From assembly GCA_965233865.1 (NCBI GenBank), contig OZ247587.1, positions 704,001 through 768,000 of the forward strand: a stretch of 64,000 nucleotides of DNA, read 5' to 3'. The translations under genes were made by a program, and so were the position numbers. Source of the stretch: Candidatus Neptunichlamydia sp. (GTDB lineage Bacteria > Chlamydiota > Chlamydiia > Chlamydiales > Simkaniaceae). Below are positions 1-64,000 of this stretch, piece after piece (the stretch's first letter is position 1; each line of letters opens with the position of its first letter). Under the pieces are notes generated by a model. That model did no database searches. It was not told where the DNA came from and saw nothing but the letters and a program-made list of their open reading frames with translations.

Positions 1-1527
1 ACAAAAGAACCCTTCGAAATTGCAATTGTCAATCGGGAAAACTACTTTGTTTTTCAACCAATGCTTGCAGAAGTCGTTGGAGGGTCTCTAGATCTCCTTG
101 ATACGATTAACCCCTTGAGAAAACTCCTTCCAAAGACTAATCTTTATGTGAGGGAAATTGACTCGATCGACATCGAAAGTCAGAAGGTAATCCTCGCACC
201 AAAATATTCCCATACTCCCTTTGACCTTCCTTATGATCATCTGGTGCTTGGGCTTGGAACTATAACAGATTTTCGAGGGATGTCTGGGCTTCACGAGCAT
301 GCTCTTCCTTTCAAAAACCTTGCCGACAGTGTAAATATCCGCAACCAAGTCATTGAGGTTTTGGAAGGCGCTGCAAATGAAAAGGATCCTCTGTTAAAAC
401 AAAAACTTCTTACATTTGTCGTGGGTGGTGGTGGATTTTCAGGAACGGAAGTAGTTGCTGAGGTCAATGACCTAGTCAGAAAACTTGCAAAAAAATATCC
501 TGAAATTGACCCCAATCAGATCCGGGTGGTTCTTATTCATAGTAAAGACCGCCTGATGGAGCGAGAAATGCCTGAAACCTTAGGGCGTTATGCTGCAATG
601 CTTCTTAAAAGGAGAGGCGTTGAAATCTATTTTAATGCACACCTTAAGGCAGCAACTCCTGAAGAAGCTATTCTTGATACTGGAGAACGCATCCCTTCTA
701 AAACTGTTATTTCTACCGTTCCTTCTTCCCCCAACCCTCTAATTGAAAACCTCCCACTGCATCTTGAAAGAGGGAAAATTGTTGCAGATGCGGGAATGCA
801 GGTTGAAGGACGGGCAAATGTTTGGTCTATCGGAGATTGTGCTGCAATTCCAAATCTAGAGGGAGGCGGATTGTGCCCTCCAACAGCTCAGTTCGCAATC
901 CGAGAAGCTAAGATCCTTGCTCATAATATTGCCGCTTCACTTTCTTCTGGAGGAACAAAAAAAGAATTTCGGTTTAAAGCTTTAGGAATGATGGGGGCCC
1001 TCGGTCACCACTCCGCGGTAGCAGAGTTATTTGGAAAATTTAAGTTTTCGGGACTTCCCGCTTGGGTCATGTGGCGCATGATTTATTGGGCGAAACTCCC
1101 TGGAATTGATCGAAAAATCAAAGTTGCTCTCTCTTGGGTACTTGATACCATGATTCCTATCGAAGCTGTTCAAATTAAAACAAGTCCCACGCAGGGAATT
1201 GCAGAGCTTCACTTCGAAGCTAATGAAATTATTTTCCACGAAGGAGATGTCGGCGACTATCTCTACATCATTATTAATGGAGAGGTTGAAGTTTTCACAA
1301 CAAAAGATCAGAAGAAAAAACTGATTGCCAAGCTTGGTAAAGGTGAATATTTTGGAGAAATGGCTCTTCTTAACCAACGATCAAGATTTGCAACAGTTCG
1401 CTGTCTTTCTCCTGTGGATGTCTTAGCGCTACGTAAGAATGATTTTGGTGTTCTTATTTCAAATTTCCAAGAACTGCGCAAGGATTTCGAACAAACTGAG
1501 AAAACTCGTAGAAAGGAAATTGGGTAG
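1..1527 (+). CDS. ndh: Type II NAD(P)H:quinone oxidoreductase (NDH-2) fused to a C-terminal cyclic-nucleotide-binding domain; 5' partial
   Basis: Frame is open from base 1 (..NRENYFVFQPML). Shows YDHLVLGLG, second GxGxxG (GGGGFSGTEV), WSIGDCA, and the quinone-site-like AQFAIRE. C-terminus IFHEGDVGDYLYII..G.VEV..YFGEMALL...RFATVR is a cNMP-binding fold. Confidence 0.9.
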   Translation, partial: TKEPFEIAIVNRENYFVFQPMLAEVVGGSLDLLDTINPLRKLLPKTNLYVREIDSIDIESQKVILAPKYSHTPFDLPYDHLVLGLGTITDFRGMSGLHEHALPFKNLADSVNIRNQVIEVLEGAANEKDPLLKQKLLTFVVGGGGFSGTEVVAEVNDLVRKLAKKYPEIDPNQIRVVLIHSKDRLMEREMPETLGRYAAMLLKRRGVEIYFNAHLKAATPEEAILDTGERIPSKTVISTVPSSPNPLIENLPLHLERGKIVADAGMQVEGRANVWSIGDCAAIPNLEGGGLCPPTAQFAIREAKILAHNIAASLSSGGTKKEFRFKALGMMGALGHHSAVAELFGKFKFSGLPAWVMWRMIYWAKLPGIDRKIKVALSWVLDTMIPIEAVQIKTSPTQGIAELHFEANEIIFHEGDVGDYLYIIINGEVEVFTTKDQKKKLIAKLGKGEYFGEMALLNQRSRFATVRCLSPVDVLALRKNDFGVLISNFQELRKDFEQTEKTRRKEIG

Positions 1528-1546
1528 CAACCTATAATCGCTTATT

Positions 1547-2197
1547 ATGGATATTTGGCTCGATACAACAGATGTAAAAACAATCACCTTAGGAAACAGA
1601 TTAGGAATCCTGATGGGAGTCACGACCAACCCCTCTTTGATTGCAAACTCAGGGCTAAGTCTGGAAGAAAATATCGATGCTATTTTGAAGTGTCAGAGTG
1701 GTCCCATTACCGTTCAAGTCACAGCTGTTGATCATTCCGGAATTATTGAGCAAGCTGAAACACTTCGTGAGTTTTCCGAGCGAATCATCGTAAAAATTCC
1801 CGTAACTCAGGAAGGCCTCAAGGCTATGAATTCTCTTTCTCACTTGCAATTCCCTGTCATGGCAACGGCAATTGTTACTCCCTATCAAGCGCTATTTGCC
1901 TGCCACGCAGGAGCAGCCTTCATTGCCCCTTACTACTCCAGCATCTTGAATCCGTTAGATGCATTAGAAGCAATCACTCTAATGTTAGATCGCTATGGAT
2001 TTGAGACAGGAATCGTGGCTGCCTCTCTAAAAACTGAAGGCCATATCGATGATTGCTTCCAACTTGGTATTGACGCTATCACGCTTAAAAAAGAGCTTTT
2101 TGAAACTTTCATTGCCGATCAAAGTGGAACGTTTGAAGCATTAGATCGCTTTTCAAACGATTGGAAGAAAGCAAAGCCCTCTAATCTCCTTCAATGA
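1547..2197 (+). CDS. Small transaldolase-family protein with fructose-6-phosphate aldolase-like signature
   Basis: LDT, GVTTNPSL, Schiff-base VKIP and AASLK motifs. Has Gln (TVQV) and Tyr (APY) at the positions separating FSA from TalC. Confidence 0.85.
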   Translation: MDIWLDTTDVKTITLGNRLGILMGVTTNPSLIANSGLSLEENIDAILKCQSGPITVQVTAVDHSGIIEQAETLREFSERIIVKIPVTQEGLKAMNSLSHLQFPVMATAIVTPYQALFACHAGAAFIAPYYSSILNPLDALEAITLMLDRYGFETGIVAASLKTEGHIDDCFQLGIDAITLKKELFETFIADQSGTFEALDRFSNDWKKAKPSNLLQ

Positions 2198-2348
2198 GAC
2201 ATACAAGCACATCTTTAAAGGAGTGCTATTTATTCGTAACATTCTTATGATTCCTTAAAAATCAGAGACTTGATGTGAACTCAAATTCACGAAAGATTCT
2301 CACAAAACTAACTTAAAATTAGATACTTGCAACATATTAGGGTGCCAG

Positions 2349-4250
2349 GTGGATTCTAACATATTTCGATTGGCAGAGTTTTCAATTGGAACTGCTTCTA
2401 AATTAGCCAATTACAACACTGGAAAAGCAATTTCTGTAGGCGCAGCCCTCCAAACAAGGGTCATTCATTTGCAAAGAACCGACCACTGCGTTGCGAAAGA
2501 CACGCATAAAATCACAAAGATTCTTATAGCCCTTAACTGCATAGGCACGTTATGGACCGGAGGAAAACTCACAGAAATATTGCAAGACAAGTACCAGATT
2601 TCCTTGATGAGCCCAAAGATGCTGACGAGTAATTGGACTGTTCCAGATTGGTCCATGTCTAAAATTTTTCTTTACAATACTGTAGGGGTCACCGCTGGAG
2701 CAGTTACTCTACTGACCCTCTATAATTTAACAACCGTTGCATCAAGTGCATTTAAACCTAATGATAGCCGTAGAGAGTCCTTACAAATCTCATGGGAAGA
2801 TCCCTTCTCCCAAAGCCTCGCCCAAACGCTGTATACAACTCAGATTGTTTTAAATGTGGCCCTCTTTTGTTTAGGCTCTAATCGGATCGAGTCACTTGTT
2901 ACCATTGGTGGACTTGCTGGATCTCTTTACTCTTCGTTCAAAATGGAATGGCTAAACCTTGAGCAAAATTCGGCAAGTTATGCAGGAAAAATTCACTACA
3001 CGACTCTTTTGATTCCAAGCGGCAATAATGACAATAAAAGAGTGACCTGTTCAAAGGGATGTACAAAGGAGGGGCATGATCCTTTAGATCATATCATCAG
3101 TAAGTTCCAAGCAGTTGTAGAGCATTCGAATGACAAAAAAAACTACCATACCTACCGTATAACAGACGAGCATGGTATATTTTTAAGGTACGCTTATGCA
3201 CTCGAATGTTCTAGGGAATCCCTGCCAAACTGCATTTCCTGCCCTGAAACTCCTGCACACGGATACCTGAGTGTTGAAATAGGATCGATTGTCTGGAATG
3301 GCAATATGCTTGAACCTAAATCCGACTTTGGAGCGGCTCTCTACCTGACCTACGGAGTTGTGCAACTCAGCCTTGTCTTAGTACAACAAAAGTACCCTCA
3401 CTTAGCCGGCTCTATTTATAAGATCCAAAAAATCATGATTGGCCTCGATATCCTTGCGATTGCTGGAAAAATTGATGACTATCAGTCAATGCAGAATGAA
3501 GAGTGGGAAGATGAGGCAATTTTTGGAACCCTTGCAATCTCAGCGGTTGCCCTCGGATACATTCTTTATTACCATAAGACTGAGACAGGAAAAGATCTAA
3601 TCGAGCATGTCAAAGGAGTGATTCCAGAAAACAATCTAGCAAATCTAACAGTCAATTCAACAACGCCCATTTCATTCACAGTAATGCAATGGATGTTAAC
3701 GAACAAAATCATCCTTGACTTAGCTCTTGCTCCTCATGCTCCTAATGAACAGATTCACCTGCTTAGTGCTGCTGTTGAAGCGTTTGCTCTCTACAAACTC
3801 TCTCAAATACACTGGATCTTCTTCGAGAGAAAATACACGATGCCGCTCATGAATCGTCCTTTCAAATTATTTGATCTAACGCTTGCAGAAACAACAAATG
3901 CCGCACGCGAAAGTTTTGAGCATTCCTTAACAAAAGTCACAACGCGACTCCATTTTATTGTCTCTAGTGAAAAACATCTATTACCTGATGCTGAGTCAAT
4001 GCAAAAAATGCTCCAAGGAATCTACGACTACTCAACAAAGTTTTTTGAAGACAGTTTCTGGCAACATTACTGGCATGTAACCTACTATTGTGGTGTGGAA
4101 ATTAATCGTAAACTTATTATGCATGCTCAGATCTTCCCTCGTTCCCTTAAAATTGGGGATGTTGATTACTTCGATCTCCTAACCTATTGGGAAGGAAACG
4201 CATACAATTGTTTGGCAAGAACCACCACACTTAGCTTTCAAATGCAATAG
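2349..4250 (+). CDS. Hypothetical multi-pass membrane protein with an internal duplication and a Cys/His cluster
   Basis: 633-aa ORF with GTG start and several hydrophobic segments; no family recognised. Confidence 0.6.
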   Translation: MDSNIFRLAEFSIGTASKLANYNTGKAISVGAALQTRVIHLQRTDHCVAKDTHKITKILIALNCIGTLWTGGKLTEILQDKYQISLMSPKMLTSNWTVPDWSMSKIFLYNTVGVTAGAVTLLTLYNLTTVASSAFKPNDSRRESLQISWEDPFSQSLAQTLYTTQIVLNVALFCLGSNRIESLVTIGGLAGSLYSSFKMEWLNLEQNSASYAGKIHYTTLLIPSGNNDNKRVTCSKGCTKEGHDPLDHIISKFQAVVEHSNDKKNYHTYRITDEHGIFLRYAYALECSRESLPNCISCPETPAHGYLSVEIGSIVWNGNMLEPKSDFGAALYLTYGVVQLSLVLVQQKYPHLAGSIYKIQKIMIGLDILAIAGKIDDYQSMQNEEWEDEAIFGTLAISAVALGYILYYHKTETGKDLIEHVKGVIPENNLANLTVNSTTPISFTVMQWMLTNKIILDLALAPHAPNEQIHLLSAAVEAFALYKLSQIHWIFFERKYTMPLMNRPFKLFDLTLAETTNAARESFEHSLTKVTTRLHFIVSSEKHLLPDAESMQKMLQGIYDYSTKFFEDSFWQHYWHVTYYCGVEINRKLIMHAQIFPRSLKIGDVDYFDLLTYWEGNAYNCLARTTTLSFQMQ

Positions 4251-4264
4251 GTGGGGTTCCCCTC

Positions 4265-4298
4265 GGCTGTGTTGAAAAATGATTTATTCAACACAGCC
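4265..4298. repeat. Perfect 12-bp inverted repeat resembling IS903-group ends; possible bidirectional terminator
   Basis: GGCTGTGTTGAA(4265-4276)...TTCAACACAGCC(4287-4298), lying between convergent genes. Confidence 0.7.
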
Positions 4299-4465
4299 TT
4301 GGAGAATTCATGTATTTGATGTTTTCAAACAGAACTATATGACACTCAAAAATGCCCTGCCTCAAGCTGAAGAGGTTTAGCTATCAAATTGGCTTTGGGC
4401 AAGAGGTAAAATCGTTTTTTGGAAGGGACATCGCCTTGCTTTTCTACAAATTCCCAAGTAAATTC

Positions 4466-5269
4466 TTACGAACTAACAACCATCTCCCACATTAATATCC
4501 CCTTTATTGGACTTGCTTCCCCCTGAAACTTTACCTTCATTAAAGGTACTTTTACCTCACTATTCGCCCGAGTTATGATTGCATTCAGTTGAAGAATTCC
4601 TTCTTCAATTGAATGTCCTTCAAATCTTGCATCAAGAAATGGAAGAAGCTCGAAACACTTAAATGCCAAAGCAATTTGTGCATTGTGAAAAACCTGACGC
4701 AAACTACTCCCATAGACTCTAAAAACAAGGTCTGTGCGAGACTCTATCTCTTCAAATGGAGGAAGTAAATCATGGCTCCAAATCGGTTCATATCGAAGCC
4801 CCTTATAACTTTCATAGAGGTGAAAGTTATGGAAATACAGAGGAAGAGAATGAAAGTTCTTCTTCCATTCTTTCTCACTAAAGGGACTTCTTCCCAAAGT
4901 AACATGCTTTAAAAATTTTCTCCGCTCCAATTGATACCCCTCCTTTTCTAAAAACTCTGAGAGTTCTTTTTGATAGGCCTTAATAGGATCTTCTCCAAAG
5001 GGATCAACGTGCCATGTCACAACGTTTGGGTGCCTCTTCGGAAGGAACAAGCAAGAGTCTGAAATTCCTACAGGTCCCACACGAAAATGGGGCTTTGGAA
5101 GCCTGGGAATAAGATTGCGGAGTTTGCTGTAGGAGATGTCCCCTAAAAATGCCAATGTAAGGTGTCGGTGCTTTGCTTTCAGTGTGCGTGCATCCGGAAG
5201 GGTTTCAGGCCATGGAGCATGGACTTCAAATCCAAAAAAAAGACGTTTTCTATCCTCAATCTCATCCAC
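4466..5269 (-). CDS. thpR: RNA 2',3'-cyclic phosphodiesterase (2H/LigT-ThpR family) with C-terminal archease-like domain
   Basis: N-terminal RLFFG and two HxT motifs (HLTLAFLG, HVTLGR). C-terminal FEEIESRTDLVFRVYG.S...F.NA is archease-like. Confidence 0.8.
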   Translation of the reverse strand: MDEIEDRKRLFFGFEVHAPWPETLPDARTLKAKHRHLTLAFLGDISYSKLRNLIPRLPKPHFRVGPVGISDSCLFLPKRHPNVVTWHVDPFGEDPIKAYQKELSEFLEKEGYQLERRKFLKHVTLGRSPFSEKEWKKNFHSLPLYFHNFHLYESYKGLRYEPIWSHDLLPPFEEIESRTDLVFRVYGSSLRQVFHNAQIALAFKCFELLPFLDARFEGHSIEEGILQLNAIITRANSEVKVPLMKVKFQGEASPIKGILMWEMVVSS

Positions 5270-5271
5270 TT

Positions 5272-5424
5272 CTAGCCTGCTTCCTTAATAACATGCAGAA
5301 AAGTGCATAGAAAAACCCTAAGACTAGTCCAAATACTCTTAACAAAACGATGGAGGATAAGGGAAAAGATGATCCCAAATATAATTGCTGTCACATAGTG
5401 GGCTATATTCAATATAATTTTCAC
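5272..5424 (-). CDS. Putative 50-aa small membrane protein
   Basis: Hand-translated from GTG: MKIILNIAHYVTAIIFGIIFSLILHRFVKSIWTSLRVFLCTFLHVIKEAG*. Stop lies 2 nt before the thpR start. Confidence 0.3.
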   Translation of the reverse strand: MKIILNIAHYVTAIIFGIIFSLILHRFVKSIWTSLRVFLCTFLHVIKEAG

Positions 5425-5495
5425 CGATAAGTATTCTTCTTCATACCCTAGGTATACTCAATCAAGAAAAAAGAGAGAAGCGGATTTAATTTAAA

Positions 5496-6818
5496 ATGCC
5501 TTCTTTAAAAGAATTTTTCTTCACTTCTTCACAAAATAAACCAGAATGCAGTATACCAAGGAGGATGACAAAACATGTTCATATGCGGCGTTGGATCATT
5601 TGGTCTCTTGCAGTCGCTTTCTACTTTTACGAATACTTCCTCCGTGTCGCGCCTAGCGTTATGGTCTCAGAACTGTTTAAGGCATTCAATATTGGTGCTG
5701 GAGTTTTTGGAATTATTTCCGCAGCTTACCTTTATGCCTATGCCCCCATGCAGCTTCCTGTTGGTGCCTTGATGGATCGCTTTGGAGCACGAAAGCTATT
5801 GACAATCGCAACCCTCATGTGTGGGATTGCATCTATCCTTTTTGGCATAGCTCCGAGGGTATGGCTTACTATTACTGCCCGTCTCTTCATGGGAGTAGGC
5901 TCAGCATTTGCCTTTATCGGAATGGTCTATATCTCTTCTCATTGGTTTCATGGAAAAATCCTTGCTCTGCTCGTAGGGATTGGAAACTCTATTGGGATGT
6001 TTGGAGCTGTTTTTGGAGAAGGGCCGCTTTCTGAGCTTATGCATATATTTTCTTGGAGGCAGGCTTCGGTCATCTTAGGCTTTGCTGGCATAGGGCTAGG
6101 AATCATTATCTATTTAGCAGTACGCAACGAACCTCCCTCGATGGAGCACTATGATCCTAAGCCCAAACTTTCCATGATTCAGGGAGTTAAAAGCGTTTGC
6201 AAAAACTCGCAGACCTGGATTAATGGGATTGTTGCAATGATGTTCTATACAGCCACCGTTTCGTTTGGAGGGCTTTGGGCCATTCCATTTCTTCAGCAAG
6301 CCCAAGGGTTTTCGAATGAGTCGGCAAGCTATGCCACGTCGATGATCTATGTAGGATGGATTGTAGCAGGACCTATTATTGGAACGATCTCTGATCGGAT
6401 TTGTAACCGAAAAATTATGCTTTTTACGTTTACTCTACTCAGTATCGTCTTTTTCTCTCTCATTACCTACACCCCAATTCGAAACCCTTTTTGGATTTTT
6501 ACCCTCATGTTTCTTCTAGGCTGCTGTCTATCGGGTGAGCTTCTCTGCTATTGTTTATCCATTGAGCTCAATCTCCCCGAAACGAAAGGTTCTGCCCTTG
6601 CCATCACAAATTTCTTAGTATTTGTAGCGGGCTCCCTTGTTCAAACTCTTGTAGGTCTTATCCTAGATTGGAATTGGAGTGGCCAAGTACTTCATGGAGT
6701 CCGTGTGTACGGCCTGACGAACTATAAAATGGCGCTCACTGTCTTTCCTATCACCATGCTGATTGCATTTATCTTTACTTTTTTCATCCGTGAAAAAGAT
6801 AAACCGTGGTGCAGTTGA
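5496..6818 (+). CDS. MFS transporter (Pht/MFSD1-like)
   Basis: About 12 TM segments; MFS motif A GALMDRFGARK and second-half GTISDRI. Confidence 0.9.
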   Translation: MPSLKEFFFTSSQNKPECSIPRRMTKHVHMRRWIIWSLAVAFYFYEYFLRVAPSVMVSELFKAFNIGAGVFGIISAAYLYAYAPMQLPVGALMDRFGARKLLTIATLMCGIASILFGIAPRVWLTITARLFMGVGSAFAFIGMVYISSHWFHGKILALLVGIGNSIGMFGAVFGEGPLSELMHIFSWRQASVILGFAGIGLGIIIYLAVRNEPPSMEHYDPKPKLSMIQGVKSVCKNSQTWINGIVAMMFYTATVSFGGLWAIPFLQQAQGFSNESASYATSMIYVGWIVAGPIIGTISDRICNRKIMLFTFTLLSIVFFSLITYTPIRNPFWIFTLMFLLGCCLSGELLCYCLSIELNLPETKGSALAITNFLVFVAGSLVQTLVGLILDWNWSGQVLHGVRVYGLTNYKMALTVFPITMLIAFIFTFFIREKDKPWCS

Positions 6819-6881
6819 AAGATCCTATGTGTAAGCCCAAAAGGCTGTCGATTCCCTGTATGAAAAAAGGAGCCTTCTTAA

Positions 6882-7790
6882 ATGAACCGTAAGTATGTCC
6901 TACCGACACTGGCTTTTTTTGGGCTCCTCTTTGCTCTTTTTATGGTATTTTATGGAGCAAGAACTCCTCCAATTCCTCCGATTGAATTCCCCCCTCCCGC
7001 TCCTCCCTATAAACATTACGTTGCTGGAGCAGGAGTTGTAGAAGCAGCATCTGAAGGTATCAAAGTGGGGGCCCCCTTTAATGAGATTGTCACAGATGTT
7101 TTTGTGAGTGTAGGGCAAATCGTGAAGAAAAACATCCCGCTCTTCCAACTCAATGTTGAAACGCTCAGTGCTGAGTATGAAGAAGTCAAACAAAAACGGG
7201 ATGTTGCTAAAACTAAATACGAGGATCAAAAGACAGAGCTTTCTCTTTACCAAAATCTCAAAGATAAACGGGCAGTGAGTGAAAATGAGATCAATAAACA
7301 ATACTATTCGACAGAGGCTGCCCTGAATGAACTGAAAGAGGCCGAGGCCTCAATAAAGGTCATCGCTTCAAAAATTCAACGCTCAACAATTCGAGCGCCC
7401 ATGAATGGGCAGGTCCTCCAAATTAATATCCATGTAGGAGAATCTGCAGATGTCAATCTTTTCAATAAAAAACCTCATATGCTTTTTGGGCAAACCGACC
7501 CGCTTCATATTCGAGTAGAAATTGATGAAGATGATGCATGGCGTGTGCAAAAAGGCTCTCCCGCAATTGCCTATATTCGGGGAAACAGTTCGATCAGCAC
7601 TCCTTTAGATTTTCTCTATATTGAACCCTATATCATCCCCAAATCAGCCCTAACTGGAGATAACCAAGAAAAGGTCGACACCCGTGTACTGCAAATTATC
7701 TACTCCTTTGAGAGAGAAAATCTTCCCATTTACCCGGGACAAATTATGGACATCTTCATCAAAGGAATTCCAGCAAATGAAAGGTATTAG
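6882..7790 (+). CDS. HlyD/DevB-family periplasmic adaptor
   Basis: N-terminal TM, lipoyl-like VFVSVGQIV and IRAPMNGQV halves flanking a coiled coil, and the VDTRVLQIIY motif. Confidence 0.88.
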   Translation: MNRKYVLPTLAFFGLLFALFMVFYGARTPPIPPIEFPPPAPPYKHYVAGAGVVEAASEGIKVGAPFNEIVTDVFVSVGQIVKKNIPLFQLNVETLSAEYEEVKQKRDVAKTKYEDQKTELSLYQNLKDKRAVSENEINKQYYSTEAALNELKEAEASIKVIASKIQRSTIRAPMNGQVLQINIHVGESADVNLFNKKPHMLFGQTDPLHIRVEIDEDDAWRVQKGSPAIAYIRGNSSISTPLDFLYIEPYIIPKSALTGDNQEKVDTRVLQIIYSFERENLPIYPGQIMDIFIKGIPANERY

Positions 7791-9204
7791 TGGCCAGCCC
7801 CAGAAATCCCTCAAAAAACTGACCACTAGGTCTATTCTTTTCCTTTTTTTGACAGGATGCGCTGTAGGGCCCAATTATCAACCTCCACCTGTTGCTCTTC
7901 CCGAGAGTTATAGAGAACTTCATAATGATGAAGGAATTGATGAAGTTGCCTTCAAAAGATGGTGGACAACTTTTAATGACCCACTCCTCGATATGCTTGT
8001 TCACGAAGCGCTTTCCCAAAATTACGACTTAAAAATTGCCATTGAAAAAGTCAATGAAGTCAGAGCCCTTTACCAAATTGAAGCAGCTGAACTCTACCCA
8101 AAAATCGACATGACCGCGGATGAACAGCGCACCCGCATTAGCCAGTCTCTTTTTGATGCTTCCTTTATAGGTCCTCCTTATCAAACCTTCTACAAGGTAG
8201 GCTTTGATGCAAGTTGGGAAGTGGACATTTTTGGAAAGCGCAGGCGCGAAAAAGAGGCGGCCTATTATGAATACGAAGCCGAGATTAATAGTGCCCGCGA
8301 TGTATATATTACTCTTCTTAGCGAACTTGCCTCCACCTATATTGAAATCCGAGGCTTTCAGCACAGAATAACTCTTTCGAAAAAGAATATCTACATCCAA
8401 AAAGAGCTCTTAGCTCTTGCCGAATCTCGCTTTAGTGCGGGACTCAATAGTGAAATTAAGCCTCAACAAGTCCGTTTCAACTTAGAAGAATCGGAAGCAA
8501 TACTCCCAGAACTTGAAACGAATTACCGCCGTGCAATCCACCGGATGACGATGCTCCTTGGAAAATCTCCTGACAGCCTCCACAGTGATTTTGACAAGCA
8601 GCGCGCAATCCCTGTAAGTATAGCCGCAATCCCTATCGGTCTTCCCTCTGATCTTCTCAGACGCCGACCTGATATTCGCCGAGCAGAGAGAACTCTTGCT
8701 GCAGCTACCGCAAATATCGGATCTGCCATTGCAGACCTTTTCCCCCGTTTTTCCCTTTTGGGGAGTTTCGGTTTTGAAAGTAATCGCACGAATAATTGGT
8801 TCAAGGCGCGCAGTCGCACCTGGTCGATTAGTCCCAAGATACAATGGCCGATTATCTATTTTGGGCGGATTAGAGCAAATATACGGGTGCAGAATGCCAA
8901 ACAACAGCAAGCTCTCTTTAATTACGAGCAAACAATTCTTACCTCGTTTGAAGATGTTAAAAATGCTCTAATTTCCTATTATAAGGAGGACGAAAGGGTA
9001 GACCGCTTTGAAAAACAGGTAAATAGTGCAACACGCACTTATGAGTTAACACGCGATCGCTATATTAGCGGTCTTGTGGATTTCTCAGTACTTCTTGATG
9101 CTGACCGCATACGTCTCTCTGCAGAAAATAATCTTGTGGATAGCACCCAAGCACTGAGCACTAACCTTGTTGCTCTCTATAAATCACTTGGTGGGGAGTG
9201 GTAA
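7777..9204 (+). CDS. NodT/OprM-family outer-membrane efflux lipoprotein
   Basis: Lipobox LTGC-AVGPNY, WW..FNDP.L, WEVDIFG, LL.RRPDI and terminal LYKSLGGEW. Start placed at ATG 7777 (in frame with ORF 7684). Confidence 0.92.
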   Translation: MKGISGQPQKSLKKLTTRSILFLFLTGCAVGPNYQPPPVALPESYRELHNDEGIDEVAFKRWWTTFNDPLLDMLVHEALSQNYDLKIAIEKVNEVRALYQIEAAELYPKIDMTADEQRTRISQSLFDASFIGPPYQTFYKVGFDASWEVDIFGKRRREKEAAYYEYEAEINSARDVYITLLSELASTYIEIRGFQHRITLSKKNIYIQKELLALAESRFSAGLNSEIKPQQVRFNLEESEAILPELETNYRRAIHRMTMLLGKSPDSLHSDFDKQRAIPVSIAAIPIGLPSDLLRRRPDIRRAERTLAAATANIGSAIADLFPRFSLLGSFGFESNRTNNWFKARSRTWSISPKIQWPIIYFGRIRANIRVQNAKQQQALFNYEQTILTSFEDVKNALISYYKEDERVDRFEKQVNSATRTYELTRDRYISGLVDFSVLLDADRIRLSAENNLVDSTQALSTNLVALYKSLGGEW

Positions 9205-10371
9205 ATGCTTCTCCTTGCGATCAAAATTCTTATTGGTGACAAAGCAAAGTTTATCGGAATTGTTTTGGGGCTGAGCTTTTCCTCTCTAATTATTGTTCAA
9301 CAATCTTCAATCTTTGCTGGATTAATGGTCCGAACGTTTGGTTTTATCACCGACACCTCACAAGCAGATATTTGGGTGATGGATAAGCAAGTACGATTTA
9401 TTGATGATGTAAAACCTCTACGCGATACCCAACTTTATTTTGCCCGAGGAATTGAAGGCGTGAAATGGGCTGTACCCTTTTACAAGGGGCTTCTCAAAGC
9501 GCGCCTGCGTGGTGGGAATTTCCAGATGTGTAATATCATCGGAATCGATGATTCAACATTAATCGGTGGCCCCCCACGTATGAGAGAAGGAGAAGTTTCT
9601 GATCTGAGACTCGTTGATGCAATCATTGTCAATAAAGTCGGTGCTGATAAAACGCTTGCTGAAAATGGAATCTACAACCCTGAGAAAAAACCTGTCATTC
9701 CTCTCCGAGTCGGTGAGGTTCTTGAAATCAACGATCGAAGAGCTCAAGTCGTTGGAATTTGCGATTCATCGCGCACATTTCAGTCTCAACCCGTAATCTA
9801 TACAACTTACAATCGAGCGCTTAACTATGCTCCTCCAGAGAGGAAACAACTCTCTTATATCCTGATCAAAGCACAAGATGGGGTCTCTCCAAAAGAGCTT
9901 TGTCGCCTGATCAATGCCCGCTCTGATCTTGCTGCTTATACCAACAAAGAATTTAAAAGACTCACCTTTGACTATTATGTGGAAAACACCGGGATTCCTC
10001 TGAATTTTGGGATTGCTGTTCTTTTAGGGGTCATTATTGGAATGGCCATTTCTGGACAGATGTTCTATAATTTCATCCTTGATAACCTCTGCTTCCTTGC
10101 TACATTCAAAGCGATGGGTGCTAATAACCGCCTTCTCACAAAGATGGTACTTCTTCAAGCCGTTTGGGTGGGGTTTATCGGATGGGGGCTAGGTGTGGGC
10201 GCTGCCGCTATTTTTGGGTGGTTTTCCAAAAATAGCGATCTCTCCTTTCTTCTAATCTGGCAACTCTATGTGATTAGCGGCGTTGTGATGTTTTTAATTA
10301 CCGGCCTTTCCTCATGGATAGGCCTCAATCGGGTCTATCGTTTAGATCCTGCAATCGTTTTCAAGAGTTAA
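9205..10371 (+). CDS. ABC transporter permease (FtsX/MacB/DevC-type)
   Basis: One TM, large periplasmic domain, then three TM; ATFKAMGA and terminal LDPAIVF. Confidence 0.9.
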   Translation: MLLLAIKILIGDKAKFIGIVLGLSFSSLIIVQQSSIFAGLMVRTFGFITDTSQADIWVMDKQVRFIDDVKPLRDTQLYFARGIEGVKWAVPFYKGLLKARLRGGNFQMCNIIGIDDSTLIGGPPRMREGEVSDLRLVDAIIVNKVGADKTLAENGIYNPEKKPVIPLRVGEVLEINDRRAQVVGICDSSRTFQSQPVIYTTYNRALNYAPPERKQLSYILIKAQDGVSPKELCRLINARSDLAAYTNKEFKRLTFDYYVENTGIPLNFGIAVLLGVIIGMAISGQMFYNFILDNLCFLATFKAMGANNRLLTKMVLLQAVWVGFIGWGLGVGAAAIFGWFSKNSDLSFLLIWQLYVISGVVMFLITGLSSWIGLNRVYRLDPAIVFKS

Positions 10372-10374
10372 GAT

Positions 10375-11076
10375 ATGAAGAATGAAGTTGCCGTAAAATG
10401 TTCCCAAATTCGGAAATCTTTTGGAGTAGGAAACCTCCGCTTTGAAGCACTCCATGGCATTGACCTTGAAGTCAAATCAGGAGAACTCCTGATGCTTGTT
10501 GGTCCTTCAGGATCTGGGAAAACAACTCTTATCTCGATTATTGCAGGAATCTTGAGCCATGACAATGGACACTGCGAACTATTTGGAAACGATCTCGATG
10601 CTTTTTCTGACTCTGAAAAAACAAAATTTCGAGGAGAAAACCTCGGGTTTGTCTTCCAGTCCTTTAACCTTATTCCGATGCTTTCCAGTTCTGAAAATGT
10701 TGCGATTCCTCTCCTTCTTAATCATATGGACAGACATGAAGCGATAAAACTTGCTGAAAAGCGTCTTGATCAATTTGGTCTTGGAGATAAAGTAGGCGAT
10801 TTTCCCGCGCAACTTTCTGGAGGGCAGCAGCAACGTGTTGCGATTGCTCGAGCAGTCATTCACAACCCCAAACTGATCGTATGCGACGAACCCACGAGCG
10901 CCCTCGATCACGAAAACGGTACACTCGTTCTTAACCACCTCAGAGAAATTGTCGATAAAGAAAACCGGGCTTTGATCGTTGTCACCCACGACTCTCGCAT
11001 TTTTGACTATGCTGATCGCATCATTCACTTAGAAGACGGCAACATCGCTTCCGAGAAAACTAACCACTATAAATAA
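10375..11076 (+). CDS. ABC transporter ATP-binding protein (LolD/DevA-like)
   Basis: Walker A GPSGSGKT, signature LSGGQQQR, Walker B IVCDEPT and H-loop VTHD. Confidence 0.95.
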   Translation: MKNEVAVKCSQIRKSFGVGNLRFEALHGIDLEVKSGELLMLVGPSGSGKTTLISIIAGILSHDNGHCELFGNDLDAFSDSEKTKFRGENLGFVFQSFNLIPMLSSSENVAIPLLLNHMDRHEAIKLAEKRLDQFGLGDKVGDFPAQLSGGQQQRVAIARAVIHNPKLIVCDEPTSALDHENGTLVLNHLREIVDKENRALIVVTHDSRIFDYADRIIHLEDGNIASEKTNHYK

Positions 11077-11191
11077 CCAACTTCAAAGGCTCCAGAAATT
11101 AGATGAATGTTGTATCTAATACTCACACCCGTGGATCGGTTAATATGGAAAGAACAATTTAAATCATAAACAAGGAAAAATAATAGTAGTA

Positions 11192-11731
11192 CTACACTGT
11201 ACGTCGTTTTCTTGCGACCCATATGAGCAATACCGCTACTCCTATTGTAATCGGTAACATAACCGTATAAAGATATTCAGTAAGCACTGCTGCTGCTGCT
11301 GCAAACAAACCAAGTAGAATCCCAATCACGAAAAATGTCGGTTCCACATAGATACCAGTGATGAATGTATTCAACGCAAGAAGAGTTAAGACAATGAGCC
11401 CTGCTTCAAAGCGTCCTATGAGACCTATTCTAACAAAAGCAGAGACTAAATAAACCGCTAAAGCGAGACCAAACCACTGTGCTAGCTCGTGCCAAATTGT
11501 GGTTACACTCATTACACGCTGCTTATGTCTGAGATACCAGGACAAAAACAAACAGAGGACTGCAAAAATAGGCACCATCCAACGCCAATAATCCCATGCT
11601 CCATTTGTCCATAGGTCTGAAATGATCAGCCCGATAAAAGAGAGGCTAATCATAATAATGGCAACCATCAAGCGCATTTTCCAATGATGGTGATGCTTCT
11701 CAATAACAATTTCTTTGTTGCTTCTAGCCAT
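11192..11731 (-). CDS. Hypothetical integral membrane protein (~6 TM)
   Basis: 179 aa, almost entirely hydrophobic helices. Confidence 0.75.
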   Translation of the reverse strand: MARSNKEIVIEKHHHHWKMRLMVAIIMISLSFIGLIISDLWTNGAWDYWRWMVPIFAVLCLFLSWYLRHKQRVMSVTTIWHELAQWFGLALAVYLVSAFVRIGLIGRFEAGLIVLTLLALNTFITGIYVEPTFFVIGILLGLFAAAAAVLTEYLYTVMLPITIGVAVLLIWVARKRRTV

Positions 11732-11827
11732 ATGTACCCTAAATCACTATATCTTTTCAATCTACTGAAAAAAAACAAAAAAAGTCAATTGACATATACG
11801 ACAAACTTTTCAACACTTGTTTTCTGA

Positions 11828-13954
11828 ATGTATGCATCTGGAAATGTAATGGCACTAGAATTTCAAGTACAATATCAGCAACACCTTTCAAATCCTCTTC
11901 TTAACTACAAACGCCTGATTCCTTTTGACCAAATCGAACCCGATCATTTTCTCCCCGCGTTTAATGCGATGGAAGAAGAACTTCTTCCTCAAATCGAACT
12001 CCTTGAAGAAATCGAAAAACCCACCTGGGAATCGATTGTCGTTCCTTTGGAAGAGATCGAGGAAAAGATTCATCGTGTGGTGGGGCCTATGGCACATCTT
12101 AGACTAGTAAAAGATTCACCAGCACTTCGTAAAGCATGGAGCACCGTCGAACCACGGATCAACCAGATGGATCTTCGAATCAAACAAAGTCGTCCTCTCT
12201 TTGAGGCTTTTGAAACTCTTAGAACTAGTGAAACTTGGAACACTTATTCCTCTTCTCAGAAGCGGATCATTAAACTCCGTCTTTTGGAAGCTAAGCTTAA
12301 AGGGATCCATCTTGAAGACTCCGACCTCGATACATTCAACGCATATATTTTTCGCCTTTCTGAATTACAAAGTAGCTACGTCTCTAATATGATTGACGCC
12401 ACGAAAGAAACTGTTTTTATTATCACACAAAAAAAAGAACTCGAGGGAATTCCTTTTTCTACTTTAAAATTCATTTCTGAATTATACAATACAACGCGCT
12501 TAGAAGAAGACCCTCTCTCCACAGCTCAAGAAGGTCCCTGGAAATTATCCCTAACTCCCCACATTTATCTCACGATTCTGCGCCATTGCAAGTGTCGCAA
12601 GACTCGTGAACTCCTTTATAGAGAACAAATTAAAAAGGCCTCTCATGGTGATATCGACAATACCCCAAACTTGATGGAACAACTTCAAGTCCGAAAAGGG
12701 CTCGCCAACCTCCTCAACTATGAAAATTTTGCAGAACTAAGCCTCGCTTCAAAAATGGCTCCCAACATTGAAACTGTAAATAATTTCCTGGAAAAACTTC
12801 GAGAATCAAGTTGGATTTCTGGGAGAGAAGATCTTCTAGATGTCCAACTCTTTGCGGCACGTGCCGGATTTAAAGAACCCTTTATGCCGTGGGATTATGC
12901 CTTTTGGACAGAGCGTCTTCGAGAAGAACGATATCATCTTTCAGAAGAAGAGATGAAACCCTATTTCCAGCTCCCAAAAGTCCTTAAAGGTCTCTTTGAC
13001 CTCTGCCAAAAACTCTTTGGAATTACAATCATCAAGCCTGAAGTTCAACCCCCTGTCTGGCATAAAAATATCAGCTACTATCTGATCTACGATAATAATA
13101 ATGAGCAAATCTCTTCCTTCTACTTTGACCCTTTTACTCGCTCAAGCACAAAACGAGGTGGAGCTTGGACAGAGACTTGCCTTAACAGGACAAGACTCAA
13201 TGGAGAACTTCAGCTTCCGATTGCCTACATCGTTTGCAACTCCGCTCCTCCGATTGGTGAAGACCCAGCTCTACTTACCTTCCGCGAGCTTGAAACACTT
13301 TTTCATGAATTTGGACACGCTCTCCAACACATGCTCACTAAAATCAATTATGGAAGCATTTCGGGAACTAATGGAATCGAATGGGATGCGATTGAAATGG
13401 CAAGTAAGTTCATGGAAAACTGGTGTTATCATAAGCCTACCCTGAGACAAATCACCGCCCACTACAAGTCGGGGGAACCTCTACCTGAAGTTCTTATCGA
13501 AAAAATTCTCTCCGCACGTAATTTCAATGCAGGAAGCAGTATGCTAGCCCAACTCAAGTATAGCATGTGCGACATCTCCCTTCATAGCGACTATGATCCC
13601 TACGGCATCTTCACACCTTTTGATGTCTGGTACGAAAAATGTCTAATCACCTCTCACCTCCCTTGCTTAGAAGAAGACCGCTTCCTCTGCTCTTTCCACC
13701 ACATCTTTGGAGGTAACTCCTACGCTGCTGGTTACTATTCTTATAAGTGGGCAGAAGTTCTGAGTGCTGATGCATTTGAAGCCTTTGTGGAAGCAGGAGA
13801 AGACGACTGGTCGGCGCTACATGTCATCGGTGAAAAGTTCAAAACGACTTTTCTAGAACTTGGCGGCAGCGTCCATCCTATGGAAGTTTTCGAATCTTTT
13901 CGAGGCCGCGCACCTACAATAGAGGCCCTTCTTAACCAATCGGGGCTAAGATAA
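11828..13954 (+). CDS. prlC: Oligopeptidase A (M3 metallopeptidase)
   Basis: TLFHEFGHALQHML zinc motif, KRGGAW, YAAGYYSYKWAEVL, FRGR.P. Confidence 0.93.
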   Translation: MYASGNVMALEFQVQYQQHLSNPLLNYKRLIPFDQIEPDHFLPAFNAMEEELLPQIELLEEIEKPTWESIVVPLEEIEEKIHRVVGPMAHLRLVKDSPALRKAWSTVEPRINQMDLRIKQSRPLFEAFETLRTSETWNTYSSSQKRIIKLRLLEAKLKGIHLEDSDLDTFNAYIFRLSELQSSYVSNMIDATKETVFIITQKKELEGIPFSTLKFISELYNTTRLEEDPLSTAQEGPWKLSLTPHIYLTILRHCKCRKTRELLYREQIKKASHGDIDNTPNLMEQLQVRKGLANLLNYENFAELSLASKMAPNIETVNNFLEKLRESSWISGREDLLDVQLFAARAGFKEPFMPWDYAFWTERLREERYHLSEEEMKPYFQLPKVLKGLFDLCQKLFGITIIKPEVQPPVWHKNISYYLIYDNNNEQISSFYFDPFTRSSTKRGGAWTETCLNRTRLNGELQLPIAYIVCNSAPPIGEDPALLTFRELETLFHEFGHALQHMLTKINYGSISGTNGIEWDAIEMASKFMENWCYHKPTLRQITAHYKSGEPLPEVLIEKILSARNFNAGSSMLAQLKYSMCDISLHSDYDPYGIFTPFDVWYEKCLITSHLPCLEEDRFLCSFHHIFGGNSYAAGYYSYKWAEVLSADAFEAFVEAGEDDWSALHVIGEKFKTTFLELGGSVHPMEVFESFRGRAPTIEALLNQSGLR

Positions 13955-13998
13955 TGAGCCAGAAGAATATCCCCCTTCTTTTGATCTGCTATTGAGCC

Positions 13999-14205
13999 TT
14001 AGAAATCTTGTTTTTGAACTGTTTTTCTTCGATTTATTTCAGCTCTGTCCATGGCTTCATCACAAAGATTCATAACACGCTCTGAAAGAGCTTCAAAACT
14101 TTCTGCAGAAACTCTGAAATCTCCCCTTGACTTGATATATTCTTGAACGAGACTTTTTTTGATTAGCACTTCGCTTTTTTTAGCTTTTTTCTTTTTCTTG
14201 GCCAT
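13999..14205 (-). CDS. Bacterial histone-fold protein with Lys-rich N-terminal tail
   Basis: EVLIKKSLVQEYIK (alpha1), FRVSAE (L1), long alpha2, then RAEINRRKTVQKQDF with the R(K)TVxxxD L2/alpha3 motif. RBS-like AAAGGA lies upstream. Confidence 0.85.
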   Translation of the reverse strand: MAKKKKKAKKSEVLIKKSLVQEYIKSRGDFRVSAESFEALSERVMNLCDEAMDRAEINRRKTVQKQDF

Positions 14206-14429
14206 CTTTAGATCCTTTTGCTTTAATTACGGAATTTTTTTTTATAGCAGAATTCTATTATTTCCTCCAAACTTTCAAATTCCTTATAGAGATAGATAGG
14301 GGTTTGAGATTAAAAAGCCACACTGATTTCGACAGATCTATTATAGCTTGGGAGTCCTGGGAAAAGAAAAATTCGCATCACCACTATGCAAGCTAGCTAG
14401 CAACTAATTAAGAGTTGAAATGAGTTTCT

Positions 14430-15878
14430 TCACCGTAAATCAACCGAACGATCGTGATTAATAAAATACCGATTCAATATTTTATGGCTTCTCATTTCAA
14501 GAACCTCTCGATCAATAACGATTTCAACACCATCTCGAGTAACAATAAAAATATAAGCATCCTCATCACTCTCGACCACTTTAATCAGCTCGCGGATATT
14601 ACGTATTACTTTCCCATTAACTTGATCAACAATTTTCTTTTCCAGATGTTGATATCCCACATTGACAATATCATCAAGAACCCTTGACAAAACAACTACT
14701 TCATCTCTTCCTTCTTGAACTTTCCCGCAAAAAAGATCATAGAAAATGTCTATGAATCCAAGACTTTGGTCAAGGTCAATGTGTCTAAAAAAATTTTGCA
14801 CCAGGGGTTGAAACACTAGCCCCGCAGAAATATAGTAGGTAGGAGGCTTGTCAAACTCTTGACGTACAAGCGGCCTTCCCTTCCGTTTTGGGTCCACAAA
14901 GCTCGTTATTTCCAAGCAACTCCCTTCTCGCATCACTGCAACATCGATGCTATCTCCAAAATGCTTCATCATAATCAAGTATTGAAAAGGGAGTGAAATT
15001 CCCAGATCTTCCAATTCCACCCATCCATGGGAATCAATCTCATATCCATCAAGCGCTAAAAGAATATCTCCAGCTTTTAAGAAATCCGTAAGAAAATGAT
15101 TTTCTGGAACTTCAACAACAAGGAGCCCCCCTTTTCCTTTTGGAATACCATAATAGGCACGCATAGCAGGATTGCGAATAGATTGCACCTTCAAGGGGTT
15201 TTCTGGAAACCCCAAATACTCTCCTCTCTCCACTTCATCCATAAAATGCTTGATAATGGGGATGGGAATCATATACCCGATGTTTTGACCAAGAAAGGAA
15301 GCTTGATGAGCAACTCCCACAACCTTTCCTCCTGAAAGAACCGGTCCTCCACTATTACCAGGGTTAATCGGTGCATCGATCTGAGAAATCAGAAGGTTGG
15401 CTCTAGAATGCGCATAATTTCCGATCTCTACCCGAGAAACAATCCCCTTATTCACAGATATTTCACGCCCTCCCATAGGGAATCCATGAACAACAACCTC
15501 TTCCTGACGATGGATCAGCTCATCACTAAATTGGAGAGCTCTTTTCCCTTCAAAAAAGGAGGGATCTTCTAACTCTAAAACCGCTAAATCGCAATCATGA
15601 CCCACCACTTTTACACGTGCTTCATACCAGTCACGTGAAGATCCGCAGCGGACCTCAATAAATGAAGCATCTTTTATCACATGAGCATTGGTAACAATGA
15701 GATTTCCTTCAATGATAAATCCCGATCCCCCAGTTCTCTCTGTTGTTGGAGGCGCCCAAGGGCTTTCATAATCATAATCCTTGTGAGTTGTCGCAATTTG
15801 CACCACAGAGTTTTTCATCTCTTCCAAGGCAAATACAGAGAAAGTAAAGAAGAGTAATCCAAAAAACAACGATTTCAC
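14430..15878 (-). CDS. HtrA/Deg-family serine protease with PDZ domains (Deg2/Deg9-like architecture)
   Basis: Signal peptide; triad motifs TNAHV, CDLAVL and INPGNSGGP; C-terminal PDZ and Deg2-like tail (Y...GLVFQPL, VNG..IRN). Confidence 0.9.
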   Translation of the reverse strand: MKSLFFGLLFFTFSVFALEEMKNSVVQIATTHKDYDYESPWAPPTTERTGGSGFIIEGNLIVTNAHVIKDASFIEVRCGSSRDWYEARVKVVGHDCDLAVLELEDPSFFEGKRALQFSDELIHRQEEVVVHGFPMGGREISVNKGIVSRVEIGNYAHSRANLLISQIDAPINPGNSGGPVLSGGKVVGVAHQASFLGQNIGYMIPIPIIKHFMDEVERGEYLGFPENPLKVQSIRNPAMRAYYGIPKGKGGLLVVEVPENHFLTDFLKAGDILLALDGYEIDSHGWVELEDLGISLPFQYLIMMKHFGDSIDVAVMREGSCLEITSFVDPKRKGRPLVRQEFDKPPTYYISAGLVFQPLVQNFFRHIDLDQSLGFIDIFYDLFCGKVQEGRDEVVVLSRVLDDIVNVGYQHLEKKIVDQVNGKVIRNIRELIKVVESDEDAYIFIVTRDGVEIVIDREVLEMRSHKILNRYFINHDRSVDLR

Positions 15879-15980
15879 TAGCGACTCCTAAGATAAACTT
15901 TTCAAAAGATTTTATGTAATCTTCCCCTTTCTTGCAATAAATCCCTTTTCAGAATATGAAGAAAAGAAAGAACGAGATGA

Positions 15981-16457
15981 ATGATGTATCAGTTTTTTTC
16001 AAAGATTGGTTACAAAAAAAGACAAGGAGAATGGCTTCCCATTCTATTCGTACGAATTTGCCTAGGGACCTTCTTTATTCTTTCAGGATTCTTTAAGGTT
16101 TTCCATTCCAAGCAGCATACGGCTCTTTTGAAGACACTTCAAAAATCTAATATACCTTTTCCTGAATTTAATGCTTATTTTGTTCCGACCCTAGAATTTA
16201 TCGGAGGGATTCTCACCCTCCTTGGTCTCTTCTGTTCACTTGCATCTCTCATGCTCTTTGCCCTCATGATCATCGTACTTGTAACCGACCGCATAGCCTC
16301 TGTCGCTCTGCACGATGGGCTTATGACTCTCAAAAACTTTCTCTGTCTTCCTGAAATCCTCTTCGCCCTCATGTTCGTCTGGCTTTTCTTCTCTGGACCT
16401 GGCAAACTCTCCCTAGATTTTTCCTATGGAAAAAAGAAGCGCCACTCCACCTATTAA
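15981..16457 (+). CDS. DoxX family membrane protein
   Basis: RI.LG..F..SG..K, EF.GG...LLG and GPGKLSLD motifs. Confidence 0.88.
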   Translation: MMYQFFSKIGYKKRQGEWLPILFVRICLGTFFILSGFFKVFHSKQHTALLKTLQKSNIPFPEFNAYFVPTLEFIGGILTLLGLFCSLASLMLFALMIIVLVTDRIASVALHDGLMTLKNFLCLPEILFALMFVWLFFSGPGKLSLDFSYGKKKRHSTY

Positions 16458-16776
16458 TTCAATTTAAAAAAATTGATGACGTTCTTTTGCTTCATAAAAA
16501 AGTGAGCGATCATCTTCTCCAGTAAGTCTTACTCCTCTTTTTCTTGAAAGGGTAGTTGGATTATGGGCTTTTTAAAAAATATTTATGAACTTATCGCAAG
16601 AGATTTTTTTGGGATTAAAGAAATTTCAAAAGTGTACCCTGCCAGAGTAGATTGAACTCCCTTGAAACCATCAAAAGCCTCTTCAATTCCCTAAAAACAT
16701 CCCGCAGCAAATGTCGCCTTTTCCATATTCAACTCATTTGATATACTGGTCTTGTCAAATTATAAAAGTTTTGAAT

Positions 16777-18954
16777 ATGATGCTACTGGAAATATTAAAA
16801 CGCCCGTTTAACATCTGGTTTCCCTCTCGCGTCAAGGAAAATGCGGAAGGCCTTGAGACCTTCTTAGGAGTCTATTTGCCAAGCGTCTTGCAAATGCTGG
16901 GCGTCATTTTATTTATGCGCCTTGGATGGGTTACAGGACACATTGGTCTCCCGAAAATGACGATCATCATTTTGATGGCCTCTTCAATCCTCTTTTTGAC
17001 AGGGTTATCGATGACTTCAATTGTCACGAATATGAAGATGGGAAGTGGGGGCTCGTACTATATTATTTCCCGTTCCCTTGGAATGGCATTTGGGAGCGCG
17101 ATCGGGATTCTCTTGACAATTGCCCAACTGACGACAATTGCGATTTGCGTATCGGGATTTGCAATTTCCCTTCAGGAACTGATGCCCCACCTTTCCCTAA
17201 CATTTCTGGAACTTTGCACGCTTGCAGGGCTTGCGCTTGTCTCGTCATTCCCTGTCGACTTTGTTCTTAAGACACAAGGAATTATCTTCTGCATTGTCGT
17301 CACCTCTATCGTATCGGTTTTCTTTGGAAGCAGCTCAAATATCCCTGAAACTGTTAAAGTTCTCCCCTCTTTTGAAACAGTCTCATTTTGGGCAGCATTT
17401 GCTCTTTTCTTCCCAGCAACAACGGGGATTGAATCAGGAATGGCTATGTCAGGAGATTTAAAAAGCCCCTCCCGCTCTCTAGCCATAGGGACCCTTGGCG
17501 CAGTCGTCACGGCATATATTGCCTATACATCTTTATCCATTTTCTTAGCGACAGAAGTTCCAGCCGATTATCTGAAATCCCATCCAATGATCATCTATTA
17601 TGTTTCGAAAGTGGGCATTCTCTTTATCTTGGGAGTTTGGGGAGCAACACTCTCAAGTGCCCTGGGAAGTATGATTACTTCTCCTCGCACGCTTCAAGCC
17701 CTTGCAAAAGACAACATCCTCCCTTCATTATTTGCAAAAAGTCCGCGACGGGCGGGAATTTTAATTATTATCCTAGCAACAGCAATGACTTTGTTAACCG
17801 ATATGAACCACCTCCTTCCTATCCTGTCGATGGTCTGCTTGATGACATACGGTCTCTTAAATTTTGTCGCGTTTTTTGAAACCCTTCTGAAGAATCCTAG
17901 CTGGCGCCCCCTTTTTAAAACACCCATTGCTCTTTCGCTTATTGGAACAATTGCTTGTTTGGTGAGCATGTTTATGATCAATGCAGGGTGGACCTTTATT
18001 GTCCTCTTAGCAGTCGTGGGACTCTGCTTTTGGACAACAAAGCGAAACTTAAAGGGAAATTGGAATGACATTCGCTACAGTATTTTTTCCTTTTTTGCAT
18101 CAACGGCAACAAATAAGTTAGTCCATCTTAACAAGAATCCACGGAGCTGGCGCCCCAACATATTAGCGATCGTAGACCCAGAATTAAAGGATCATGGAAT
18201 GATCAATTTCGCCCATGCCCTCAATCAATCCAAAGGATTTCTTACCTATGGAACAACTCTTCTAAAAAGTAAAAGCATTGAGTTTACACAAACGACTTTC
18301 GAAGAATATTTTAAAAAACGGGACATCCCCTGCTTTTTCCACATTAATGCCCACAAAACCTCAGCACTTGGAACACGTAGCATTGTACAGAATTATGGCT
18401 TAGGCCCCTTGCAACCAAACACCATTATTTTGAAGCCTCCAGAAGAAAAGTTAGAAGAGTTTTGTGAACTGATTTGCACTGCATATGAATTGCAGAAGAA
18501 CATCATCATCTTTCAAGGGGATGCGATTGAAAAAAAGAACTCTATCGACCTGTGGTGGGGTGGGCGGTATCACTCTAATTTTGAGCTAGCCCTTGCACTC
18601 TCTCACTTGCTGCAATCAGGAAAGGAGTGGATGAAGGCAAAGATCACAATTAAGACGATCGTCAAAAATAAAGCTGCTGAGATTCATATGACAAAACTCT
18701 TTGAAAAATACCATTCTGTCCTCCGCTTTACCAATCTCTGCTTTAAGTCCTATCTTGATGAATCAACCGATTTTTATGCGCATATCACTGAATGCTCAAC
18801 AGAGGCTGATTTGACATTCTTGGGACTAAGGGCCCCGGACTTTGATGACTACAATACCTATTACAAGCGACTCATAAAGCAAACGGCAGGAATAAAAAAT
18901 GTGGCTTACGTCCTAGCAGGAGAAAAACTCAACTTTCAAGGAATTTTCGAATGA
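16777..18954 (+). CDS. Cation-chloride cotransporter (SLC12-like) / APC permease
   Basis: TFLGVYLP...LGVILFMRLGW, GGSYYIISRSLG, FFPATTGI..G..MSGDL, NPSWRP.F, plus a soluble C-terminal domain (SWRPNIL, IDLWW). Start uncertain (ORF opens at 16711). Confidence 0.88.
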   Translation: MMLLEILKRPFNIWFPSRVKENAEGLETFLGVYLPSVLQMLGVILFMRLGWVTGHIGLPKMTIIILMASSILFLTGLSMTSIVTNMKMGSGGSYYIISRSLGMAFGSAIGILLTIAQLTTIAICVSGFAISLQELMPHLSLTFLELCTLAGLALVSSFPVDFVLKTQGIIFCIVVTSIVSVFFGSSSNIPETVKVLPSFETVSFWAAFALFFPATTGIESGMAMSGDLKSPSRSLAIGTLGAVVTAYIAYTSLSIFLATEVPADYLKSHPMIIYYVSKVGILFILGVWGATLSSALGSMITSPRTLQALAKDNILPSLFAKSPRRAGILIIILATAMTLLTDMNHLLPILSMVCLMTYGLLNFVAFFETLLKNPSWRPLFKTPIALSLIGTIACLVSMFMINAGWTFIVLLAVVGLCFWTTKRNLKGNWNDIRYSIFSFFASTATNKLVHLNKNPRSWRPNILAIVDPELKDHGMINFAHALNQSKGFLTYGTTLLKSKSIEFTQTTFEEYFKKRDIPCFFHINAHKTSALGTRSIVQNYGLGPLQPNTIILKPPEEKLEEFCELICTAYELQKNIIIFQGDAIEKKNSIDLWWGGRYHSNFELALALSHLLQSGKEWMKAKITIKTIVKNKAAEIHMTKLFEKYHSVLRFTNLCFKSYLDESTDFYAHITECSTEADLTFLGLRAPDFDDYNTYYKRLIKQTAGIKNVAYVLAGEKLNFQGIFE

Positions 18955-19673
18955 AAGTACTCATCTATGCCGATGAAGGAGTCAGTTCATTTTCTCTTCA
19001 AGAAACGTTGAAAACTTTTCGCATGCGTTATGCCAACGTGGAGACTGTAGACCACAAAGTTCTTCGCAATAGTGATTGGGAAAAAGAGACATCCCTCCTT
19101 ATTATTCCAGGAGGAAGAGACATCCCTTATGACCGAAAACTCAAAGGAAAGGGAACGGCTAAAATTCGAAAATTTGTAGAGGAAGGAGGTAACTTTCTAG
19201 GTATCTGTGCCGGTGCATACTTTGCCTCCGCCGAAGTCATCTTCGAAAAAGGAACCTTTCTTGAAGTTCATGAGAAGAGGGAGCTCTCTTTTTTTCCAGG
19301 AGCGGCCGTAGGAACTCTTTATCCTCATTCCCCCTTCGTTTACGAATCAGAAGAGGGCTCTCATGCCTCTTCCGTCACGTTCAAAGGAGAGGAGCTCAAT
19401 CTCTACTATAATGGAGGGTGCACCTTCAAAGATGCAGAGAAATACCCCAGAATTACCGTCCTTGCTCGCTTTCATGATGCTGCAGACCAACCCGCAATTA
19501 TTCATTGCAAAGTTGGGAAGGGAAGCACAATTCTTTCGGGCGTTCATTTTGAAGTAAGCCAAAAAAATTTAAAAAAAGAGGGCTGCAAGCAAAAAATGAT
19601 CGATCGTTTAAAAAGCTCGGATTCAAAAAGGGACCGCCTCATCGCTTCTCTCATGAGTTTACTAAACTCATGA
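18951..19673 (+). CDS. Stand-alone biotin-protein ligase N-terminal (BPL_N, class I glutamine amidotransferase-like) domain protein
   Basis: VLIY...GV, IIPGG.D.PY, GG.FLGICAGAY, YYNGG.F and SGVHFE. Confidence 0.85.
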   Translation: MKVLIYADEGVSSFSLQETLKTFRMRYANVETVDHKVLRNSDWEKETSLLIIPGGRDIPYDRKLKGKGTAKIRKFVEEGGNFLGICAGAYFASAEVIFEKGTFLEVHEKRELSFFPGAAVGTLYPHSPFVYESEEGSHASSVTFKGEELNLYYNGGCTFKDAEKYPRITVLARFHDAADQPAIIHCKVGKGSTILSGVHFEVSQKNLKKEGCKQKMIDRLKSSDSKRDRLIASLMSLLNS

Positions 19674-28402: not shown

Positions 28403-29762
28403 CGTGTACAAAGTTGCATCCTTCTTCAATCAGGGTATCGATAAATGCTAGATTATATCCTTCTCCTGACAAAAAGGTGGGGTTATGAAGCATATATTGG
28501 TGAAACGGGATCGTAGAGTCAATGCCACCGATATGAAATTCACGAAGAGCTCGTTTCGCAATTTTGATAGCATCAGCGCGGTCCTTTCCTTTAACGATGA
28601 GCTTCGCAATCATCGAATCATAAAAAGGCGGGATCCGGTACCCAGAATAACAAGCGCTATCAACGCGCACATTGGGTCCTCCAGAAGGAATGTAGTATTC
28701 TAAAAGCCCAGGAGATGGCATAAAATTATTTGTAGGATTCTCGGCATTAATCCGGAATTCAAAGACATGGCCTTCCATCCGAATATTCTTTTGTTTGTAT
28801 AAGAGTTTTTCTCCCATTGCCATCTTAATCTGTTCTTTCACAAGATCGATTCCGGTCAACTCTTCTGTTACAGTGTGCTCTACTTGGATGCGAGTATTAA
28901 CCTCCATAAAAAAGAAGTTCTTCTTTTCATCAAGGAGGAACTCCACAGTTCCCACAGTGTGATACTTTGCAACTCTTGCCAAATGCACTGCCGCTTCTCC
29001 CATCTTTTTTCGCAAATAAGGAGTCAGAACAGGACTTGGGGTCTCTTCAATCAGCTTTTGCCGTCTTCTTTGAATGGTACAATCTCTTTCCCCTAAATGC
29101 ACATAATTCCCATGCTCATCTCCAAGGATCTGCACTTCAATGTGGCGAGGATTAACGATCATTTTTTCTAAATAAACATCAGGGTTCCCAAAGGAAACTT
29201 CTGCTTCAGCGCGAGCTGCTGCAAATTGACGGACAAAATCATCAGAATTTTGAGCAATTCGAATCCCCTTTCCACCGCCACCAGCTGTCGCTTTAATGAA
29301 GACTGGAAATCCAATTTTTTTGGATTCTTTCAAAGCCTCGTCAACAGTTTCTACGATCCCATTGGACCCAGGAATAATAGGACATCGCACGCTCTTTGCA
29401 AGGATTTTAGCTTGCGCTTTATCGCCAAGTATCGCAATCGTCTTTGCTGACGGGCCTATAAAGGTAATGCCACAGCTTTCACAAATTGATGCAAAGTTGG
29501 CATTTTCACTTAGGAAGCCATAGCCTGGATGGATCGCATCGGCACCAGAAATCTCACAAGCCGACAAAATATGGGGGATTTTAAGGTAAGATTGATTCGA
29601 AGGAGCATCTCCAATACAAATCGCTTCATCGGCATGGAGTACGTGAAGGGCTTCCGCATCCGCTTTGGAGTAAACAGCCACTGTTTGGAGACCAAGATCG
29701 TGACACGCTCGAATAATTCGAACTGCTATTTCACCTCGGTTTGCAACTAAGACTTTTTTCAT
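28335..29762 (-). CDS. accC: Acetyl-CoA carboxylase, biotin carboxylase subunit
   Basis: KVLVANRGEIA, HPGYGFLSEN, GGGGKG, EVNTRIQVEH, YDSMIAKLI. Confidence 0.97.
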   Translation of the reverse strand: MKKVLVANRGEIAVRIIRACHDLGLQTVAVYSKADAEALHVLHADEAICIGDAPSNQSYLKIPHILSACEISGADAIHPGYGFLSENANFASICESCGITFIGPSAKTIAILGDKAQAKILAKSVRCPIIPGSNGIVETVDEALKESKKIGFPVFIKATAGGGGKGIRIAQNSDDFVRQFAAARAEAEVSFGNPDVYLEKMIVNPRHIEVQILGDEHGNYVHLGERDCTIQRRRQKLIEETPSPVLTPYLRKKMGEAAVHLARVAKYHTVGTVEFLLDEKKNFFFMEVNTRIQVEHTVTEELTGIDLVKEQIKMAMGEKLLYKQKNIRMEGHVFEFRINAENPTNNFMPSPGLLEYYIPSGGPNVRVDSACYSGYRIPPFYDSMIAKLIVKGKDRADAIKIAKRALREFHIGGIDSTIPFHQYMLHNPTFLSGEGYNLAFIDTLIEEGCNFVHDEPKTHTEETAPGQRTAAATPH

Positions 29763-29764
29763 GA

Positions 29765-30232
29765 CTAACTTATGGTAAGGAGTTTCGTTCCAAATTCTAC
29801 AGGATCAGCGTTGTCTAAGAACACCTTTTTTACAACACCGCTTTTTCCAGCCTTTACCTCGTTCATCACCTTCATTGCTTCGATGATACAAACAACGGTA
29901 TCTTCCTTCACTCTATCTCCTACCTTGACAAACGGATCGTCATCTGGAGACGGGGAGGCATAATATGTTCCCACCATTGGAGATGTTAATGCATCATCTC
30001 TCTTAGACTCGGTTTTTTCCAGCTCTTTTACTGTTTCAGGAAGAATCCTACTTTCCTGAGTACCCACGCGAGGTGCACCCATCATTGGCGCATGCGTAGG
30101 ATAAGGGGCAACTTCAAAGTCGCTTCCCCTTTCAAGTTCTAGCTCGAAACCACTTTTTTCCTTTAGGATCACTTTTTTCATCCCTTTGGCTTCCATGGCT
30201 TCCATAAGCTCTTTAATTTTCTCTAAATCCAC
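29765..30232 (-). CDS. accB: Biotin carboxyl carrier protein
   Basis: SPMVGTYY..PSP and the EAMKVMNE biotinylation motif. Confidence 0.97.
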   Translation of the reverse strand: MDLEKIKELMEAMEAKGMKKVILKEKSGFELELERGSDFEVAPYPTHAPMMGAPRVGTQESRILPETVKELEKTESKRDDALTSPMVGTYYASPSPDDDPFVKVGDRVKEDTVVCIIEAMKVMNEVKAGKSGVVKKVFLDNADPVEFGTKLLTIS

Positions 30233-30248
30233 AGCTTACTCCAAACAA

Positions 30249-30809
30249 TTAGATTCTCTGTACGAACTCACCAAGATGAGTATCGACTTTAATGATATCA
30301 CCCACTTCAATAAAGAGCGGTACTTCTACTTTTGCTCCTGTTTCCAGAATTCCATATTTACTCGCACTTGAGACAGAAACTTTAGATTTTATATCTTCAA
30401 GCTTTATGATCATCAGCTCCAAAAACTGAGGGAGTTCGATCGAAAAAATCGTCTCTCCATAAAACATTGCTCGAATCTGTATTCCCTCTTTCAAATAATT
30501 GACCTTATCTCCAACGATATCGGTTGCAACAAGAACTTCATCAAGCTCGTCGACATCCAAAAACAGGTAGTCTTTTCCCTCTAAGTAAAGAAACTCTAAC
30601 CGTCTCTCACTTAAGTTCACCTCATGAATCTCTTGATCAACTTTAAAGTTTTTCTCAATGACTTCATCAGACATGAGGTTCTTGAGTTTCGTTTTAATAA
30701 ACGGGACGCCCTTGGCGACAGTGACCTTCACACTTGTCTCCACTCGGTAGATTTTTCCATCGAGTGATAGTGTTGTTCCAGGTGAAATCTGATTGCTTGT
30801 AACTGCCAT
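30249..30809 (-). CDS. efp: Elongation factor P (chlamydial divergent paralog type)
   Basis: EF-P fold with LETGA.VEVPLFIEVGD.IKVDT; tip loop reads VAKG rather than PGKG. Lies upstream of accB as in Chlamydia. Confidence 0.9.
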   Translation of the reverse strand: MAVTSNQISPGTTLSLDGKIYRVETSVKVTVAKGVPFIKTKLKNLMSDEVIEKNFKVDQEIHEVNLSERRLEFLYLEGKDYLFLDVDELDEVLVATDIVGDKVNYLKEGIQIRAMFYGETIFSIELPQFLELMIIKLEDIKSKVSVSSASKYGILETGAKVEVPLFIEVGDIIKVDTHLGEFVQRI

Positions 30810-30816
30810 TTGCGTG

Positions 30817-31494
30817 TTAACCAACTATTTTAAGGGTTTCTAAAAGGGCTTTCAACTCTTTCAGGTATAAAATGGTATAATCGACGTCCTTTTTAAATCC
30901 AGTATTACCTAATCCACGTCCCCATCTAATCTGAACAGTTTTATACCCAAGTGTTTTAGCAGGAGCGAGATCTAATGAAATCCTGTCTCCACAAACTAAA
31001 GCATTTAATGGGGAAATCCCCATCTCTTCACTCACTTTTTGGTATATATTTTTTTTCTCTCCTTCTTTGCAGAAGTAAAGTTTAGTAAAAAATTTAGTTG
31101 AAATTCCCGCTCGCTTCATTTTTTCCCGCTGAATCTTTTCCTTCCCCTTTGTAACAAGAACCAAAGGGTGTGATCTTGAAAGATCTGAGAGCACTTCAAT
31201 CGCATCTTCTACGGGTTGTACTGTCTCATCAAAAACAGGTCTTTCATAGACAGCCTCTAATGCAATATCTAGACAAGAGAATGGAGCTCGATTGATTTCA
31301 AGAAACTCCATCAAAGCATCCTTTGAGCTGGTATGAAATGTATTGAGACGCAAAAGTTCTTGGTAGGAACGGTTGAAATTGGCCATAGACAACCCCACCC
31401 CTTCCATCTCCTTAAGGACTTTTTTTAGAACTCCAGGGAGGATCGATCCACTTGTATCGATCAATGTATCGTCTAAATCAAAGATGATCAACAA
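30817..31494 (-). CDS. HAD-superfamily hydrolase
   Basis: IFDLDDTLIDT, LVTKG, GDR...D..PA...G. Confidence 0.9.
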   Translation of the reverse strand: MLIIFDLDDTLIDTSGSILPGVLKKVLKEMEGVGLSMANFNRSYQELLRLNTFHTSSKDALMEFLEINRAPFSCLDIALEAVYERPVFDETVQPVEDAIEVLSDLSRSHPLVLVTKGKEKIQREKMKRAGISTKFFTKLYFCKEGEKKNIYQKVSEEMGISPLNALVCGDRISLDLAPAKTLGYKTVQIRWGRGLGNTGFKKDVDYTILYLKELKALLETLKIVG

Positions 31495-32440
31495 TATTCA
31501 TAATCTCTTTTGTTACTTGCGTAGAATTATGGCGGATCAGGCTCCGACTCATAATGTCCCCTTTCCTTTTTTCAGTCAATGCCCCTAAGAGCTTCGCTGA
31601 AATAATTCGAGGATCATCAATGTCATTTTCTACGAGTTCACCTTCCTCGGCGTATCTTTCAATTAATGCTGGATCAGGAGTTTGGTTATTTACTAAGATA
31701 TAATCAAAGACATCCTTCCCTAAATAATGGACAGTCTCTTTGAGATAATCACTTACTTTGTAGCCTGTTGTCTGTCCTCTACGGTTCATCAAATTGCAAA
31801 TAAAAACCTTTTTTGCCTGAGATTCCCTTAGAGCTTTGCTCACACCGTCAACTAGTAGGTTAGGAATGATCGAGGTGTGAAGGCCTCCTGGACCAATAAC
31901 AACCAAATCAGAATTTATAATTTCAGAGAGCGCATGAGGATTTGGTTTTGGAAAAGGCTCCAGATAAATCTTACTATAGCCCTTATCAATTTCGTGGGAG
32001 AGATAAATCTCTTTTTCACCTTCTAACAGCTTCCTATCTTTTAAGATCATTTTAAGACGCACTTGGTGCGTTGTCACTGGAATCACTTTTCCTTTGATGT
32101 AAAGGATCCGTCCCATCTCTTCGACAGCCCTCTCAAAACTTCCTGTAACTTTTTCAAGTGCAGACAGAATGAGATTGCCCAAACTATGACCTCCAAGCCC
32201 CCCGTTCTCAAAGCGGTAGTTCATTAAGCTTCGCATTAGTCGTGAAGAATCTGAAAGGGCGACTAAGCACTGGCGAACATCACCGGGGGGAAGTACTCCT
32301 AACTCATCGCGGAGAATTCCAGTACTTCCTCCATCATCAGCCATGGACACAATCGCACTCAAATCAACAGCATGCTTCTTGAGCCCTCGAAGAACAGTGA
32401 AATTCCCTGTTCCCCCACCCATGACTACAATTTTTTTCAC
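31478..32440 (-). CDS. yvcK: YvcK/GlmR (UPF0052) family protein
   Basis: GGGTG, ADDGGSTG.LR, PPGDVR.CL, GHSLGNL, GPG.L.TSIIPNL. Confidence 0.92.
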   Translation of the reverse strand: MKKIVVMGGGTGNFTVLRGLKKHAVDLSAIVSMADDGGSTGILRDELGVLPPGDVRQCLVALSDSSRLMRSLMNYRFENGGLGGHSLGNLILSALEKVTGSFERAVEEMGRILYIKGKVIPVTTHQVRLKMILKDRKLLEGEKEIYLSHEIDKGYSKIYLEPFPKPNPHALSEIINSDLVVIGPGGLHTSIIPNLLVDGVSKALRESQAKKVFICNLMNRRGQTTGYKVSDYLKETVHYLGKDVFDYILVNNQTPDPALIERYAEEGELVENDIDDPRIISAKLLGALTEKRKGDIMSRSLIRHNSTQVTKEIMNIVDHL

Positions 32441-33129
32441 CCGCGAAGCACCTCGATTCGATCTTTCATTTCTTCTCCCTCAAACAAATATGCACCTGCA
32501 ACCAAGTGATTTGCTCCAGCTTTAATGCATAGAGGCGCGGTTTTGTCATCGACTCCACCATCTACCTGAATATCGAAAGGAGGGAGAATTTCCCCTTCTT
32601 TAGGAATTTCACCCCCTTTCCTTACATCCAACCTGTCACACAATCCCCGAGTAAACTCTATTTTTTCTAGAACTTCAGGGATAAATGCCTGCCCACCAAA
32701 ACCAGGATGAACGGTCATCAGCAGAATCTTGTCACACTTATCCAGATATTTCGGGATGAGCGACTCACTTGTCTCTGGACAAAATGCTAAACCTGCATGA
32801 ACACCGCATTTGCGAATATAATTAAGAGTATCCTCAACATCTTCAGTCGCCTCAATATGGAAAGTGATACAATCAGCGCCATTCTCGATTAACTGTTCGA
32901 TGTAATCAAATGGTTTATAAACCATGATGTGAACATCTAAATAGATCTCAGTTGCTTTGTTAACAGCAGCAAGTGCTTTGGGACTCAAGCTCAGGTTTGG
33001 AACAAAATGTCCATCCATGATGTCAAAATGAATAGCACTAGCTCCAGCATCCTCAGCCCGCTTAGCCTCATCGGCAAGGTGACCAAAGTCACCAGCAAAA
33101 ATTGATGGTTCAATATAAATCTCAGACAT
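32437..33129 (-). CDS. rpe: Ribulose-phosphate 3-epimerase
   Basis: HFDIMDGHFVPNL, DVHIM, MTVHPGFGGQ.F, VDGG. Confidence 0.97.
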   Translation of the reverse strand: MSEIYIEPSIFAGDFGHLADEAKRAEDAGASAIHFDIMDGHFVPNLSLSPKALAAVNKATEIYLDVHIMVYKPFDYIEQLIENGADCITFHIEATEDVEDTLNYIRKCGVHAGLAFCPETSESLIPKYLDKCDKILLMTVHPGFGGQAFIPEVLEKIEFTRGLCDRLDVRKGGEIPKEGEILPPFDIQVDGGVDDKTAPLCIKAGANHLVAGAYLFEGEEMKDRIEVLRG

Positions 33130-33231
33130 AATCTCCCATTATATGCCTAATCGCCAAATATTTTCAAAACCCAACTTTCAATACAGCAAGAAAAAAAATA
33201 TTTATATTCGGCTCCGCCAAGGAATTTGGCT

Positions 33232-34003
33232 ATATAGTGTAGACACAAGTTTAAATTTGCGCTAAGCTAGTTTCTTAAACTTTCAAGGAGAGGTTTAAAG
33301 ATGACCGTACCAGCGCACAGACGTCACGATATTTCAGATCGAATTTGGAAAAAACTTGAGCCTTATCTTCCAGGAAGAAGAGGGGTGTGACTTACCTCCA
33401 GACTATGGGAACTGGGGAAATGTGCATCGTCGTTTTATCCGTTGGAGGAATAAAGGTGCCTGGGAACTTCTTCTGGAAAAAGTGGTGGACGATCCTGATT
33501 ATGAGTGGTTAATGATCGATGCAACCCATATCAAAGTTCACCCTCACGCAGCAGGTGCACAAGATGGCAATCAAGATATGGCTCGGACAAAAGGGGACTC
33601 AACACGAAATTACATTTGGCCGTAAATTCGCATGGTATGCCGGTCAGAGCGATTATTACGTCAGGTACTCAATCAGACTACCTTCAGGCCAAACACTTAA
33701 ATAGAGGGAATTAACGCCGATTACCTACTAGCAGATCGGGGTTATGACAGCGATGCAATCGTAACTCAAGCGATCTCTCAAGGAATGAAGGCGGTTATCC
33801 CTCCCAAAAAAAATAGGAAAAGCAAGAGAGCTTATGATAAGCATCTCTATAAATTGAGACATATTGTAGAAAATGCTTTTTTACATTTGAAGCGATGGAG
33901 AGGAATTGCTACACGCTATGCTAAGCACACATCCTCTTTCTTGGCTGCGGTTCAGATCAGATGTTTGACTTTATGGGTAGAAATCTCGTGACTACATAAT
34001 CCA
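33232..34003 (+). mobile_element. Decayed IS5-family (IS427-group-like) insertion sequence
   Basis: Transposase fragments inside imperfect IRs: TGTAGACACAAGTTT (33238-) versus the reverse complement TGTAGTCACGAGATT (-33996), 12/15 match. Ends are approximate. Confidence 0.8.
33301..33991 (+). pseudogene. IS5-family transposase pseudogene
   Basis: Pieces in different frames: RRHDISDRIW..L, DLPPDYG.W..VHRRF.RW, IDATHIKVH..AAG, GLNTKLHLAV, ADRGYDSD, YKLRHIVEN.F..LKRWR.IATRY.K. Confidence 0.9.
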
Positions 34004-34102
34004 GTGTTTCACCTTTAAATTGAGGTCGAAAAACTATTTTTTTATTTTTTACTTTTTGAAAATGCGATCAAACAGGAATGACATAGTGGGTTAAATTTAA
34101 AC

Positions 34103-35698
34103 TTAACCCACTATAAAACCCGTATAGTGACGCTCATCGTGCTCGAGATCAAGAGTGATAATAGGAGCCGAAAAATCACAAAGCTTATCGAATACCTCTC
34201 CTTCTCCAATCATAAAAAAGTGTGTTCTTTCCTCCCGGGATAAAGAAGGCATCGAAGACTGAAGTTTTTTTTGAAAAAGGAAGAAAAATGTTTTTAACAA
34301 TTTAGGATCTATAAAACTTCTTTTTTCTAGAGGAAATAAAGAATGAAAAAAGTTTTCTAGAAGAATAGAATCATGCGTGCCAATCATTTTCTCTAAAGAA
34401 GAAAAAACTTCATTTTGCTTTGATATCATTCCCCCATTGTAGTCACGGATCTCTCCAAATACCTCCTGCAGCTGACTAAGGACTCTTTGACGTGCCTTGT
34501 AAAGGTCAACCGAATGGTCTTCTCGAATAAACGAAAGGATAGGAAGCTCCACCTTAAATACGGCGACTTCTTTTGGATATTTTTTTCGAAGCATCCCGAG
34601 CTGCTTGATCCGATCAATTTTTGGACGGAGGGATGAGGCCATAAGAATCTCTTCTATTGGGGGCATTTTAGGGAGAAGAATGCGAGCTACAATGACAGTG
34701 AAAATAAGGTGGGTTTCGGCCTGCTTCTCAAAGGATAGAATCAGCTGGGGGAGATCACGGGCAAACCGGAGCTCACGCCCAAGAGTCACGACATGACGAA
34801 GAATTTCTTCTTCATTGCGAGGCATGAAAAGAGATCTTTGAAGGCGTTCGATTTTCCCTTTAAGGGCACGAGGAAGCCATTGCCTTAAATCAACTATTTC
34901 TTCTACTTCAAAGCCTCCTGCTTTCTCGATTTCTAAAGTAAGAAGATGAAGAAACTTTTCTTCCTTTTCTTGATAATCACTCCCTGAAACCAAGCGCGCC
35001 TCAGGAATGAGACTTTGAATTGCCTTAATAAGGTGTTCTCTTTTAAAAACCTCATTCTCTCGAAGAACATTCAGTCCTACAGAGACTTCTAAAGCCTCCT
35101 TTTGCTCTAGAGGAAAGGTAAGCGTACGTCGCATTATCTTAACAACAACATGACGACGCAGAGGGCATTTTTCATGAGCTAAGAGCAACTTTTTTCGGAT
35201 CATATAGAGAGTTGAAAGTGTTTGAGCCACTTCTTGTACCCTGCGAGGACGAAAATATTGATCTGAATGTTTAAGAAAAAACTGCTGCGTTTCAGAAAAT
35301 AGATCATAATCAAACAGCAATGGGAAACGACGAATTACATTTAGAATACGCTCCTGAACAAGCCCCCTTTTTTCGTCCATCGAGAGTGCTTTCATTTCAA
35401 GAATCCTGGCGGCATGATACGGAGAGCGCACACCAAGCTCTAACTCATGAATAATCCTTTCGAGTTCGGGAGAATCCTCATCTATATGTACAGTTACAAT
35501 AAGGGATTTTTCATGAACTGCATCTAGTGAAAAATGATTAGGGCTTAGATGAGAAACCATTTCAAGAATAAATTTCCCAATATAGGGGCGACGACTAGCT
35601 AGAAGGTGCAGGGTCATCGCCCCCTCCCCTTTCTCAAGCTTCCAGGATGGAATTCCTGTTTCTAGAAGCTCATCAACCAGCTCATCTGCTACTTTCAT
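34103..35698 (-). CDS. Hypothetical protein, possibly with ACT-like folds
   Basis: 531-aa ORF overlapping the aspartokinase stop by 17 nt; FMPRNEEE and RDYNGG look like conserved motifs. Confidence 0.65.
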   Translation of the reverse strand: MKVADELVDELLETGIPSWKLEKGEGAMTLHLLASRRPYIGKFILEMVSHLSPNHFSLDAVHEKSLIVTVHIDEDSPELERIIHELELGVRSPYHAARILEMKALSMDEKRGLVQERILNVIRRFPLLFDYDLFSETQQFFLKHSDQYFRPRRVQEVAQTLSTLYMIRKKLLLAHEKCPLRRHVVVKIMRRTLTFPLEQKEALEVSVGLNVLRENEVFKREHLIKAIQSLIPEARLVSGSDYQEKEEKFLHLLTLEIEKAGGFEVEEIVDLRQWLPRALKGKIERLQRSLFMPRNEEEILRHVVTLGRELRFARDLPQLILSFEKQAETHLIFTVIVARILLPKMPPIEEILMASSLRPKIDRIKQLGMLRKKYPKEVAVFKVELPILSFIREDHSVDLYKARQRVLSQLQEVFGEIRDYNGGMISKQNEVFSSLEKMIGTHDSILLENFFHSLFPLEKRSFIDPKLLKTFFFLFQKKLQSSMPSLSREERTHFFMIGEGEVFDKLCDFSAPIITLDLEHDERHYTGFIVG

Positions 35699-36443
35699 AG
35701 GTTAGCCCTTTCTTCGATGCTGCAGAGTCAATCCATGTTCCTGGAAACTCCTTCCACAGCTCCTTTTTGTAAGTTAATACGTGTAATGGTAAACCATTTT
35801 TTGACGCAAGTAAAATGGATCGGCGGTGAATGACAAACTCTGAAAAGCTCATTGCCTGCTCAAACGAAAGCTTCGCATAAAGCTTGGCACCGGGGTTTTT
35901 TTTAGGATCTTCTGAACAGATCCCCTTTACATCTTTATAAAATTCCACTTTCTCCGCATTAAGGGCTGCAGCAAGAGCGACCGCTGACGTATCACTCCCC
36001 CCTCTACCAAGAGTGGTAATTTCCTTCTTTTCACTTACCCCCTGAAAGCCAGCAACGATTACAACCTTCCCTTCAGCTAGATGCTCTTGAATGCGAATAG
36101 GCCGAACGTCTTTAATCAAAGCATTATTATGCATGCCGCAGGTAATAATTCCTGATTGACTCCCCGTTAAACTAATTGCAGAAACACCCTTATCTTCTAA
36201 AGCCATAGCAAGCAGGGACATACTAATTCTTTCACCAACTGAAATTAACATATCCATCTCGCGACGAGCAGGGTCTCGTGCAACCTGGTGAGCCAAGCAC
36301 GTAAGCTCATTTGTCATCTCACCCATAGCACTAACCACAACGACAATACGTCCCTTCTTAGCTGCGATAATATCAGCAACATTAACAAAATGTTTTGGGG
36401 TTTTTAAAGAAGCGCCGCCAAACTTCATAACTAAAGTCTTCAT
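35682..36443 (-). CDS. lysC: Aspartate kinase, catalytic domain only
   Basis: VMKFGG.S, VVVSAMG..T, GE..S..L, VAGFQG, TTLGRGGSDTSA, DV.GI...DP. Only 253 aa. Confidence 0.9.
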   Translation of the reverse strand: MKTLVMKFGGASLKTPKHFVNVADIIAAKKGRIVVVVSAMGEMTNELTCLAHQVARDPARREMDMLISVGERISMSLLAMALEDKGVSAISLTGSQSGIITCGMHNNALIKDVRPIRIQEHLAEGKVVIVAGFQGVSEKKEITTLGRGGSDTSAVALAAALNAEKVEFYKDVKGICSEDPKKNPGAKLYAKLSFEQAMSFSEFVIHRRSILLASKNGLPLHVLTYKKELWKEFPGTWIDSAASKKGLTYESSR

Positions 36444-36637
36444 TTCTCCAATATTAATAACACTTTAGAAAAGATGTAAATGAAGATTTTTTTTTGAAAA
36501 CACTGCTGAAGATGCCACCATCTAGAATTTCGACCCTACTTCTACTTCACCCTTATTTCTCAGATCAGGACTCAGGAGAAAACAAATTTTTAAATCTATA
36601 TCAATGCAGCTTTTGACAGCTTCATCTGAACTAGAGG

Positions 36638-36667
36638 TTGCTTTTTTTAGGAATTATTTGTTATCCT
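36638..36667 (+). promoter_or_regulatory. Putative rpsA promoter
   Basis: TTGCTT-N18-TATCCT with a TG extension. Confidence 0.4.
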
Positions 36668-36749
36668 GCTTCCTTTAAGAGGTTCCTCTTGTCATGAAAT
36701 ATTTTGGTAAGTGGAAGAAACATCATTAACCCATGGAGAACCCCTACTA

Positions 36750-38453
36750 ATGTCTAGTGAACTAGAGTACGACTGGAACGAAAGCAAAATTATCGATGAC
36801 ATCGAATTCAACGATGAAGACGCAAAGCTATTTCAACAGCTACTAAATAATAGAGAAGAAAAAGCTGCAGCTGGATCCATCTCATCGATGGAAGTAGGTC
36901 AAATTCTTAAAGGGAGAATTGTTGAGCTCACTCCAGACTTCGTTGTTGTGGACGTTGGCCTCAAGTCAGAGGGACTCATTCCTGTAAATGAATTTAATGA
37001 CCCCAACGAACTCCAACTAGCGAATGACATTGAGGTCCTCCTGGACCGTGCTGAAGGAGAAGATGGACAAATCGTCCTCTCTCGCGAGAAAGCTCGTAGA
37101 CAAAGACAGTGGGAATTCATTATCGAACATTGCGAAGAAGGATCGATCGTTGAGGGTAAAGTCATCCGCAAAGTAAAAGGTGGGTTAATGGTAGATATTG
37201 GGATGGAGGCCTTCCTTCCAGGATCCCAAATCGACAACAAACGAATCAAAAATATTGATGATTATGTCGACAAGACCTACGACTTCAAAATTCTGAAAAT
37301 CAATATAGAACGAAAAAATATCGTTGTTTCTAGACGAGAACTTCTTGAAGAAGAGCGTAGCTCTAAGAAAGCAGAGCTCCTTGAAAACATCACGGAAGGA
37401 GAAACACGTAGAGGGCTTGTCAAGAACATCACGGACTTTGGTGTCTTCCTTGATCTTGATGGAATCGATGGACTTCTCCACATTACAGATATGACCTGGA
37501 CACGGATTAAGCACCCTTCAGAAATGGTTCAGTTGAACGATGAACTAGATGTTATGATCCTCCATATTGACAAAGAAAAAGGGCGTGTCGCTCTTGGTCT
37601 AAAGCAGAAAGAGCCAAATCCATGGGAAGAAATCGAAGAACGCTACCCCACTGGAACTAAAGTCAGAGGGAAAATTGTCAACCTCGTTCCCTATGGAGCT
37701 TTCATTGAGATTGAGCCTGGAATTGAAGGTCTTATCCACGTCTCTGAGATGTCATGGGTAAAAAACGTCACAGATCCTAGTGAAATTGTTACTAAAGGTG
37801 ATGAACTCGAAGCAATAGTCCTTTCAGTCCAGAAAAATGAAGGGAAAATCTCTCTTGGAATCAAACAAACAGAAAAAAACCCTTGGGAAAATGTTGATAC
37901 CAAGTTTCCTGTTGGAAGTACCGTTAAAGCCGAGATCCGTAATTTAACTAATTATGGAGCCTTTGTTGAGCTTGAGCCCGGTATTGATGGACTGATTCAT
38001 ATTTCAGATCTAAGCTGGATCAAGAAAGTCTCTCACCCTTCTGAAGTTCTGAAGAAAGGGGATACAGTTGAAGCACTTATCCTTTCTGTAGATCAGGAGA
38101 GTAAGAAAATTACTCTTGGAATTAAGCAGCTCGGTGACAATCCTTGGGAATCGATTGAAAAAACTCTCCCAATCGGAACTATTGTCAAAGGAGTTGTCAC
38201 GAAAATCACAGCTTTCGGTGCTTTTACTGAGCTTGAAAATGGTATTGAAGGTCTTATCCATGTGACTGAACTTTCTGACCAAGCTTTTGGGAAAGTTGAA
38301 GACATAGTTGCAGTTGGCGACAATGTAACGGCAAAAGTGATTAAGCTTGACCCAGAGCATAAAAAGATTTCACTCTCTATTAAAGACTATCTTGTAGAGA
38401 CAAATAATAATAATCGAGACGATATCGTCGTCACGAAGAAGGAATCAGAATAA
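36750..38453 (+). CDS. rpsA: 30S ribosomal protein S1
   Basis: Six S1 repeats ([29 protein letters not shown]). ATG 36750 follows a GGAGA RBS. Confidence 0.98.
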
Positions 38454-38479
38454 AGGAGGGGTTCCCTCCTTTTATTTTA
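38452..38479 (+). terminator. Hairpin terminator/attenuator between rpsA and nusA
   Basis: AAAGGAGGG-GTT-CCCTCCTTT followed by TATTTTAT. Confidence 0.7.
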
Positions 38480-38495
38480 TAAGGGCAATAAAACA

Positions 38496-39770
38496 ATGAA
38501 TAAAGACCTAATCGCAATTTTTGAGTACCTGGAACGAGAAAAAGGGATCAAACGAGAAACGATTATTGACGCTATCGAAGAATCCCTTCAAGTAGCTGCA
38601 CGCAAAAGCTTAAAAGGTGTAGGCCTCGTTTCGGTAGTTATCGACCCCAAGCAAGGAACAATCGAGGTTACAGCTGAAAAAGAAGTTGTCGACAATATCG
38701 AATATCCTGAAGAGGAAATCCTCCTTGATGAGGCAAGAGAAATTGCTCCAGACTGCGAAATGGGAGACTTTATTCAAGTCCCGATTCCCCCTGTAGACTT
38801 GGGTCGAATTGCAGCGCAAACAGCACGTCAAGTTATTGCCCAGAAGCTCCGAAGTGCCGAACGTGATGTCATCTATGAAGAATATCGTCACCGCCTTTAT
38901 GAAATGGTATCAGGAACAGTAAAGCGTGTGGTAAGAGGAGCAACGCTGATTGTTGATCTTGGAAAAGTTGAGGCAATCCTCCCTGAAAGATTCTATCCAA
39001 AAACTGAAAAATATCATGTCGGTGACCGTGTCCAGGCCCTTCTTTGGGAAGTACGTGACACTGACAATGGTGGTGCCGAAGTCGTTTTAAGCCGTAGCCA
39101 TCCCGAAATGGTTGAACAGCTTTTCAAACAAGAAGTTCCAGAACTTATGGATGAAACGGTCGGAATTAAAAAAATTGTCCGTGAAGCAGGGTACCGCACG
39201 AAGCTTGCTGTTTATTCGAACGACCCAAGAGTGGATCCATTAGGAGCCTGTGTTGGAGTGAGGGGAACCCGAGTAAAAAATGTCATTCGCGAACTCAACA
39301 ATGAAAAAATTGACATCGTTATTTTTACTGAGGATACCGTTCAGCTTCTTTATGCACTGCTCCACCCTATCGAACCAAAGAAGCTTAACTACGACCAAGA
39401 GAATGGAAGAATTTCACTTGTAGTTGAGGATGAAGACTACCCCATCGTCATTGGGAAGCGTGGGATGAATGCCCGCCTCAATGCTGCACTAGTTGGTGCA
39501 GAGCTTGGCGTAAAGAAAATGACCGAGTATCAGGCTGAGCTTTCATTTGAGCGTCAGCAAATTCAACTTGAAGAAAGCCCAGAACTCGATGATGAACTCA
39601 ATGCAGTTGAGGGAATAAATCAATTTGTGATCGATAGCCTTAAAGAAGCTGGCTTCGACACTCCACGCAAAATCCTTAATGTCTCATCAAAAGAACTCTC
39701 TAATGAGACAGGGATTAGCGTTGAAATGGCAGATGATCTTATGGATAAACTGCGTAAAATAAGGACATAA
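38496..39770 (+). CDS. nusA: Transcription termination/antitermination factor NusA
   Basis: GRIAAQTARQVI.QK, REAGYRTK.AV, GACVG.RG.R, IGKRG.N.RL. Confidence 0.98.
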   Translation: MNKDLIAIFEYLEREKGIKRETIIDAIEESLQVAARKSLKGVGLVSVVIDPKQGTIEVTAEKEVVDNIEYPEEEILLDEAREIAPDCEMGDFIQVPIPPVDLGRIAAQTARQVIAQKLRSAERDVIYEEYRHRLYEMVSGTVKRVVRGATLIVDLGKVEAILPERFYPKTEKYHVGDRVQALLWEVRDTDNGGAEVVLSRSHPEMVEQLFKQEVPELMDETVGIKKIVREAGYRTKLAVYSNDPRVDPLGACVGVRGTRVKNVIRELNNEKIDIVIFTEDTVQLLYALLHPIEPKKLNYDQENGRISLVVEDEDYPIVIGKRGMNARLNAALVGAELGVKKMTEYQAELSFERQQIQLEESPELDDELNAVEGINQFVIDSLKEAGFDTPRKILNVSSKELSNETGISVEMADDLMDKLRKIRT

Positions 39771-39773
39771 AAA

Positions 39774-42143
39774 TTGGCAAAAAACTTAAATTTAAAAGTT
39801 AAAAATGCCCAACTTGCTAAAGCGCTTAAGTTAAATCAAGCAAAGAAAGACGAAAAGGAAGCTTCCAGGAAAAAGGAAGAAGACCGGAAAGCTAGGATTG
39901 CTAAAAAAGAAGAAGCTAAGGTCCAAGAAGCTGCTAAGCTCGAAAAGGAAGCTGCTCTGAGCAAAACTGAAAATGCGGAAGAAAAGCTTCCTGCTATTCC
40001 ACCTCCATCAGAGCCAAAGGAAGATAAAGCACAAACCTCTTCTCCCTCGATGTATCCCAAAATTAAGAGCCCCAAGCCCTCTTCTCAAGCCGCATCAAAA
40101 TCCCAGGAAACCAAAGCTAAGGGTGAGACGAAGGCAAAGGCAGTCGAGAAAAAGCCTGTTAGTGATGTTAAAAAGCGAGTTGAATCCCCCCCGAAAGAGA
40201 AAGGATTTAAAGCCAACTTTGGAAGAAATCCTCGAGAAGTCCGAAAAAAATCAGACTCACGCTTTGATGCACGCGACCGCCAAGGACTTAGAGTAGGAGA
40301 AGAACGAGCTTACCGCCGTCGCCCTCGCCGCTACCGCCCGAAAAGAGGTGAAGCAGAAATAGTAAGACCAAAAGAGCTATCTGTGCGCCTGCCAATCTCT
40401 GTAAAAGATCTTGCTCAAGGGATGAAGCTGAAAGCTTCAGAGCTTATTTCAAAGCTCTTCATGCAGGGTGTTGCGATCACTATTAATGACTATCTTGAAG
40501 ATGAGACTACAATCCAACTCTTAGGCCAGGAATTTGGATGCGAGATTAAAATCGACACCAGTGAAGAAGAACGTCTGCGCATCACTGGGAGCTCGATTCA
40601 AGAAGAAATAAGCGAAACAAAACCTGAAGAACTCGAGAGCCGTGCCCCAGTCATAGCCTTTATGGGTCACGTAGACCATGGAAAGACTAGCCTAATCGAT
40701 ACTATTCGAAAGAGTAATATCGCTGGGGGCGAAGCAGGCGCAATCACTCAACACATTGGGGCTTTCAAATGCCGCCAGGAACATGGAGAAATTACGATCC
40801 TAGATACCCCGGGTCACGAAGCTTTTACCTTAATGCGCCAGCGCGGGACAGCTATTACCGATGTAATTGTTTTAGTTGTTGCCGGAGATGAAGGAATCAT
40901 GCCACAAACAGATGAGGCGATTCGCTTAGCGAAAGAGTCTAAAGTTCCTCTGGTTGTTGCAATAAATAAATGCGACAAACCTAGCTTTGATGCCGATACT
41001 ATCTACAGACAACTTGCAGATCGTGAACTCCTCCCGGAAGCATGGGGTGGAGAGGTCCTTACAATCAATTGTTCTGCCGAATCTGGAGAGGGAGTCCCTG
41101 CGCTCCTTGAAATGCTAGCCCTTCAATCTGAGATACTCGAGCTGAAAGCAAACTCAGAAACACGTGCTAGGGGAACCGTTATTGAATCCCAAATGCACAA
41201 AGGATTTGGAGCGGTTGCGACTGTACTTATTCAGAATGGGACGCTAATTTTAGGAGATGCCCTCGTCTTCGAAGACCTTTATGCACGAGTGAAAACTATG
41301 CATGATGAACACGGAAAAGCGGTGCAAATTGCTGGACCATCAACTCCTGTGAAAATTACAGGTCTTTCAGGAGTCCCCGATGCTGGGTGTGAATTTATTG
41401 TTATTGCAGATGAAAAAGAAGCACGAAAACTCTCTGAAGAGCGCGCTTCTGGTGCAAAACGCGAAAATCTCAAGCGAGGACGTGGTGAACTTGAAAGCTT
41501 CATGATGCGCCACCAGGAACTTGAAGAGAAAAAAATTGTCCCATTAATTCTTCGCGCCGATGTTCAAGGCTCAGTAGAAGCCATTAAAAACTCCCTTCTT
41601 GCGATTAAGACAGACAAGGTGGAGCTTAACTTTATTAGTGAAGGTGTGGGAGAGATTTCTGAGTCAGATGTAGAGCTTGCTGCAGCTTCCAGTGCAACCA
41701 TTATTGGTTTTCATACACAGGTAGAGAACCATGCAGAAGACCTTATCAAGCGAAATCAAGTCTTAATCAAACGCCGAGACATTATTTATCAAATCATTGA
41801 CGATGTCAAAGAGCTAATGCTCGCTTCCCTTGACAAAGTACGCCATGAAACTGAAAAAGGGACTGCTGAAGTAAAACAAGTCTTCAAATCATCGCACTTA
41901 GGCTCCATTGCGGGTTGTATGATGACCGATGGAACAATTAAAAGAGATTACCACGCGAAACTACTACGCGATGGAGAAATCATCTTTGAAGGAGGTATAT
42001 CCTCTCTAAAACGTGTCAAAGAAGATGTTAAAGAGGTCAAGAAGGGGATAGAATGTGGAATTCTGCTCCAAAAATTTGATGACTATCAAGAAGGGGATCA
42101 AATTAAAGGATATAAGGTTACCTTTATTCAACAAGAGTTATGA
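39774..42143 (+). CDS. infB: Translation initiation factor IF-2
   Basis: MGHVDHGKT, GITQHIG-like AITQHIGA, DTPGHEAF, NKCD; TTG start. Confidence 0.98.
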   Translation: MAKNLNLKVKNAQLAKALKLNQAKKDEKEASRKKEEDRKARIAKKEEAKVQEAAKLEKEAALSKTENAEEKLPAIPPPSEPKEDKAQTSSPSMYPKIKSPKPSSQAASKSQETKAKGETKAKAVEKKPVSDVKKRVESPPKEKGFKANFGRNPREVRKKSDSRFDARDRQGLRVGEERAYRRRPRRYRPKRGEAEIVRPKELSVRLPISVKDLAQGMKLKASELISKLFMQGVAITINDYLEDETTIQLLGQEFGCEIKIDTSEEERLRITGSSIQEEISETKPEELESRAPVIAFMGHVDHGKTSLIDTIRKSNIAGGEAGAITQHIGAFKCRQEHGEITILDTPGHEAFTLMRQRGTAITDVIVLVVAGDEGIMPQTDEAIRLAKESKVPLVVAINKCDKPSFDADTIYRQLADRELLPEAWGGEVLTINCSAESGEGVPALLEMLALQSEILELKANSETRARGTVIESQMHKGFGAVATVLIQNGTLILGDALVFEDLYARVKTMHDEHGKAVQIAGPSTPVKITGLSGVPDAGCEFIVIADEKEARKLSEERASGAKRENLKRGRGELESFMMRHQELEEKKIVPLILRADVQGSVEAIKNSLLAIKTDKVELNFISEGVGEISESDVELAAASSATIIGFHTQVENHAEDLIKRNQVLIKRRDIIYQIIDDVKELMLASLDKVRHETEKGTAEVKQVFKSSHLGSIAGCMMTDGTIKRDYHAKLLRDGEIIFEGGISSLKRVKEDVKEVKKGIECGILLQKFDDYQEGDQIKGYKVTFIQQEL

Positions 42144-42508
42144 CAAAAAGAACAGAACGGCTCAATTCACTCCTAAAAGAAGTGATCAGCGAAGTTATTC
42201 GTAAACAAGTTCGCAACCCCAAAGTTGCTCAATTTACAACAGTGACTGGAGTCGACATCTCAAAAGACCTTCACCATGCTAAGGTCTATGTAAGCGTGAT
42301 CGGAACCGATCAAGAACGGAGTACAACTGTTGAAGCTTTAGAAACTGCTGCTGGCTTTATCGGAGTGCACTCATCAAAAAAAGTTGTGATGCGCCATTTC
42401 CCTTCCCTAACATTCCGTCTCGACACTTCTGTCGATAACCAATTGAAAATCGATTCCCTCATTAAAAAAATTCACACTGAAGAAAAAACCCGGAAATCAA
42501 ATGAGTGA
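42140..42508 (+). CDS. rbfA: Ribosome-binding factor A
   Basis: SKDLHHAKVYVS and R..PSLTF..D.S; position after infB. Confidence 0.96.
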   Translation: MTKRTERLNSLLKEVISEVIRKQVRNPKVAQFTTVTGVDISKDLHHAKVYVSVIGTDQERSTTVEALETAAGFIGVHSSKKVVMRHFPSLTFRLDTSVDNQLKIDSLIKKIHTEEKTRKSNE

Positions 42509-43190
42509 CCCAAAAGGTGAGGGGGTCTTTCTGGTTGATAAAGAGAAGGGACGAACTGCTTTTTATCTCGTTAAAATCCTTAGAAAAATATCAGGCATCA
42601 AAAAAATTGGCCATGCAGGAACCCTCGATCCCTTCGCAACAGGAGTCATGGTAATGTTAGTCGGACGCCCTTACACAAGAATCTCAGATAGCTTCCTAAA
42701 TGATGGTAAAGAGTATATTGCAACCATCAAGTTTGGAGAAGCCACCGACACCTTTGATTGCGATGGAACTCTCAAGCAAACAAGTGACAAGATTCCAACA
42801 ATTGCTGAAATAGAATCAGTTGTTTCTGATTTTCAAGGGACTATCATGCAGACTCCTCCGATGTTTTCCGCAAAAAAAGTGGGAGGACAAAAACTTTACC
42901 TCCTGGCTCGAAAAGGAATCGAAATCGAACGTAGGCCGATTCAAATTGAAGTAAAAACTACTATTCTTGATTATTCTTATCCTGAATTAAAGATTCAGGT
43001 TTCTTGCTCAAAAGGAACCTATATCCGCTCTATAGCGAGTGAAATCGGGGAAAAGCTTGGCTGCTTTGGTCATTTGATTGCTCTGCAACGCATTCGGAGC
43101 GGCAGTTTTCATCTGAAAGATTGCATTGACGCAAAATTCCTAACAGAGCCATCATTTTCATACATCCCCTACTTGAAGAAGACGATATGA
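42501..43190 (+). CDS. truB: tRNA pseudouridine-55 synthase
   Basis: KIGHAGTLDPFATG, PPMFSAKK, CSKGTYIRS. Confidence 0.97.
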   Translation: MSDPKGEGVFLVDKEKGRTAFYLVKILRKISGIKKIGHAGTLDPFATGVMVMLVGRPYTRISDSFLNDGKEYIATIKFGEATDTFDCDGTLKQTSDKIPTIAEIESVVSDFQGTIMQTPPMFSAKKVGGQKLYLLARKGIEIERRPIQIEVKTTILDYSYPELKIQVSCSKGTYIRSIASEIGEKLGCFGHLIALQRIRSGSFHLKDCIDAKFLTEPSFSYIPYLKKTI

Positions 43191-44083
43191 AGATAATTAG
43201 AAGTATAGAAGAAATCCCTAAGTTAGAAGAGCCTATTGCCCTTTCGATTGGAATCTTTGACGGGGTCCACCTTGGACATCAATTGATTCTCAGAAGGTTA
43301 AATAAACTCACTCGGAAGGGAGGCTCACGCGTCCTACTCACTTTTTCAAATCATCCTTCTACTCTTTTCACCCCTAACTCCCCTGTTCCTCAGATCATCT
43401 CCCTAAAGCAACGTCTTGACCTTCTTAAAGAACACAATCTTGACCTTGTGATTGTCCTTCCCTTTACACAAGAATTTGCAAATCAATCCCATGAATCGTT
43501 CTTTGCTTCTATTCGCACTTACCTTCCTTTTGACCATCTCATCGTCGGGGAAGATGCCCGCTTCGGAAAAGATCAAGCAGGATCTCCTGAAAAAATTCAT
43601 AAGCTCGGGTGGAATACAGAGTATCTTTCTAAAGAGACATATCATAAAGAAGCCATCTCAAGCGGCGTAATTCGAAAAGCTCTACAAGAGCGTAACCTCA
43701 AGAAAGTAAAGAAAATGCTTGGGCGCTCCTATTCGATCTCCCTCCCTTTTGACAAGGCAAATATTATTCGAGAAAATGAAGTGCAATACAAGTGGGTCAC
43801 GGGAGCTGAAAAATTCTGTCTTCTTCCCTCAGCAGTATATGCTGTCGACCTTCTTTCTAAAGAGAAATCGATCCCTGCGATTGCTTTTTACCGTGGAACA
43901 CAAAGTATCACTGGAGGAACGAATCTGTTTCTTAGTGTTTATTTTGAAAAAGAAATTTCTGAATCAGATCACATCGAACTCGTCTTTGTTTCCTACCTGC
44001 ATGATGAACTAGATCCTGATCTAGGAGCCCCTTCAAGAGCAAACCTACTAGAATCCTTAAAACCTGAGTTTTTCCCCTTATGA
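43187..44083 (+). CDS. ribF: FAD synthetase (FMN adenylyltransferase) with degenerate riboflavin-kinase half
   Basis: [14 protein letters not shown] and ISS..IR are present; G.PTAN and the catalytic E.H motif are absent from the C-terminal half. Confidence 0.85.
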
Positions 44084-45177
44084 GTAATCTAGCTTGCGGC
44101 ATTGTTGGCCTTCCTAACGTTGGTAAATCAACCCTATTTAACGCTCTCCTTAAAAAGATACAGGCGGGAGCTGCTAACTTCCCCTTTTGCACCATCGATC
44201 CAAATGTCGGAATTGTGGATGTTCCCGACACCCGCCTAGCAATTCTTTCTGCTATTTCCCGCAGTAAAAAGCTTCTCCCAGCAACCATGACTTTCGTTGA
44301 TATTGCTGGGCTTGTAAAAGGTGCTTCCAAAGGAGAAGGCCTTGGCAACCAGTTCCTTGCCAACATCCGAGAAACCGATGCGATTGTCCACGTTGTCCGT
44401 TGCTTTGAAGATGATGAAGTCATTCATGTTGAAGGAAAAGTCGACCCGATTAGTGATATCGAAGTGATTAACCTAGAGCTTATTCTTGCTGACCTTCAGA
44501 TGACAGAAAATAGCCTGCAAAAAATCGAAAGACAGGCCAAAGGGAAAAAAGAACTCGTTCCTACCCTTGTCGCCCTAAAAAAAGTGAGCGACCACTTGAA
44601 TGCCAGTCATCCTGTTCGTTCTCTAGAACTGACAAAAGAAGAGCAAGAGTTCCTTGCCCCTTATCAATTCATTACCGACAAGAAGGTCATCTATGCGGCC
44701 AACCTTTCCGAAGAAGAAATCTCTTCTCTTGATTCCTCCCACTATAAAACGGTTCTGGAGTATGCAGCCAAAGAAAATAGTCATGTTATCCCCTTCTGCG
44801 CAAAGCTTGAAGAGGAACTCTCTCAACTCGATGAAAAAGAAGCAAAAGAATATCTCGAAACCCTTGGTTTCAATGAACCTGGCCTTAACCGTCTCATTAA
44901 AGTGAGCTTTGATATTCTAGGCCTTATTACCTTTCTCACCACTGGTGAGAAAGAAACTCGCGCCTGGACAGTCACAACTGGATCCACTGCACAAGAGGCA
45001 GCTGGAAAAATCCACACCGACATCCAAAAAGGCTTCATCCGTGCAGAAGTCGTTTCTTTTGAAGACATGGTTGAATACTCAGGACGCGTTGGAGCCAAAG
45101 ATGCGGGTAAAGCGATCTCTGAAGGTCGAGACTATATTGTCAAAGATGGTGACGTTGTTCTCTTCTTCCACAACTGA
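44080..45177 (+). CDS. ychF: Redox-regulated ATPase YchF
   Basis: [50 protein letters not shown]. Confidence 0.98.
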
Positions 45178-45260
45178 TCAATTCACCGATTTATTTTTCC
45201 GAAGTGGTATAATTAATTCTGATTGTCTATGATAGAATTAGTTAAAACACCCCCCACTGT

Positions 45261-46340
45261 ATGGCTGAAAAAACTGAGAAAGCGACCCCAAAAAAACTCC
45301 GTGATGCAAGGAAAAAGGGGCAAGTAGCTAAATCTAAAGATTTCCCTTCTGCATTTACTTTCGCAACGTCCTTTGCTTTAATCGTTGCTACATCAGGCTA
45401 TTTTTTCTCAAATCTTGCTGGGTTCATGATAGCTTCTTTTTCAGCAGTGAAGAATGGAGAACGTATTGAAGCCGAAATTCCTATATTCTTTAACGCTGCC
45501 ATTCAGGTGATTTTTAACACATCGATGCCATTTATGATTTTGATTTCACTGGTTGGAGTCTTGGTGAATTTCTTGATTGTTGGTCCCCTCTTTTCATTGC
45601 AATCTATGAAGCCCGATATCAAAAAACTCAACCCTGTAACAAATTTGAAGGGAATTTTCAAAATAAAAACCTTCATTGAGCTTTTGAAATCTATAATGAA
45701 GATTTTTGGAGCGGGCCTTTTGATTTATTCTGTGGTTTATAACAGCCTCCCCCAGATTATTGCCACTGCGGCAATGCCAATTATGGGAAGTGCCATTGTT
45801 TTTAGCGAATTTTTGGTCAAAGTCGCTTTTCGTGTTGGACTTTTCTTTTTAGCAATTGCGATTTTTGACTTAGTATTCCAAAAGAAAAATTTCGCTAAAG
45901 AAATGAAAATGGAAAAATTTGAGGTTAAACAAGAACACAAAGATACGGAAGGAAATCCTGAAATTAAGGGTAAGAGACGGCAAACACAACAAGAAATTGC
46001 CTATCAAGACCCTCCAAGTAAGGCCCGTAATGCGCGAGCCATTGTAACAAACCCTATTCATATTGCTGTAGCACTCGCTTATGATGCTGAAGAAGACCCA
46101 GCCCCAAAGATTCTTGTGATGGGAAAAGGGGTAGCGGCAGAAAGCATCGTGAAAGTGGCTCTTGAAAACAACGTCCCAATTATGCGAAATGTTCCTCTAG
46201 CTCAAATGCTATACAACAAAGGAAAAGCGGGTCGATTCATCCCGGAAGATACCTATGAAGCAATTGCAGAAGTCTTGAAGTGGCTTGATACCATTGAAGC
46301 CTCTGCCGAACCAGAATACAACGTTGACCTCTTTAAATAA
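45261..46340 (+). CDS. cdsU: T3SS export apparatus switch protein SctU/CdsU
   Basis: EKTEKATPKKLRDARKKGQV, EVKQE.K..EGNP.IK..RR, autocleavage site NPIH, IP...YEA.AE. Confidence 0.95.
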   Translation: MAEKTEKATPKKLRDARKKGQVAKSKDFPSAFTFATSFALIVATSGYFFSNLAGFMIASFSAVKNGERIEAEIPIFFNAAIQVIFNTSMPFMILISLVGVLVNFLIVGPLFSLQSMKPDIKKLNPVTNLKGIFKIKTFIELLKSIMKIFGAGLLIYSVVYNSLPQIIATAAMPIMGSAIVFSEFLVKVAFRVGLFFLAIAIFDLVFQKKNFAKEMKMEKFEVKQEHKDTEGNPEIKGKRRQTQQEIAYQDPPSKARNARAIVTNPIHIAVALAYDAEEDPAPKILVMGKGVAAESIVKVALENNVPIMRNVPLAQMLYNKGKAGRFIPEDTYEAIAEVLKWLDTIEASAEPEYNVDLFK

Positions 46341-46451
46341 ACTTTCTACTCTTGAAAGTTCTGGTAGCTTTACGGAGGACAAATGGAAAGTGTTTAGCTA
46401 AAGCACTTCACTTTATCTATAGATAATCCTTCCAGATTTTCCGATAGCCCA

Positions 46452-46480
46452 TTGACATTCTTTAAATATTATTATACAGG
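46452..46480 (+). promoter_or_regulatory. Putative promoter of the first autotransporter
   Basis: Perfect TTGACA at 46452-46457, 60 nt upstream of the ATG; the -10 element is weak or ambiguous. Confidence 0.35.
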
Positions 46481-46511
46481 TTGAAATATCTAAAAAATGT
46501 AAGGGTTCGTC

Positions 46512-49500
46512 ATGTCTCGTTGTCGTTTTATTGCTTCACTATCTACATTTCTTTGCGTTGCACCTTTCCTAGAAGGCGTCGTCGTAAACAATGCCACAGA
46601 CCTTAACAATGCGATTATTGCAGCAAACGCAGCAGGCGATTCCAGCATCCAATTCGGAACATCTATCAATCTCACGACTCTTCCTGTGAACGTGCTTCAA
46701 CCTCTCAATGCAAATAACGTCCTCAACTCAGCCAACAACACCTTCACGATTGATGGCCGAGGACACTCCCTATTAGGGGGCGGAAGCCACCGTGGCTTTT
46801 TTGCCCGCCAAAGCACAGGCACCGTTACGATCCAAAACCTTACGATTGATGGAGCCCATACCCAAGGAGGTAATGGAGGTAACCCCTCTGCTGGAGGTGG
46901 CCTAGGCGCCGGTGGGGGGCTATTCTTAAATACCGGATCAAAAGTCACTCTTGACAATGTCTCTTTCCAAAACTCCCAAGCCACTGGAGGTAACGGTGCA
47001 AGTAGTGCGGATGTTCTGATTAACTCTGGCGGTGGTGGCCTTACTATTATTATTATTAGTCCAAGACTTCCAGGTGGTGGTGGTGGCGGCGGTGGTTTCA
47101 GCGGTAATGGGGGAAATACAGACGAAGGCAAATATGGAGGGGCCGGTGGAGGCAGCTTCAGCGGTAATGGAGGAAATACAGACGGATATGGAGGGGCCGG
47201 TGGGGGAGGCTTCAACGGTAATGGAGGAAACGTTCTATCTAATAATGGCCCAGGCGCTAGTGGTTCAGGCAGCGGCGGCGGCGGCGGCGGCTTCAACGGT
47301 GGTGGTTCTAGCTCACTAGGAGGTGGTGGCGGTGCTGGGGACGGTGGTTTCGGGGGAAATTCTGGTGCTAGCGGCGGCCCTGGTGGTGTTGGCAGTGGGA
47401 GTGGTACAGGAGGCTTAGCAGGAGCGGGCGTAGGAAGCGGTGGTGGTAGTGGCGCAGTAGGGAACACTAGTGGGATCTCTGGAGAAGCAGGCCTAGGTGG
47501 TGCTGGTGGCTCTTTGCCTGGTGGGGGCGGTGGGGGCGGATATGCTTACACCCCTGATAGTGGGGGCAGTGGGGGCAGTGGCGGTATAGGTTTTGGTGGT
47601 GGCGGCGGCGGCGGCGGTGAAGGAAACTCTGGGGTTGGGGGAAATGCTGACTTTGGTGGTGGTGGTGGTGGTGGTGGTGGCAGCGGCCAACTGCCGCAAG
47701 GTGTTCTTGCTACCGGTGGCTCCGGCGGTTTTGGAGGTGGTGGTGGCGGCGGCGGCGGCAGCGACCAACTGCCGCAAGGTATTCCTGCTACTGGTGGCTC
47801 TGGCGGTTTTGGTGGCGGTGGCGGTGGCGGTGGCGGCAGTGGCCAATTACAACAAGGTATTTATGCTTCCGGTGGCTTGGGCGGTTTTGGTGGTGGTGGC
47901 GGTAACAGCGCAAACGGCGGTTTTGGCGGCGGCCATGGCAGTAGCATAAGCCTCTTTTCTGGAGGAGGAGGAGGCGGCGGTGCTATGGGAGCAGATGTCT
48001 TCATTCAAAGGGGCGCAGCGTTGACGATTAGAAGCGGGATCTCCTTTACTGGAAGCAGCGTAAATCCTGGAACATCATTCTTCGGAGGTCTTCCTGGTCA
48101 AGCACTTGGCACAAACATTTTCATGATGTCAGACAGTTCCATCATTGTTGAAAATCTCTCGATGAATTCGACTGTTCCAAATGCGATCGAAAGTGACCTT
48201 GGAGCAGGTGGTGGAGCCCTACATACTGGAGGGCTGACTCTCAACGCAGGTAACACGGCTGTCTTCACTCTAGTTGGAGCGAACACCTACACAGGAGCAA
48301 CAACCATAAATAGTGGAACTCTACATGTTGACGGGTCTATTATTACGCCTGTGACGCTCAATAATGGGGTCTTTGGAGGGAATAACACCTCTCTTCTTAC
48401 ATCAGCAGTTCCAAACTCTGGTAACTTAACCGTTAACGGTGGAATGGTGTCTCCTGGAGGGGATAATGCTTATGGGAGCCTTACTTTAGGTGGTAATCTT
48501 CTCTTTAATGGAGGGGGAATATTCGACGCTGAGGTGGATAGTGTGGGAAACACCGATTCGATTAGTGTAGCTGGAACAGCAACGCTTGACGGAACCCTCG
48601 ATATCCAAGCAGCAGTCGGAAACTTCATTACAGGACAGGTCATTAAGATTTTTGATGCAATAGGTGGAGTGAGTGGAACCTTTTCGAATGTGATCCTCCC
48701 TATACATCCACATGGGGGTGACCTTTTTGAAGTGCAGTATAGTGCAAATTCGGTCGATCTCGTCGTTCTACAAGATTTAATTTTTGACGCTCCATACACA
48801 GGTCAGACGATTAACTCAGGTAACCCTCAAGCTGTCGTTGACTATTTGATTACTCAACTTCCAGTTGATCCCACATCAGACGTGGGATTTGTGATCAAAT
48901 CTTTGGGCCTGGTTTCCAACGATGAGCTCAATAAAGCCCTCAACCTTATGCATCCAGGTTCTTTTGGCCTTTTTGAATCAATGAATCTGACAACAAATGC
49001 TAAGATCATGCAGATCTTCAGTCAGCATCTTGAGAGAAATCCTGAGTCGGCTCCGTCAGAAACCATTAGTCAGCTTGAACCCTCGTTCACAGCAGCAACC
49101 GGTGATCGTCCTTTTTGTCCAAGCGCCCCTGCAGGTATAGATTGCGGAAGGAATGAAAGTAAGCATCATAATGTATGGCTACAACCTTTCAGCACGTGGA
49201 ATACCCAAAGTCGTAAAGGGGAACTCCGTGGTGCAAACTATGAAAGCGTCGGGATCATGACGGGATATGATTACCTCTTCAAGAACTTCTGCGTGGGAGC
49301 AGGTCTAGGGTATGCCTACACCAACTTCCGCTGGCAAGGCTCAGCTGGGAAAGGACACATTAACCAAATCTACGGTGGTCTTTATGGAAGCTATTTTATG
49401 AAGTATTTTACAGCGACTCTTTCGACTATGGTAGGAGGTAACTACTATAATACCAATCGCAATATCCGGTATAATGCCTCAAACCATCCAACCGCTCGAT

Positions 49501-50033
49501 TGAATCGAACAGCGCATAGTCACAACTCAGGGATCCAGTGGACAAATCATCTTGGATTGACTGGAGAAGTCGGAACATTCCACATCGGAGATGTTAGTTC
49601 TGGCTCTATTCCAGTGCAAATTTTTGGGAACCTTGACCATTTTTACCTCCACAATGGAAATTTTAGTGAGAGTGGCGCCAACAGCATTAACCTGCGAGTG
49701 CGTTCTAAAACATCGAATGCACTCCGTTCGGAACTGGGACTTAGCTCAAGCTATGCCTTCCAATTTTCTGGTGGATGTTGGACACCTTATGTTCGCATCA
49801 GCTGCGTCAACAAAACGCTTCTGAGCAGCAGCTCGTATCGCGGAGGCTTCCGTGGACAAACCGGGACATTCTCAGTGAGCGCAAGTAGCAAAGGAACCAT
49901 CCAGTGGTCACCGGGCGTAGGCGTTAAATTCTCAAACATGCATGGGTTTTTACTTCTCCTGAATACCAGCGCGGAACTTAACGGCAAAATAAAAAACTAT
50001 TCTGCTGACATGCGGCTAGATTATACGTTTTAA
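46512..50033 (+). CDS. Type Va autotransporter with glycine-rich (PGRS-like) passenger
   Basis: Signal peptide, ~300-aa Gly-rich block, PATR-like GANTYTGATTINSGTL repeat, and a C-terminal beta-barrel ending RLDYTF. Confidence 0.9.
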   Translation: MSRCRFIASLSTFLCVAPFLEGVVVNNATDLNNAIIAANAAGDSSIQFGTSINLTTLPVNVLQPLNANNVLNSANNTFTIDGRGHSLLGGGSHRGFFARQSTGTVTIQNLTIDGAHTQGGNGGNPSAGGGLGAGGGLFLNTGSKVTLDNVSFQNSQATGGNGASSADVLINSGGGGLTIIIISPRLPGGGGGGGGFSGNGGNTDEGKYGGAGGGSFSGNGGNTDGYGGAGGGGFNGNGGNVLSNNGPGASGSGSGGGGGGFNGGGSSSLGGGGGAGDGGFGGNSGASGGPGGVGSGSGTGGLAGAGVGSGGGSGAVGNTSGISGEAGLGGAGGSLPGGGGGGGYAYTPDSGGSGGSGGIGFGGGGGGGGEGNSGVGGNADFGGGGGGGGGSGQLPQGVLATGGSGGFGGGGGGGGGSDQLPQGIPATGGSGGFGGGGGGGGGSGQLQQGIYASGGLGGFGGGGGNSANGGFGGGHGSSISLFSGGGGGGGAMGADVFIQRGAALTIRSGISFTGSSVNPGTSFFGGLPGQALGTNIFMMSDSSIIVENLSMNSTVPNAIESDLGAGGGALHTGGLTLNAGNTAVFTLVGANTYTGATTINSGTLHVDGSIITPVTLNNGVFGGNNTSLLTSAVPNSGNLTVNGGMVSPGGDNAYGSLTLGGNLLFNGGGIFDAEVDSVGNTDSISVAGTATLDGTLDIQAAVGNFITGQVIKIFDAIGGVSGTFSNVILPIHPHGGDLFEVQYSANSVDLVVLQDLIFDAPYTGQTINSGNPQAVVDYLITQLPVDPTSDVGFVIKSLGLVSNDELNKALNLMHPGSFGLFESMNLTTNAKIMQIFSQHLERNPESAPSETISQLEPSFTAATGDRPFCPSAPAGIDCGRNESKHHNVWLQPFSTWNTQSRKGELRGANYESVGIMTGYDYLFKNFCVGAGLGYAYTNFRWQGSAGKGHINQIYGGLYGSYFMKYFTATLSTMVGGNYYNTNRNIRYNASNHPTARLNRTAHSHNSGIQWTNHLGLTGEVGTFHIGDVSSGSIPVQIFGNLDHFYLHNGNFSESGANSINLRVRSKTSNALRSELGLSSSYAFQFSGGCWTPYVRISCVNKTLLSSSSYRGGFRGQTGTFSVSASSKGTIQWSPGVGVKFSNMHGFLLLLNTSAELNGKIKNYSADMRLDYTF
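47652..47885 (+). repeat. Three tandem 78-nt coding repeats
   Basis: Unit encodes F-G9-S(G/D)QL(P/Q)QG..A(T/S)GG(S/L)GG, three copies. Confidence 0.92.
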
Positions 50034-50188
50034 CATACTATAGCTTAGTACAGGATTAAAAAAATTAAGGATGGAGCAATTCATCGATATGTAGTAATTT
50101 ATTTTTTATTAAAAAAAAGATTTAAATCAATAACATTGATAATCTATTTTTTATATTTGAACATAAAACTTAATAATAGGTAAAAATT

Positions 50189-52138
50189 ATGTGCCATTTT
50201 CATTTTAAAAAAATAATAGTCTTTTTAGTGGCAATATTCACGACGCAGTTTTTGCTAGCAGTTCCCCCAGCTCCACTACAAAATTATTGCCCTGTTGTTT
50301 TAGTGAATAATTCCACCTTGAATGCAAACCAAATTTACTTTGTCGCACATGGAAACGATCCTAATGGGTTTCCTTGTTTTTTGGTTCCCGATGCAAATGG
50401 TGTTTGTCAGTTTTCCTACCCTACAGCAGACGGCACTCCAAGCTCAGCATTGGTGAGTAAAACTCTTGACCAGCTTCCAATTGCTACTGACATCCCACCT
50501 TTGATCAATGAAGCTTACTTAGTTTATTTACCTGTTAACAGTTCTTCTAGAGCTTACCTTTCAATCGACCTCCCTATATACTTGGGAACTTCTATTAATC
50601 CTGCTCTTGGGGTAATGGGTATTATGGATGCTTCAGTAACCTCACGAACCGACCCAAACTTCTACACTTTATATCAAGATTTTGAGTTTGATTTAGATGA
50701 TTCGGTTTCAAATTCGGAAAAGAAGCTATATTTAAACCTTTCTTGGGTCGATTACTTCTGCCTTCCAATGCAATTGCATACCTACAGTTATCCTTCAAAT
50801 AAACAAATTAGCATGGATGGAACTTATGAATCTGGAACAGACTCAAAATTGACACGTGAAGATATCATTACCCAAATGAATTCTGGCTTAACTGCTGGCC
50901 AAGCTTACCCCTCTTGGGGGTATCTAGACGTTCCATTCTACGATAACCCTTACACAGACTCTACTCCTGCTAGTTGTGTGCGTATTCTTGCTGCAAAAAA
51001 CAGCATTGATTTAGAAAAAAGCCCACAGTTTCAAGGAGGGCAAACCCCCCCGAATTTTTTCCCCTTGACCTACAGTACAGACGCAAACAATGGTCCCCAA
51101 ACAGGTAAAAGCTTTTATGAAGCTGTGTATAACTACTACTTATCCAATATCTTTTATGCCAAAGTGATCCCAGCAGGTCACTTAAAAGAGGAAGTCTATA
51201 CAATCACATCCGTTTCAGGTTCTCCTCTCGTTTTGAGTTTTGTAGCTGCAAATGTAAAGAACCACACATTAGATGTCACACTTGATTTGAATGACCTTGC
51301 TTTCGACCAAATGCTCAGTGGATCTGTCTGGCCATTTCAGCCAACGACCGTTTTAGCCGCCTATACAAATGAACTCTCTAAACTTATCAGCGCACTCTTT
51401 ACCATCGGTCAGTTGCCTTATACTGCGTCTACAACTTCGCCTGAGAATCCCTTTGTCAATAACAATGATGGGTATAAAGCGATAACCTACTTCAAAAATC
51501 CTCCAAATTATAGTAATGGTCCTTGGTATAACCTTTTCGACATTGAGCTGCATAAATTAGAAATTAGCAAAGAGAAAGTCCCAAAAAATGCAACCCTTGG
51601 GCTTGGCTACGGTTATGATTTTGACGATTTACTAAATATGAGCGGAATTATTAACGGAATTGACATTCAAGATACCCTTGGAAACCCGTCTCCAACAACG
51701 GATGCTTCAGAACCCTACCTTATCATCACATTAGAGAGTTTATCAGGCACCACCATTCCGAACCTCGCCGCAAACAATCAAGCCTACAATGTGACCATGG
51801 GACCTGCTGCAAGCGGTGTTGATGTGTCATTTACCTACTACGATGGTTCGATCACACAGACAACGAATGCCTCACTAACAGTAAATACAGATTTAGGATC
51901 AGTGCAAGTCGATGAAAACAACCCTTTTGTCATTAAGTTCACTTTTGATAGCGCGGACTACGAGTACCATATTAACATTCAAAATCAAGTCGTGCTCCCC
52001 TCAACTGTGACAAGTACATATTCTGCAGCAGATCAACATTTTCTCAATAGTATTGTCTTTGAAAAAACCTTGGGAACACAATCAAACCCAGAATTTACAA
52101 TTACTTATAATAGCTCACCACCTCCTTGGGCTGGATAA
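50189..52138 (+). CDS. Secreted GH64-family beta-1,3-glucanase-like protein
   Basis: Signal peptide; S.R.Y.S, DPN..TLY..FEF, L.LN.S.VD.F.LP (candidate catalytic Glu/Asp), and GYGYDFDD, similar to the GH64 GYAFPYDD. Confidence 0.75.
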   Translation: MCHFHFKKIIVFLVAIFTTQFLLAVPPAPLQNYCPVVLVNNSTLNANQIYFVAHGNDPNGFPCFLVPDANGVCQFSYPTADGTPSSALVSKTLDQLPIATDIPPLINEAYLVYLPVNSSSRAYLSIDLPIYLGTSINPALGVMGIMDASVTSRTDPNFYTLYQDFEFDLDDSVSNSEKKLYLNLSWVDYFCLPMQLHTYSYPSNKQISMDGTYESGTDSKLTREDIITQMNSGLTAGQAYPSWGYLDVPFYDNPYTDSTPASCVRILAAKNSIDLEKSPQFQGGQTPPNFFPLTYSTDANNGPQTGKSFYEAVYNYYLSNIFYAKVIPAGHLKEEVYTITSVSGSPLVLSFVAANVKNHTLDVTLDLNDLAFDQMLSGSVWPFQPTTVLAAYTNELSKLISALFTIGQLPYTASTTSPENPFVNNNDGYKAITYFKNPPNYSNGPWYNLFDIELHKLEISKEKVPKNATLGLGYGYDFDDLLNMSGIINGIDIQDTLGNPSPTTDASEPYLIITLESLSGTTIPNLAANNQAYNVTMGPAASGVDVSFTYYDGSITQTTNASLTVNTDLGSVQVDENNPFVIKFTFDSADYEYHINIQNQVVLPSTVTSTYSAADQHFLNSIVFEKTLGTQSNPEFTITYNSSPPPWAG

Positions 52139-52165
52139 GATTAACACTTAAAAATATGAGACCAA

Positions 52166-55100
52166 ATGAGATTAAGAAATGCTTTACTCTTAGTGATCAT
52201 CTCCCTTAATTTATTTGCTGTAACCAAAACTTGGCAGGGAACCAGCAGTTCCATGAGTACAGGGAGTAACTGGAGCCCTGCGGTAGCACCGATGCCAGGT
52301 GATGATTTAGTTTTTCCTAAGTCCCCTACTGTAAGCTCAATTACGAACGACATTGTTGGAACCCTCAACGTTGGATCCATGAGCTTTCACGATACTTATA
52401 CCCTCTCAGGCAACTCGTTTGCTACAGCTGCATCAGGAGGGGTTAGTATCTCTTTAGGCACCCTGACTTTCAATCAACCCAACCAATTTTCTGGAGTCAT
52501 CTCAGTTGGTACCGTTGCCACTCCAGCTACTTTGACAGCTGGTGCTGCGGGGGCTATTGGAAACGCAAGTTTTCAGCCATTTGTTACTTTGCTTGGCACG
52601 AGTACATTAAACTTGAATGGCAATGATAATACTTTATTATTCCTCTCAGGAAACCTTGGAAGCTCAGTGACTCTAGGTTCTGGAACCCTCACTGTAATAG
52701 GATCTTCTACAGATCTCCCTTTCTATGGAAACGTGTCAGGGGCAGGCAATATAGCGGTTCCCTCAGGAACTCTTCCTCTAATGGGAACCAACACATATTC
52801 AGGAACAACAACGATCCAAGGAGGCGGGTCTTTAAATACTTTGAACAGCACTGGATCGACGAGTATGATCTCTTTCCCATCAGGGGCAGGATCACTTGTA
52901 TTTGGCGGTTCTGGTAGTTTCAACACACCGATTGACATTGCCGGTACGGCTCAGATTAGCGTCAACGACCACAATGTCACACTTTCTGGAGAACTGTCTG
53001 GCCCTGGCACCTTGCAAAAACTAGGGCGTGGAACTTTGACTCTAACCGGGACAAACACAAACTTAACAGGGCCCCTAATTATTAAAGGAGGAATTTTAAA
53101 TGTTACCACTGCGAGTTTAGGGAATTTTACGTCTATTTTATTTGATACGTTTGGAGGAGCCATTCAAATCGCAGAAAATATGGCCATTCCCCAACCTATT
53201 ACCCTCTCTAACTTTGGTGGATTTGATACAAATGGATTTAATCTCACAATCAGTGGCCCGATCTCAGGATCCCACCCATTCACTAAGTCAGGTGCAGGCA
53301 CACTTACCTTAACAAACAGCGTAAGTAACTACACGGGAAAAACCGTGATTCAGGAAGGGACCTTGAATGTGACACCCACAACCTTTCCAACTAGCTCTAC
53401 TCAGCTTGTTTTTGATAGCCCTGGAACTGGCATTCTTCAAATTGCAGATAACTTCCCAAGCTTTACTTCTTCAATCGTCTTGTTTGACAACGGAACAATC
53501 GATACCAACTCCCAAAATATGACAATTTCTGGAGTCATTGCCGGGCTCACAGGAAACACTTTTAATAAAAATGGAATGGGAACCCTGATTTTAATGGGGG
53601 AGAATGTGTATCAAGCAGCTACAAGCGTCAACGCAGGAACACTTCAAGCAGGCATCGCCTCTATGACAACTTATGGACCCTTTGGACTCAGCTCGCCTGT
53701 CACCGTTGCTTCTGGAGCAACACTTGACTTTCAAAATTTCGAAACAACAGTTGGAAGTTTAGATAACTTGGGGACAGTTTTTAGTAGCAACACAGTAGAT
53801 GCCTCCAGTTTCACTCAAGCGAATTCTGGCACGCTCGAGTTAAATTTTCCCACAAACCAAGCAGTCCCCGTTGGAAATATCTCTGTTACAGGTGCCATTA
53901 ACTTGGATGGCATGCTAGATGTGACAAACACAGGGGGCTTTACTTTCACGCAAGGGAACGAAATCATATTACTGCAATCATCAGGTTCAGGAAAACAACT
54001 CACTGGCACCTTCTCATCGGCTACTCTTCCCTTTGGTAAATTAAAATATGACTACGCTCAAAACCAAGTTATTTTGGGACTTGGTGGTTGCGATGGAATT
54101 TGGGGATCGGCATCTAATGGTGACTGGGGCTTAGTTGGAAACTGGTCTTCTAGTTGTGTCCCTGGAATCGGTGGTAACTCCCAAGACTCTGCAACATTTA
54201 ATGATGTTGCAGCAGGAGCTGTGACAGTGACTCTTGCTGATAGTGGAACAAGTACCGCTTTGCCCGTAATCCTTCATGATATCACTTTTAACGCCTCTAG
54301 CACCGTTTTTACAATCGATCAGTTTGACAACACCAGTGTGATCACTTTAGATGCTCCTTCAGGAAGCTCAAGCCCAACCATTCATATCACAGATGGAACT
54401 CCAACAATTAATACACCTATTCTCCTTAATACTGCCTCTGTATTCTCTCTCAGCACCGGGACACTCACTCTAGGTTCTAATACAACCATTACATCGGCTA
54501 ACAATGACGGCCTACAAATTATCGAGGGACAAAATAACGGGACATTAACGAATAACGGATCAATCACTCCTGCTAGTTTGGCAGTCAATGGAAGTACACT
54601 CAATAACAACGCAACAATCCAAACCACGGGTTCTATCATAATCGAAGATCTTGCAGGACTTACGAATCCCATTATGGTCACTAATGCTTCAACATTTACT
54701 GCTGGCACAACCTTTAGCATTGGAGGAGATTCGACCGTCACAAATAGTGCAACAATGGCTTCTGAGGGGAACTTCACAATCAACAATGGCATGGTTACCA
54801 ACCAGTCTGGAGGTCAGTTAAACGCTGGATCAAGCAGCACTTTCTCTGTTACAGGAGGCACGTTGACAAATGCTCAAGGCGGAATATTAGGAACAGCAGA
54901 TTCAAATCTATCTGTGAGTGGTGGAGCCCTTAACTCTGCCGACCAAATCTTGGCAAATAACTACACCCAAACTAGTGGCGGAACACTAGGATTAAATTTC
55001 CCAACAACTTCAGCTTCACCCGTTGGAAAAATTTCAGCTGCTGCTGCAATTAGTTTAAGCGGTACCCTAAACGTAACAAATACCGGCGGCTTTTCTCCTA

Positions 55101-57466
55101 CTCCTGGAACTGAAATTGTTTTATTAGAATCTTCAGGCTCTGGAAAACAACTTTCCGGATCCTTCACCACGACCACCCTTCCCTTTGGTAAGTTGAAATA
55201 TGACTACAGCCAAAACCAGGTCATTTTAGGCGTTGGGGGTTGCGATGGAACTTGGGCAGCTACTACTAATGGAAACTGGGGAACTGTTGGGAACTGGTCG
55301 TCTGGGTGTGTCCCTGGAATCAACGGAAATGCCCAAGATTCCAGCACATTTAACGACGTCGCTGCGGGAGCTATCACAGTCACCCTTGCAAATGATTCAG
55401 GAAATGCCGCATTGCCAGTTATTCTCCATGAAATTGCTTTCAACTCTGCAAACACCACTTACACAATCGAGCAATTTGACAACACTAGCATCATCCATTT
55501 AGATGAACCAAATGCGAGCTCATCTCCCTCCATTATCCTCACAGCTGGAACTGCAACAATTGATACCCCGATTATACTCAACACCGACTCAGTGCTTTCA
55601 GTCAGCTCTGGAACACTCATATTCGGTCCCAATACCACAATCGCAGGTTCGAATGATTTACAAATCAGTGAAGGACACACAAGTGGAACAATCACAAACA
55701 ATGGAGCGATCACACCAGCGAGTTTCACAATCGAAGGAAACACCTTCAACAACATGGGGTCGGTCCAAACCACCGGTTCAATTGTCATCGAAGACCTTCC
55801 AGGAGTAGACAACCCAATTGTAATCAACAATTTCTCAACATTTATTGCTGGCACCAACTTGAGCATTAGCGGAAATGCCATGATCTCGAACCAATCGGGT
55901 GCACAGATGAACGCAGGTTCAGGTAGCCTTCTCTCAGTTGCTGGTGGAACAGTGACAAATAGCCAAGGGGCAACATTTGGCACTTCTGATGCCGATCTCA
56001 CTATCTCAGGGGGAATAGTGAATAACTCTGGGATTACAAAAGCAAAAACCTACACACAAAGTAGCCCAGCCACCCTTCAGCTAAATCTCTTGAACAGTTC
56101 CAGTTTTGGACAAGTTCTTGTGAGCGATCAAGCAAGCCTCGGTGGAAACCTCATCATCAACGCTTCCTCTGACCCCTCGATCGTATCAGGCCAAAGCTTT
56201 GATCTGATCACGACTCAAAATGGGGTTTCCAACACTTTCTCTAATATTTCATTTCAAGGATTCCCTGGTTCTACCATCCCTGATTTAATCTATCTGCCAA
56301 ACACCGTGCAATTGAAGACCAGCCCATCTGTTCCGGGCCATTTTAGCGGAAACCAATCTCACATTTCTTTTGGATTGGTCAGACAGCACAGTTCATACGT
56401 GAGAAGAAAGTGCTTCCAATTTAGAGATCGATTGCCAAATGGCTCTGCTCCAGCAAATCAAAATACCATCTCGCAAATTAACCTCACACATCCTGAAGTT
56501 AAAGGAATAATGGTCTCTCTTAAAGAACCTACAAGCATGAACACTGCTCAGGAGAAAGATACTACCCCGATCTTGGAACCACTCCCCACCAGAGCAAACC
56601 ACACAAGAGATGGAAAGGTCTACATTGGTCCTGTTGCCTCTTTTGGAGAAATCGATTCAAAAAAAGACCAAATCGGCTCCACTTATACCTCTGCTGGAGG
56701 ACTCATTGGTGCGGATTATCTTTTCCGAGAGATTGAAAAATTTCCCTGCGACATTGGAGTGGGTGGAACCGTTCAATATCGTAGGCTTTGTGGAAACGGA
56801 AAAAATAATTCAGGAGACTATCAAAGCCATATTCTCCATGGAAGTCTCTACAGTTCATTTATTCCTCAAGCACTCCAAGCGCTTTCTATCGAAACCGTTG
56901 TTGGATACACGCACATTTGGGACTACTTAAACCGCACAGCTGGTTTTGACAAAAATAGCAAAGCAAGAAGCAACACAGATCAAAATCTCTTTGATACTCT
57001 TCTCGGTTTAGAGTACACACTCACCTTGCCAAAACAATTTTCATTTACTCCCTATCTGTATCTACAATACATCTACAATCACGTTGATGGTTTCAAAGAA
57101 AGTGGCGCTAAGATTTATAACCTAAAAGTGAAGTCTCAATCCATTAACTCACTGAACACCCAATTAGGAGCTCGGACCTGTTACAACCTGATCAGAAAAA
57201 GCTACACGTTAACATTTGAACTGGATGTAGAGTGGATCAGAGAGTATTTAAACAATGACCGTTCAGTTGGATTTATTCCTTTTTTGATTACCAACCAGCC
57301 AACAAATATCACAGCATTTGCCCCTTCTAGAAATAGCATCTTGCTGGCCACTGACTTACTGTTAAAATTTCCAAATGGATGGCAAGCAGAAGCGGGCTGC
57401 ACGTTCCAGTATAATAGCTTATTTTACGACAACTTTTTCTACTTAGGTGTCGGAAAGCGATTCTAA
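52166..57466 (+). CDS. Large type Va autotransporter with PATR repeats and internal module duplication
   Basis: Signal peptide; K.G.GTLTL...N.Y.G.T.I..GTL repeats; Thr/Ser/Gly/Asn-rich beta-helix passenger; beta-barrel ending LGVGKRF. Confidence 0.92.
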   Translation: MRLRNALLLVIISLNLFAVTKTWQGTSSSMSTGSNWSPAVAPMPGDDLVFPKSPTVSSITNDIVGTLNVGSMSFHDTYTLSGNSFATAASGGVSISLGTLTFNQPNQFSGVISVGTVATPATLTAGAAGAIGNASFQPFVTLLGTSTLNLNGNDNTLLFLSGNLGSSVTLGSGTLTVIGSSTDLPFYGNVSGAGNIAVPSGTLPLMGTNTYSGTTTIQGGGSLNTLNSTGSTSMISFPSGAGSLVFGGSGSFNTPIDIAGTAQISVNDHNVTLSGELSGPGTLQKLGRGTLTLTGTNTNLTGPLIIKGGILNVTTASLGNFTSILFDTFGGAIQIAENMAIPQPITLSNFGGFDTNGFNLTISGPISGSHPFTKSGAGTLTLTNSVSNYTGKTVIQEGTLNVTPTTFPTSSTQLVFDSPGTGILQIADNFPSFTSSIVLFDNGTIDTNSQNMTISGVIAGLTGNTFNKNGMGTLILMGENVYQAATSVNAGTLQAGIASMTTYGPFGLSSPVTVASGATLDFQNFETTVGSLDNLGTVFSSNTVDASSFTQANSGTLELNFPTNQAVPVGNISVTGAINLDGMLDVTNTGGFTFTQGNEIILLQSSGSGKQLTGTFSSATLPFGKLKYDYAQNQVILGLGGCDGIWGSASNGDWGLVGNWSSSCVPGIGGNSQDSATFNDVAAGAVTVTLADSGTSTALPVILHDITFNASSTVFTIDQFDNTSVITLDAPSGSSSPTIHITDGTPTINTPILLNTASVFSLSTGTLTLGSNTTITSANNDGLQIIEGQNNGTLTNNGSITPASLAVNGSTLNNNATIQTTGSIIIEDLAGLTNPIMVTNASTFTAGTTFSIGGDSTVTNSATMASEGNFTINNGMVTNQSGGQLNAGSSSTFSVTGGTLTNAQGGILGTADSNLSVSGGALNSADQILANNYTQTSGGTLGLNFPTTSASPVGKISAAAAISLSGTLNVTNTGGFSPTPGTEIVLLESSGSGKQLSGSFTTTTLPFGKLKYDYSQNQVILGVGGCDGTWAATTNGNWGTVGNWSSGCVPGINGNAQDSSTFNDVAAGAITVTLANDSGNAALPVILHEIAFNSANTTYTIEQFDNTSIIHLDEPNASSSPSIILTAGTATIDTPIILNTDSVLSVSSGTLIFGPNTTIAGSNDLQISEGHTSGTITNNGAITPASFTIEGNTFNNMGSVQTTGSIVIEDLPGVDNPIVINNFSTFIAGTNLSISGNAMISNQSGAQMNAGSGSLLSVAGGTVTNSQGATFGTSDADLTISGGIVNNSGITKAKTYTQSSPATLQLNLLNSSSFGQVLVSDQASLGGNLIINASSDPSIVSGQSFDLITTQNGVSNTFSNISFQGFPGSTIPDLIYLPNTVQLKTSPSVPGHFSGNQSHISFGLVRQHSSYVRRKCFQFRDRLPNGSAPANQNTISQINLTHPEVKGIMVSLKEPTSMNTAQEKDTTPILEPLPTRANHTRDGKVYIGPVASFGEIDSKKDQIGSTYTSAGGLIGADYLFREIEKFPCDIGVGGTVQYRRLCGNGKNNSGDYQSHILHGSLYSSFIPQALQALSIETVVGYTHIWDYLNRTAGFDKNSKARSNTDQNLFDTLLGLEYTLTLPKQFSFTPYLYLQYIYNHVDGFKESGAKIYNLKVKSQSINSLNTQLGARTCYNLIRKSYTLTFELDVEWIREYLNNDRSVGFIPFLITNQPTNITAFAPSRNSILLATDLLLKFPNGWQAEAGCTFQYNSLFYDNFFYLGVGKRF
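53810..56050 (+). repeat. Tandem duplication of a ~370-aa passenger module
   Basis: Units start at 53810 and 54962 (period 1152 nt) and share SSGSGKQL.G.F...TLPFGKLKYDY.QNQVILG.GGCDG.W and CVPGI.GN.QDS.TFNDVAAGA.TVTLA. Confidence 0.92.
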
Positions 57467-57852
57467 ACCCGGGAGTAGTGTTCTCTCCGAGGTCTTTTTT
57501 CAAGAAGATCCTTTTCTACTTGCCTCAACATGAACTCTGAATAAATAGGCTAAACTTTCGAGTTAAAGGGGATTGATAAACTTGGTTCGGAAAAGTTTTT
57601 ACGAGTGAAAAGTTTTCATTTTGATCCTTTTTTGTTATCATAAAAAGATCAGTTCACCTCTAATAAACTATTTTTTTTGAAAATGCAGGCTCTGCCAAAA
57701 CTATACAATAAAAGAAAAATGGGACATGATATGTTAGAAGAGAGCTGTAAATGATTGCAACTGCTATAAATTAGCTTAATATAAAGTGACTACTGAGTCA
57801 AAGTACGACCGCATGATCTCTTTAAAATAAGACGAATTCTTCGGAGTAATAA

Positions 57853-64000: not shown

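What the first reader, a model, noticed from the sequence alone, without database searches (positions are those of the whole stretch)
13999..14205. True histone-fold protein with a Lys-rich N-terminal tail in a chlamydia
Seen: the 68-aa product has the alpha1-L1-alpha2-L2-alpha3 pattern, the RVS and RKTVxxxD loop motifs, and a basic tail AKKKKKAKK. An RBS and an extended -10-like TGcTATAAA lie upstream. Known: characterised bacterial histones such as Bdellovibrio Bd0055 share EVL..S.V...IK..G....S.E and RKTV..D but have no comparable tail. Pathogenic Chlamydia compact the EB nucleoid with H1-like Hc1/Hc2 proteins, which are not histone folds. Inference: this could be a tailed, potentially modifiable chromatin protein for EB/RB nucleoid remodelling. 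The tail also resembles a monopartite NLS, so a host-nucleus role is possible.
Basis: partly seen in the sequence, partly recalled or inferred. Interest (0 to 1): 0.85.

Follow-up and report, generated by a model that had tools for sequence, protein, structure and literature searches.

The report
Lysine-tailed bacterial histone in Simkaniaceae
A small, well-conserved gene in this chlamydia-related bacterium encodes a genuine bacterial histone with a lysine-rich tail, a type of protein already described in other bacteria but not yet singled out in this group.

Summary
Window 13999-14205 (minus strand) encodes a 68-aa protein that matches solved bacterial histones by sequence: HLp E 5e-8, HBb/Bd0055 E 6e-7. 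It is under strong purifying selection, with dN/dS 0.06-0.16. Its ribosome-binding site and extended -10 promoter element are conserved across genera. The Lys-rich tail is present in 27 of 28 aligned family members.

The novelty claim is weaker. Histones in Chlamydiota and positively charged tails on bacterial face-to-face (FtF) histones are both published (PMC11390915, PMC10627809). What this work adds is the following.
- The tailed form is a distinct subfamily, found only in the window's own family (12 of 35 genomes; named relatives are Simkaniaceae).
- It is separate from the widespread tail-less HBb-type histone, which this genome also has.
- It keeps all five FtF signature residues (R54, N58, R60, T62, D67).
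- It groups with FtF-signature proteins in a tree.
- It is modelled as a tetramer through the HLp-type interface.
- The folded part has net charge 0, so the tail supplies all of the +7.

The gene comes and goes within the genus, which argues against a core developmental role. A host-nucleus role has no support. Verdict: a new member of a known kind, of moderate interest.

The parts
13999..14205 (-). Coding sequence (68 codons plus TAA) of the tailed histone-fold protein
   Evidence: phmmer matches to HLp, HBb and HTkC; 27 homologues; dN/dS 0.06-0.16
14173..14205 (-). Codons 1-11, the Lys-rich N-terminal tail MAKKKKKAKKS (7 Lys, no acidic residue)
   Evidence: pLDDT < 50 for residues 5-13. No confident contacts before residue 12 in the tetramer model. 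Present in 27 of 28 aligned members, with length varying by in-frame indels. A 9-nt AKK indel occurs among close strains. The tail carries all of the net charge.
14002..14172 (-). Codons 12-68, the alpha3-truncated histone fold (alpha1 about 17-27, L1 with RVS, alpha2 about 34-63, L2 RKT, short C-terminal turn QKQDF). It holds the FtF signature R54, N58, R60, T62, D67.
   Evidence: Net charge 0 (11 K+R, 11 D+E).
14213..14217 (-). Shine-Dalgarno-like AAGGA, 7 nt upstream of the ATG
   Evidence: Read. A purine-rich AGGA-like element sits at about the same distance in all 11 orthologous loci printed.
14241..14270 (-). Putative sigma-70-type promoter: TTGGAG, an 18-nt spacer, then the extended -10 TGcTATAAA
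   Evidence: Read. The TGnTATA(A/G)(A/G) extended -10 is clear in 10 of the 11 loci printed and a TTGGnn -35-like hexamer in 7 of them, across genera. The consensus scan did not call it, because its -35 matches only 3 of 6 positions. The transcription start has not been measured.
13961..13979 (-). Weak hairpin (AGAAG, 9-nt loop, CTTCT) about 20 nt after the stop codon; a possible terminator
   Evidence: Read. The scan did not call it (0 terminator-like sites). Orthologues in other genera have much stronger GC-rich hairpins just after the stop, which is consistent with a monocistronic unit.

Best explanation
The gene encodes a small nucleoid-associated histone of the prokaryotic alpha3-truncated class.

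Inferred mechanism: two chains form the usual handshake dimer. Two dimers then join face-to-face through the C-terminal end of alpha2, loop L2 and the C-terminal turn. The residues involved are R54/I57/N58 against R60/Q66/F68. This gives a ring-shaped tetramer like Leptospira HLp and Thermococcus HTkC, around which DNA can be bent or wrapped.

The folded part is electrically neutral. The disordered 11-residue Lys tail (four tails per tetramer, +7 each) therefore supplies the net positive charge. It most likely acts as a non-specific DNA-affinity and charge-neutralising arm, like the Lys/Ala-rich regions of Hc1/H1.

The gene is a stand-alone unit with its own conserved extended -10 promoter. 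In this genome it works beside a tail-less HBb-type histone, Hc1 and two HU/IHF proteins. It is an accessory nucleoid protein, not a universal one, within its family (Simkaniaceae).

What is shown: the gene is real and conserved, it is homologous to solved bacterial histones, it keeps the signature residues, and its distribution is as described. What is inferred: tetramer formation, DNA binding, the tail's role and expression.
For: Homology: phmmer gives HLp E 5.4e-8, HBb E 6-8e-7 and HTkC E 4e-5. The family profile gives HLp 44.6 bits, HBb 41 and HTkC 37.

FtF signature: Schwab 2024 (section 7) lists R48, N52, R54, T56 and D61 with that spacing. These correspond to R54, N58, R60, T62 and D67, which are invariant in 28 of 28 family members and in 16 of 16 of a wider set. 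HLp's tetramer contacts R49/S52/N53 against R55/T61/F63 map onto R54/I57/N58 against R60/Q66/F68 through the alignment.

Four-copy model: score 0.86, best of 3 controls 0.00. That mark was reached by 20 of 30 proteins solved as pairs of one chain and by 1 of 23 solved as single chains. The three runs agree in at least 92% of contacts, and the partner's pLDDT is at least 83. One copy makes a handshake interface (residues 12-68) with a second copy. It makes a separate contact with a third copy through 53-54, 57-58 and 64-67.

Tree of 130 rows: a split with SH-aLRT 97 puts the tailed family with the FtF-signature proteins and the chlamydial tail-less family with the others. With columns 54, 57, 58 and 60 removed, the corresponding 88-row side still has support 90.

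Tail: it is present in 27 of 28 members. In 12 of 13 genomic frames there is a clear M[AV]KK start. The fold has net charge 0 and the tail +7.

Real gene: dN/dS is 0.06-0.16, and the RBS and promoter elements are conserved.

Weak hint of transcription in relatives: 4 of the 5 short contigs laid from three marine metatranscriptome runs lie on this ORF. The tool warns that such libraries can hold DNA and that runs found with a stretch cover it by choice.

Functional precedent read in papers: HLp is a tetramer in solution and wraps DNA (PMC12701072, sections 7 and 9). The L. interrogans histone is highly abundant and nucleoid-enriched, and a Waddlia histone-fold protein is highly expressed (PMC10627809, section 12).
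Against: No experiment on this protein or any orthologue was found.

By profile score the family is nearly equidistant from HLp (44.6 bits) and HBb (41 bits), so sequence similarity alone does not place it in FtF.

Schwab 2024's source data list a second entry, F8L7Y6, next to the Simkania 'Bacterial dimer' F8L7X8. F8L7Y6 is classed 'Undefined', with pLDDT 81.1. If it is the Simkania orthologue, their AlphaFold screen did not give a confident tetramer. That identification is my inference from neighbouring accessions and from the about 8-kb spacing of the two genes in G053 and G060; I could not check it.

The tetramer model may reflect memory of the solved HLp and HTkC tetramers. Its calibration used two copies, not four.

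Several HLp DNA-contact residues are not kept: K15 becomes L19, K17 becomes Q21, T27 becomes V32.

The Pfam match is below threshold, and Foldseek found no hit with E <= 0.001.

Presence is patchy: 12 of 35 family genomes and 4 of 15 genus genomes. The protein is therefore dispensable for the lineage.
Confidence: 0.6

Rival explanations
1. It is a dimer-only histone that bends or coats DNA like Bdellovibrio HBb, with a tail added. The R/N/R residues are retained ancestry and do not form a working tetramer interface.
For: HBb scores almost as well as HLp: 41 against 44.6 bits. The likely Simkania orthologue is 'Undefined' in Schwab 2024's AlphaFold-based classification (the identification is an inference). 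The tetramer model may be recalled from solved relatives.
Against: All five FtF signature residues are invariant. According to Schwab 2024, the HBb-type family lacks R48 and N52; the chlamydial tail-less consensus has N and D at the two aligned columns. The tree splits the tailed family from HBb-type proteins with support 97, or 90 without the signature columns. The model places a confident dimer-dimer contact exactly at the HLp interface.
Confidence: 0.22
2. It is a secreted histone mimic. The Lys tail acts as a nuclear localisation signal, and the protein is delivered into the host nucleus to act on host chromatin.
For: The tail KKKKK fits the loose K-K/R-x-K/R monopartite NLS pattern (recalled). 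Chlamydiae do send chromatin-acting proteins to the host nucleus: NUE, and Wcw_0377 in Waddlia (PMC6426960, passages read).
Against: No secretion signal, chaperone gene or effector context was seen, and neighbours differ between genera. Comparable Lys tails sit on related histones from Heimdallarchaeota and Kariarchaeaceae MAGs and from many metagenomic sources, so the tail is a family trait rather than an adaptation to a host nucleus. A 68-aa protein needs no NLS to enter a nucleus (general knowledge).
Confidence: 0.04
3. It is a sequence-specific regulator or a non-DNA-binding histone-fold adaptor, like NF-Y or CENP-X type proteins, rather than a general nucleoid protein.
For: The best Pfam rows are CBFD_NFYB_HMF and CENP-X, all below threshold. 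The fold itself is neutral. Presence is patchy.
Against: The closest solved relatives are DNA-compacting histones. The L2 RKT motif, S18 and K25, which match HLp DNA contacts, are kept. A poly-Lys tail favours non-specific DNA binding.
Confidence: 0.05

Closest known systems
[quoted passage not shown]
   Same: It is the best solved match: E 5.4e-8, and 41% identity over 51 aligned columns in Foldseek. It has the same short alpha2 and truncated alpha3. The tetramer residues R49/N53/R55 correspond to R54/N58/R60, and the RD clamp R55-D62 corresponds to R60-D67. Its N-terminal residues are disordered. The modelled dimer-dimer interface is at the same place.
   Different: HLp has only about 6-7 disordered N-terminal residues and no poly-Lys run. 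HLp keeps K15 and K17 on alpha1 where this protein has L19 and Q21. In Leptospira, HLp is the sole histone, no HU is present, and its L. interrogans homologue is reported as essential. Here the gene is accessory and sits beside HU/IHF, Hc1 and a second histone.
HBb / Bd0055, the 'bacterial dimer' histone of Bdellovibrio bacteriovorus (PDB 8CMP, 8FVX, 9EZZ)
   Same: It is a homologous alpha3-truncated fold with E 6-8e-7. It shares EVL..S.V..IK..G...S.E and RKTV..D.
   Different: HBb has no tail and, per Schwab 2024, lacks R48/N52. The true HBb orthologue in this genome is the other, tail-less 60-aa paralogue; its family profile scores 92.6 bits to HBb, against 41 bits for the tailed family.
Tail-bearing FtF histones of other bacteria and Asgard archaea (Schwab 2024, PMC11390915)
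   Same: They have positively charged MAKK-type N-terminal tails on FtF-signature folds. This applies to 23 of 54 such singlets. Named examples at 43-45% identity come from Heimdallarchaeota and Kariarchaeaceae MAGs.
   Different: Published bacterial FtF phyla are Spirochaetota, Planctomycetota, Bdellovibrionota and Myxococcota. Chlamydiota is listed only for 'bacterial dimers'. The tailed chlamydial family is a separate clade with support 97.
Hc1/HctA, the chlamydial H1-like protein
   Same: It is a Lys/Ala-rich, basic, low-complexity DNA-binding segment. It is present in the same genome.
   Different: There is no homology: Hc1 is not a histone fold, and the Pfam scan of this protein at E up to 10 returned only three histone-fold families, not Hc1. 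Hc1's basic region is C-terminal and much longer.

Membership tests
Histone fold superfamily (Pfam PF00808 CBFD_NFYB_HMF / PF00125 Histone) | Score at or above Pfam's gathering threshold | tested here: not met
   PF00808 scored 18.3 bits against 21.4. PF00125 scored 14.4 against 26.4. Short, divergent bacterial histones often fall below these models; see the next row.
Histone fold superfamily | Significant sequence match to proteins with a solved histone fold | tested here: met
   HLp E 5.4e-8, HBb E 6.4e-7, HTkC E 4e-5. The family profile improves these to 1.2e-10, 1.5e-9 and 2.7e-8, and also finds a eukaryotic H2B chain at E 4.5e-4.
Histone fold superfamily | Handshake dimer of antiparallel alpha2 helices | tested here: met
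   This holds in the model only. One copy contacts another over residues 12-68, with alpha2-alpha2 pairs such as 44-44, 40-47 and 40-44 at 0.5 A expected error. Score 0.86 against best control 0.00. The result may reflect memory of solved relatives.
Alpha3-truncated prokaryotic histones (Schwab 2024) | RxTxxxxD motif with the RD clamp, and alpha3 reduced to a short turn at the C-terminus | tested here: met
   R60-K-T62-xxxx-D67, and the protein ends at F68. All are invariant. No alpha3 helix appears in the AF2 monomer.
Face-to-face (FtF) histones | Conserved R48, N52, R54, T56 and D61 of the FtF profile | tested here: met
   R54, N58, R60, T62 and D67 have identical spacing and are invariant in 28 of 28 members and 16 of 16.
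Face-to-face (FtF) histones | Predicted or observed torus-like tetramer through the alpha2 C-terminus, L2 and alpha3 | tested here: met
   This holds in the model only. A dimer-dimer contact is formed through 53-54, 57-58 and 64-67 of one chain and the 51-68 segment of the partner. Counter-evidence: the probable Simkania orthologue F8L7Y6 is 'Undefined' in Schwab 2024's data. An experimental tetramer is not testable with these tools.
Face-to-face (FtF) histones | Clusters with FtF sequences rather than with bacterial dimers | tested here: inconclusive
   The tree places it on the FtF-signature side with support 97, or 90 without the signature columns. However, the groups were defined by me from the signature, no named FtF or HBb sequences were in the tree, and the profile scores to HLp and HBb are close.
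Bacterial dimer histones (HBb type) | High sequence relatedness to HBb, and absence of R48/N52 | tested here: not met
   It scores 41 bits to HBb, against 92.6 bits for the genome's other histone family. R54 and N58 are present.
Hc1/Hc2 chlamydial H1-like proteins | Match to Pfam Hc1 (PF07432) or HC2 (PF07382) | tested here: not met
   The Pfam scan at E up to 10 listed only histone-fold families. The genome's Hc1 is a different gene. No HC2 match was found in the genome.
Type III secreted nuclear effectors (nucleomodulins) | Secretion signal and delivery to the host nucleus | not testable with these tools
   No predictor or experiment was available, and no effector-like gene context was seen.

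The most novel reading that the evidence does not exclude
Simkaniaceae may run a eukaryote-like, three-part chromatin system inside a bacterium. The parts would be a tetrameric core histone whose Lys tails are written on by the genome's own SET-domain lysine methyltransferases (two copies) or by acetyltransferases, an H1-like linker protein (Hc1), and a second, tail-less histone. Tail modification would switch nucleoid compaction between developmental stages. It would be the first bacterial case of regulated histone-tail modification.
Probability: 0.08. Interest if true: 0.85.

Novelty: new member of a known kind. Interest (0 to 1): 0.4.

Why it matters
Bacterial histones were recognised as real chromatin proteins only in 2023-2025, and only two have been characterised biochemically: HBb and HLp. 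This locus shows that one chlamydial family carries two different histone types in one genome. One is a dimer-type orthologue of HBb. The other is a tailed, FtF-like form whose folded part is neutral, so that its DNA affinity should depend on the tail. That makes it a clean natural test case for what a histone tail does in a bacterium.

Simkania negevensis, a member of the same family, is to my recollection cultivable in amoebae and in cell lines. The published census appears to have left the Simkania copy 'Undefined'. Placing it with the FtF tetramers would extend that class to the PVC superphylum and to obligate intracellular bacteria that also use H1-like proteins.

It does not overturn anything. 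Histone folds in Chlamydiota and basic tails on bacterial FtF histones are already in print.

Tried and rejected
- The Foldseek search of the AF2 monomer against the PDB gave no hit with E <= 0.001. The monomer model is mediocre (pLDDT 71), as expected for an obligate dimer, so I did not use it as evidence against the fold.
- The consensus scan found no minus-strand promoter and no terminator. I relied on conservation across orthologues instead.
- The Rfam gathering scan of the whole window gave 0 matches.
- The search for related loci with the wide alignment A3 failed because it had no conserved stretch. I repeated it with A1.
- Conserved operon context was rejected. The M3 peptidase and serine protease neighbours are shared only within the genus: 5 of the 20 loci checked show at least one of them.
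- RNA evidence: only short contigs from three metatranscriptome runs were available, and no raw-read RNA run of this organism. The absence of cover on the protease gene in those runs is not used as evidence.
- A horizontal-transfer signal from base composition is too confounded by Lys codons to use. The gene has GC 34% against 41% for the genome.
- Earlier findings of this scan, looked up by genome and by sequence, returned nothing.
- I considered a spurious ORF and an internal GTG start at V13. Both were rejected because of the conserved ATG-GCN-AAR start, the RBS and the in-frame tail indels.

Full report
**1. What is there**

On the minus strand, window 13999..14205 holds an ATG-started ORF of 68 codons. 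Its product is MAKKKKKAKKSEVLIKKSLVQEYIKSRGDFRVSAESFEALSERVMNLCDEAMDRAEINRRKTVQKQDF. It lies between two other genes. One is a convergent 708-aa ORF, which by my reading of its HEFGH motif (not tested) is an M3-type oligopeptidase (11828..13954, plus strand). The other is an upstream 482-aa ORF on the same strand, which looks to me like a trypsin-like serine protease (also not tested) (14430..15878, minus strand).

**2. Is it a real gene?**

Yes.
- A word-indexed search of 5.8 billion proteins returned 27 homologues of 55-75 aa at 71-99% identity. JGI names several 'histone H3/H4', and NCBI gives two as hypothetical proteins of Simkaniaceae and Chlamydiota MAGs.
- Twenty-four columns are invariant in the 28-row alignment.
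- Over the last 38 codons, dN/dS against orthologues from other genera is 0.06-0.16, with dS about 1 or saturated.
- An AAGGA-type RBS lies 6-8 nt before the ATG.
- An extended -10 element TGnTATA(A/G)(A/G) lies about 45 nt upstream, clear in 10 of the 11 loci printed (L012 has TGcTAAAAG).
- A TTGGnn -35-like hexamer lies 17-18 nt further up, clear in 7 of the 11.
- These three elements recur in orthologous loci of different genera whose flanks are otherwise unalignable by eye.
- The generic scan did not call this promoter, because its -35 matches only 3 of 6 positions.
- Orthologues in other genera have strong GC-rich hairpins right after the stop codon. The window's own hairpin is weak.

**3. 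Is it a histone fold?**

By sequence, yes.
- phmmer against all PDB chains gives HLp of Leptospira perolatii (9qt0) at E 5.4e-8, HBb/Bd0055 (8cmp, 8fvx) at E 6-8e-7 and HTkC (9f2c) at E 4e-5.
- The family profile sharpens these to 1e-10, 2e-9 and 3e-8, and reaches a eukaryotic H2B chain at E 4.5e-4.
- Pfam's general models stay below threshold: PF00808 at 18.3 against 21.4 bits.
- The AF2 monomer is only moderately confident: pLDDT 71, helices 17-27 and 34-63, tail residues 5-13 below 50.
- Foldseek gives no hit with E <= 0.001, although its first seven rows are HLp, HBb and HTkC.

The protein ends five residues after the L2 threonine. It therefore belongs to the alpha3-truncated prokaryotic histones rather than to the full three-helix nucleosomal type.

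**4. Two histone families in Chlamydiota**

The own genome is one contig of 1,830,388 bp. It has a second histone-fold gene at C1:556864-557046: 60 aa, tail-less, 34% identical.

I scanned 400 scored genomes of the phylum with the family profile; one further genome could not be scored.
- 57 of 400 had a match.
- The scores are bimodal. Twelve genomes, all in the window's own family, score 113-147 bits. The next best score is 57 bits.
- I call the high scorers 'type A'. In 12 of 13 genomic frames they begin M[AV]KK followed by a Lys-rich stretch of about 4-20 residues. The 13th, L013, is Lys-rich but has no start codon in the frame as read and is cut by the contig end.
- The low scorers ('type B', 19 frames read) begin at a Met just before E[VT]LVV and have no tail. 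Those starts are my choice and are not verified.
- The type B profile scores 92.6 bits to HBb and 49.6 to HLp, so type B is the HBb orthologue.
- This matches the literature. Schwab 2024 lists Chlamydiota among phyla with 'bacterial dimer' histones (PMC11390915, passages). Its source data class Waddlia D6YWW1 and F8L7X8 as 'Bacterial dimer'.
- Named genome records place type A in Simkaniaceae, Simkania sp., Chlamydiia and Chlamydiota MAGs: 9 loci, the closest 99% identical in a complete Simkaniaceae MAG.
- A family of 1.0-1.1-Mb genomes had 0 of 29 with any match. From genome size I take this family to be Chlamydiaceae.

**5. Type A looks like a face-to-face (FtF) histone**

- Schwab 2024 defines FtF histones by a predicted ring tetramer and by conserved R48, N52, R54, T56 and D61 (section 7).
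- Hu 2025 shows that HLp tetramers are held by R49/S52/N53 of one chain against R55/T61/F63 of another (PMC12701072, section 7).
- Through the alignment these map to R54/I57/N58 and R60/Q66/F68.
- R54, N58, R60, T62 and D67 are invariant in all 28 type A sequences. They are also invariant in a 16-row alignment with distant relatives.
- At the columns aligned to R54 and N58, the type B consensus has N and D; neither column is invariant among the 18 type B sequences.

A four-copy model scored 0.86 against 0.00 for the best of 3 controls.
- That mark was reached by 20 of 30 proteins solved as pairs of one chain and by 1 of 23 solved as single chains.
- The runs agree in at least 92% of contacts, and the partner's pLDDT is at least 83.
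- The scored copy makes a handshake interface over residues 12-68 with one copy.
- It makes a second, smaller contact with another copy through 53-54, 57-58 and 64-67. That is the HLp interface.
- Because HLp and HTkC tetramers are solved, this pass shows likeness and may be memory. The calibration also used two copies, not four.

In the exhaustive representative search, 161 proteins reached E <= 0.001 and only 3 reached E <= 1e-10.
- The best singlets carry the R/N/R signature.
- I built a maximum-likelihood tree of 130 rows: 28 type A, 18 type B and 84 singlets of at most 100 aa. I dropped doublets, longer proteins and rows whose alignment could not be anchored.
- A split with SH-aLRT 97 places type A with all 54 signature-bearing singlets and type B with 25 of the 30 others.
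- Without columns 54, 57, 58 and 60, the matching 88-row side has support 90.
- Fifty-seven columns are few, the labels are mine, and no named FtF or HBb sequence was in the tree.

Evidence against:
- The profile scores to HLp (44.6 bits) and HBb (41 bits) are close.
- Schwab's data list F8L7Y6 directly after F8L7X8 as 'Undefined', with pLDDT 81.1. I suspect this is the Simkania type A protein, because the accessions are adjacent and types A and B lie about 8 kb apart in G053 and G060. I could not check this. If it is right, their screen did not find a confident tetramer.

**6. The tail**

- It is a family trait. It is present in 27 of 28 aligned members; the exception, P0028, is a 55-aa entry that starts at the fold.
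- Its length changes by in-frame indels.
- Close strains differ by a 9-nt unit encoding AKK: 68 against 71 aa. The same insertion appears in contigs of two of the three metatranscriptome runs.
- The tail holds 7 Lys and no acidic residue. Residues 12-68 have 11 K+R and 11 D+E. The net charge of the protein is therefore entirely in the tail.
- It is predicted to be disordered and makes no confident contact in the tetramer model.

Such tails are not new.
- In my set, 23 of 54 signature-bearing singlets had an N-terminal extension of net charge >= +3, and 20 begin M[ASTV][KR][KR]. Among the others the figure was 4 of 30.
- The three nearest outgroup proteins, P0033, P0046 and P0057, have 27-35-residue Lys-rich extensions.
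- Two tailed relatives at 43-45% identity are named as Heimdallarchaeota and Kariarchaeaceae MAG proteins.

**7. Context and distribution**

- The genome also encodes Hc1 (58.3 bits; ORF) and two HU/IHF-family proteins. It has two SET-domain ORFs and no Pfam HC2 match.
- In the family, counting 35 genomes with the window's own, 7 have both A and B, 5 have A only, 7 have B only and 16 have neither. Several of those with neither are 97-99% complete.
- In the genus, 4 of 15 genomes have type A.
- At the syntenic site of a relative at 85-87% DNA identity (G041), the peptidase gene is followed 40 bp later by a 446-aa ORF and then the protease gene, with no histone gene. Another relative (G045) has the histone gene and that ORF. 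The window has the histone gene only.
- Outside the genus the neighbours differ.
- The gene is therefore a mobile-in-evolution, stand-alone accessory gene. It is not a fixed part of the chlamydial developmental machinery.

**8. Expression**

No direct data exist for this organism. Three marine or seawater metatranscriptome runs hold five short contigs at 80-97% likeness, and four of them lie on the ORF. The tool warns that DNA can be present in such libraries and that holders cover the stretch they were found with. I count this as a weak hint only. Published expression evidence for a chlamydial histone concerns Waddlia (PMC10627809, Fig. 6a legend). Going by Schwab's label for D6YWW1, that protein is type B.

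**9. Verdict**

- It is a tailed histone-fold protein in a chlamydia.
- The tail is a known feature of its wider class.
- An EB/RB role is unproven and made less likely by patchy presence.
- A host-nucleus role has no support.

The most likely mechanism is an FtF-type tetramer that binds and bends or wraps DNA, with Lys tails supplying the affinity. I put the whole chain at 0.6 and 'DNA-binding nucleoid histone' alone at about 0.85. It is a new member of a known kind.

Papers and what I saw of them:
- PMC11390915: passages, section 7 and two searches of its source-data file.
- PMC12701072: passages and sections 6, 7 and 9.
- PMC10627809: passages and section 12.
- PMC6426960: passages.

I saw no figures and no PDF supplements. 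My two literature searches found no paper that describes a tailed or FtF-type histone in Simkaniaceae. That covers only the held open-access library.

Noticed in passing
L003:1510-1692 (+), = own genome C1:556864-557046, outside the window: A second, tail-less 60-aa histone-fold gene. Its family profile scores 92.6 bits to Bdellovibrio HBb, so it is the 'bacterial dimer' orthologue. This genome therefore has two histone types.
   Followed up: yes
L001:1465-1794 (+), = own genome C1 around 1517135-1517305: An Hc1 (H1-like) homologue of about 100 aa with a long Lys-rich C-terminal region. No Pfam HC2 match was found anywhere in the genome.
   Followed up: partly
L033 and L034 (own genome C1:525195-525503 minus strand, and C1:1649274-1649585 plus strand): Two SET-domain ORFs (open frames of 313 and 210 aa), both above the Pfam cut-off. 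They are candidate lysine methyltransferases. Nothing links them to the histone tail.
   Followed up: no
L046:2968-4308 (+) and L047:2993-4333 (-): In two sister genomes a 446-aa ORF with a signal-peptide-like start (it looks to me like an outer-membrane porin; not tested) occupies the slot between the protease and the histone or peptidase gene. It is absent from the window. One of these genomes (G041) lacks the histone gene. The slot is a hotspot of gene gain and loss.
   Followed up: partly
window 14166-14183 (minus-strand codons 8-13): Tail-length polymorphism by a 9-nt unit (GCTAAAAAA, encoding AKK). Close strains and two of the three metatranscriptome runs carry one extra copy (68 against 71 aa).
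   Followed up: partly
window 14250-14332: In run X1 the assembly graph breaks here. Minor variant contigs with a 1-nt gap have depth 5.6-9.7, against about 1500 for the main form, just upstream of the putative promoter. This could be a low-frequency indel variant or a sequencing artefact.
   Followed up: no
P0029, P0030, P0032, P0034-P0036 and P0039: The strongest matches outside the family are 121-187-aa proteins with two histone-fold stretches (doublets). There is also one 2266-aa protein with a listed score but no aligned stretch. None were examined.
   Followed up: no
P0044 and P0049: Lys-tailed FtF-signature relatives at 43-45% identity are named as Heimdallarchaeota and Kariarchaeaceae (Asgard) MAG proteins. 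The MAKK-type tail therefore spans bacteria and Asgard archaea.
   Followed up: no

Follow-up and report, generated by a model that had tools for sequence, protein, structure and literature searches.

The question raised by this locus is whether three genes for exported proteins, located between two type III secretion system (T3SS) genes, cdsU and cdsV, represent a surface module that belongs to the injectisome or a block of DNA that was inserted there incidentally. In the window, by which we mean the whole stretch of 64,000 nucleotides analyzed here, the gene order upstream of the block is infB-rbfA-truB-ribF-ychF-cdsU and the order downstream is cdsV-copN-CesT chaperone-malQ. The distance from cdsU to cdsV is 11,512 nt, with the genes for the autotransporter AT1, the GH64-like protein P0002 and the autotransporter AT2 in between. 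As argued below, the block is likely to be a lineage-specific insertion of three genes for exported or surface proteins of resident families, consisting of AT1 and a conserved GH64/PATR cassette, for which the placement in the T3SS locus is incidental. The features of the locus are as follows.

45261..46340, + strand: cdsU (FlhB/YscU family), left neighbor of the insert, intact, 359 aa (Pfam PF01312, E 3.2e-108)
46323..46357, + strand: left copy of a weak, gapped direct repeat, covering the 3' end of cdsU, the stop codon and the first spacer bases (local alignment)
46354..57696, + strand: insert (11,343 nt) that none of the examined relatives has (borders by blastn)
46512..50033, + strand: AT1, autotransporter of 1173 aa with an N-terminus that resembles a signal peptide by eye, a Gly-rich region and a C-terminal β-barrel (Pfam)
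50189..52138, + strand: P0002, GH64-like protein of 649 aa with a signal peptide, the two-domain GH64 fold and a C-terminal β-rich region (PF16483, AlphaFold2)
52166..57466, + strand: AT2, PATR autotransporter of 1766 aa with an internal duplication (PF03797, E 3.7e-36, residues 1487-1744; PATR, E 5.7e-14)
57652..57682, + strand: right copy of the weak direct repeat (local alignment to 46323-46357)
57697..57852, + strand: cdsV leader of 156 nt, intact and conserved in close relatives (blastn)
57853..59976, + strand: cdsV (FHIPEP family), right neighbor of the insert, intact, 707 aa (PF00771, E 7.7e-219)

A check of the open reading frames and Pfam domains reproduced the gene positions, the 11,512-nt gap and the 27-nt spacer between the co-oriented genes for P0002 and AT2 that had been given in the initial annotation, according to which a chimeric assembly at the junctions would undo the finding. 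Logan contigs from the public runs X1 and X2 bridged the junctions cdsU/AT1 (46128-47446), AT1/GH64 (47692-51215), GH64/AT2 (51238-53152) and AT2/cdsV (56944-58820; 56617-59500) with zero differences, and the depth was even over cdsU, the block and cdsV. The 2 runs are from one study, possibly that of the source sample, and are not fully independent. Contig ends that did not join the locus, such as those at position 50102 in X1 and X2 and another at 46501, show that the samples contain a second, different sequence context, and no support for a chimera was found. The probability of a chimera is negligible because the contigs from the public runs bridge the junctions at even depth, and the insert is genuine.

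Comparisons by blastn with the related genomes G003, G005, G006 and G011 showed that the homology ends at position 46353, which is 13 nt past the cdsU stop codon, and restarts at position 57697. The 156-nt cdsV leader was 78% to 86% identical in nucleotide sequence in these 4 genomes, with alignments of about 205 nt extending from 57697 into cdsV, and the cdsU (full-length) and cdsV genes were both 93% to 94% identical to their closest relatives. The insert contained no tRNA gene, no integrase or transposase among its open reading frames and Pfam domains, as had been claimed, and no Rfam family, the single match in the Rfam scan being at chance level (E 0.097). No part of the island ends was repeated elsewhere in the genome. 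The claim that the flanks lack a direct repeat held for gapless repeats, in that the gapless repeat finder did not report 46323-46357/57652-57682, but it did not hold for gapped repeats, since local alignment identified a weak, gapped match between these segments with a score of 30, which was reached by 12 of 2,000 shuffles. Such a repeat might be what is left of an att-like site after site-specific integration. The GC content within the block ranged from 40% to 51% (AT1, 50.7%; AT2, 44.0%), compared to 41.0% for the genome. Much of the excess in AT1 is due to glycine codons; the value was 46.1% when the Gly-rich part was excluded.

To place the insert in context, we examined the spacing between cdsU and cdsV in relatives, which within this chlamydial family are labeled Simkania or Neptunichlamydia by their sources. 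The phylum-wide search for cdsU is represented by the 150 places listed out of 389, and the spacing count was then extended within the family only. Forty-nine relatives were informative, namely all 40 of a first set plus G065, G083, G089, G156, G171, G206, G304, G311 and G382. Excluded from the count were G154, in which cdsU and cdsV were located at the ends of 2 contigs, G373 and G393, which had no match to cdsV, and G404 and G405, in which cdsU was not searched for. The 2 genes were neighbors and the block was absent in all 49 informative relatives, which establishes the block in the window as a real, lineage-specific insertion. The spacing was 3 to 352 nt in 47 of these, while the remaining 2 contained different inserts. 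The gap in G006 was 757 nt and contained an IS200-like Y1 transposase gene (PF01797, E 2e-40) at the same point as the insert in the window, and the gap in G011 was 1310 nt and consisted of decayed DNA (1.1 kb) at the same spot. The ends of the island showed no similarity to IS200-like elements. The presence of an IS element in G006 and of decayed DNA in G011 suggests that this spot is permissive rather than functional. With at least 3 different inserts at a single point within one subclade, the chlamydial cdsU-cdsV junction tolerates large insertions.

The initial annotation proposed that the adhesins and the glucanase were recruited to the injectisome locus and are possibly regulated together with the T3SS, so as to attach to and breach a β-1,3-glucan layer of the host prior to injection. 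The orientation of the 3 genes is the same as that of cdsU and cdsV, the consensus scan identified no terminator-like site in the spacers, the catalytic pair of the GH64-like protein is conserved (see below) and selection acts to keep the cassette together, all of which would fit such a module. However, none of the 34 other GH64 loci contained a T3SS gene (cdsU, cdsV, copN, scc1 or ychF), the same spot is occupied by an IS element or decayed DNA in G006 and G011, and the conserved cdsV leader was left intact. No synteny with injectisome genes, as expected of a conserved T3SS-associated module, was seen in the relatives. Since none of the 49 relatives had the block and none of the 34 loci had a T3SS gene, the link to the T3SS is lineage-specific and probably accidental, and we consider the recruitment of the module to the injectisome to be very unlikely. 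The scans for regulatory signals were uninformative: 21 promoter-like sites were identified against 20.6 expected, and 8 terminator-like sites against 13 expected, with none in the 3 intergenic spacers. Transcription that starts at cdsU may continue across the block and reach cdsV. A promoter upstream of CT091/yscU is given as verified in a table in PMC2743672. In terms of T3SS biology the outcome is negative, and nothing about the block leads us to expect a new accessory of the injectisome.

We then asked what P0002 is. The match to PF16483 was well above the cut-off (E 3.2e-16; 60 bits vs. 27) and covered profile positions 3-159 of 370 only, and no NCBIfam model was matched. A profile built from 76 relatives matched 6 GH64 proteins in PDB (8 sequences, including 2 variants), the best of which was 5h4e with an E-value of 2.7e-8. 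The AlphaFold2 model had a pLDDT of 93.9, and a Foldseek search with the model retrieved GH64 proteins in all of the top 6 positions, with E-values from 2.3e-17 to 4.9e-14 and target-normalized TM scores of 0.58 to 0.78. The best match was 3gd0 (E 2.3e-17; TM 0.78 normalized to the target), and ranks 7 to 20 included thaumatin-like proteins, which have the same fold. The nearest clusters in the ESM Atlas were likewise GH64. Residues E166 and D188 were invariant in the 76-sequence alignment and aligned with the Glu of the EF(T) motif and the Asp of the VD motif in 5h4e, 9vp9, 9vsf, 5h9x and 7vtl, with an insertion of 5 or 6 residues between them relative to the GH64 structures, in which the Glu and Asp are 16 residues apart. 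According to PMC8394091, the catalytic Glu in GH64 serves as the proton donor and the Asp as the base. Also invariant in the 76 sequences was a YDD-type motif near residues 474-480. The C-terminal β-rich region, with strands from approximately residue 488 in the model, ended in the clade-specific tail PPPW[A/P]G. The full fold and the invariant catalytic pair bear out the original assignment to GH64, and P0002 is probably a complete, putatively active GH64 enzyme, as judged from the alignment and the model.

Alternatively, P0002 could be non-catalytic and serve as a thaumatin-like glucan-binding or structural partner, or as an accessory factor of the autotransporter. That Pfam recognizes the N-terminal barrel domain only, that thaumatin-like proteins have the same fold and that 3 paralogous clades carry partner-specific tails, which suggest roles in protein-protein interactions, are consistent with this explanation. 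We nevertheless consider it unlikely given the invariance of E166, D188 and the YDD-type motif, and the match to the full two-domain GH64 fold in 3gd0.

Members of the GH64-like family were identified in 85 of 401 genomes sampled across the phylum; among 30 genomes from the family with genomes of 1.0 to 1.4 Mb, none contained one. In the GH64 tree, the window sequence fell into clade A, which contained 15 rows and had an SH-aLRT support of 100%. A co-oriented gene for a PATR autotransporter was located directly downstream in 12 of these, including the window, whereas 2 were at contig ends and 1 was without such a gene. When the window is excluded, the pair was adjacent and co-oriented in 11 of 12 informative loci from at least 4 families, although related genomes are not independent and these counts overstate the number of independent observations. 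The suggestion that GH64 and PATR autotransporter genes co-occur was thereby upheld, and all 9 of the clade-A downstream genes scanned encoded PATR repeats, with PF03797 detected in 5 of the 9. In G219 the pair was present with both genes decayed. The nearest relatives of P0002 and AT2 (75% and 66% identity) were likewise encoded side by side in a record named Simkania sp., where the pair adjoins RseP and dxr, and the housekeeping neighbors in that record showed 60% to 72% identity. In the sister clade B, a gene for a protein of 263 to 317 aa was located downstream in 7 of 8 informative loci, and these proteins formed one family (34% to 93% identity) whose members have a signal peptide and end in Phe. 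The all-β model (pLDDT 79.7) matched the OpcA, Pla and OmpT barrels, and a profile comparison of this small barrel family with the barrel region of AT2 indicated no relationship (probability 2.7%). The conserved C-terminal tail of the GH64-like proteins was specific to each clade.

AT2 also matched TIGR02601 (NCBIfam), was 66% identical to the protein whose gene follows the GH64 gene in locus L001, and contained an internal duplication (53840-54730 vs. 54992-55876; self-match of 69% nucleotide identity). PATR repeats were found in AT2 and none in AT1; the N-termini of both resembled signal peptides by eye, and both proteins carry, according to their matches to PF03797 (AT1, E 2.9e-31, residues 888-1142), the C-terminal translocator barrel that has 12 strands in type Va autotransporters. 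AT1, which matched no NCBIfam model, contained a region of about 400 aa that is rich in Gly and includes tandem repeats (47583-47902). Its relatives, with 59% to 65% identity over the C-terminal 674 aa, were encoded at other loci in the congeners G001, G005, G006, G009, G010 and G015. The copy in G006 matched only the island copy in the window genome (G000), from which we conclude that G000 contains a single AT1 copy. At none of the other examined loci with the GH64/AT2 pair was AT1 present. The idea of a single three-gene module was thus not supported, and we regard AT1 as a fast-evolving, Gly-rich autotransporter and a unit separate from the GH64/AT2 cassette.

How the block arrived is a matter of inference. 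It would have entered the short spacer immediately past the stop codon of cdsU, at a point where close relatives took up other DNA. The cassette may have been transferred between chlamydiae rather than relocated within the genome, since the tree places the GH64 sequence of the window next to another genus, at 100% support, rather than next to that of its congener G011 (38% identity). The relocation of the block from the RseP-side site is an idea only, since this site in G000 contained no remnants of the AT1, GH3, UCH or Fic genes. A more specific scenario is that the block is a horizontally acquired genomic island, which was integrated by site-specific recombination at cdsU's 3' end, with subsequent loss of the integrase. 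This would account for the imperfect repeat of the cdsU 3' end at the right border and for the affinity of the GH64 sequence to another genus, and the mixture of families f1, f5, f8 and f43 within clade A fits with exchange among chlamydiae. Yet the block lacks an integrase, a tRNA and any mobility gene, sequences from the island ends do not turn up at other places in the genome, the repeat is a weak one with a score reached by 12 of 2,000 shuffles, the AT1 family is present in the genus, and the identities to the nearest cassette are similar to those of the housekeeping genes, as for vertical descent. Of the hallmarks of an integrase-mediated island (integrase, tRNA or att site, direct repeats and deviant composition), the block displays the weak gapped repeat and a GC content that deviates partly because of Gly codons, and we find an island of this type improbable. 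A lineage-specific insertion of resident gene families at a permissive site remains our preferred explanation.

With regard to function, P0002 would be exported by means of its signal peptide and act as an inverting β-1,3-glucanase, probably in active form, at the cell surface together with the adjacently encoded outer-membrane protein as its anchor or display, and the autotransporter passenger would be an adhesin. The activity, substrate, surface location and physical contact with the partner that we infer for P0002 lead to a tentative proposal, which we regard as possible rather than likely, of a two-gene surface system in environmental chlamydiae, whereby the downstream β-barrel, a giant PATR autotransporter in one clade and an OpcA/omptin-like protein in the sister clade, would export the GH64 glucanase to the cell surface or hold it there, and the clade-specific tail PPPW[P/A]G or NTNPFP would serve as a docking or sorting signal. 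A complex prediction that combined residues 25-649 of P0002 with the last 366 aa of AT2 gave a score of 0.00, which is evidence neither way. If such a system exists, the infectious particles would have a wall- or glucan-degrading tip, which would hint at hosts or prey with β-1,3-glucans, such as algae, oomycetes, fungi or cysts. An active and surface-exposed enzyme would represent a new kind of surface equipment of chlamydial particles and provide a clue to the hosts or host structures encountered by uncultured lineages.

The closest parallel to the insertion itself is the IS200/IS605-type insertion in G006, which shares its insertion point, directly after the cdsU stop codon, with the insert in the window and is likewise followed by a second copy of a short stop-context motif. 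The insert in the window differs in that it has no transposase, shows no similarity to the IS ends and is about 20 times longer. P0002 shares the whole two-domain fold, the Glu and Asp at the donor and base positions and, close to the C-terminal end of its catalytic module, a YDD-type motif with the GH64 laminaripentaose-producing endo-β-1,3-glucanases (3gd0, LPHase of Streptomyces matensis; 5h4e, Clostridium beijerinckii; 5h9x, Paenibacillus). It differs from these enzymes in having only 15% to 17% identity in structural alignments, long insertions (about 500 alignment columns over targets of 362 to 375 residues) and an extra C-terminal β-rich region with a conserved tail, and in that its activity is predicted and its gene, from an obligate intracellular lineage, adjoins a gene for an outer-membrane protein.

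AT1 and AT2 resemble the type Va autotransporter adhesins, which may contain PATR repeats, in their C-terminal PF03797 barrel and, putatively, in an N-terminus similar to a signal peptide and a long passenger rich in repeats. The chlamydial Pmp adhesins provide a functional comparison, and no Pmp-specific Pfam family was matched by either protein at E-values up to 0.01. Unlike the type Va and Pmp adhesins, AT1 contains an unusual Gly-rich region and AT2 has a GH64 gene as its consistent partner. A search of the literature on chlamydial GH64 proteins, glucanases and autotransporters and on cdsU-cdsV synteny did not retrieve a pairing of a GH64 enzyme gene with an outer-membrane protein gene. 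The nearest analogs are aah-aidA and tibC-tibA of Escherichia coli, operons for adhesin autotransporters with a dedicated carbohydrate-active enzyme, in which the autotransporter gene is similarly preceded directly by the enzyme gene in the same orientation. In those systems, the passenger is modified by glycosyltransferases of the cytoplasm, whereas P0002 combines a glycoside-hydrolase fold with a signal peptide.

The source genome of the window is a single chlamydial contig of 1.83 Mb. ORF listing and Pfam searches gave the gene order infB, rbfA, truB, ribF, ychF, cdsU, three co-oriented genes, cdsV, copN, a CesT-type chaperone gene and malQ. The coordinates in the initial annotation, its 27-nt spacer between the GH64-like gene and AT2, and its distance of 11.5 kb between the T3SS genes cdsU and cdsV all agreed with the ORF listing:

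45261-46340, cdsU, left neighbour of the three-gene block (Pfam)
46512-50033, AT1, 1173 aa, autotransporter beta-domain (Pfam, E = 2.9e-31)
50189-52138, GH64-like gene, 649 aa, PF16483 (E = 3.2e-16, only profile positions 3-159 of 370)
52166-57466, AT2, 1766 aa, PF03797 (E = 3.7e-36), PATR repeats
57853-59976, cdsV, right neighbour of the three-gene block (Pfam)

Judged by eye, AT1, the GH64-like protein and AT2 have signal-peptide-like N-termini. A Gly-rich stretch of some 400 aa in AT1 includes tandem repeats, and AT2 has an internal duplication. The AT1 tandem repeats at 47583-47902 have a period of 78 nt and code for Gly runs; reads were apparently cut in this tract, and the repeat number may therefore vary or assemble poorly.

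Homology to four close relatives stopped at position 46353 and restarted at 57697 in blastn comparisons, which delimits the insert to 46354-57696 and identifies the 156 nt upstream of cdsV as a native leader. No tRNA, integrase, transposase or Rfam family was found within the insert, and its ends did not occur a second time in the window's genome. The 3' end of cdsU (46323-46357) was weakly repeated, with gaps, at the right border (57652-57682), with a score that was reached by 12 of 2000 shuffles. An assembly chimera is very unlikely, since every junction was bridged, without differences and at even depth, by Logan contigs of two public runs, both of which came from one study and possibly from the source sample.

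Public reads also contained related sequences. A contig in runs X1 and X2, from one study, matched the window from 50102 onwards, in the spacer between AT1 and the GH64-like gene, with at least 255 unlike bases upstream, the first 30 of which were absent from the assembled genome; there seems to be a second sequence context of the GH64 gene in these samples. Run X4, from another study, yielded low-depth contigs of at least 95% identity over parts of ychF, AT1, GH64 and AT2, with a depth of 9 in the bin holding the cdsU 3' end and the left junction. Its contigs ran into unlike sequence at window positions 46501, 52430 and 53533, and may represent a close relative elsewhere whose arrangement differs.

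To place the insert, the positions of cdsU and cdsV were compared in 40 relatives and nine additional genomes within the same family (n = 49), with G154, G373, G393, G404 and G405 left out of the spacing count as uninformative. The matched ends were only 3 to 352 nt apart in 47 of the 49 genomes. The gap in genome G006 was 757 nt and contained an IS200-like Y1 transposase (PF01797, E = 2e-40), and that in G011 was 1310 nt, filled with decayed DNA that showed no clear ORF. The G006 element (L003:4681-5223) was located exactly at the cdsU stop codon, and a 96% identical single copy was present in the window's genome at 211054-211596, outside the window. The inserts in the window, G006 and G011 all start within a few bases of this stop codon. 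Thus, the 11.3-kb block is unique to the window's genome among the genomes examined, and DNA has landed repeatedly just after the cdsU stop within its subclade. Together, the blastn borders, the bridged junctions and the spacing in relatives confirm the insertion noted in the initial annotation, and the block is specific to this lineage and occupies a permissive site.

A second IS200-like transposase is present in the window's genome in eight full-length copies, including one at 770475-770867, 2.5 kb past the window end. An additional ORF of 215 aa without a Pfam family lies between cdsV and copN in G005 (L004:6773-7420), and a comparison with ORFs of 80 aa or longer from the window's genome gave no match. 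Insertions into the T3SS cluster also occur at other junctions.

Relatives of AT1 were identified at other loci in six congeners, with 59% to 65% identity over the C-terminal 674 aa. In G005 and G006, an AT1-type gene adjoins genes for GH3, a UCH-type deubiquitinase-like protein and RseP, and G006 also has a Fic gene (L012, L014). The window's genome contains only the island copy of AT1; its RseP side (886622-892065, outside the window) lacks an AT1-type gene as well as any remnant of GH3, UCH or Fic, and a three-gene block beside RseP has the opposite orientation to that in G005 and G006. In a named Simkania sp. record, the closest homologs of GH64 (75% identity) and AT2 (66%) are likewise adjacent, separated by 28 nt and flanked by thymidine kinase on one side and RseP/dxr on the other; the housekeeping neighbours there are 60% to 72% identical to their counterparts in the window's genome. 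The AT1 relatives in congeners and the Simkania sp. pair indicate that all three gene families are native to this chlamydial family. In the tree, the window's GH64 branched with the other genus at 100% support, apart from that of congener G011 (38% identity). The 11.3-kb block may have moved within the genome or arrived from a related chlamydia.

In a search with a profile of 76 relatives, 85 of the 401 genomes sampled from the phylum contained a GH64-like gene; the 30 genomes from the family whose genomes measure 1.0 to 1.4 Mb had none. We fetched 34 loci and inferred a tree of 36 proteins, omitting the broken GH64 genes of L021 and L037 and the partial ones of G013 and G065. The window's protein belonged to clade A (15 rows, 100% SH-aLRT), in which 12 rows, the window's included, were followed immediately by a co-oriented PATR autotransporter gene whose product ranges from about 1180 aa to over 2690 aa (in L022, visible for its first 167 aa only before the contig end). 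In this clade, the link between GH64 and PATR autotransporters holds. Two other rows were located at contig ends and one (L025) had no PATR autotransporter. All nine downstream genes scanned contained PATR repeats; five reached PF03797, and the other four could be aligned to AT2 up to its last residue. The GH64 genes of L021 (G219) and L037 (G279) are broken by stop codons. The autotransporter gene of L021 is also decayed, which suggests joint decay of the pair.

In clade B (9 rows), the next gene downstream encoded a protein of 263 to 317 aa in seven of eight informative loci. These proteins, 34% to 93% identical, form one family; they have a signal peptide, end in Phe and matched no Pfam family above threshold. 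A structure model (pLDDT 79.7) was all-beta and matched OpcA (TM 0.77), Pla and OmpT, which suggests an OpcA/omptin-like outer-membrane barrel. The family follows GH64 in L027-L031, L033, L037, L038 and L047 (for example L031:5846-6637), including the broken gene (L037) and a clade-C gene (L047). The C-terminal tail of the GH64-like protein is conserved and distinct in each clade. The linkage counts include kin and are not independent, and clade A covers at least four families. The pairing of GH64 with an outer-membrane protein gene is a conserved cassette.

The initial annotation had suggested possible co-regulation with injectisome assembly. This reading is not supported, since none of the 34 other GH64 loci contained cdsU, cdsV, copN, the chaperone gene or ychF, and the block was found only in the window's genome among those examined. 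Its position in the T3SS cluster is probably incidental. Read-through transcription into cdsV may occur. The GH64-like enzyme would be exported and act at the surface together with the outer-membrane protein encoded next to it, with the autotransporter passenger as a putative adhesin. Neither this pairing nor this insertion between cdsU and cdsV was described in the open-access full texts matched by the searches, and those on GH64 with chlamydia were not relevant, judged by title or abstract. It is the cassette that merits follow-up.

The AlphaFold2 model of the GH64-like protein (pLDDT 93.9) had GH64 glucanases as its top six Foldseek matches (3gd0, E = 2.3e-17, TM 0.78 to target), followed by thaumatin-like proteins, and its ESM Atlas neighbours were GH64 clusters. 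Residues E166 and D188 and a YDD-type motif near 474-480 were invariant in 76 sequences. In profile alignments with five GH64 structures, E166 aligned with the Glu of the EF(T) motif and D188 with the Asp of the VD motif, described in PMC8394091 as proton donor and base, respectively. The catalytic pair is intact, and we predict, with some reservation, that the protein is an active beta-1,3-glucanase. The Glu and Asp are spaced by 16 residues in GH64, whereas the window's protein has an insertion of 5 or 6 residues between E166 and D188.
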